A DNA stretch of 35,528 nucleotides from Nitrospinota bacterium (lineage in GTDB: Bacteria; UBA8248), in NCBI GenBank assembly GCA_046581755.1, contig JAYGFR010000146.1:1-35528 (forward strand), given 5' to 3'. Of this stretch, positions 1 through 35,528 are shown piece by piece. Below the pieces are notes generated by a model. That model was given only the letters and a program-made list of their open reading frames with translations. It did not search any database and was not told where the DNA came from. Numbering within the stretch: position 1 is the stretch's first letter; each line of letters begins with the position of its first letter. The position numbers and the translations under genes are program-made.

Positions 1-751
1 CAGGTCTGCACAATTTCTTCTTCGGGCTCAAACGCGAGGCCGGTCTAATTTTTGCGCAACACGCTGCTCTTGCCCCCAAACTTTTAATATTACTGCAGCG
101 CTTCCTAGCGCGGTCGGCCTTCATCCGCCCGCCCCCGCCCCCGTCCCTACGTTCCCGTTCCAGGCGTACCCTGACCTTAGCCCTGCACTCTGCTCTTCTC
201 CCCGGGTTTCGAATTTTATCGCAGCGCCTCAGCCCCCTGTCTGGTCGCACCTTACCGCTGCCCATCACGCGGGTTCGGACGCGGTCCTTCACGCGGGCGC
301 GGACGCGGTCCTTCACGGGGGTTCGGACGCGGTCCTTCACGCGGGCCCGGGCGAGTAAGCACGCTGCTTTTGCCTTCGGATTGAGTTTCCCGCACTTAGG
401 CGCAAGCAGAAAAATAAGAGTACCGCGGGAACGGGCAAGGACGCGTTGTTTCGCGCGAAACTCCACGAAGAAACGTCTTAGGCACGCTTTTTTTGCAACC
501 GGACTGAGTTCCCTGCAGGCCTTCTCGCGCCTAAGCCTCGCTGTTTTGGATTCTTCCATCGCCAACCTATCGAAACAACGTTTATTTTCCTTTTCTGTTT
601 TCGCCCGTTTTGCGCACCTCTCCGCACGCTGTGTCAATCTCCTTATGAGCTGTTCCAACTTCAATCTCCCTTTGGAGGCCGATTCGGCGGCCTGCATGCC
701 GAAAAGAATGAATCCTCCAATCACCATCAACGAAACGAACAATCTTTTCAT
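1..751 (-). CDS. Secreted Arg/Lys-rich protein with repeated C-x10-12-C motifs (3' end runs off the window; absent from the ORF track)
   Basis: Translated by hand from ATG at 751 with an AAAAGGAGG SD: MKRLFVSLMVIGGFILFGMQAAESA (signal peptide) ... CAKRAKTEKENKRC ... CRELSPVAKKAC ... CGKLNPKAKAAC ... (RVKDRVRx)3 ... CDKIRNPGRRAEC ... CSNIKSLGARAACC. No stop codon down to base 1. Confidence 0.85.
   Translation of the reverse strand, partial: MKRLFVSLMVIGGFILFGMQAAESASKGRLKLEQLIRRLTQRAERCAKRAKTEKENKRCFDRLAMEESKTARLRREKACRELSPVAKKACLRRFFVEFRAKQRVLARSRGTLIFLLAPKCGKLNPKAKAACLLARARVKDRVRTPVKDRVRARVKDRVRTRVMGSGKVRPDRGLRRCDKIRNPGRRAECRAKVRVRLERERRDGGGGGRMKADRARKRCSNIKSLGARAACCAKIRPASRLSPKKKLCRP
265..350. 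repeat. 24-bp tandem repeat, about 3.5 copies (TCACGCGGGTTCGGACGCGGTCCT)
   Basis: Units at 265-288, 289-312 and 313-336, with a partial unit at 337-350. It is in-frame in the minus-strand CDS and encodes RVKDRVRT/PVKDRVRA/RVKDRVRT. Confidence 0.9.
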
Positions 752-1139
752 TCTAGATCCTCCTTTTGAGAAATGACCTTAGAAGTGACCCGGCAAAACA
801 ACTGTGATCGAATTTAAATACTTTAGTTGATTGAGGTAGAATATGCCATGGGAATTTTAAAAAATCCAGCTTTTTTCTAAAAACCGCCGAATTCTCAAAC
901 AAAAAGTGACCCAGATTACTTTTCACCGGTAAGAAAGAAATATAGCGCGTTTTCGAGGTTAAAAGGTCAATCCCGGGATGGAAAATCCACATAGCGGGCA
1001 TACAGATTTGCCGCAAACAAAAGTCCATAATATACAATGTGTTAGACGTGATTGATTCCCGGCGCGGGAGATTTTCGGGTGTGTGGACGGCGAAACCAAG
1101 CCGGTCCGGGCGTTTCGGCCCCGGGGATTCTCGATATTA

Positions 1140-1293
1140 AAGAGGCTGCTGAAAAACTATTTTTAGAGGTCTTCGACGAGTGATATTCCCTAAAAATTCA
1201 TGTCATAATAGAAGAAAATGGATATCATTTACTACTATTGGATAAGTTTTAGGTCCAGTGAAGCTCATTTGGGGACTTTTTCAGCAGCCTCTT
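1140..1293. mobile_element. MITE / internally deleted IS with IS5/IS1182-like ends
   Basis: Perfect 17-bp terminal inverted repeats AAGAGGCTGCTGAAAAA (1140-1156) and TTTTTCAGCAGCCTCTT (1277-1293) around an AT-rich non-coding interior. The target-site duplication is not clear. Confidence 0.75.
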
Positions 1294-1433
1294 ATAGTTT
1301 ACACCGGTTGAAGAAGGGTTGCGGGGGGTGGAAATTTTACCGGGATTGCTAGGCGTTCTTGGCGTATCCCCCTCCCTCCCCCGGCGTTTGGCCCGTAGGC
1401 GGCAGGGATTTACCCGGTTCCTCAAATATCGGA

Positions 1434-2396
1434 GTGATTAAAGTGACACCTTCCTATCTCGAACTTCGGCAAAGAACGCAATCCCGGGACCGCAGCCTGC
1501 GCGACAAGGTCATGACGCTCGAAGAGGCGGCCGCCCATGTCCACGACGGCGACCACGTGGCGCTGGGCGGCTCGGTCGCTTCCCGGACATCGTTCGCGAT
1601 GTTGTGGTCCTTGATCCGGGCTCGAAAAAAAGACCTTACCTTTTCGCGCTCCATCGTTTCGACTGAAGGCGATCTCATTTTCGCATCGGGCATCAGCCGG
1701 CACATTCTCACCAGCTGGTTCAGCCAGGGAATCGTTTGGGGTGTCTCCCGCGTCATGCGCCACTACACCGAGAACAAGCTGGCCCGCTTCGAGGAGTGGA
1801 GCCATATGTCCATCGGCCTCCGCTATCGGGCCGGGGCCATGGGGGTTCCCTTCCTGCCCATGCGCTCCATGATGGGTTCCGACGTCGCCGGACTGTTGGA
1901 CAATCTCCATGAAATGAACTGCCCGTTCACGGGAGAGAAGATTCTCCTGGTCCCGGCGCTCAATCCCGACGTGGCGCTCATTCATGTCCAGCGTTGCGAC
2001 CCCTACGGAAACGCCCAGTTCGACGGCCTCACGTTCATGGATTTCGACTTGGCCATGGCGGCGAACCGGGTGATCATAACGGCCGAGCGCATCATCTCGA
2101 ACGACCAGATTCGCCGCTTGCCGGACCGGACGAAAATACCGTTCTTCACCGTGGATGCTGTGGTGGAGGTTCCCTACGGGTGCGCTCCCCATGAATGCTT
2201 CGGCGTCTACGAGCCTTTTTACTCGCATATGGATTACTACGCCGAGTTGACCCGAAGCGACCCCGAAGCCGGCGCCGCCGAATACCTGAACCGGTTTTAT
2301 TACGAGCCTGCGAGCTGGACCGAGTACCTCGATCGGATCGGCCTGGATCAACTGCTTGAAGCATCCAGGAGAGGGGTGAGCATCTATGACGACTGA
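1434..2396 (+). CDS. gctA: Family I CoA-transferase subunit A (glutaconate CoA-transferase GctA-like)
   Basis: KVMTLEEAAAHVHDGD, RYRAGAMGVPFLP, CPFTGEKILLVPALNPDVALIHVQRCDPYGNA and PYGCAP motifs. GTG at 1434 is preferred over TTG at 1359, but the start is uncertain. Confidence 0.88.
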   Translation: MIKVTPSYLELRQRTQSRDRSLRDKVMTLEEAAAHVHDGDHVALGGSVASRTSFAMLWSLIRARKKDLTFSRSIVSTEGDLIFASGISRHILTSWFSQGIVWGVSRVMRHYTENKLARFEEWSHMSIGLRYRAGAMGVPFLPMRSMMGSDVAGLLDNLHEMNCPFTGEKILLVPALNPDVALIHVQRCDPYGNAQFDGLTFMDFDLAMAANRVIITAERIISNDQIRRLPDRTKIPFFTVDAVVEVPYGCAPHECFGVYEPFYSHMDYYAELTRSDPEAGAAEYLNRFYYEPASWTEYLDRIGLDQLLEASRRGVSIYDD

Positions 2397-3159
2397 GACG
2401 GGAAACTTCACGGCTTCCGAGCTTCTGTGCGTGATGAGCTCTAGGGTTCTCGAAGAGGGGCAGGTGGTCTTCGCAGGGGTGGGAATCCCCATTTTGGCGG
2501 CGACGCTGGCCCAGCGCCTTCACGCGCCGGGAGTCACGATCCTGTTCGAGGGCGGAATTATCGGCCCCCATGTGGTTCCGGGAGAACTCCCCCCCACCAC
2601 GAACGAGCAGCGCGCTTCCCGGCGGGCGAACATGATCCTCGGCATCACCGAAGTCCTCCTTCTCCTCCAGCGGGGCTATGTCGATGTGGGCTTCATGGGA
2701 GGGGCCCAGATCGACCAGTACGGGAACCTGAACAGCTCTTTCATTGGTCCGGCGGACAGCCCTTCGGTGCGCCTGCCGGGAACCGGAGGCGGGAACGACA
2801 TCGCGAGTCTCACGAAAATGATCGTCGCCATGCCGCAGGAAAAGCGCCGCTTCGTGGAAAAGGTGGACTTTGTGACGAGCCCCGGTTATCTGACGGGCGG
2901 AACCTCCCGCGTTGATTCGGGGCTGGTTGCGGGCGGCATGCACCGGGTGGTGACCGACCTCGCCATGCTGGGCTTTGAGGAGGAGTCGGGGCGGATGATG
3001 GTTCTCGAACTTCATCCGGGCGTCACGCCGGAGCGGGTGCGGGAAAACACCGGATTCGAACTCATCATCGGGCCGGACGTGGGCGTCACCGAGCCGCCCA
3101 CCGATGAGGAGTTGGCGGCTCTGCGCCATCTTGACCCCGACAAAGTGTACATAGCCTGA
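2386..3159 (+). CDS. gctB: Family I CoA-transferase subunit B (GctB-like)
   Basis: VFAGVGIP, ILFEGG (catalytic Glu position), GGAQIDQYGNLNS, RLPGTGGGNDIAS and VDFVTSPG motifs. Overlaps the subunit A stop. Confidence 0.9.
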   Translation: MTTETGNFTASELLCVMSSRVLEEGQVVFAGVGIPILAATLAQRLHAPGVTILFEGGIIGPHVVPGELPPTTNEQRASRRANMILGITEVLLLLQRGYVDVGFMGGAQIDQYGNLNSSFIGPADSPSVRLPGTGGGNDIASLTKMIVAMPQEKRRFVEKVDFVTSPGYLTGGTSRVDSGLVAGGMHRVVTDLAMLGFEEESGRMMVLELHPGVTPERVRENTGFELIIGPDVGVTEPPTDEELAALRHLDPDKVYIA

Positions 3160-3216
3160 GCCTTTTTATCCGGGAACAGCCATGAGCCGGAAAGCAAATA
3201 TGAGCCGGAGAACACC

Positions 3217-4491
3217 ATGAGCGCCGAGATCAGAAAAAAAATTCTTGCCGAGGTGGACGCGCGGCGCGAGGAAATTATCGAGTTTGTCCAGACCCTCGTC
3301 CGCATTCCGAGCGTTACGGGCAATGAGGGCGAGATTCAGAATTTCATCGCGGATTATTTGCGCGGCATGGGGCTTGAGACCGATGTCTGGGAGTCGGACT
3401 GGGAAGAGCTCAAAAAACATCCCGAGTACGTTCCCGTCACCCGGGGCTATGAAGGGCGGCCCAACGTGGTCAGCGTTTTGAAAGGGTCGGGCGGGGGGAA
3501 ATCCCTGCTCATGAACGGCCACACCGACACCGTCCCGAACGGCCCGCCTGATGCCTGGGAGTATGGCCCGCTATCGGCGGATCTGGTGGACGGCCGGGTG
3601 TACGGGCGCGGGGCCTCGGACATGAAAAGCGGCGTTGCCGCCATCATCATGGCCGCGAAATGTTTTATGGAGGCGGGGCTCAGGCCCAAGGGCGATGTCA
3701 TCCTGGATTTCGTGGTGGATGAGGAGCTGAGCGGCCACGGCACGCTGGATACGATATTACGCGGCTACACGGCGGACGCGGGGATTTGCTGCGAGACGAG
3801 CGAGAACGCCGTTCAGCCCGGCTGCATCGGGCGCATCTGGTTCGAGATTCTTGTAAGGGGAAAGGCGGCGGGGATTCAGCGCCGCTACGAGGGAGTGAAC
3901 GCTATCGATCTGGGCTACAAGATCGTCCAGGCGGTGGCTGATCTGGAAAAAAAGCGCCTCGAAACGGTATCGCATCCGCTCTACCCCAATATTATCGACG
4001 CGATTCCCTGCATGGTGGGCTCGATGGAGGCGGGGAGTTTTCCGAGCGCGTTTCCGGACACCTGTGTGCTCAAGGGAAGCCTCGCCACCGTGCCGGGCGA
4101 GGATCACGGCGCGGCCAAGCAGAGCCTGGTTGATGCGGTGGCCGAAGCCGCCCAGGCCAATCCATGGATGAAAGAGCTTCCGCCCGAGGTCAAATTCGTG
4201 GGCTACTATGCCGAGTCCGCCGCGGTCGATAAGGATCATCCCATCGTCCGCACGGTCGCCGGATGCTACGAGGAAGTATCGGGCAAGACGCCCGAGATTT
4301 CCGGGCGCCAGGGCGCGGCGGATACGCGATTTTTAAACGGTTTCGCAAACATCCCCACCGTTATTTTCGGCCCAGGCCCCACCACCCAGATGCACGCCAA
4401 CAATGAATGGGTCGCAGTCGAGGACATCATCGACGCGACGAAGACGCTTGCCCTGTCCATCGTGGATTGGTGCGGCGCGGAAGAAAGGTAA
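3217..4491 (+). CDS. M20A metallo-amidohydrolase, ArgE/DapE-family deacylase
   Basis: LMNGHTDTVP, YGRGASDMKSG, VDEE, CCE and FGPG...MHANNE zinc-binding motifs. Confidence 0.9.
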   Translation: MSAEIRKKILAEVDARREEIIEFVQTLVRIPSVTGNEGEIQNFIADYLRGMGLETDVWESDWEELKKHPEYVPVTRGYEGRPNVVSVLKGSGGGKSLLMNGHTDTVPNGPPDAWEYGPLSADLVDGRVYGRGASDMKSGVAAIIMAAKCFMEAGLRPKGDVILDFVVDEELSGHGTLDTILRGYTADAGICCETSENAVQPGCIGRIWFEILVRGKAAGIQRRYEGVNAIDLGYKIVQAVADLEKKRLETVSHPLYPNIIDAIPCMVGSMEAGSFPSAFPDTCVLKGSLATVPGEDHGAAKQSLVDAVAEAAQANPWMKELPPEVKFVGYYAESAAVDKDHPIVRTVAGCYEEVSGKTPEISGRQGAADTRFLNGFANIPTVIFGPGPTTQMHANNEWVAVEDIIDATKTLALSIVDWCGAEER

Positions 4492-4497
4492 AATTAG

Positions 4498-5454
4498 ATG
4501 GCGGGTAAAGACGTCAAATTCGGAATCGCGATGCGGAACTTCACCGCGTATCCCCAGCTTCCCGACGCCGGGGCGCTGATCGACTACGGGGTGAAGATGG
4601 AGGAGCTGGGCTTCGAGTCGGTCTGGGTGTGGGACCACATCCTGCTCGGGGTGGATCCTCACTTTCCGATCATCGAATCCCTCACGCTGCTGACGGCGGT
4701 GGCCGCGCGGACCGAAAAAATCAAGCTGGGCACGGGGGTTCTCGTGCTCCCGCTGCGCAATCCTCTGGTCCTGGCGAAACAGCTCTCCAGCATCGACCTG
4801 ATTTCGGGCGGCCGTCTTCTCGTCGGGATGGCCTCGGGCTGGTACAAGCGCGAGTTCGACGCGGTGGGCGTTCCCTTCGAGAAGCGCGGAAACCTCATGG
4901 ACCAGAACATCGAGATCATCACCCGGCTCTGGACGGAGGATATGGTCCGCGCCGAATACGGCCAGTACAACCTGCGGAATTCCGTCATGTACCCCAAACC
5001 GGTGCAGAAGCCGCGCCCGCCGATTCTCATCGGCGGCTATGTGGACCGGGTGCTGAAGCGGGCCGGAGAAAAAGGCGACGGCTGGCTCACCTACTTCTAT
5101 ACGCCGGAGAGTTTTACGAAATCGTGGGCAAAAGTTCTCCGCTTCGCCGAAGACGCCGGGCGGGACCCATCGGCGCTCGAGAGCACGAACCAGCTGCCCT
5201 TCATGGTGGGTTCATCCCGCGCGGAGGTCGAAGGCCCCATGAACGAATGGCTGAACACCGAGTGGGACTACGCCGACTGGAGCGATTCCACCGCGAACAG
5301 CGCCATCATGGGTACGGCCGATGAGTGCGTGGAGCAGCTCCAGGCGCACATCGACACCGGGGTGAATCGGCTGATTTTCGTTCCTTATAAATATGAGATG
5401 GAACAAGTCGAGATTTTAGCGAAGGAAATTGTGCCTCGTTTGAAAGGTCTCTGA
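4498..5454 (+). CDS. Luciferase-like (LLM) flavin- or F420-dependent oxidoreductase 1
   Basis: GFESVWVWDH, KLGTGVLVLPLRNP, IDLISGGRL, PKPVQKPRPPILIGG and GDGW motifs. Confidence 0.9.
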   Translation: MAGKDVKFGIAMRNFTAYPQLPDAGALIDYGVKMEELGFESVWVWDHILLGVDPHFPIIESLTLLTAVAARTEKIKLGTGVLVLPLRNPLVLAKQLSSIDLISGGRLLVGMASGWYKREFDAVGVPFEKRGNLMDQNIEIITRLWTEDMVRAEYGQYNLRNSVMYPKPVQKPRPPILIGGYVDRVLKRAGEKGDGWLTYFYTPESFTKSWAKVLRFAEDAGRDPSALESTNQLPFMVGSSRAEVEGPMNEWLNTEWDYADWSDSTANSAIMGTADECVEQLQAHIDTGVNRLIFVPYKYEMEQVEILAKEIVPRLKGL

Positions 5455-5495
5455 TCGCTGCTTCGAGAGGCCTGTGTTCTTTGACGGGGGAGCCG

Positions 5496-6531
5496 ATGCA
5501 AACGGATGAACTGGCGTGGGGCTCATCAAGCGCGTTTAGCGAGAATATTTTCGAGGCGGTGGGCGGCACGCCCCTGGTCAGGCTTGGCCGGCTGGCGCGA
5601 GGGGTGAAGCCGGAAATATTCGCCAAGGTCGAGTGGTATTCGCCCACGGGCAGCCTGAAGGACCGGATATACACGCAGATGATCTCCCGGGCCGAGGCGC
5701 GGGGGGATGACGATCCTGGAGTGCTCCTCGGGCAACGCGGGGATCGCCTGCGCGGCGGCGGCCGTCAAGGACTATGCCTGCATCATCGTCATGCCCGAGA
5801 TGATGAGCGCCGAGCGGAAACTGATGATCCATGCCTACGGGGCGGAACTCGTTACCATCCCCGGCGGCGAGAGCGATGTGGATGTCGCCCTCAAGCGGAT
5901 GAAGGAGATGGCGGCATCCGCGCCGGAGCGCTACTGGGTGCCGGGCGAATTCGAAAACCTCGATAACGTGGACACCCACTACACGACCTCGGGGCCGGAG
6001 GTATGGGAACAGCTCGAGGGAAACGTCGATGCGGTGATCGCCGCGGTGGGAACCGGCGGCTGGCTCACCGGGGTGGGGCGGTTTTTGAAGGAAAAAAACC
6101 CCGCCCTCAAGATATACGGGGTCGAGCCCACGGAGTCGCCTCTGATCAGCGGAGGGCTCTGCTGCGGGCACGGCATCGCCGGCATCGGAGGCGGGTTGAT
6201 ACCCAATATTCTGGACCTCTCGCTGCTCGACGGGATCATCACGAGTTCGACCGAGGAGGCGCTCCGGATGGCGCGGCGCGCTTCGCGCGAGGAGGGTCTG
6301 TTCTACGGAATTTCCTCGGGCTGCAACCTGGCCGCTGCGCTTAAATTTGCGCGCCCGTGTCCCGAGACGGGACGGATCGTGACGATTTTCGGGGATTCGG
6401 GCCAGCGCTATTTTTCCACCCCGCTCTGCCACGATGAGGCGGAGATGGAGGCGGCGCTTCAAAATGTGGTGGAGGGGGATCGCGATGCGATGCTGCGAAA
6501 GTTCCGGAAAACCTGGGACATCATCGATTGA
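5496..6531 (+). pseudogene. Frameshifted PLP-dependent cysteine-synthase-family gene (paralog of the next gene)
   Basis: The N-terminal part (GGTPLVRL...KVEWYSPTGSLKDRIY...AEARG) and the C-terminal part (MTILECSSGNAG...) lie in different frames. Comparison with the downstream paralog implies a 14-nt deletion at the G6 run 5701-5706. Confidence 0.82.
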
Positions 6532-6598
6532 TCCGGATATTTTTTCGAAACCGCCGCGCTGTACGAGCGGGGAATACACGAAACGAAGTGAACGCTAA

Positions 6599-7654
6599 AT
6601 GACGATTCAACGGCGCGCGTGGGATTCATACCGGCGCTATTCGGGACATATTTTCGACGCTATCGGCGGTACGCCACTGGTGCGGCTGAACAAAGTGAGC
6701 GCCGGCTTCGAGCCGGATATTTTCGTTAAGCTGGAGTGGTACTCGCCGACGGGCAGCCTCAAGGACCGGATTTACCAGAATATGCTCACCAAAGCCGAAG
6801 AGCGCGGGGACCTCAAGGCGGGGATGACGGTGCTGGAGTGCTCGACCGGCAACGCGGGGATCGCCTGCTCATTCGTGTCGGTGATGTTGGGCCACCCCTG
6901 CATCGTCGTGATGCCCGAGGGGATGAGCGATGAGCGGAAAAAGCTCATGCGCGCCTACGGGGCGGACCTTGTGTTCACCCCGGGCGGGGAGAGCGATGTC
7001 GATCTCGCTCTGGAAAAACTCGAAGAAATCCGCTCCGCCGATCCGGATAAATACTGGGTGCCCTCCCAGTTCGACAATCTTGACAACAACGAAGCCCACT
7101 ACCTGACGACGGGTCCGGAGATTTGGGAACAGCTCGGCGGCAAGGTGGACGCCGTGATCGCCTCTCAGGGGACCGGCGGCTGGGTGAGCGGAGTTGGAAA
7201 ATTCATCCGGGAGCAAAGTCCGGATGTGCGCCTGTATGCGGTCGAGCCCGAGGAGTGTCCGCTTCTGAGTGAGCGGGGCTGGGGCCCGCACGGGATCGAG
7301 GGCATCGGAGACGGTTTTGTCCCCAGGGCGCTGGACCTTTCTCTCTTGAACGGAATCGTAACGACAACGACGGATGAATCGCTCGAAATGGCCCGGCGGC
7401 TTGCCCGCGAGGAGGGTATTTTTTGCGGCATCTCATCGGGGTGCAACGTGGCGGCGGCGATCAAACTGGCTCGCTCACACCCCGAGCTCGGCGGCATCGT
7501 CACGAACATCAACGACACGGGGCAGCGTTATTTCACGACCGCCCTTTGCGGGGAGGAGAAACACGTCGAAATCCCCGAGCGGGATCACGCTGTGGACGCC
7601 TACAGCGCGGCGGAGCTGGATAAATACGCTCCTGAATGGGAGATCATCACCTAA
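6599..7654 (+). CDS. PLP-dependent cysteine synthase/CBS-family enzyme (fold type II), divergent subfamily
   Basis: IGGTPLVRL, KLEWYSPTGSLKDR (PLP Lys), ECSTGNAG, HYLTTGPEIWEQ, GTGG, HGIEGIG, EEGIFCGISSG and DTGQRY motifs. Confidence 0.92.
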   Translation: MTIQRRAWDSYRRYSGHIFDAIGGTPLVRLNKVSAGFEPDIFVKLEWYSPTGSLKDRIYQNMLTKAEERGDLKAGMTVLECSTGNAGIACSFVSVMLGHPCIVVMPEGMSDERKKLMRAYGADLVFTPGGESDVDLALEKLEEIRSADPDKYWVPSQFDNLDNNEAHYLTTGPEIWEQLGGKVDAVIASQGTGGWVSGVGKFIREQSPDVRLYAVEPEECPLLSERGWGPHGIEGIGDGFVPRALDLSLLNGIVTTTTDESLEMARRLAREEGIFCGISSGCNVAAAIKLARSHPELGGIVTNINDTGQRYFTTALCGEEKHVEIPERDHAVDAYSAAELDKYAPEWEIIT

Positions 7655-7686
7655 ATGCGGCCGGTAAACGGGCAGGACTTGAACTC

Positions 7687-8553
7687 ATGCTCTATCTCCA
7701 GATTCTGATCAACAGCATTCTCCTCGGGGGTATCTACGCCTGCATCGCCGTGGGCTTTTCGCTCGTTTGGGGCGTGATGAACATCCTGAATATTTTGCAC
7801 GGCACCTTCTTGATGTTGGGCGGATACGTTACCTTCTGGTTGTTCAAGCTCTACGGTGTGGATCCGTTTTTCTCGCTGCCGGTTTCGGCTGCGGTGATGT
7901 TCTGCTCCGGCTACGTCATCCAGCGCGGGCTAATCAACAAAATCGTCCGCGCGCCGATGTTCATGTCGCTTATTCTCACGTTCGGGCTTCAGATGATCGT
8001 CGTGCGCCTGGCGATTTATTTTTTCACGGGCGATTTTCGAACGGTCCAGCCTTCGTATGCCAGCTTTTCTCTTTCATTTTACGGGCTGATCATTCCCTTC
8101 GTCCGGGTGGCCATTTTTGTTCTGGGCCTGATTCTTACCGCCCTTTTGTTCTGGTTCCTGGCGCGGACGCGCACGGGCCGGGCGATACGCGCCACGCGGA
8201 TGGACCTGGATTCCGCTCAGTTGATGGGGGTGAACATCGGGAATATCTACGCCATCACCTACGGGCTGGGCGCGGCTGTGGCGGCCACCGCCGGTTCGCT
8301 CGTGAGCGTCGGATTCGCCATCTCTCCGGTAAGCGATGTCGAGTTTCTCTCCAAATCCTTCATCATCTGCACGATCGGCGGGCTGGGAAATATCATGGGC
8401 GCCCTCGCGGGCGGGCTGATCCTGGGGTTGGTCGAGAATTTCGGCGCCCTCTATCTGGGGCCGGGCCTCCAGAATGCCGTCGGCTACATGGTGCTCATTC
8501 TGGTGCTCTTCATCCGGCCGACGGGCCTGATGGGCCGCAAGGGGTTCGAATAA
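7687..8553 (+). CDS. livH: Branched-chain amino acid-type (HAAT) ABC permease
   Basis: QILINSILLGGIYACIAVGFSLVWGVMNILN, RTRTGRAIRA and IGGLGNIMGA motifs. ATG at 7687. Confidence 0.9.
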   Translation: MLYLQILINSILLGGIYACIAVGFSLVWGVMNILNILHGTFLMLGGYVTFWLFKLYGVDPFFSLPVSAAVMFCSGYVIQRGLINKIVRAPMFMSLILTFGLQMIVVRLAIYFFTGDFRTVQPSYASFSLSFYGLIIPFVRVAIFVLGLILTALLFWFLARTRTGRAIRATRMDLDSAQLMGVNIGNIYAITYGLGAAVAATAGSLVSVGFAISPVSDVEFLSKSFIICTIGGLGNIMGALAGGLILGLVENFGALYLGPGLQNAVGYMVLILVLFIRPTGLMGRKGFE

Positions 8554-8554
8554 C

Positions 8555-9538
8555 ATGTTCAGGCCCTGGACAAAAAATCAGTGGATATTGATGGGGATGG
8601 GTGCGGTCGCCCTGATTCTCCTTCCCTCATTTTCGGAAAACGACGTCATCCGCAAATGGATGGACATCCTGCTGATCGCCATCCTGGCGATAAGCTGGAA
8701 CTTCATCGGCGGGCTGACGGGCTACCCCTCGTTTGCGCCGGCGGCCTTCTTTGGCCTGGGGGCATACGTCACCGCCATCTTGATGAAGGCCGGATTCAAT
8801 TTTTTCTTCACCCTCGTGATCGGCTCCGCCTTCGGCGGGATGATCGCGCTGGCGCTCGGGATTCCGATCCTGCGTCTTCGCGGGCATTATTTCGCCATCG
8901 CCACCTTCGGGGTGGCCGAGTTTTTCCGCGAGCTGGCCGACAACCTTCGCATCACCGGCGGGGGGGACGGCATCAATCTCCCTCAAATCACGGGGGGGCC
9001 GGACTATTTCACCCGCTTTTTCTATTTCTCGATGCTGGGCGTCGCCGTATTGGCATTTCTGGTTCAGTACTTCGTCACCCGCCACCGCCTGGGGTACGGG
9101 CTGGTGGCCATCCGGGAGAACGAAGCAGCCGCGGCGATGACCGGAATCGACACCACGAAATACAAGGTCATCGCTTTTGTTCTCTCCTCCGTTTTTCCCG
9201 CGATGGCGGGCGGGGTGTACGCCTATCGGGCCGCGTTTCTGGAGCCGATTGACGTCTTCGACATCCTTTTTTCGATCAAGGCCATCGTCATGACGATGCT
9301 CGGCGGGGTGGGGACGGTCATGGGCCCGATTGTGGGCGCGTTCATTATGGAATACCTGGCCGATTACCTCTGGGGCGCCTTCACGGAGTTCCACAGCGCG
9401 TTCCTGGGAATCATCATCGTTTTGATCGTTTTGTTTATTCCCCGGGGGCTGATGGCGATAATCCAGGAACTGCGGCTCAAGGGCTGGAGATCTCTGGGAC
9501 CCATTCTGCGCAGCAATGTCCAGAGGTTCAAGGTATGA
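8555..9538 (+). CDS. livM: HAAT ABC permease
   Basis: SWNFIGGLTGYPSF, LRLRGHYFAIAT, AIRENEAAA and MLGGVGT motifs. Confidence 0.9.
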   Translation: MFRPWTKNQWILMGMGAVALILLPSFSENDVIRKWMDILLIAILAISWNFIGGLTGYPSFAPAAFFGLGAYVTAILMKAGFNFFFTLVIGSAFGGMIALALGIPILRLRGHYFAIATFGVAEFFRELADNLRITGGGDGINLPQITGGPDYFTRFFYFSMLGVAVLAFLVQYFVTRHRLGYGLVAIRENEAAAAMTGIDTTKYKVIAFVLSSVFPAMAGGVYAYRAAFLEPIDVFDILFSIKAIVMTMLGGVGTVMGPIVGAFIMEYLADYLWGAFTEFHSAFLGIIIVLIVLFIPRGLMAIIQELRLKGWRSLGPILRSNVQRFKV

Positions 9539-10293
9539 GCGAGGCGGTGCTCGAAGGGCGGGGGATCACCAAGCGCTTCGGCGGCCTGACGGCGGTCTCG
9601 GCGGTGGATTTCACCTTGCGCAAGGGCGAAATTCTCGGCCTGATCGGACCCAACGGCGCGGGGAAGACCACCCTCCTGAATTGCATCACGGGGTTCGACT
9701 CGCCGGACGAGGGCGAGGTTCTCTTGCAGGGGGAGCGGATCGAAACCCTCAAGCCACACGCCATCACGCGGAAGGGTATCGCCCGCACGTTTCAGATTGT
9801 CCAGCCGTTTCCGAGTCTCACCGTGCTGGACAACGTGACCATGGGAGCCCTGTTCGGCGCCCATAAAAAGGGGCAAGAAGTTGCCCGCGCGCGAGAGGCC
9901 GCGAAAGATAAACTCGAAATGGTCGGCCTGATCGAAAAGGCGGACCATTTGGCGTCCGAGCTTACCCTCGCCGAGCGAAAGCGGCTTGAACTGGCGAAAT
10001 CACTCGCCACCGAGCCCGAGATTCTTTTGCTCGACGAGGTGAATGCGGGGCTGAACCCGGCCGAGATTCAAGTCGCGATCTCACTGATCCAAAAGATCAG
10101 GGAGGGGGGCGTCACCATATTGGTGATCGAGCACCTGATGAAGGTCATTATGGGGCTCTCGGACCGCGTCATCGTTTTGCACCACGGGGAAAAAATCGCA
10201 GAAGGGCCTCCCCGGGAGGTGACGAGCGACGAGCGGGTGATCAAGGCGTATCTGGGCGATAAATACGCCGCAATGATGGACAAGATGAGCTGA
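9535..10293 (+). CDS. livG: HAAT ABC ATP-binding subunit
   Basis: KRFGGL, Walker A GPNGAGKTT, GIARTFQ, LLLDE, IEH and KAYLG motifs. ATGA overlap with livM. Confidence 0.92.
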   Translation: MSEAVLEGRGITKRFGGLTAVSAVDFTLRKGEILGLIGPNGAGKTTLLNCITGFDSPDEGEVLLQGERIETLKPHAITRKGIARTFQIVQPFPSLTVLDNVTMGALFGAHKKGQEVARAREAAKDKLEMVGLIEKADHLASELTLAERKRLELAKSLATEPEILLLDEVNAGLNPAEIQVAISLIQKIREGGVTILVIEHLMKVIMGLSDRVIVLHHGEKIAEGPPREVTSDERVIKAYLGDKYAAMMDKMS

Positions 10294-10309
10294 GGCGGGG
10301 CGCAAGGAT

Positions 10310-11047
10310 ATGACGGCATCACCGGAAAACGGAGCGAATCTGCTGGAGGTCCGGGATCTCCAGGGTGGATACGGCGACGTGCAGGTCCTCTGGGGGATCG
10401 GGCTCGATGTCAGAGCCGGTGAAATCGTTGCGATTGTGGGAAGCAACGGCGCCGGAAAATCGACCTTTTTGCGTATGCTCTCGGGCGTTCTGCCGCGCCG
10501 GGCGGGGACGGTTTTCCTCGAGGGCGAGTCCATGGAGGGCATGGGTCCCGACGTTGTCGTTGCGAAGGGGATTTCGCATGTGCCCGAGGGCCGAGGCCTC
10601 TTCGCGGCGATGAGTGTCGAGGAGAATTTGTTGATGGGCGGATACGCCCGGAACATGACGGATGATGAGCTCGGCGGGGAGCTCGACCGGGTGTACGGGT
10701 TTTTCCCGCGCCTGGCGGAGCGGAAAAACCAGCTGGCGGGAAGCATGTCGGGAGGGGAGCAGCAGATGTGCGCCATCGGGCGCGGGTTGATGGCGCGGCC
10801 CAAGCTTCTTCTTATCGACGAGCTTTCCCTCGGCCTGGCGCCCCGGCTGGTGGAGGAGCTTTGCGGATTTGTGAAGCAAATTAACGAGGAAGGGGTGACC
10901 ATCATGCTCGTGGAGCAGGATGTCCTGACGGCTTTCGAACTCGCCAGCCGGGCCTATGTATTCGAATCCGGGCGGGTGGCGATGTCTGGTCCGACGGGGG
11001 AGTTGCTGGAAAACCCCGAGGTGAAAAAAGCGTATCTGGGCATTTAG
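10310..11047 (+). CDS. livF: HAAT ABC ATP-binding subunit
   Basis: GSNGAGKST, HVPEGR, MSGGEQQM, LIDELSLGLAP and VEQ motifs. Confidence 0.92.
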   Translation: MTASPENGANLLEVRDLQGGYGDVQVLWGIGLDVRAGEIVAIVGSNGAGKSTFLRMLSGVLPRRAGTVFLEGESMEGMGPDVVVAKGISHVPEGRGLFAAMSVEENLLMGGYARNMTDDELGGELDRVYGFFPRLAERKNQLAGSMSGGEQQMCAIGRGLMARPKLLLIDELSLGLAPRLVEELCGFVKQINEEGVTIMLVEQDVLTAFELASRAYVFESGRVAMSGPTGELLENPEVKKAYLGI

Positions 11048-11135
11048 CCCGGTTGATTGGAGCGGAAACACAAGGGGCGGGCCTTGCTCGAATGCATGGC
11101 CCGGTGAAGTGAACATCCAATGGGAGGCGCATAAC

Positions 11136-12347
11136 ATGAAACGTCGTGGATTGTTGTTTACACTCGTTGCGGTATTCCTTTTTTCGCTGGCCGTGGCTGG
11201 AATTCCCGGTCCGCAAGAGGCCCAAGCGGCAAGAATGATCAAGCTGGGCGCGGCCCTGCCGCTCACGGGGCCCCTGGCCACCGAGGGCAAGAAGCAGCGG
11301 GCGGGTTATGAGATTTGGCGCGAGCGTGTGAACGCTCAGGGCGGCGTGAACGTCGGCGGCAAAAAGATGAAGGTCAAGATCATTTACTTCGATTATGAGA
11401 GCAAAACCCCCACGGCCACCAAGCTGGCCGAAAGGCTCATCACCCGGGAAAAGGTGGACCTGATTCTCGGTCCCTTCGGAAGCGGAGCGACCAAATCCGT
11501 CGGCGCCATCACCGAGCGCTATCAGATTCCCATGATCGCCCCGGTGGCCAGCTCCGAGCCGATTTTCAGCCAAGGCTACAAATATATGTTCGGGTTGCTG
11601 GCGCCGAACTCCTTTTTGCCCAACAACTTCTTTGCGCTTCTCAAAAAGCAGAACCCGAGGCCCAAAACGATGGCCTTCGCCACGCGGAATGACTTTTTCC
11701 CGCGCTATATCACCAAGGCGATTCGCTCGCAGGCGAAGAAACACGGATTCACGGATGTCTACTACGCCGAGTTCCCGAAGGACTCTAAAGACCACTCCAC
11801 CTGGCTCACGGTGGTGAAGGGCAAAAAGCCGGACGTCTTGATGATAGCGGGCTACCTGCCGGACACCCTGCTCGCCACCAAGCAGGCGAACGAGCTGGGC
11901 GTTAAACCGAAAATCCTGTTCACCATGGTCGGGCCGGTCTACTCGCAGTTCACCGATGCGCTCGGATCGACCGCGAACAACATTCTGACTGCGGCCTGGT
12001 GGGGAGAGGCGCTGGACTATAAGGGCAACTTTATCGGAACCGCCCAGGACTTCGGCAAGATCTGGAGAAAGAAATTCAACAAGGAGCCGGACTACGTGGC
12101 AGCGGCTTCGACGGCGGCGGGTATCGTGGCGCAGCGGGCTTTCGAGGCCGCCGGCTCCTTGAACAAGAAAAAAGTCCGGGACGCCATCGCCAATACCAAT
12201 ATCCAGACTTTCTTCGGTCCCGTGAAGTTCGATAAGCGCGGCCAAAACACCGCGAGCGCCATCGTTCTCTTTCAGGTGCAGGGCGGAAAGCGCAAGACGG
12301 TGTGGCCGCCGAGCGTGGCCAACGGCAAGTTCATTTACCCCAGATAA
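11136..12347 (+). CDS. HAAT ABC periplasmic substrate-binding protein (LivK/LivJ-like)
   Basis: Signal peptide ending near AQA. IKLGAALPLTG, VDLILGPFGSG and TFFGPVKFD motifs. GGAGG SD before ATG 11136. Confidence 0.9.
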   Translation: MKRRGLLFTLVAVFLFSLAVAGIPGPQEAQAARMIKLGAALPLTGPLATEGKKQRAGYEIWRERVNAQGGVNVGGKKMKVKIIYFDYESKTPTATKLAERLITREKVDLILGPFGSGATKSVGAITERYQIPMIAPVASSEPIFSQGYKYMFGLLAPNSFLPNNFFALLKKQNPRPKTMAFATRNDFFPRYITKAIRSQAKKHGFTDVYYAEFPKDSKDHSTWLTVVKGKKPDVLMIAGYLPDTLLATKQANELGVKPKILFTMVGPVYSQFTDALGSTANNILTAAWWGEALDYKGNFIGTAQDFGKIWRKKFNKEPDYVAAASTAAGIVAQRAFEAAGSLNKKKVRDAIANTNIQTFFGPVKFDKRGQNTASAIVLFQVQGGKRKTVWPPSVANGKFIYPR

Positions 12348-12362
12348 CAATCATCACCGGGC

Positions 12363-12397
12363 GGGTGCGCCGCTATGGAAATAATGGCGGCGCACCC
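12363..12397 (+). terminator. GC-rich stem-loop after the ABC binding-protein gene (mRNA-stabilising hairpin or weak terminator)
   Basis: GGGTGCGCCGC (12363-12373) pairs with GCGGCGCACCC (12387-12397) as a perfect 11-bp stem, extendable by 3 bp. There is no U-tract. Confidence 0.6.
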
Positions 12398-12417
12398 ATT
12401 CCCAAAGGCGGATCGAC

Positions 12418-13221
12418 ATGCCGACTATCCGGCTACCGAACGATGACGAAGTGCCCGAAGCGGCCAGAGAGCTGGTTAAGCGGATCAAGACCCGCGAAAA
12501 GCGCGTGTTCGGGATCGATACGCTTTCGAACGTCTGGCGGGCGATGGCCCATCATCCCGAATACATGCACGCGAATTGGGAACGATCTCGCGCGACCATG
12601 CAGCGGGGCGATGTGCCTCCGCTCATCAAGGAGATGGTCGCCTCGTCGGTTTCGGTCATGAATGCGTGCGAGTACTGAATGGACTCTCATATCGCCGCGG
12701 TCATGCGGATGGGAATTGATGAGAAGGGAATTACAGAGCTGATCGGCCTTGCGGATCACGTATCGGGTATGAACAAGGTCGCTTTCGGCCTCTTGCTGGA
12801 TGAGGAGGACGGGGACGGCGCGCCGCTCCTGCCCTATCCGGAGGAGAGCGAGATCGAACCCTCCGTCCGCGAGATGCTCTCCGAGGTGGAGGAGATGGAG
12901 TCGGCCCGGCTGGGCCGGCCGGGCGTGCCGGCCTACTGGCGCTCCCTGGCCCGGAACCGGCATTACTTCGGATCAACATGGAAAAAGCACCGCCTCATGC
13001 TGGACGGAGGGGTGCTCGATCCGGAGGCGAAGGCGGCGGTTGGCCTGGGCGTGAGCGCGACGAACGGGAGCCGCTATTTCATCCGGTATTTTCACGCGGC
13101 CCTGGTCAATATCGGCTGGGAGCCGGGGCGTATCCTGGAGATTTTCGGGGTGGTCGATCACTACAACAGCTTCAACACCCTGGCGACTGGGATGCAGATC
13201 GAGTCGGACATCAAGCCGTAA
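12418..13221 (+). CDS. AhpD/CMD-like peroxidase-fold selenoprotein, 267 aa, with Sec at the in-frame UGA 12676-12678
   Basis: Two abutting in-frame ORFs read ...KEMVASSVSVMNAC-E-Y-[TGA]-MDSH.... This matches the AhpD-like E-x-x-A-x-x-V-S-x-x-N-x-C-x-Y-C-x-x-x-H motif with UGA at the second Cys. A SECIS-like hairpin follows. Confidence 0.88.
12685..12714 (+). promoter_or_regulatory. Putative bacterial SECIS element
   Basis: Lower stem TCTCAT/ATGGGA (one G-U pair), ATCG bulge, upper stem CCGC/GCGG, and apical loop GGTCAT beginning with G, 20 nt after the UGA. Confidence 0.7.
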
Positions 13222-13252
13222 TACCGGCGAAACGCGCCGGAGAGGAAGGCCC

Positions 13253-14107
13253 ATGGAATACATACGCGCCTCGTCTGTCGATGAAGCCATTGCCGCCGCC
13301 GGGTCGGGCGCCGCCATCGTGGCGGGCGGGACGAACCTCGTGCCCGATGTGCTCTTCGGGCGGAACGCGGTGGAGCGGGTGGTCGATATCAGCCGCCTGG
13401 ACGAGTTGCGATTTATCGAAAGCGCCGGCGGTCGAATCCGCATGGGGGCGCTTGCGACGGTGACGGACCTGCTCGGATCGGACCTGATCCAGCGGGAGGC
13501 AACGCCGCTGCACGAGAGCGCCGTGGAATTCGCGGCCCCCCTGGTCCGCAACCGGGCCACGGTGGCGGGCAATATCATGGACGCATCTCCCGCCGCGGAC
13601 CTGGCTCCGCCCCTGCTCGCCCAGGACGCTGATGTTGAGCTGACCTCGGCGGCGGGCCGGCGGACTCTTCCGCTTTGCGAATTTTTCCTGGACTACCGGA
13701 AGACAGCCGTCCGGTCGGGGGAACTCGTGACGGCAATTTCGATACGCCCGCTGGGCGAGGGTGGCCGGGCCGCCTATTGCAAACTCCAGCTCCGGCGGGC
13801 GATGGCCATTTCAGTGGTGAGCGTGGCGGTCGCCCTTTGGATGAACGAGGACACCTGCGTGGACGCCGGCATAGGCCTCGGCGCCGCCGCCGCGGTGCCG
13901 TACCGGGCGGAAGCGGCCGAGGAGGCTTTGCGGGGCCGGGTGGTTGGCGAGGCGGAAATCGATGCGGCGGCGGACGCCGCCCGCGAGAGCGCATCGCCCA
14001 TCGATGATGTCCGTGCCTCGGTGGACTACCGGAGGAAAATGTGCGGGGTGCTTGTGCGGCGCATGTTGCGGAAGGCGATGGGATTGCCCGAGGCCGCGCG
14101 AGCGTGA
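13253..14107 (+). CDS. Xanthine dehydrogenase-family FAD-binding (medium) subunit
   Basis: VAGGTNL, VRNRATVAGNI..ASPAAD and PIDDVRASVDYR motifs. Confidence 0.92.
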   Translation: MEYIRASSVDEAIAAAGSGAAIVAGGTNLVPDVLFGRNAVERVVDISRLDELRFIESAGGRIRMGALATVTDLLGSDLIQREATPLHESAVEFAAPLVRNRATVAGNIMDASPAADLAPPLLAQDADVELTSAAGRRTLPLCEFFLDYRKTAVRSGELVTAISIRPLGEGGRAAYCKLQLRRAMAISVVSVAVALWMNEDTCVDAGIGLGAAAAVPYRAEAAEEALRGRVVGEAEIDAAADAARESASPIDDVRASVDYRRKMCGVLVRRMLRKAMGLPEAARA

Positions 14108-14144
14108 GGCGCGCCTTTTATCCGATGAATGAGGAAGTGGGACC

Positions 14145-14627
14145 ATGAGCGATTATGAGATTCGCCTGGTTGTGAACGGCAAGAGCGAGACGGTGACCGC
14201 CGAAGGCGGCGAAACCCTCCTTCGCGCATTGCGCAGGATGGGCCATGCCGATGTCAAACTCAGCTGCGAGGGCGGCGACTGCGGGGCATGCGCGGTGATT
14301 CTCGACGGAGTGGCCGTGAACGCCTGTCTGGTCTTCGCGGCTCAGGCGGATGGATGTGAGGTCACCACCGTCCGGGGAATCGGGACCGAGGACGGCCTTC
14401 ATCCGATCCAGCTCCGAATGATCGAAAAAGGCGGGGTGCAGTGCGGCTTCTGCACCCCCGGGGTGATCGTCTCCGCCAAGGCGCTCATCGACGAAAACCC
14501 GGACCCCACCCGGGAGGACATTCAGCGGGGCCTGGCTGGAAATCTTTGCCGCTGCACGGGCTACAAGAAAATTTTCGAGGCCGTCGAGGCGGCCGCCGGG
14601 GACATCCGGAAAGGAGACGGCGCATGA
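14145..14627 (+). CDS. Xanthine dehydrogenase-family (2Fe-2S)2 small subunit
   Basis: CEGGDCGAC...NAC, QCGFCTPG and GNLCRCTGY motifs. Confidence 0.95.
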   Translation: MSDYEIRLVVNGKSETVTAEGGETLLRALRRMGHADVKLSCEGGDCGACAVILDGVAVNACLVFAAQADGCEVTTVRGIGTEDGLHPIQLRMIEKGGVQCGFCTPGVIVSAKALIDENPDPTREDIQRGLAGNLCRCTGYKKIFEAVEAAAGDIRKGDGA

Positions 14628-16897
14628 GCGAGCGCATAATTGGCCGTCCCATGCCCATCATCGACGCCGTGGAGAAGGTCTCGGGCGCGACAGTTTTCAT
14701 CAACGACCTGGAGCTTCCCGGCGCGCTTGTCGGCAAGGCGCTCAGAAGTCCGCATCCCCACGCGAGGATTTTGAACATCGATACATCGCGGGCGGAGCGC
14801 CTTCCCGGGGTGGCGGCCGTGCTCTCGCGGAACAACACGCCGGAGGCGCCCTTCGGAATCAACATCAAGGATGAGGCCGCGTTCTGCCGGGAGAAGGTCC
14901 GCTACGAAGGCGACGAGGTGGCCGCCGTCGCGGCGGTGGACGAGGACACCGCGCGGGAGGCGCTTTCGCTTATCGAGGTGGAATACGAGGTTCTCCCCTC
15001 CGCGACGGACCCTTTCGCCGCCCTGGAAGAGGGGGCTCCCATCGTGCACGATTACGCCTCCGGAAACATCGCCAACCAGTTCCATATCAAGCGGGGCGAA
15101 ATCGACGAGGCGTTCAAGAACGCCGAGGCCGTCTTTTCGGACGATTTTCATACCCACTTCGCGCACCAGGCATATATCGAGCCCACCGGCTGCGCCGCCC
15201 GGTGGCATCCCGACGGGCGCATCTCTCTATGGGGCTGCCTCCAGTCGGTTTTCCTGATCCCCACCTTCATGCTCTCTCCGGTCATGGGGATGCCGGCCGG
15301 CAAATTTCGGGTGACGCAGACCAAGCCCGGGGGCGCTTTCGGCGGAAAGCTCGACGTGAAGGCCGCACTGATGGCGGCCATGCTCAGCCGGGCGGCCCAG
15401 AAGCCGGTGAGGTTCATGCTCTCCCTCGAGGAAGATCTCGTTTCCATGCGCCCCCGGATGCCGGTCCATATCTCCCTCGAATCCGCCTGGAATAAAAACG
15501 GCGCGCTGGCTGGAAAGCGGGTCAAAATCGTTGCCGAAAACGGCGCTTATTGCTCGCTTTCGCCTGCTATCATGAGCTCCATCGCGCTCCGCACCGATAA
15601 TCTCTACAAAACCCCGGCGGCGGAGATCGAGGGCAAGCTTGTTTACACCAACGTCATTCCCTCGGGACAGATGCGGGGTTTCGGCAACGTTCAGGCCACC
15701 TATTCATGGGAGAGTCACCTCGACAACGTGGCCGATGGCCTGGGGATCGACCCGGCGGAACTTCGCCTCAAAAACTATGTGGAAACGGGAGACCTCACCA
15801 TCCATGGCTGGAAGATCGAAAGCTGCGCCGTGGCAGACGCCACCAGATACGTGGTTGATAAAATTGATTGGAAGGCCAAGCGCGAACAGGGCGGCAAGGG
15901 ACGCGGGGTCGGTCTCGCGAGTTGCATCCACGTAACGGGCAACAAGGGCTTTTCCGCCGCACTCGGTCCCGACGGTACAGACCCATCGAGCGGGGTGGTG
16001 CGGATCGACGAAGAGGGCCAGGTGGAAATCTGGTCGGGCGAGTCCGACCTTGGCCAAGGCGCGACCAGCGTGATGGCTTACATCGCCTCGGAAGTCCTGG
16101 GAATTCCGGTTGCCCGCTTCAAGGTGCCCCCGACCGATACGGGCTACATGCCCTACGGGCTGGGGGCGTTCGCGAGCCGAATCACCCTCCTCGCGGGAAA
16201 CGCTGTCAAGCTCGCTGCCGAGGATGCCCGGAAGAACCTGCTCGAGGCGGCCGCCGAGGCGATGGAAATTCCAGCCTCCGACCTTGAGATCGTAGAGGGG
16301 GAGGTGATGGCGAAATCCCTCTCGGACCGGAGCATGCCGGTGGGAGAAGTTGTCCGGAAAGCCGGAAGCATCATCGAGGGCAGCGGAAAATGGCTGGCCG
16401 GGGGAGACGTTCTGGACGATCAAAAATACGGCAACCCCTCGACGACATACTCCTTCAGCACCCACGCCGCCGAGGTGGATGTCGATATGGAGACCGGGGT
16501 CGTCACCGTGCTTCAGATTTGCGCCGGGCACGATCCGGGCCGGGTCATCAACCGGCTCGGCGCGGAGGGCCAGGTCGAGGGCGGCGTGGTTCAGGGAATG
16601 AGCTACTCCATGATGGAGGGGCTCGCGCCGGACGCCGGCCATGTGCGCGGCCGGAATTTTCACGACTATCTCATCGCCACCTCGATGGATATCCCTCCGG
16701 TGGAGCACGAATTTTTTGAATCCATGGACCCGCATGGTCCATATGGAGCGAAGGGCCTGGCCGAGGTGGCGATCAATCCCATCACCGCCGCCATCTGCAA
16801 CGCCATCTATCACGCCACCGGCGCACGTGTGCGCTCGCTGCCCTTCACGCCTGAGCGTGTCCTGACGGCTATCGACGAGGTGCGCGCCGGATCGTAA
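14624..16897 (+). CDS. Xanthine dehydrogenase-family molybdopterin-binding large subunit
   Basis: Real start is ATG 14624 (ATGA overlap). LRSPHPHARI, GGAFGGK, MRGFG, DLGQG, FASR, GQVEGG and GAKGLAE motifs. Confidence 0.93.
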   Translation: MSERIIGRPMPIIDAVEKVSGATVFINDLELPGALVGKALRSPHPHARILNIDTSRAERLPGVAAVLSRNNTPEAPFGINIKDEAAFCREKVRYEGDEVAAVAAVDEDTAREALSLIEVEYEVLPSATDPFAALEEGAPIVHDYASGNIANQFHIKRGEIDEAFKNAEAVFSDDFHTHFAHQAYIEPTGCAARWHPDGRISLWGCLQSVFLIPTFMLSPVMGMPAGKFRVTQTKPGGAFGGKLDVKAALMAAMLSRAAQKPVRFMLSLEEDLVSMRPRMPVHISLESAWNKNGALAGKRVKIVAENGAYCSLSPAIMSSIALRTDNLYKTPAAEIEGKLVYTNVIPSGQMRGFGNVQATYSWESHLDNVADGLGIDPAELRLKNYVETGDLTIHGWKIESCAVADATRYVVDKIDWKAKREQGGKGRGVGLASCIHVTGNKGFSAALGPDGTDPSSGVVRIDEEGQVEIWSGESDLGQGATSVMAYIASEVLGIPVARFKVPPTDTGYMPYGLGAFASRITLLAGNAVKLAAEDARKNLLEAAAEAMEIPASDLEIVEGEVMAKSLSDRSMPVGEVVRKAGSIIEGSGKWLAGGDVLDDQKYGNPSTTYSFSTHAAEVDVDMETGVVTVLQICAGHDPGRVINRLGAEGQVEGGVVQGMSYSMMEGLAPDAGHVRGRNFHDYLIATSMDIPPVEHEFFESMDPHGPYGAKGLAEVAINPITAAICNAIYHATGARVRSLPFTPERVLTAIDEVRAGS

Positions 16898-16974
16898 GGG
16901 TCTCCAACAGCCGTCTGGGAAGCTGGGAATTGGGGGGGGATGGGGGGTCCATTCGCGGCGGCGGGGGGTGATGA

Positions 16975-18327
16975 ATGATCATGGCCGATTCAGCCGATAA
17001 TCTCCTTTTGGGGATAACGGGCGAGATTCAGTCGCGGCCCGATCTCTGGCGCACATTTCTCGGCCTCTGCGATCTGGGTCCGCGTTTTTGCGGTACGCCC
17101 TCGGAGCGAGCGGCCCTGGAATACATCGAGGCGAAATTAAAAGGGTGGGGCGCCGCGGACGTTTCCCGCTGGGAATTCGATTACACCGGCTGGCGGTGCG
17201 ATCTGTGCGAACTCTCGATTCCCGCGCCTCCGCCCGGCTGGGAGTTCGGAATTCTTCCCCTGGTGTATAGCGCCGGGACACCCACCGGCGGAATCGATCT
17301 TGAGACGATCGATCTGAGGCGCGGAACGCCCGGGGATTTCGAGCGCGCGGGCGATGCGATCCGGGGCCGGGCGGTCATCGTGGACGCCGACTACTCCTTC
17401 GCCACCCATTCGATTCACCGGCGGCGGAAGTTTCTTCCCTCCGTCGAGGGCGGCGCCGCGGCCCTGTTCTTGGTGAATCCGAGGCCGGGCCGATTCCCGG
17501 TGACGGGCTCCACCACGGCCTCGGGCTCGTCGATTCCGGCGGCCGGAATATCGAGGGAGGATGGCGCGTTGCTGCGCCGCCTGGGCGGAAAGGTCCATCT
17601 GAATCTTCAGGTCGAAACGTCGCCGGCACGGGCGGCGAATTTGATCGCCCGCCTGCCGGGCCGGGGCGAAGGCCGGACCGTCGTCCTCAGCGCCCACTAC
17701 GATGGGCACAACTGCGGCGAGTCCGCGCTCGACAACGCCACCGGGGTCGCGGTGACCCTCGAGATGGCCCGGCTGCTCGTGCCCTACACAGGCAAATTTT
17801 TCAACGACCTGGAGATTCACTTTTTTACGGTGGAGGAATGGAGCCTTCAGGGCTCCCGCGCCTACGCAGATTCGCTCTCTGAAGATAATGTGAAGCAAAT
17901 CGCCCTGAATCTGAATCTGGATGTCGTTGCGGGAAGCCCGAAGCTCACTTTTTTGTGCAACGGGTTCGGCGATTTGGCCGAATGGGCGCGCGAGACCCTT
18001 CGCGATGAACCCGCCCGGTGCGAGGTGAGCGAATGGGTGGCGCACAATTCCGACCACGCGAACTTCCTCCGGCGGGGGATTCCCTCGATCCGGCTTCTCG
18101 CGGGGATGAACGAGGAGGACTCCGATTGCGGGTTTCATCTTTCGCCGGCCGATACAACGGACAAGGTCCGTAGGGAGGACCTCGCGGCTGCCGCCGGCGC
18201 AGCCGCCCGGGTTCTGCTGGCGGCCCTAGATTCGGAGTTGCCCCTGGCTCGGATGCGCACCGGGGCCGAGGCCGCCGCGCTTCTTCCCCACTACGGATTC
18301 GCTCCGCCTCCGGGAGAGGGGGAATGA
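16975..18327 (+). CDS. M28 metallopeptidase/amidohydrolase with PA domain
   Basis: SAHYD, ALDNATG, VEE..LQGS, NLD, SDHANF and HLSPADT motifs, with a PA-like insert. Confidence 0.85.
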   Translation: MIMADSADNLLLGITGEIQSRPDLWRTFLGLCDLGPRFCGTPSERAALEYIEAKLKGWGAADVSRWEFDYTGWRCDLCELSIPAPPPGWEFGILPLVYSAGTPTGGIDLETIDLRRGTPGDFERAGDAIRGRAVIVDADYSFATHSIHRRRKFLPSVEGGAAALFLVNPRPGRFPVTGSTTASGSSIPAAGISREDGALLRRLGGKVHLNLQVETSPARAANLIARLPGRGEGRTVVLSAHYDGHNCGESALDNATGVAVTLEMARLLVPYTGKFFNDLEIHFFTVEEWSLQGSRAYADSLSEDNVKQIALNLNLDVVAGSPKLTFLCNGFGDLAEWARETLRDEPARCEVSEWVAHNSDHANFLRRGIPSIRLLAGMNEEDSDCGFHLSPADTTDKVRREDLAAAAGAAARVLLAALDSELPLARMRTGAEAAALLPHYGFAPPPGEGE

Positions 18328-18522
18328 TGAATATTCTTCATTTGTTTCCCTTTTTGACCCCGTTAATATTCATCCGTTCCTCAATTTTCTCCATGCGCAT
18401 GAAGAATCGGGTTATTTTTCGGGTGGCCGGTCCCGGGCGGACGGACCCAGATTCACGGAAGAGGGGCCAGCGCGCTGAGGCACGCCCATGAGTTATTTCC
18501 CCACCGACAGAGGTTTATTGAA

Positions 18523-19479
18523 ATGAGCGATTTTCACTTCGGATACTTGCTTCCCACGCGCGGGGTCGTCGTTCAGGCCGATGGCGGGCCGACGGACGGA
18601 GCCCCCATCCTCGCCCTGGCGGAAAAGGCCGAAGACCTGGGGCTGGATTCGGTCTGGATTGGCGACAGTGTGCTGGCGAAGCCCCGCCTGGAGAGTTTCA
18701 CGACTTGGGCCGCCGTTCTCGCGGCGACAAAAAAGGTCCAGGTCGGAACCGCGGTCATGCTCGCCGCTCTGCGCCACCCGATCATGCTCGCCCAGTCACT
18801 CGCCACCCTGGACTGCCTGTTTCCCGGAAGGGTGATCCCCGGCCTTGGGGTGGGCCGGCCCGACCTCAAGGTGGAATTCGAGACGCTGGGCGTGCCGCTC
18901 AACGAACGGGCACGGCGCTTCAGCGAGACCGTTGAGATCGTCAAGCTGCTCATGAAGGAGTCCAAGGCCGGCTACGCCGGAAAATATTTTTCGTTCCAAG
19001 ATATCGAACTCGAACCCCGGCCCCAAACGCCGGGCGGGCCGCCGATCTGGATATCGAGTAACCTGGTGGATTCGGGCCTCAGGCGCGTCGCGCAATTTGC
19101 CGACGGATGGATCACCAACTCGATCACGGCCGATCTCTACCGGCAATGCTGGGAGAAGATTCTCGCCTTCGCGGACGAGGCGGGCCGCAGTGGGATCGAG
19201 GAAATCTCCCAGTGCCTCTACGTAACAATGAACATCAATCCCGACGGTGCGAAGGCGGAAAAAGAGTGTGGGGATTTTCTTTCCGCCTACTATCACAAGC
19301 CGTTCGAGGAGGTGCGAAAGCAACTTCTCGTCATCGTGGGCGACGGCGCCCAGGTCGAAAAGCAGCTCCGGGGCTACAGCGAGGCGGGCGCACGCGTGTT
19401 CGTCGTCCGCTTCGCCGGCGGCAGCCAGGAGGAGCAGCTCGACAACTTCGTTTCCGAGCTGTTGCCGAGGTTTTCCTGA
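18523..19479 (+). CDS. LLM-class oxidoreductase 2
   Basis: LLPTRG, DSVWIGDS, VGTAV, PPIWI and ADGW motifs. Confidence 0.88.
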   Translation: MSDFHFGYLLPTRGVVVQADGGPTDGAPILALAEKAEDLGLDSVWIGDSVLAKPRLESFTTWAAVLAATKKVQVGTAVMLAALRHPIMLAQSLATLDCLFPGRVIPGLGVGRPDLKVEFETLGVPLNERARRFSETVEIVKLLMKESKAGYAGKYFSFQDIELEPRPQTPGGPPIWISSNLVDSGLRRVAQFADGWITNSITADLYRQCWEKILAFADEAGRSGIEEISQCLYVTMNINPDGAKAEKECGDFLSAYYHKPFEEVRKQLLVIVGDGAQVEKQLRGYSEAGARVFVVRFAGGSQEEQLDNFVSELLPRFS

Positions 19480-20669
19480 TGGTAATCGAGAGCGGCGCAG
19501 GAATGACGAAGGAGGAAATTCAAAAGCGCCTCGTCCGCGTCCGTGCTCTGATGGGAGAGGAGGGACTGGACGTTCTCCTCGTCATCGGCCGATCGTTCTA
19601 TGACCGGATGGGGAGCCTGACCTACCTGACGAATCACTTTCCGCCCTTTCCGTCGGGAGCCTTCAGCGACAAGGTGCGTGGTATGGGCCACGGGCTGCTG
19701 GTCCTGCCCGCCGAGGGCGAGCCGGTCCTGTTCGTCGATCACCGGAACTTCCGCCGCGAGATGGTCCACATCGAGGACGTGCGGCCCGAGTCCAACATCT
19801 CCCTCGCCATCCTGAATCAACTCAAGCGCCTGGGGGCGGAAGACGGGCGGATCGGAATCTCGGGCGAGGACATCATGCCCGCGACGATGTACCGGGATCT
19901 GACCGAAGCCTTGCCCGGGGCCCGGTTCTCCAATGCGAACGCCCTGGTTGACGGAATGCGGGCAAGCAAGAGCCCGGCGGAGGTGGCCTACCTCAAGGGG
20001 GCCGCCAAGATCGTCGAGGCGGGTTATGAGGCGATATTTGCGGCCATTGAGCCGGGGGCGAGGGAGAGTGATTTGTGCGCTGAGGGCCATGCAGCCGGGA
20101 TGCGTGCGGGCGCCGATTTCGTGCGCTACGTCCGCGTCCACAGCGGCCCCTGGAGCAGCTGGGGATCGCGATGGCCCCAGGCCACCCAAAGACGGCTCGA
20201 ACCGGGCGACGTGATCCGCTTCGATTACGTGGGGGCCTTCGAGGGATACGGCTTCGACGTGAACCGGACGGCAGTCGTTCCCGGCAAGAAGCTGGACCCG
20301 AGGGTGGAGGAGATGCTCGAGCTCTGCGCCGGGGCGACTGAAGCCGCCGTCGGCGCGGTTCGCGCCGGTGTCCAGGCGGCGGATATCCACCGGGCCGGTG
20401 CAGATTTTCTCGACGAGAACGCGGACGGGGCGAGCCAGTACATGTTCCCCATGGCGGGCCACGGCATCGGCCTCGAAACGGTGGAGGCGCCGCTCATCCT
20501 GCCCGAAAACGCGGCCCTCCTCGAGGCGGGCACCGTGATATGCGTCGAGCCTCAGTTCAGTCTACCTGAGGTGGGGGGGGCCAACGTCGAGCAGATGGTT
20601 CTCGTAATGGATGAGGGGAGTGAGCTTCTTTCCTTGACCTCCACCCGGCCCTGGCTCGCGGGGAGCTGA
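19479..20669 (+). CDS. M24 (Xaa-Pro peptidase/creatinase fold) hydrolase
   Basis: Start at the TGATG overlap (19479; alternative ATG 19503). RASKSPAE, FDYVG...YGFDVNRT, GHGIG, VEP and NVEQ motifs. Confidence 0.85.
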   Translation: MVIESGAGMTKEEIQKRLVRVRALMGEEGLDVLLVIGRSFYDRMGSLTYLTNHFPPFPSGAFSDKVRGMGHGLLVLPAEGEPVLFVDHRNFRREMVHIEDVRPESNISLAILNQLKRLGAEDGRIGISGEDIMPATMYRDLTEALPGARFSNANALVDGMRASKSPAEVAYLKGAAKIVEAGYEAIFAAIEPGARESDLCAEGHAAGMRAGADFVRYVRVHSGPWSSWGSRWPQATQRRLEPGDVIRFDYVGAFEGYGFDVNRTAVVPGKKLDPRVEEMLELCAGATEAAVGAVRAGVQAADIHRAGADFLDENADGASQYMFPMAGHGIGLETVEAPLILPENAALLEAGTVICVEPQFSLPEVGGANVEQMVLVMDEGSELLSLTSTRPWLAGS

Positions 20670-20710
20670 AAAGCCGTGCTGCCGCCGATGGATGAGGATA
20701 GAAATCTCTT

Positions 20711-22600
20711 ATGGCCTCGGACAACTTTATGCTGAAAAAATTTCTTCACCCGGTCGCCATTCTCGCCATCGTCTGGGCGGCCACCCAGCTCTATTGGGCC
20801 TTTTTCGGTATGCTCCACGTCTTCATCGCCCGGCCCATCCATCTGAGCTTCGCCCTCGGCATCGTCTTTCTCACCAAACCAGCTCGTAAGGAAGGCCGGG
20901 TCGGCCTCCTCGACTACCTTCTCGCCGCCGTGGCGATAGGCATCGCTTTTTTGTACCTCGCCGAGTGGAACTTCCTGAACGAGCGCATCCGAGACGTCGA
21001 TCCCGTCCCTCTCCGCTATCTCATCCTGGGCCCCGTCTACATCCTCCTGACCGTCGAGGCCTCCAGGCGCTATCTTGGCTGGGGAGTCACCTCGGTCGCC
21101 GTCGTGGCGATCGCCTACAATTTTCTGGGCCATCTCATCCCGGGGGCGCTTGGCCATCGGGTCATCCAGCTTCCCTCATCGGTCGAGTTTCAGATCCTCG
21201 GCGTCGAGGGCCTCCTCGGCGTCCCCCTCGGGGTGAGCGCCGAGGTCGTCTTTTACTTCATACTCTTCTCGGCTGCCCTCGAGGTTTCCGGCGGCGGACG
21301 CTTGTTCATCGACCTCGCCATCCGGCTGACCGGCTCCTTCCGCGGCGGGCCTGCCAAGGCCGCCATCGTCAGCAGCAGCCTCATGGGTACCATCAGTGGC
21401 AGCGCAACCGCCAACGTCGTCGGAACCGGGATATTCACCATCCCCCTGATGAAGCGCCTTGGCTTCGCCCCGCACTACGCCGGCGCCGTCGAGGCGGTCG
21501 CCTCCACCGGCGGCCAGCTCATGCCCCCCATCATGGGGGCGGGCGCCTTCATCCTCGCGGACATGACGGGCACCCCTTATCTGCGGGTGGCGGCGGCCGC
21601 CGCCATCCCGGCGATTATCTATTACTTCTCGCTCTTCTTCATGGTGGACCTCGAGGCCAAAAAACTCGGCCTCCGGGGCATATCCAGGGATGATATGCCC
21701 GATCTTCAGGAAATCATGCTCGAGCGCGGTCTGCTGCTCTTGCCCATCGTTTTGATCCTCGGCTACATGATCGCCGGCTTCACCCTGATGTGGTCGGCCA
21801 CCTCGGCCGCCCTCGGGGTCGTCGTCCTGAGCTGGGTCCGGAAATCCACCCGGATGGGACCGGCCGGTATTCTCGAGGCGCTCGAGAAAGCGAGCCGGAT
21901 GACCGTCGCCGTCGCTATTCCCTGCGCCGTGGCTGGAATCGTCGTGGGGGTGGTGGACGACACCGGTATCGGACTGAAATTCTCCGGACTCATCGTGAAT
22001 CTCTCGAGTGGGATGATTCTCCCCGCCCTGGTGATGACCCTGGTCGGCTGCATCATCATGGGAATGGGAATGCCCACGGCCGCCGCCTACATCATGGCGG
22101 CCACCCTCCTGGGACCCGCCCTCGCCAAGCTGGGGATTCCCGTCCTCGCCGCCCATATGTTCATTTACTACTTCGCCATTCTCTCGATGCTGACCCCTCC
22201 AGTGGCGCTTTCAGCCTACGTCGCCTCCGGGGTGGCGGGGTCCGACCTGACCAAAACCGGATGGAAGGCGTTTCAACTGTCACTCGCGGGTTTCCTTATT
22301 CCCTTCGCCTTTGTCTATAATCCTTCTATGCTCTTCATCGGATCGCTCGGTGATACTGTATGGATAACCATCACCAGCATCGCCGGAGTGGCTGCGCTCG
22401 CGGCGTCGATTACGGGCCACCTTTCTGCCGACTTGTTGGGATGGGAAAGGGTGGCGTTGCTGGTTTGCTCGCTGGCGCTGATCGTCCCGGAGAAGATCAC
22501 CGATTTCGCCGGGATCGGATCGCTGATTCTGATCGTTTGGGTTCATGTTATGCGGGCGCGGAAAAATGCCCCGCTTACTACACCTGCGGGGCAGGTGTGA
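20711..22600 (+). CDS. TRAP transporter fused 4TM/12TM permease (TAXI type)
   Basis: GGPAKAAI, GTISGSATANV, AVEAVASTGGQLMPPIMGAGAF, GMGMPT and TPPVAL motifs. Confidence 0.93.
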   Translation: MASDNFMLKKFLHPVAILAIVWAATQLYWAFFGMLHVFIARPIHLSFALGIVFLTKPARKEGRVGLLDYLLAAVAIGIAFLYLAEWNFLNERIRDVDPVPLRYLILGPVYILLTVEASRRYLGWGVTSVAVVAIAYNFLGHLIPGALGHRVIQLPSSVEFQILGVEGLLGVPLGVSAEVVFYFILFSAALEVSGGGRLFIDLAIRLTGSFRGGPAKAAIVSSSLMGTISGSATANVVGTGIFTIPLMKRLGFAPHYAGAVEAVASTGGQLMPPIMGAGAFILADMTGTPYLRVAAAAAIPAIIYYFSLFFMVDLEAKKLGLRGISRDDMPDLQEIMLERGLLLLPIVLILGYMIAGFTLMWSATSAALGVVVLSWVRKSTRMGPAGILEALEKASRMTVAVAIPCAVAGIVVGVVDDTGIGLKFSGLIVNLSSGMILPALVMTLVGCIIMGMGMPTAAAYIMAATLLGPALAKLGIPVLAAHMFIYYFAILSMLTPPVALSAYVASGVAGSDLTKTGWKAFQLSLAGFLIPFAFVYNPSMLFIGSLGDTVWITITSIAGVAALAASITGHLSADLLGWERVALLVCSLALIVPEKITDFAGIGSLILIVWVHVMRARKNAPLTTPAGQV

Positions 22601-22654
22601 ATCGCGGGAATGGGACATTCCCCTGGTGACTCTTTCCGAAAAGGAGGAAAGGAA

Positions 22655-23641
22655 ATGATGAAACGGGCACGGAAACTCGGTTTTTCTTTTCTGTCGTTTG
22701 CGGTGATCTTTTTCTTCGTCGCAAACCAGGCTGGGGCGGCCAAGCGCCTCACCATGGGAAGCTGGAAAAAGGGAAGCGGCTGGCACGTCTACTCCGCGAC
22801 CATGGCCAACATCGTGAACAACGCCAATCTCGGATTCCAGATCGATGCGCTCTCGAAGGGCGGCGGTGTCGGCAACCCGATCAACGTGGGCACGGGCAAG
22901 TACAACATGGCGCTTACCTTCAGCGTCGCGGCGAGCTGGGGCTACCAGGGCAAGGTCGCCTACAAGAGGGCCTACAAGAACCTCCGCGGGCTCATCGGCG
23001 GGCTTGACCAATACTACCTGGGAATCGTCACGACAAATCCGAAGGTAAGCAGCATCAACGATCTCAAGAAGGTTAAAGTGAACTACGTGACCGTTCCCCG
23101 CGGGGGGCTGGGCCAATGGGCCACGCGCGCCATGCTGGGTGCGCACGGGATCACCTATGCGGACATCAAGAAAATGGGCGGCTCGGTCACCCATACCGGA
23201 TTCGGGGCCATCAAAAGCCGGATGAAGGACGGCCAGGCCGACATGCTGAGCCACACGGTGAACGCCGGCCATCCCGCGCTGACCTCCATCGCGGTGCAAA
23301 AAAAGCTGAAATTCCTCGGAATCGAGGAACAGTACCGCGACAAGCTCCTCGGCATCGGTTTCCTCAAGACCATCCTGCCGGCAAACACCTTTCCCGGCCA
23401 GAAAAAGCCACTGAAGACGTTCGGCTTCACCACGGCCGTAATCGCCTCCACTTCGATGGACAACGGCACGGCCTATAAGATCGTCAAGGCGCTGCTCGAC
23501 AACTTGAGCGACCTTCGAGCGGGCCACAAGGGTCTCAGGAATTTCGACCCGGCAAAGACCGGGTGGCAGGAATCCCAGATGGGCGCTCCGGCTCACCCCG
23601 GCGCGGCGCGGTATTTCAAGGAAAAGGGCTGGTCGAAATAG
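22655..23641 (+). CDS. TAXI-family TRAP solute receptor
   Basis: AGGAGG/AAGGA SD, signal peptide, GGGVGN, and C-terminal PAHPGAARYFKEKG. Confidence 0.9.
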   Translation: MMKRARKLGFSFLSFAVIFFFVANQAGAAKRLTMGSWKKGSGWHVYSATMANIVNNANLGFQIDALSKGGGVGNPINVGTGKYNMALTFSVAASWGYQGKVAYKRAYKNLRGLIGGLDQYYLGIVTTNPKVSSINDLKKVKVNYVTVPRGGLGQWATRAMLGAHGITYADIKKMGGSVTHTGFGAIKSRMKDGQADMLSHTVNAGHPALTSIAVQKKLKFLGIEEQYRDKLLGIGFLKTILPANTFPGQKKPLKTFGFTTAVIASTSMDNGTAYKIVKALLDNLSDLRAGHKGLRNFDPAKTGWQESQMGAPAHPGAARYFKEKGWSK

Positions 23642-23661
23642 CCGGATTTTGTTTGCGTCCC

Positions 23662-23694
23662 GGCCGCTCCCTCTCGCCTGATGAGGGGGCGGCC
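23662..23694 (+). terminator. GC-rich stem-loop after the TAXI receptor gene
   Basis: GGCCGCTCCCTC pairs with GAGGGGGCGGCC as a 12-bp stem with one G-U pair. There is no U-tract. Confidence 0.55.
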
Positions 23695-23753
23695 TCGTGG
23701 CCATTCGCCTTGACCCGCCGAACGGCGGACCTGTCTTTAAATTGAGAATAAAT

Positions 23754-24545
23754 ATGGCCTATCGATTTGTGGATCTCACGCTGGTGGTCGACCCGGCGGA
23801 TACCTACGTTCAGTTTCCAAGAGACGAAATTTACGACAAGCCCGCACCGGGCACGACGATTTCTCCGATCGCTGTCTTGGATACGGACCACATCTGCAAT
23901 TTCGGCTTCACGACCACCACCCAAAGCTACACCCACTACGACGCCCCTTACCATTTTTTTCACGACGGGCTGAAAAACCACGAGGTTCCGCTGGATCACC
24001 TCTGTGGCGATGCGTGTGTCCTCAAGGTCCCGGGCAAGGGAAACTCCGAGACAGTGACGGCCAAGGATTTGGAAGCCACGGGCGTCGAGGTGCGCCCCGG
24101 CGACATCGCCATCGTGAGCACGGAATGGACGGACCGGATGTGGGGCTCCCGGGACTTTTGGGAACACATGGTTTATCTGTCTACCGACGCGGCCGACTGG
24201 CTGATCGAAAGGGGCATCAAGGCGCTCGTCCAGGATTTCATGACCTGTGATTCCCCCCTCTATCCGCCCGAGGAGCGCCGCTGGCCCGCTCCCAACTGGA
24301 GCCCAAATCATATCAAGTTTCTCGAGCGGGGCATCTGCCTGATCGAGTGGTGCACGAACATCGGCGCCATCTACCAAGAGCGAGTCCTGCTCGTTACCGG
24401 GGCGATGAAGCTCAAGGATACCGAGGGCGCTCCCGCGCGCGTCATCGCCATCGAGGTGGTGGATGAAGAGCCGCCACGCGGCGCTTTGCCCCCGCTTCCT
24501 CCCCTCGGCGAGCCCTATAAAGACCGCGGCGCTTGGGAGAAATAA
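23754..24545 (+). CDS. Cyclase-family (kynurenine formamidase KynB-like) metal hydrolase
   Basis: FVDLT, QSYTHYDAPYHF (variant of HxGTHxDAPxHF), H..L..GICLIE and DTEGAPARVIA motifs. ATG at 23754. Confidence 0.85.
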   Translation: MAYRFVDLTLVVDPADTYVQFPRDEIYDKPAPGTTISPIAVLDTDHICNFGFTTTTQSYTHYDAPYHFFHDGLKNHEVPLDHLCGDACVLKVPGKGNSETVTAKDLEATGVEVRPGDIAIVSTEWTDRMWGSRDFWEHMVYLSTDAADWLIERGIKALVQDFMTCDSPLYPPEERRWPAPNWSPNHIKFLERGICLIEWCTNIGAIYQERVLLVTGAMKLKDTEGAPARVIAIEVVDEEPPRGALPPLPPLGEPYKDRGAWEK

Positions 24546-24547
24546 AT

Positions 24548-25930
24548 ATGGCGGACCAAAGTCTGCGCGGTTTTCTGGAAATGGTGGAGCGGGATTTTCC
24601 CGAGGAGTTGGTGCGAATCAAGGAGCCGGTTGAGCGCACCGACATTACGCCGACGGTATTTGAATTTGAGCGTGCCGGGCGATCACCCGTTATCGTCTTT
24701 GAGCGGGTGGAGGGCTTCGAGCATTCCGTTGTGACGAATATCGCGGGAAACCGGAAGCTGCTCGCGGTGTGTCTGGGTGTGGAACCCGGAGAGCTTCCCG
24801 CCGCCTACAAGGACCGGTGCCAAAACTATTTTCCGGTGGAAATCGCCGAATCGGCGCCCTGGCGGGAAGTGGTCATCGAGGGCGACGATGTAGACCTGAA
24901 CAAGCTGCCGATACCGTTTCATTTTCCGATCGATGCCGCGCCCTACATCACGGCGGGGCAGATCGTCGCCCGTGACCCAGAGACGGGCGTAGACACCACC
25001 GGGTTTCACCGCCTCATGCTCGCGGGCAAAAACCGCCTGGGGGTGTCGCTCCACTCCCGGCGGCGGATGTACCACTTTCACCAAAAGGCGGAGGCGCGGG
25101 GGGAGCCGCTCCAGGCCGCCGTCTCCATCGGGGTTCATCCGGTGCACTATATGGGTTCGATGGCCTATCACTACCCGCCGGGTGTGCGGAAGTACGAGAT
25201 CATCGGCGCGTTGTTCGGGGAGCCCTACCGCGTGGCGAAGTGTGGAACGGAAGGTCTGGAAGTGCCCGAGGGGGCGGAAATCGTCCTGGAGGGGGAAATC
25301 CTCAACGATGTGCACGAGCCCGAGGGCCCTTTTGGTGAGTTCACCGGCTACGCATCCTACCGCAGCACTCAGAATGTATTTGTCGTCAAGCGCGTCTATA
25401 TGCGGAAAGACGCCATCTTCCACAGTGTGGCATCGGGGATGTCCGCCGATCATATCCTGATTTCGTGCGTGAGCCGGGAGGCGGAAATCCTCAATACCCT
25501 CCGGCGTAACTTGCCGAATGTAATTTCCGTCCACGTTCCCTCGAACACGGCCGGCGCCTTGCTGGCGATTGTCCAGATGAAGAAGACCGCCGAGGGCCAA
25601 CCCCAACAGGCGATCATGGCGGCGCTGGGGACGGAGTTTTACTGTAAGTGCGTGGTGGTGGTGGATGAGGACGTGGACATCTTCAACCTCTCGGACGTCG
25701 CCTGGGCGGTCATCACACGGACCCGCGCCGAGAAGGATATCAACTTCATCCACGGGGCTATGGGTGCGATCCTCGACCCGATTTCCGATCCGGAAGACCA
25801 CACCCTCACCAAAATTGGGATCGACGCGACAAAACCCGCCGGCCGCGATTTCGCCGAAAGGCTCGAAATCTCGGAAGAGCAGCGTGAGCGCGTGCGCGGC
25901 ATCCTTGAAAGCGCGGGCGTCCAGCTCTAG
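24548..25930 (+). CDS. UbiD-family prFMN-dependent (de)carboxylase 1
   Basis: SLRGFL, VDLNKLP, DAAPYIT, FHRL, EIVLEG, EGPFGEFTGY, VVVDEDVDI and KIGIDATKP motifs. Confidence 0.92.
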   Translation: MADQSLRGFLEMVERDFPEELVRIKEPVERTDITPTVFEFERAGRSPVIVFERVEGFEHSVVTNIAGNRKLLAVCLGVEPGELPAAYKDRCQNYFPVEIAESAPWREVVIEGDDVDLNKLPIPFHFPIDAAPYITAGQIVARDPETGVDTTGFHRLMLAGKNRLGVSLHSRRRMYHFHQKAEARGEPLQAAVSIGVHPVHYMGSMAYHYPPGVRKYEIIGALFGEPYRVAKCGTEGLEVPEGAEIVLEGEILNDVHEPEGPFGEFTGYASYRSTQNVFVVKRVYMRKDAIFHSVASGMSADHILISCVSREAEILNTLRRNLPNVISVHVPSNTAGALLAIVQMKKTAEGQPQQAIMAALGTEFYCKCVVVVDEDVDIFNLSDVAWAVITRTRAEKDINFIHGAMGAILDPISDPEDHTLTKIGIDATKPAGRDFAERLEISEEQRERVRGILESAGVQL

Positions 25931-25946
25931 GCCCGGGGAATCGGAA

Positions 25947-26909
25947 ATGGCCCAAAGGCGCGTCAAGCTCGGCGTTCTCCTCCCGACGCGGGGGGTGCTT
26001 TTGTGGAATAAAGGGGCCCCGGGGCTGGGGCCGGTCGCCGATCTGGCCGTCCGCGCCGAAGAGTTGGAGTACGACTCGGTTTTCGTGGGTGATTCGATCC
26101 TCGCCAAACCGAGGCTCGAGGCGCTTTCGGTCCTCTCCGCCCTGGCCGCCAGGACCGAATTCGTCAAGCTGGGCACGGCGGTTTTTTTGCCATGCCTCCG
26201 GCATCCCGTGTTCCTGGCCTATCAACTGGCCACGCTCGATGTCATCAGCGGCGGAAGAGTCATCCTCGGGGTGGGCATCGGGCCGCCCAAGCCCATAGAT
26301 TGCGAACACGAGTTCGAGACCATGGGTGTGCCGTTCCGCAAGCGCATGTTTTACATGCAAGAGCACATGACCCTCATGCGCCGCCTCTGGAGTGAGGATA
26401 ACGTCACCTTCGAGGGAAAATACTACCGGTGCGAAAACGTTACCGTCCTGCCCAAGCCGATCCAGCGCCCCATCCCCATGTGGATCGCATCGGCCATCGT
26501 CGATACGGCCTGGAGGCGTGTCGCCCGCTTTGGAGACGGCTGGTTTCCGAACCGCGTTACGCCCGGGGAATTCAAGGAGACCTGGGAGAAGATCAAGGAC
26601 GAGGCGGCGGCCCAGGGCCGCGATCCCGGAGTTCCCGCCTGGTACATGACCACCTGCCTGGACGACAACAAGGAAAAGGCCATGAAAAACGGCGAAGAGT
26701 TCCTTCTCTCCTACTACTTCACCCCCTTCTGGGGGGACAGCATCGAGGAGTGGGGCACCTACGGGCCGGCCGGTGATTTGATCGAGCGGATCAACGCTTT
26801 TATCGATGCGGGGGCTGAGCACATCTCGCTCCGCTTCACCCATAAGGATCAGCTGGGCCAGCTCGAGCGCTTTACGAAAGAGGTGCTGCCCCACCTGAAT
26901 CTGAATTAG
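25947..26909 (+). CDS. LLM-class oxidoreductase 3 (paralog of LLM 2)
   Basis: Start at ATG 25947. LLPTRG, DSVFVGDSILAKPRLE, LDVISGGR, PKPIQRPIP and GDGW motifs. Confidence 0.88.
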   Translation: MAQRRVKLGVLLPTRGVLLWNKGAPGLGPVADLAVRAEELEYDSVFVGDSILAKPRLEALSVLSALAARTEFVKLGTAVFLPCLRHPVFLAYQLATLDVISGGRVILGVGIGPPKPIDCEHEFETMGVPFRKRMFYMQEHMTLMRRLWSEDNVTFEGKYYRCENVTVLPKPIQRPIPMWIASAIVDTAWRRVARFGDGWFPNRVTPGEFKETWEKIKDEAAAQGRDPGVPAWYMTTCLDDNKEKAMKNGEEFLLSYYFTPFWGDSIEEWGTYGPAGDLIERINAFIDAGAEHISLRFTHKDQLGQLERFTKEVLPHLNLN

Positions 26910-26951
26910 CCGGGCAACAAAGAGCGGTCGCTCCGCTCCCCGGAGCTCCCC

Positions 26952-28292
26952 TCAAATCTCCGCTTCATCCTCACCCGGAATCCGCAGGGACCGGAATTTT
27001 CCTTCCAGAGCGCCCACCGGCACGGTGGCGTCCATCCCCATTTTGGCGGTGACGCCATCCTCGGCGGAGGGATCGAGCCGGCTGCCCCAGGCGCCCGGGA
27101 CGACGAATAGATCCTTGTCGGCCTGAAAGCGGGTGGCGAGGGCCCAGTCCACCTGGGCCGGATCGTGGATGTCGATGTCATGATCGACGGCGATGGCGTG
27201 TTTCACATCGTAATGGGCGGCGAGGGCGGCCATGAGCGCGCTTTTGGCCTCGCCCTCGTTTTGCTTTTGGAGCTGGATGACGCAGTGGTAGCGCCCAGCG
27301 CCCGAAAGGGGGAGGACAGCGTCCCGCACCGATGGCACGGCCCTCTGGAGGTCGCGCAAAAGGCCTGCTTCGCGCGGTATGGCGCCCATCAGCAGATGGT
27401 CGAAGCCCGCCGGCAGGATGGAGTGGAAAACGGCGCCGCTGCGGTGGGCGACGGATCGAACCTGAAAGATCTCCCGCTCGGCGGCGGGGCTGTAGTAGCG
27501 GGGAAACTCCCCGAACGGCCCCTCGCGGCGGCTTTCGTCCGGGGGGATCTCCCCCTCGATGATAATCTCGGCACCGGCGGGGACAGGGATTCCCGACCAG
27601 GGGGCGGGGGCCACCTCAACGGCCCTGCCGAGGAGGCCGCCGGCGGCGCACAGCTCGTCCTCGCCCGGAGAGAGGACAAGCTGGCTTGCCAGGAGGAGAA
27701 GCGGATCGAGTCCGATGGCCACGGCGGCCTTGAGCGGTTCGCCACGCGCGCCCGCCCTTCGAATCATTCCCTTGAGGTGCCTCGGTAGCACCAGGAGCCC
27801 GAACAGATCGCTCTCCAGGCAGTGCATTCGGTGGATCGAGACATTGCCCGTGCCGGTGTCCGGATCCTGGACGAAGAAAACCCCCGCCGAAATGTAAGCT
27901 CCCCCGTCAAGCTCGTGATAGGTGGGAAGCGGAAGGATTTTCCGGACATCGATGTTTTTGGAAACGACATTTTCCAAAAACGGAGCGTCCAGAGATGCTG
28001 CGGGAGAGATACGGATGTCCTGACGATCCTGAAGCGCTGCCAGCAGTTCGCCCGGCGGCACGCCGAGGGAGTCCGCGTACCATTCCCTGCGGCAGGCGAC
28101 GTTGGCGGCGATGGGCATGGCGGGGCCGTCGGTGGATTCGAACAATAGGGCGGATTCGCCGTCGTATTTCTTGGATATCGCTGCCAGCTCGTACACCAGG
28201 CGCACTTCTCGCCCGACGCGCCTTAGGCGGCCGCTGGCTTCCAGGGCTTCGATCCAGGCCCGCAGGCCGGAAGGCGGGTTCATGGTTGGCAT
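26952..28292 (-). CDS. UbiD-family prFMN-dependent (de)carboxylase 2
   Basis: GGAGG SD. DGGAYIS, SIHR, EIIIEG, EGPFGEFPRYY, AVDHDIDI, WALATR and KMGMDAT motifs. Confidence 0.92.
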   Translation of the reverse strand: MPTMNPPSGLRAWIEALEASGRLRRVGREVRLVYELAAISKKYDGESALLFESTDGPAMPIAANVACRREWYADSLGVPPGELLAALQDRQDIRISPAASLDAPFLENVVSKNIDVRKILPLPTYHELDGGAYISAGVFFVQDPDTGTGNVSIHRMHCLESDLFGLLVLPRHLKGMIRRAGARGEPLKAAVAIGLDPLLLLASQLVLSPGEDELCAAGGLLGRAVEVAPAPWSGIPVPAGAEIIIEGEIPPDESRREGPFGEFPRYYSPAAEREIFQVRSVAHRSGAVFHSILPAGFDHLLMGAIPREAGLLRDLQRAVPSVRDAVLPLSGAGRYHCVIQLQKQNEGEAKSALMAALAAHYDVKHAIAVDHDIDIHDPAQVDWALATRFQADKDLFVVPGAWGSRLDPSAEDGVTAKMGMDATVPVGALEGKFRSLRIPGEDEAEI

Positions 28293-28630
28293 GATCCTCC
28301 AAAGGGTTTGATGGACCCGAAATAATTTTCGACCTTTGGGTCCCGCATCCCGTTTTATTTCAGATTCGGGGCCCTTGCTACCCGGTGGAGAGGAACGGAT
28401 TCCCCTGCCGGATTTCCCCGTTTATGAAACATTTGAGATACCTGGAAATCATAGTAACGAAAAAATGAGTCCTATGCTCCGCAAAAATTGGATCCCCAGT
28501 AAAATGAATGAATTGTCGAGGTCGATGGATCGAATCTCGCCGTGGCATGAGGCGTGTCATGGACATAATCAGAACGATTTGTCAGGTGCGAACAGATGTC
28601 ATTTCAATCATTTCTCGTTTTCACCCCTCG

Positions 28631-28990
28631 CGTTCCGACCTGGTGGCTGAAAATATCTTTCTCGGAAAGCGGCTCGCCATGTATTAGGAGCGAGGCAAGA
28701 AACCAGGTCGTGTCGATTCCGCTAAGAAGCTCACTCTGCTTGTCCTCTCCAAGATTTTTAATTGGAAAGACTCATTGGTGGTCATTCAGCCTAAGACTCT
28801 CGTTCGGTGGCATCGTGAAGGCTTTAGACTGTTATGGCGCTGGAAGTCGAGAAAAGGCTGGCCCCAAATCTCTGAAGACCTCAGAAAAATTATCCGGCAG
28901 ATAGCCCGGAAAAACCTTTTGTGGGGAGAGGAGCGAATCGCGAACGACCTCCTCCTTAAATTAGACATAAAAATCTCGCTCGATTTGTTC
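28631..28990 (+). pseudogene. Decayed N-terminal fragment of an integrase-core (IS3/IS481-like) transposase
   Basis: One frame reads RSDLVAENIFLGKRLAMY*ERGKKP...VIQPKTLVRWHREGFRLLWRWKSR.G.P.I...WGEERIANDLLLKLDIKIS. There is an internal TAG at 28685-28687 and no DDE domain. The region is AT-rich. Confidence 0.75.
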
Positions 28991-29157
28991 AGAAATACAT
29001 ACCGAAAAGCATCTTACCCAAATTTTCGAACGATTCTAAATGTATTGATTTCGCAAATTACTGCCTGGCCATTTCTCTGAGACTAGGACTTTACGGACGA
29101 TGCCTGGTTGGTGGTTTTAGATTCGGATGAGTTTTGGACAGAACGAGCACGCAGCAT

Positions 29158-31197
29158 CTAAAGCGGCGGATGCGCATAAGGGGAGCGCACCGGCCGGATT
29201 TGGATCGGGTCTCCGTCGCTTAACGATAGTATACTCATTCCGATGGGTCCGATCGGCGTCTCATCCCCCGCGATTTTATCCGAAATTTTGACCCATGCTC
29301 GAAGCGGGGCGGCCCTTTGAGGAATGTACTCGATGAGCTGCCCGTCCCTAAAACCGAAGCGCCTGGCAGTCTCCCCGGAAATCCGGCACAGCCGCCGCAC
29401 CCCGGCATATTCGTCATCGGCGGTGGGGCGGGTTTTCATGTACACCCGTGCGTCTTTTATCCGGCTCCGTTCGGAGGCGGTGCTTTTTTCGTCGATCTTC
29501 CCGTCCGATAATACGACGCCATACTCACTGGCGGCTTCATCCCCGGCAATGTAGCCTAGGCGGACATCCTCCAAAACCGCGTCCGGGTCCCTCGCCAGCG
29601 GGTCGCCCAGCCCGCCGCCGCCCGCGGATCGGAGCACCACGACATCGCCCCGAAGAAGCTCGAACGCCGTGGCTTTGCCCGGCACATCCGACAGTTCCAC
29701 CTTCTTCCCATCCCGGATAACAATGAACCGGTTGCCCTTGCTCGCCCCTCCGGTTTCGACTCCATAGGGAGGAATCATGACGCGATCCGTGAGGACGGTG
29801 AGGGCCGCTCCCTCCGCCTCCACGCGAATTCGCCGCTCCAGTCCGAGGCCGCCGCGCCAGCGGCCGTGGCCACATGAGCCCGGGCGGAGGTCGCTTCTTT
29901 CGAACAGGACCGGCAGCGTGCCCTCCAGGCTCTCCACCGGCTGGATAGAGTTGAAGTCTCCCTCGGTGTAGGTGCGGAGAAAATGGTCCCCGTCGCTTCC
30001 CTCGACCGCGCCCGTGCCGCCGGCGGGGTACTCGTAATAGAGGAACGCCTCTCCCGATCCCGGATGGCGGCCCGAGATGTAGCAATGATTCGCGCACCCC
30101 TTGGTGTCACCCGCGGAAAAACCCGGAATGGCCTGGATCGCCGCCCCCAGCACGGTGGCCTCGACAGTTCGCCTCAGATCCGACGCCCCGCCAAAGGGTG
30201 CGGGGAACTGGGCGTTCAGGATACTGCCCTCCGGGGCCGCGACCGAAAGAGGGCGAAAGCAGCCCGCATTCACGCTCGCGCCCGGGTCCAGTGCGGATTT
30301 CAGGACCATGAAGCAAGAGGTGGCCGCCGTGGCCGGGCCCGCGTTCATCGGGCCATTCACCTGATCCGAGGTTCCGGAAAAATCGCAGTGGACCCGGTCA
30401 CCCGCCACTTCGAGGCGGAGAGAGATGCGAAGGGGTTCCGTACCGGTCCCGCTATTGTCCGTGTAGTTTTCATAATAGTAATTTCCGTCCGGAACCTTCT
30501 CGATGGATTGGCGGATGCGCCTTTCGGAGCGGCCGAGTAGGATTTCAGACGCGGCCTGGACGGTATCCGCCCCGTACCGGTTCTCGAAATCCGTGATGTG
30601 GCGGGTGGCCAACCGGCAGGTGCCCAGCATGGCCATCAGGTCTCCATGCCGATCGCGGCGGCCGCGCATGTTGGCGAGGATAATTTCAAGGCATTCCTTG
30701 TTCAACTCCCCGCGAGAATAGAGGCGCAAAGGCGGAATAATGGTCCCTTCCATGAAAATGTGGGAAGAGTCACCCGACAGGCTCCCCGCGACCGAGCCGC
30801 CGACATCCCCCCAGTGGGCCCGGATGGTGGGAAAAATTAGCCCGCTGTCGTCCTGAAAGCGCGGACAAAATATCGCGACGTCGTTCATGTGGGTTCCGCA
30901 GATATAGGGGTCGTTCAGGATAAATATATCGTCCGGATGAATGTCACCGGCGTAGCGCGAGAAAATCTCCCTGGCCGCGTAGGAGAGGGGGAAAATATGG
31001 CCGGGATTGTCCTCGGACAGGGCGATGAGTTCCCCTTCGGCCGAAAGCAAGGCGCAAGAAAAATCGTGGCCCTCGTTGATGATGGACGAGAAGGCGCTCC
31101 GGGAGAATGTCACCCGCATTTCGCGGACCACGGAGACGAGCAGTTCCTCGAGAACCGACACCGTCACCGGGTCCACCGCTTCGAGCGGCTGTGGCAA
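29158..31197 (-). CDS. hyuB: Hydantoinase B/5-oxoprolinase subunit with C-terminal extension
   Basis: DPVT, AFSSIINEGHDFS, NDPY..GTHMND, HWGDVGG, DFSGT, GGTGA and AGGGGLGDPLARD motifs. Confidence 0.9.
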   Translation of the reverse strand: MPQPLEAVDPVTVSVLEELLVSVVREMRVTFSRSAFSSIINEGHDFSCALLSAEGELIALSEDNPGHIFPLSYAAREIFSRYAGDIHPDDIFILNDPYICGTHMNDVAIFCPRFQDDSGLIFPTIRAHWGDVGGSVAGSLSGDSSHIFMEGTIIPPLRLYSRGELNKECLEIILANMRGRRDRHGDLMAMLGTCRLATRHITDFENRYGADTVQAASEILLGRSERRIRQSIEKVPDGNYYYENYTDNSGTGTEPLRISLRLEVAGDRVHCDFSGTSDQVNGPMNAGPATAATSCFMVLKSALDPGASVNAGCFRPLSVAAPEGSILNAQFPAPFGGASDLRRTVEATVLGAAIQAIPGFSAGDTKGCANHCYISGRHPGSGEAFLYYEYPAGGTGAVEGSDGDHFLRTYTEGDFNSIQPVESLEGTLPVLFERSDLRPGSCGHGRWRGGLGLERRIRVEAEGAALTVLTDRVMIPPYGVETGGASKGNRFIVIRDGKKVELSDVPGKATAFELLRGDVVVLRSAGGGGLGDPLARDPDAVLEDVRLGYIAGDEAASEYGVVLSDGKIDEKSTASERSRIKDARVYMKTRPTADDEYAGVRRLCRISGETARRFGFRDGQLIEYIPQRAAPLRAWVKISDKIAGDETPIGPIGMSILSLSDGDPIQIRPVRSPYAHPPL

Positions 31198-31228
31198 CTT
31201 CCCTTCTCCTCGATGGGCGGGGCTTCGG

Positions 31229-33292
31229 CTAGGCTCCCGCTGGAGAAACCTCTTTGGGACGAAGAAGAATGTGGCCGCTCGGATGAACGCGGCCGGCCCA
31301 CCCGGGAGGAATCACCGTCGTGGCGCCGCTCTCCTCCACCAGGGAGGGCCCTTCCAGGACCGAATCCGCCGCCAGCCGGGTCCGGTCCCAAACGCGCGTC
31401 TCTTGCCATCTCCCTCCGAACCAGGTTTGCCGGGAATCCGGCGCGGCTGAGCCGACCGGCGGACCGGGATGCCATATCTCCGGAGGCAGCTCCTGAACCT
31501 GTCCCTCGCCTATCGCGCGCAGGGTAATGATCTCGAACTCGATTTCCGGCTCAGGCGGGCGTCCGTATCTCCCGCCGTAGGCTTCCCGGAACGCAGTCTG
31601 GATGAGCGGAAGACCGATGGCGCTCCGGTCCTCTCCCAAGGGAACGGATATTTCGTGTGCCTGTCCCCGGCAGCGCATGTCGAGAAAATAGGAAACAGAA
31701 ATGGTCTCGGGAAGCGCATTTTGCCCGATCAGGCGCTCCCGGGCCTCATCCCCTATCCCTCCGAGACTGTCCAGGAGATCGTCCGTATCCAGGCTGGAGG
31801 AGCGCGCGAGGTAGGTCGCCGTGATGTCCTGGCGGACGTTCGCCGCCACCAGGCCAAGAGCGGAGAAGTTCCCCGGGTGGTTGGGGACGATCACGGTTTC
31901 GATTCCGATCCCCTCGGCGATGAAGGCGGCGTGCATGGGCCCGGCTCCGCCAAAGGCAACGAGGGAAAAATCGCGTGGGTCGTGGCCCCGCTCCAGGGAA
32001 ATCTCGCGGATAGCCCGAATGGTCCTGGCGACCAGGATGCTAATGGCACCCTCGGCGGCCTCGAGCCCCGAGGCAAAGCCCTGTTTTTCCTGAACGGCGG
32101 CGAAGGATTGCAAAGCCCGCCCGGCATCGACGCGGATGATCCCGCCCAGGACGGCGGTGTCTCTAATCCGGTTCATCACGACGTTGGCATCGGTGATGGT
32201 GGGCTCCTTGCCCCCGTTGCCGTAACAGGCAGGGCCGGGCGAGGAACCCGCGCTTCTGGGCCCCACCCGGAAGGCGCCGTCAACGTCGGTCCAGATAATG
32301 CTCCCCGCTCCCGCTCCGACGGTGTTGATCTCCATCTGCGCCGCGCGGATCGGGATGCCGGCCAGGACGGTTTCGTTCGCAAAGGCCGGGTGGTTTCCGG
32401 GCAACAGAGCAACGTCGGCACTGGTTCCGCCCATGTCGCAGGTGATCAGGTTGCCGATACCCAATTCATTTCCGGCGGCGCGTGCAACGGTTACACCCCC
32501 CGCCGGGCCCGAAAGGATAGTCCGGACCGGAAAAGCGCGCGCGGTTTCGATGTTCATCACCCCGCCTGCGGAACCCATGATATACACCGCGTCCTCGCTC
32601 AATCCCGGGATGGGATTTCCCTGGAAGCTGCCGAGATAGCTGCCGATGGGGGGTCCGACGTACCCGTTCACCGCCGCCGTCGAGAAGCGCTCGAACTCGC
32701 GGTACTGGGGATTTACCTGGCTCGAAAGGGAGAGAAAAACACCGGGGCCCAGGACCTCACGCAAGATTTCGGCTGCGGTCTCTTCGTGGGCGGGGTTGGC
32801 GTAAGAATGAAGAAAGCAGACGGCGACGGCTTCGACGTTTTGGCGTTTCAACTCCTCCGCCGCCCTCGCCACATCTTCTCTCGAAAGGGGCGCCGCGACA
32901 TCTCCGTTATAGCGAATGCGCTCGGTGACCTCGAACCTCCGGTCGCGGGGAATGAGAGGTTTCGGCCGGCGGAACCGGATGTCGAACATTCCGCCCTGGG
33001 CGAGGCGGCGGCCCCGGCCTACCTCCAGCGTGTCCCGAAACCCGCGGGTGGTCAGCATGCCCGTCACCGCACCCCGGCGCTCGAGTAGGGCGTTGGTGGC
33101 AACGGTGGTGCCGTTCACGAGCCGCCCCACGCCCTCCTCGTCCAAGCGGAGTTCCTTCACTCCCTGGAGAATGGCCTTTACCGGGTCATCCCGGACGGTG
33201 GGGATTTTCGCCGTCCGCACCTCGGTGCCCGCGCCGTTGACCGCTACCAGGTCGGTAAAGGTTCCCCCCACATCGACACCCAAGGTGAACAA
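31229..33292 (-). CDS. hyuA: Hydantoinase A/5-oxoprolinase ATP-binding subunit
   Basis: GVDVGGTFTD, GTTVATNALLER, SGPAGG, DMGGTSAD, GPRSAGSSPGPACYG and FGGAGPMHA motifs. TTG 33292 with a GGGAGG SD is preferred over ATG 33316. Confidence 0.92.
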   Translation of the reverse strand: MFTLGVDVGGTFTDLVAVNGAGTEVRTAKIPTVRDDPVKAILQGVKELRLDEEGVGRLVNGTTVATNALLERRGAVTGMLTTRGFRDTLEVGRGRRLAQGGMFDIRFRRPKPLIPRDRRFEVTERIRYNGDVAAPLSREDVARAAEELKRQNVEAVAVCFLHSYANPAHEETAAEILREVLGPGVFLSLSSQVNPQYREFERFSTAAVNGYVGPPIGSYLGSFQGNPIPGLSEDAVYIMGSAGGVMNIETARAFPVRTILSGPAGGVTVARAAGNELGIGNLITCDMGGTSADVALLPGNHPAFANETVLAGIPIRAAQMEINTVGAGAGSIIWTDVDGAFRVGPRSAGSSPGPACYGNGGKEPTITDANVVMNRIRDTAVLGGIIRVDAGRALQSFAAVQEKQGFASGLEAAEGAISILVARTIRAIREISLERGHDPRDFSLVAFGGAGPMHAAFIAEGIGIETVIVPNHPGNFSALGLVAANVRQDITATYLARSSSLDTDDLLDSLGGIGDEARERLIGQNALPETISVSYFLDMRCRGQAHEISVPLGEDRSAIGLPLIQTAFREAYGGRYGRPPEPEIEFEIITLRAIGEGQVQELPPEIWHPGPPVGSAAPDSRQTWFGGRWQETRVWDRTRLAADSVLEGPSLVEESGATTVIPPGWAGRVHPSGHILLRPKEVSPAGA

Positions 33293-33474
33293 AGGATTCC
33301 GCCTCCCATGGCCCATGTTTTGGGGCAGGTATCCGCAGGGGTTCCATCAGCGGAGCAGCACAAGGCAAAAGATGAATTTCCGTGAAGCCAAAGAATAGCA
33401 CGGATTGGCCCTTTCGGGCGGGACGGCAGGCCCGGCCCCCGCGGGCGGGTGCGGCGCCGGTTTCAGCATCTGCT

Positions 33475-33502
33475 TTGGCGTCGGCAAGGAAAGTGGTATC
33501 GT
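33475..33502 (+). promoter_or_regulatory. Possible sigma70 promoter for the aminotransferase
   Basis: TTGGCG-N16-TATCGT with a TG extended -10 element, about 35 nt upstream of the start codon. Confidence 0.3.
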
Positions 33503-33536
33503 GGGACATCCGAATATAAATGGAGGATAGGACCGA

Positions 33537-34451
33537 ATGAGCGAGCGGGTTGCCTACGTCAAGGGCCAATTTGTCCCCGAAAGGGACGCGAACGTATCCA
33601 TTCTGGACCGGGGGTTTCTCTACGGCGACAGCGTCTATGACGCATCGCGCACCTTCAACGGAGAACCCTGGCACCTGAGAGGCCACATTGACCGGCTCTA
33701 TCTCTCATGCCGCTACGCACGCCTCGATCCCGGGATGAGCGCCGATGAGATGGAGCGTCTCACCCTCGACCTCGTCGAGCGAAACCGCGGGGTCTACGAG
33801 GAGGGCGAGGAGTTTCGGATCAATCACTGGGTGACGCGCGGCGGGGGCACATCATCCGCCGCTAGCCACACCTTCGGCGTCCACACGGTGGTCATCTTTA
33901 CGCTACCCATCGATTACAGCCGCTTCGCCCGCGGGTACCGCGAAGGCGTCCCCTCGGTCGTCACCGGGGTCCGGAGAATCCCGCCCGAATGCATCGAGCC
34001 CAGGGCCAAGGTCGGCAACAAGATGAACCACGTCCAGGCCGAGTTTCAGGCGCGCGAGGCGGGCGCATGGCCGATCATGCTGGATATCCACGGCTTCGTC
34101 GCCGAAGGGTCGAGTTATAATTGTTTCTTTGTGCGGGACGGAAAATTGCTCACCCCCACGGACCGCAACTGCCTCGTGGGCGTGACGCGGACCCACGTCA
34201 TCGACATGGCCAAGGAACTCGGAATTCCCGTCCAGGAAACCAATCTCACGCGCTACGACCTGCTCGTCGCGGACGAAGCCTTCCACACCGGAAACAGCAT
34301 CTGTATCCTCCCCGTGAGCTCCATCGACGGCGTAAAAATGACCCACGGCACCCCCGGCCCCGTCACGAAAAAGCTCATGGACCTGTGGGCCAGCCAGGTC
34401 CAATGCGATTGGGTGAAAAAATCCCTGGATGCCCTGAAAGTCCAGGCCTGA
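33537..34451 (+). CDS. Class IV PLP aminotransferase (IlvE/D-amino-acid aminotransferase family)
   Basis: DRGFLYGDSVYD, HIDRL, VTRG, AKVGN (PLP Lys), EGSSYN, LVGVTR and ADEAF motifs. GGAGG SD. Confidence 0.92.
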   Translation: MSERVAYVKGQFVPERDANVSILDRGFLYGDSVYDASRTFNGEPWHLRGHIDRLYLSCRYARLDPGMSADEMERLTLDLVERNRGVYEEGEEFRINHWVTRGGGTSSAASHTFGVHTVVIFTLPIDYSRFARGYREGVPSVVTGVRRIPPECIEPRAKVGNKMNHVQAEFQAREAGAWPIMLDIHGFVAEGSSYNCFFVRDGKLLTPTDRNCLVGVTRTHVIDMAKELGIPVQETNLTRYDLLVADEAFHTGNSICILPVSSIDGVKMTHGTPGPVTKKLMDLWASQVQCDWVKKSLDALKVQA

Positions 34452-34486
34452 TTTGTTCCCGTTGGATGTGCATGGCGAATTCCTAA

Positions 34487-34678
34487 TTAAGCGGCCATGA
34501 GTGTATGAAACCGACATTTCCCATATGGTTCCTTGAATGGAGGAATTATAGCCTCACATGGCATCTCCATGACAAGATTTTCTTTTGAACACCCGATTCT
34601 CGGCCAAAAGAGCTTCTCCCCACGCTGATATTGGGCGGGATTCGGTGCTTTTTCACTTTTTCTGCGCTTCCTGGACAT
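34487..34678 (-). CDS. Small hypothetical protein
   Basis: GGGGAGAAG SD before ATG 34678. No recognisable domain; AT-rich region. Confidence 0.3.
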   Translation of the reverse strand: MSRKRRKSEKAPNPAQYQRGEKLFWPRIGCSKENLVMEMPCEAIIPPFKEPYGKCRFHTLMAA

Positions 34679-34722
34679 ACTTCTCCCCATAAATGACTAC
34701 TTCTTGCATTACATTCCCTCGG

Positions 34723-34956
34723 TCACGTTGGATGCGCCAATGGTCGAAGTCGCCCGATGAGGCCCAAGATTTGGGCGAACAGCCCTCTTGATACCGCGAC
34801 GGAGATGTTCTGAAACTCGAGGACCGCAACGCGCCGCTGAGAAAAACCTCCCAGCGATTGCGTGTGTCCCACCGAGGGAGCGGACAGAATCAAAAAACCG
34901 GATATCAAGACTGTAGTGGAAAGAGCAAGCAGGATGGGTGCAGTAAATTTTCTCAT
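34723..34956 (-). pseudogene. Probable truncated secreted protein (signal peptide plus the start of a CsgG/TolB-N-like domain)
   Basis: Hydrophobic N-terminus followed by RRVAVLEFQN, then an early stop at 77 aa. Confidence 0.4.
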
Positions 34957-35126
34957 AGAGAAATACTGGCAGAATTGCAGGGAGAATTAAAGGGGGGTGT
35001 TTTCGGGTTTGGGGAATATCCTGAATTCAAGGCTGAAAATAAATTGCGATTTAAAAGGGTAACAGATTTCATCATTTCACCCCTTTACGAGACGGCTGGC
35101 CGCTTTCATCTTCCGCATGGCGGTTT

Positions 35127-35396
35127 CTACCTCACTTCAATTCGAACGACATATGGCGAGAAGGCCCGGAAGATTTCCCGAGAGGTGAGCCTTTTTATCT
35201 TGGCCTTTACCTGAATGGAGAATTTTCGGAAAAGCAGAGCCTGACTGAGTGCGGTTGCCACCGTTGATATTCGGGAAGCGATGCGCACATTTTCCACATC
35301 CCGCCGAATTAAGCCGCCCTGCGCGATACCAATAAGGTTTCCTTTCTCGTCAATGACGGCCCCCCCGCTGTTCCCTTCGTTGATCGGCGCCGTCAT
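35127..35396 (-). pseudogene. C-terminal fragment of a trypsin-like (S1C) serine protease
   Basis: TAPINEGNSGGAVIDEKGNLIGI carries the catalytic Ser. There is an in-frame TAG a few codons upstream, and the catalytic His/Asp region is absent. Confidence 0.65.
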
Positions 35397-35528
35397 CGTA
35401 AAAATCGTTGTCCGGATGTTCTAGTCCGGCCCCGCCAAGGTGATTTTTTTGCCGCCGGAGCGGGGGATTTTTCACGAGTTCGAGATATTGGTCGATATCG
35501 ACGAGCACTGCCACGGGTTGGCCATGGC
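35350..35528 (-). CDS. Phd/YefM-family antitoxin-like ORF, 5'-partial (absent from the ORF track)
   Basis: The frame entering from the right edge reads HGQPVAVLVDIDQYLELVKNP..., the Phd/YefM GxPVAVLV core. The stop is at 35350. Confidence 0.6.
   Translation of the reverse strand, partial: HGQPVAVLVDIDQYLELVKNPPLRRQKNHLGGAGLEHPDNDFYDDGADQRREQRGGRH

Follow-up and report, generated by a model that had tools for sequence, protein, structure and literature searches.

Two open reading frames (ORFs) that share one frame in the window (i.e., the whole stretch of 35,528 nucleotides of Nitrospinota DNA that was analyzed) almost certainly constitute a single gene for a selenoprotein, and we infer that selenocysteine (Sec) is inserted at residue 87 of the product. 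Very likely, the product is a 267-residue protein predicted to comprise a fused pair of AhpD/CMD units, and we tentatively propose that it reduces an oxidized compound brought in by the importer encoded upstream (Table 1). The tandem layout with one site and the link to the importer are additions to the known class of CxxU AhpD/CMD selenoproteins, whereas the knowledge of Sec decoding is unchanged by this gene.

Table 1. Positions of the tandem Sec gene, its elements, and its neighbors in the window.
Feature	Positions	Strand	Evidence or remark
Single coding sequence of the tandem AhpD/CMD-type protein, 267 aa (TGA read as Sec)	12418..13221	+	Pfam CMD score, structure model
In-frame TGA, putative Sec87, at the second-Cys position of the AhpD CxxC motif	12676..12678	+	Codon conservation, Cys homologs
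Candidate SECIS: upper stem CCGC 12695-12698 / GCGG 12705-12708, loop GGTCAT 12699-12704, invariant G 12700	12695..12708	+	Pairing in 41/41, frozen codons
Whole hairpin with the weaker lower stem 12685-12690 / 12709-12714	12685..12714	+	79% of the lower-stem cells paired
Unit 1 (residues 1-130), similar to the single-unit AhpD core PDB 2ouw	12418..12807	+	phmmer E 7e-14; Z 10.9, rmsd 2.2, 130 aligned
Unit 2 (residues about 135-267), degenerate copy	12820..13218	+	Alignment to unit 1
Active-site hairpin of unit 1: E72, C84, Y86, U87, H91	12631..12690	+	Spacing as in M. tuberculosis AhpD
LIV-type ABC importer (two permeases, two ATPases, and a binding protein at 11109-12347), immediately upstream	7636..12347	+	Co-occurs with the Sec gene
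Xanthine-dehydrogenase (XDH)-family molybdoenzyme (FAD, 2Fe-2S, and Mo subunits), directly downstream	13253..16897	+	Also found without the Sec gene
Upstream core: CoA-transferase A and B, M20 deacylase, luciferase-like monooxygenase, two cysteine-synthase-like genes	1359..7654	+	

The frame runs through 86 codons, the TGA, and a further 180 codons to a TAA, and ordinary ORF calling yields two ORFs of 86 and 180 aa. The original prediction held that the second ORF continues the frame of the first and that the two form one 267-aa Sec protein. The translation across the TGA reads N-A-C-E-Y-U-M-D-S-H, confirming the former, and the latter is supported by the conserved TGA, the Sec machinery, and the Cys homologs described below. 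The joined protein scored 61.6 bits against Pfam CMD (PF02627; gathering cut-off 23), while the two halves gave no match and 26.4 bits. Each half is present in the databases as a protein of its own, and in close relatives the halves carry consecutive NCBI accessions labeled "hypothetical protein", precisely the annotation that had been anticipated. None of the 57 close database homologs (146-468 aa) is full length, and the annotation, wrong in every one of these entries, is now corrected.

We searched 51 genomes of the phylum and obtained 36 matches with E < 1e-50, comprising 31 orthologs (55-100% identity) and 5 paralogs (39-43%). The TGA was found in all 36 matches, falling on codon 87 in 31/31 orthologs, and it occupied the same column in 41/41 rows of the family alignment, in which four more distant paralogs and one locus labeled Acidimicrobiaceae were added to the 36. 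The comparison of Cys with TGA that the original prediction had proposed was made on the best 150 matches among cluster representatives: 87 of the 98 homologs that span the column possess Cys there, and of the others among the 150, 9 stop exactly at residue 86, 42 start after residue 87, and 1 does neither. The codon is also covered by contigs of two runs, X8 (DNA) and X16 (an RNA library), for which no difference is listed; run X7 covers it as well but may be the source of the DNA studied, and X15 does not reach it. The TGA in 31/31 orthologs and the matching contigs of X8 and X16 rule out a TGC or TGT misread in sequencing. It is exceedingly improbable that the codon is an error or that UGA is read as Trp or Gly genome-wide, readings for which we found no favorable point: TGA ends 2207 reading frames of at least 250 codons in the source genome, many orthologs terminate with TGA, and the homologs carry Cys, not Trp, at this column.

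A true stop, separating two translationally coupled proteins or marking a conserved broken gene, would agree with the ATG that directly follows the TGA in the source genome and with the databases, which hold both halves and no full-length form among the close homologs. Nevertheless, just 2 of the 31 orthologs have ATG after the TGA, the others encoding Ile (28) or Val (1), so that a coupled restart is not conserved. Furthermore, the break would fall within the catalytic helix, both halves are conserved (55-94% identity), codons 93-97 are frozen, and full-length Cys homologs exist. We thus consider a true stop very improbable and retain the Sec reading. Separately, the ortholog at locus L055 (G003:C75) has a second in-frame TGA at codon 229, in unit 2, where homologs possess no Cys; this codon is probably a nonsense change or an error.

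The source genome (96.5% complete) possesses selA, selB, selC, and selD, the four genes without which the Sec reading would have failed, all above the family cut-offs. selA and selB reside on one contig, tRNA-Sec (selC) has the anticodon tca, and selD bears an in-frame TGA of its own. In the phylum, selA was detected in 49 of the 51 genomes, and the ten most selenoprotein-rich genomes given for BSepDB include three under GTDB UBA8248. The source genome also contains yqeB of the labile-selenium molybdenum hydroxylase system (G000:C86:44735-45517, L098) and may thus use selenium in a second way.

The arms of the hairpin, its upper stem, its loop, and the spacing of 20 nt between the UGA and the loop all lie where they had been predicted. 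The loop was also predicted to open with the conserved G: the GGTCAT loop is real, but the conserved G is its second base (12700), as the first base is G in 31 and C in 10 of the 41 aligned relatives. The strong evidence for this element comes from silent sites. Among the 101 codons with at least four synonyms whose residue is conserved in at least 25/31 orthologs (usage being counted where the residue is kept), only four used a single codon, and these four (93, 94, 95, and 97) coincide with the upper stem and loop; the mean fraction of non-majority codons over the 101 was 0.32. The RNAalifold consensus contained the 4-bp upper stem in 41/41 sequences, and pairing reached 88% in the true register against 34-47% in slid registers. 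In the 4 most distant sequences, both bases of one upper-stem pair differ, although covariation in one pair of one paralog group is weak by itself. It is this conservation, chiefly the freezing of silent sites, and not stability that lifts the hairpin above chance.

Three further arguments for the hairpin were dropped. The folding z-scores (+0.42 to -1.84 over 5 windows) are not significant, so that stability cannot serve as proof of a SECIS. The bSECIS model, which demands a loop of 3-9 nt, a stem of 4-16 bp, a G in the first two loop positions, a spacing of 16-37 nt, and an energy of at most -7.5 (PMC13188914), was applied with our own script. The hairpin passes it, with a 6-nt loop, a 4-bp stem, a spacing of 20, and an energy of -12.9 kcal/mol, but of 500 ordinary TGA stops in the source genome, 70 (14%) pass as well, and a pass alone is weak evidence. 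The lower stem was rejected as a conserved element owing to its weak pairing, the innermost pair being broken in 28 of 37 distinct rows, and to its absence from the consensus fold.

Judged from the alignment, the protein consists of two AhpD/CMD units in tandem, in which the second site appears catalytically dead. A gapless alignment of residues 2-130 with 136-264 covers 129 aa at 25% identity (E 1e-19), and unit 2 has A206, S218, F221, and F225 where unit 1 has E, C, U, and H, with Tyr retained. Neither both Cys nor the His was found in unit 2 in any of the 30 orthologs counted. Full-length tandem homologs with Cys exist at 20-32% identity, and 11 of the 13 aligned full-length tandem homologs bear CxxC in unit 1. 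In a structure model with Cys placed at residue 87 (pLDDT 94, pTM 0.92), the two units are predicted to fold as a fused AhpD/CMD pair, which would have only one redox site, C-x-x-Sec. The closest fold match of the model was B. xenovorans 2q0t (258 aa; Z 20.2, rmsd 2.8, 225 aligned), which fits the whole tandem fold at an identity of only 13%. It was followed, at Z 16-18, by AhpD-like proteins, including those of S. pneumoniae (Z 17.9, rmsd 2.4, 176 aligned) and M. tuberculosis (1gu9; Z 17.0, rmsd 2.6, 170 aligned), and by the debrominase Bmp8. R. rubrum 2ouw resembles one unit but is a single-unit protein with CxxC; the titles of 2ouw and 2q0t read uncharacterized or putative.

The residues E72, C84, Y86, U87, and H91 share their spacing with the Glu118/Cys130/His132/Cys133/His137 relay of M. 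tuberculosis AhpD, and P. aeruginosa PA0269 has the five-residue relay with Tyr at the His132 position, as in the tandem protein (PMC3141380). The tandem protein is distinguished from both by Sec in place of the second Cys, by its 267-aa tandem form, and by an identity of about 10% over the fold; no ahpC was found among the scanned window proteins. A fused pair with one active and one degenerate site has been described for Sestrin2 and bacterial fused AhpD dimers (PMC4674687, PMC11429811), and Cys125, Tyr127, and His132 of Sestrin2 align with C84, Y86, and H91. Yet Sestrin has larger halves and one Cys, and the similarity is weak (E 8e-5; Z 9-11). Sestrin is thus an analogy in layout, not a relative by family membership.

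As for family models, the protein passes the domain models PF02627 and TIGR00778 (AhpD core domain; 33.5 against a cut-off of 27.8 bits, with the E-x11-C-x-Y/H-C-x3-H relay present) and reaches no family-level NCBIfam cut-off. Scores fell below the cut-off for TIGR01926 (AhpD-like selenoprotein, 178 positions; 44.6 vs 81.8 bits, matching residues 3-100 only), the equivalog NF041238 (AhpD-related (seleno)protein; 26.6 vs 175 bits), and TIGR00777 (AhpD proper; 24.6 vs 191.95 bits), and NF041047, NF041537, and NF053654 gave no match at E 0.01. These three and NF041238 share the AhpD-type site with Sec and show weak cross-matches to family members. In contrast to NF041238, which is matched at model positions 182-255 of 357, the tandem protein has its Sec in the N-terminal unit.

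CMD-like (PF02627) and AhpD-like (TIGR01926) CxxU selenoproteins were described in 2005 from the Sargasso Sea (PMC1088965), are treated also in PMC9312934, and are among the commonest selenoproteins of marine metagenomes, with 299 and 70 sequences in Table 2 of PMC2398784. Table 1 of PMC13188914 (2026) gives all AhpD/CMD CxxU families as predicted and none as experimentally verified. The tandem protein agrees with these families in its CMD/AhpD domain, in CxxU, in a SECIS that closely follows the UGA on its 3' side, in its marine origin, and in being split by gene callers, and with the curated CMD-like CxxU family (PMC13188914/BSepDB) in domain PF02627 and motif. The two fused units and the dead second site may set it apart. 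Since BSepDB was built by tblastn of 64,762 genomes with known families, the gene or a relative is probably included already. A tandem CxxU AhpD beside a LIV importer was not found in the passages of openly accessible papers that were searched. A plasmid search returned 64 records, all below 60% identity (27-35% in the 10 listed), and the top three matches span ~400 bases and hence represent single-unit genes. In a quick-search tree of 40 rows, 3 changes are required to explain the Sec label, and Cys rows on two long branches lie among Sec rows; as this tree has no root, we make no claim on origin.

The importer, the Sec gene, the molybdoenzyme, and the upstream core form a same-strand run. 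Of the 51 genomes, 28 have an ortholog of the importer's binding protein, and in each of these it adjoins a tandem Sec gene (an ortholog in 24, a paralog in 4); the 20 genomes in which no Sec gene was found yielded no such ortholog. Because the genomes are kin, these counts stand for few independent events, and absence from an incomplete assembly is no proof. In the remaining 3 genomes with a Sec gene, the binding-protein gene lies in pieces beside it in two and is missing in one. The link to the importer spans two paralog groups that are about 40% identical. An XDH-family subunit is encoded within about 1.5 kb of the Sec gene in 28 of 30 ortholog loci, but an obligate link between the two was rejected since the Mo subunit ortholog (70-76% identity) was found in 10 of the 20 genomes without a Sec gene, three of them single-contig. 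Five of those 10 loci were fetched; in all five, the core cluster is kept in the same order and importer and Sec gene are jointly absent, with a 93-nt piece of a permease gene left in one. A single deletion that removed neighboring genes could produce the same pattern of co-occurrence.

Some loci speak against the link to the importer. In six divergent orthologs (L050-L055) no binding-protein gene was found within about 1.5 kb, and four of them adjoin a different Mo subunit. The most distant group (L061-L064) has none of the window's neighbors within about 1.5 kb, and two loci of this type, read more widely, lie among unrelated genes. At divergent ortholog loci L094, L097, and L124, a gene for a PhzF-like isomerase directly follows the Sec gene. 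The best solved-structure matches bearing on the importer's ligand reach only E 4e-26. Between positions 11000 and 14200, the scans returned no promoter-like site and 5 terminator-like sites against 3.3 expected, and with these numbers the scans are uninformative; from the binding-protein gene to the FAD subunit, the forward strand has none of the latter. Parts of the stretch are covered by contigs of two RNA libraries, although contigs tell nothing of transcription, strand, or level, and a lack of coverage elsewhere carries no meaning. The first cysteine-synthase-like gene (window 5481-6531) lies in two frames, with a shift near a G run at about 5700, and matches as one piece in locus L119; it is either an assembly error or a broken gene. 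Five genomes (G001, G002, G003, G004, and G007) possess at least 20 XDH-family Mo subunits each (E < 1e-150; no more than 21 candidates were scored), along with two or three Sec paralogs of the tandem type.

Redox chemistry of the AhpD type is, in our view, highly probable for this protein. In AhpD, the second position of CxxC is the attacking one. By extension, SelB would bind the hairpin loop and deliver Sec-tRNA at codon 87, and the His91/Glu72/Tyr86 relay would keep Sec87 deprotonated. The selenolate may then attack an O-O, S-S, or S-O bond, Cys84 would resolve to an Se-S bond, and a cellular dithiol would re-reduce the enzyme. Unit 2 would take the place that the second subunit occupies in a homodimer. 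In Sestrin2 it is the first Cys that is used, as opposed to the second position, Sec87, proposed here.

Ranked by likelihood, the candidate substrates are the ligand of the importer, general peroxides, and then those of dehalogenation and of molybdoenzyme upkeep. The Sec gene travels with an amino-acid-type importer and its product therefore likely acts on an imported compound, so that we tentatively favor a substrate tied to the importer, most likely an oxidized sulfur amino-acid derivative. The importer link makes the question testable through the ligand of the binding protein. A general antioxidant, that is, an AhpD-like peroxidase or peroxiredoxin reductase to which the importer is incidental or which protects flavo- or molybdoenzymes, is possible, though we hold it less probable: the full AhpD relay is present, PA0269 and Sestrin2 reduce peroxides with the same hairpin (PMC3141380, PMC4674687), and the source genome has 23 CMD-type matches, 11 with TGA, but the Sec gene co-occurs tightly with one ortholog of the importer, and does so in both paralog groups, which argues otherwise, and no peroxiredoxin gene was found among the scanned window proteins.

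We think it rather unlikely that the protein belongs to an unmodeled, non-antioxidant subfamily serving as the first, dedicated enzyme for what the co-inherited LIV-type importer binds and acting on an organosulfur or halogenated amino-acid derivative. The cleaved or reduced product would then feed the cysteine-synthase-like, deacylase, and monooxygenase genes of the cluster, and this role, if true, would be the first concrete substrate lead for the ocean-abundant AhpD/CMD selenoproteins. In the S-methyl-cysteine operon of B. subtilis, a redox partner is included and has a role. The same operon comprises an importer, monooxygenases, and a deacetylase (PMC6323116), and the analogy of the gene cluster to it may be taken as a lead only.

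Non-peroxide chemistry on an imported or molybdoenzyme-derived compound, such as reductive dehalogenation, is improbable. Bmp8, described as a CMD homolog that dehalogenates (PMC7918430), reaches a fold score level with those of the AhpD proteins (Z 17.8, rmsd 2.1, 173 aligned), and the DNA of the window occurs in marine metagenomes; against this, a common fold shows no function, the identity to Bmp8 is 13%, and no halogenase was found among the scanned window proteins. More improbable still is a partner in the maturation or repair of the downstream molybdoenzyme, for which the nearby XDH-family subunit and the yqeB gene could be cited, since half of the genomes without a Sec gene retain the Mo subunit ortholog. 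Reduction of the importer's ligand thus stays our preferred reading.

The 23 Pfam CMD matches of the source genome (G000) are spread over 19 contigs (loci L099-L118), so that AhpD-type selenoproteins are greatly expanded within this single genome. The 11 with an in-frame TGA consist of 10 CxxU and 1 UxxC, and 8 of the 11 pass the scripted SECIS model. In several of these hairpins, the loop lies 20 nt after the UGA and the G is placed as in the tandem gene. The UxxC gene (G000:C246:5601-6125; L103, L129), in which the TGA replaces the first Cys codon, has a strong hairpin 29 nt on, i.e., 20 nt after the second Cys codon, and extends beyond the stop of its relatives. We rejected UxxC as a conserved new motif because CxxU, with the hairpin at 20 nt, is what its two nearest relatives (45-46%) show; Sec has either moved within the motif or the TGA is a nonsense change. 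Lastly, two tandem AhpD-type proteins, P0095 and P0121, end right after the C-x-Y of the second unit, the first unit of P0095 being degenerate, and are probably arranged the other way round, Sec being carried by the C-terminal unit.
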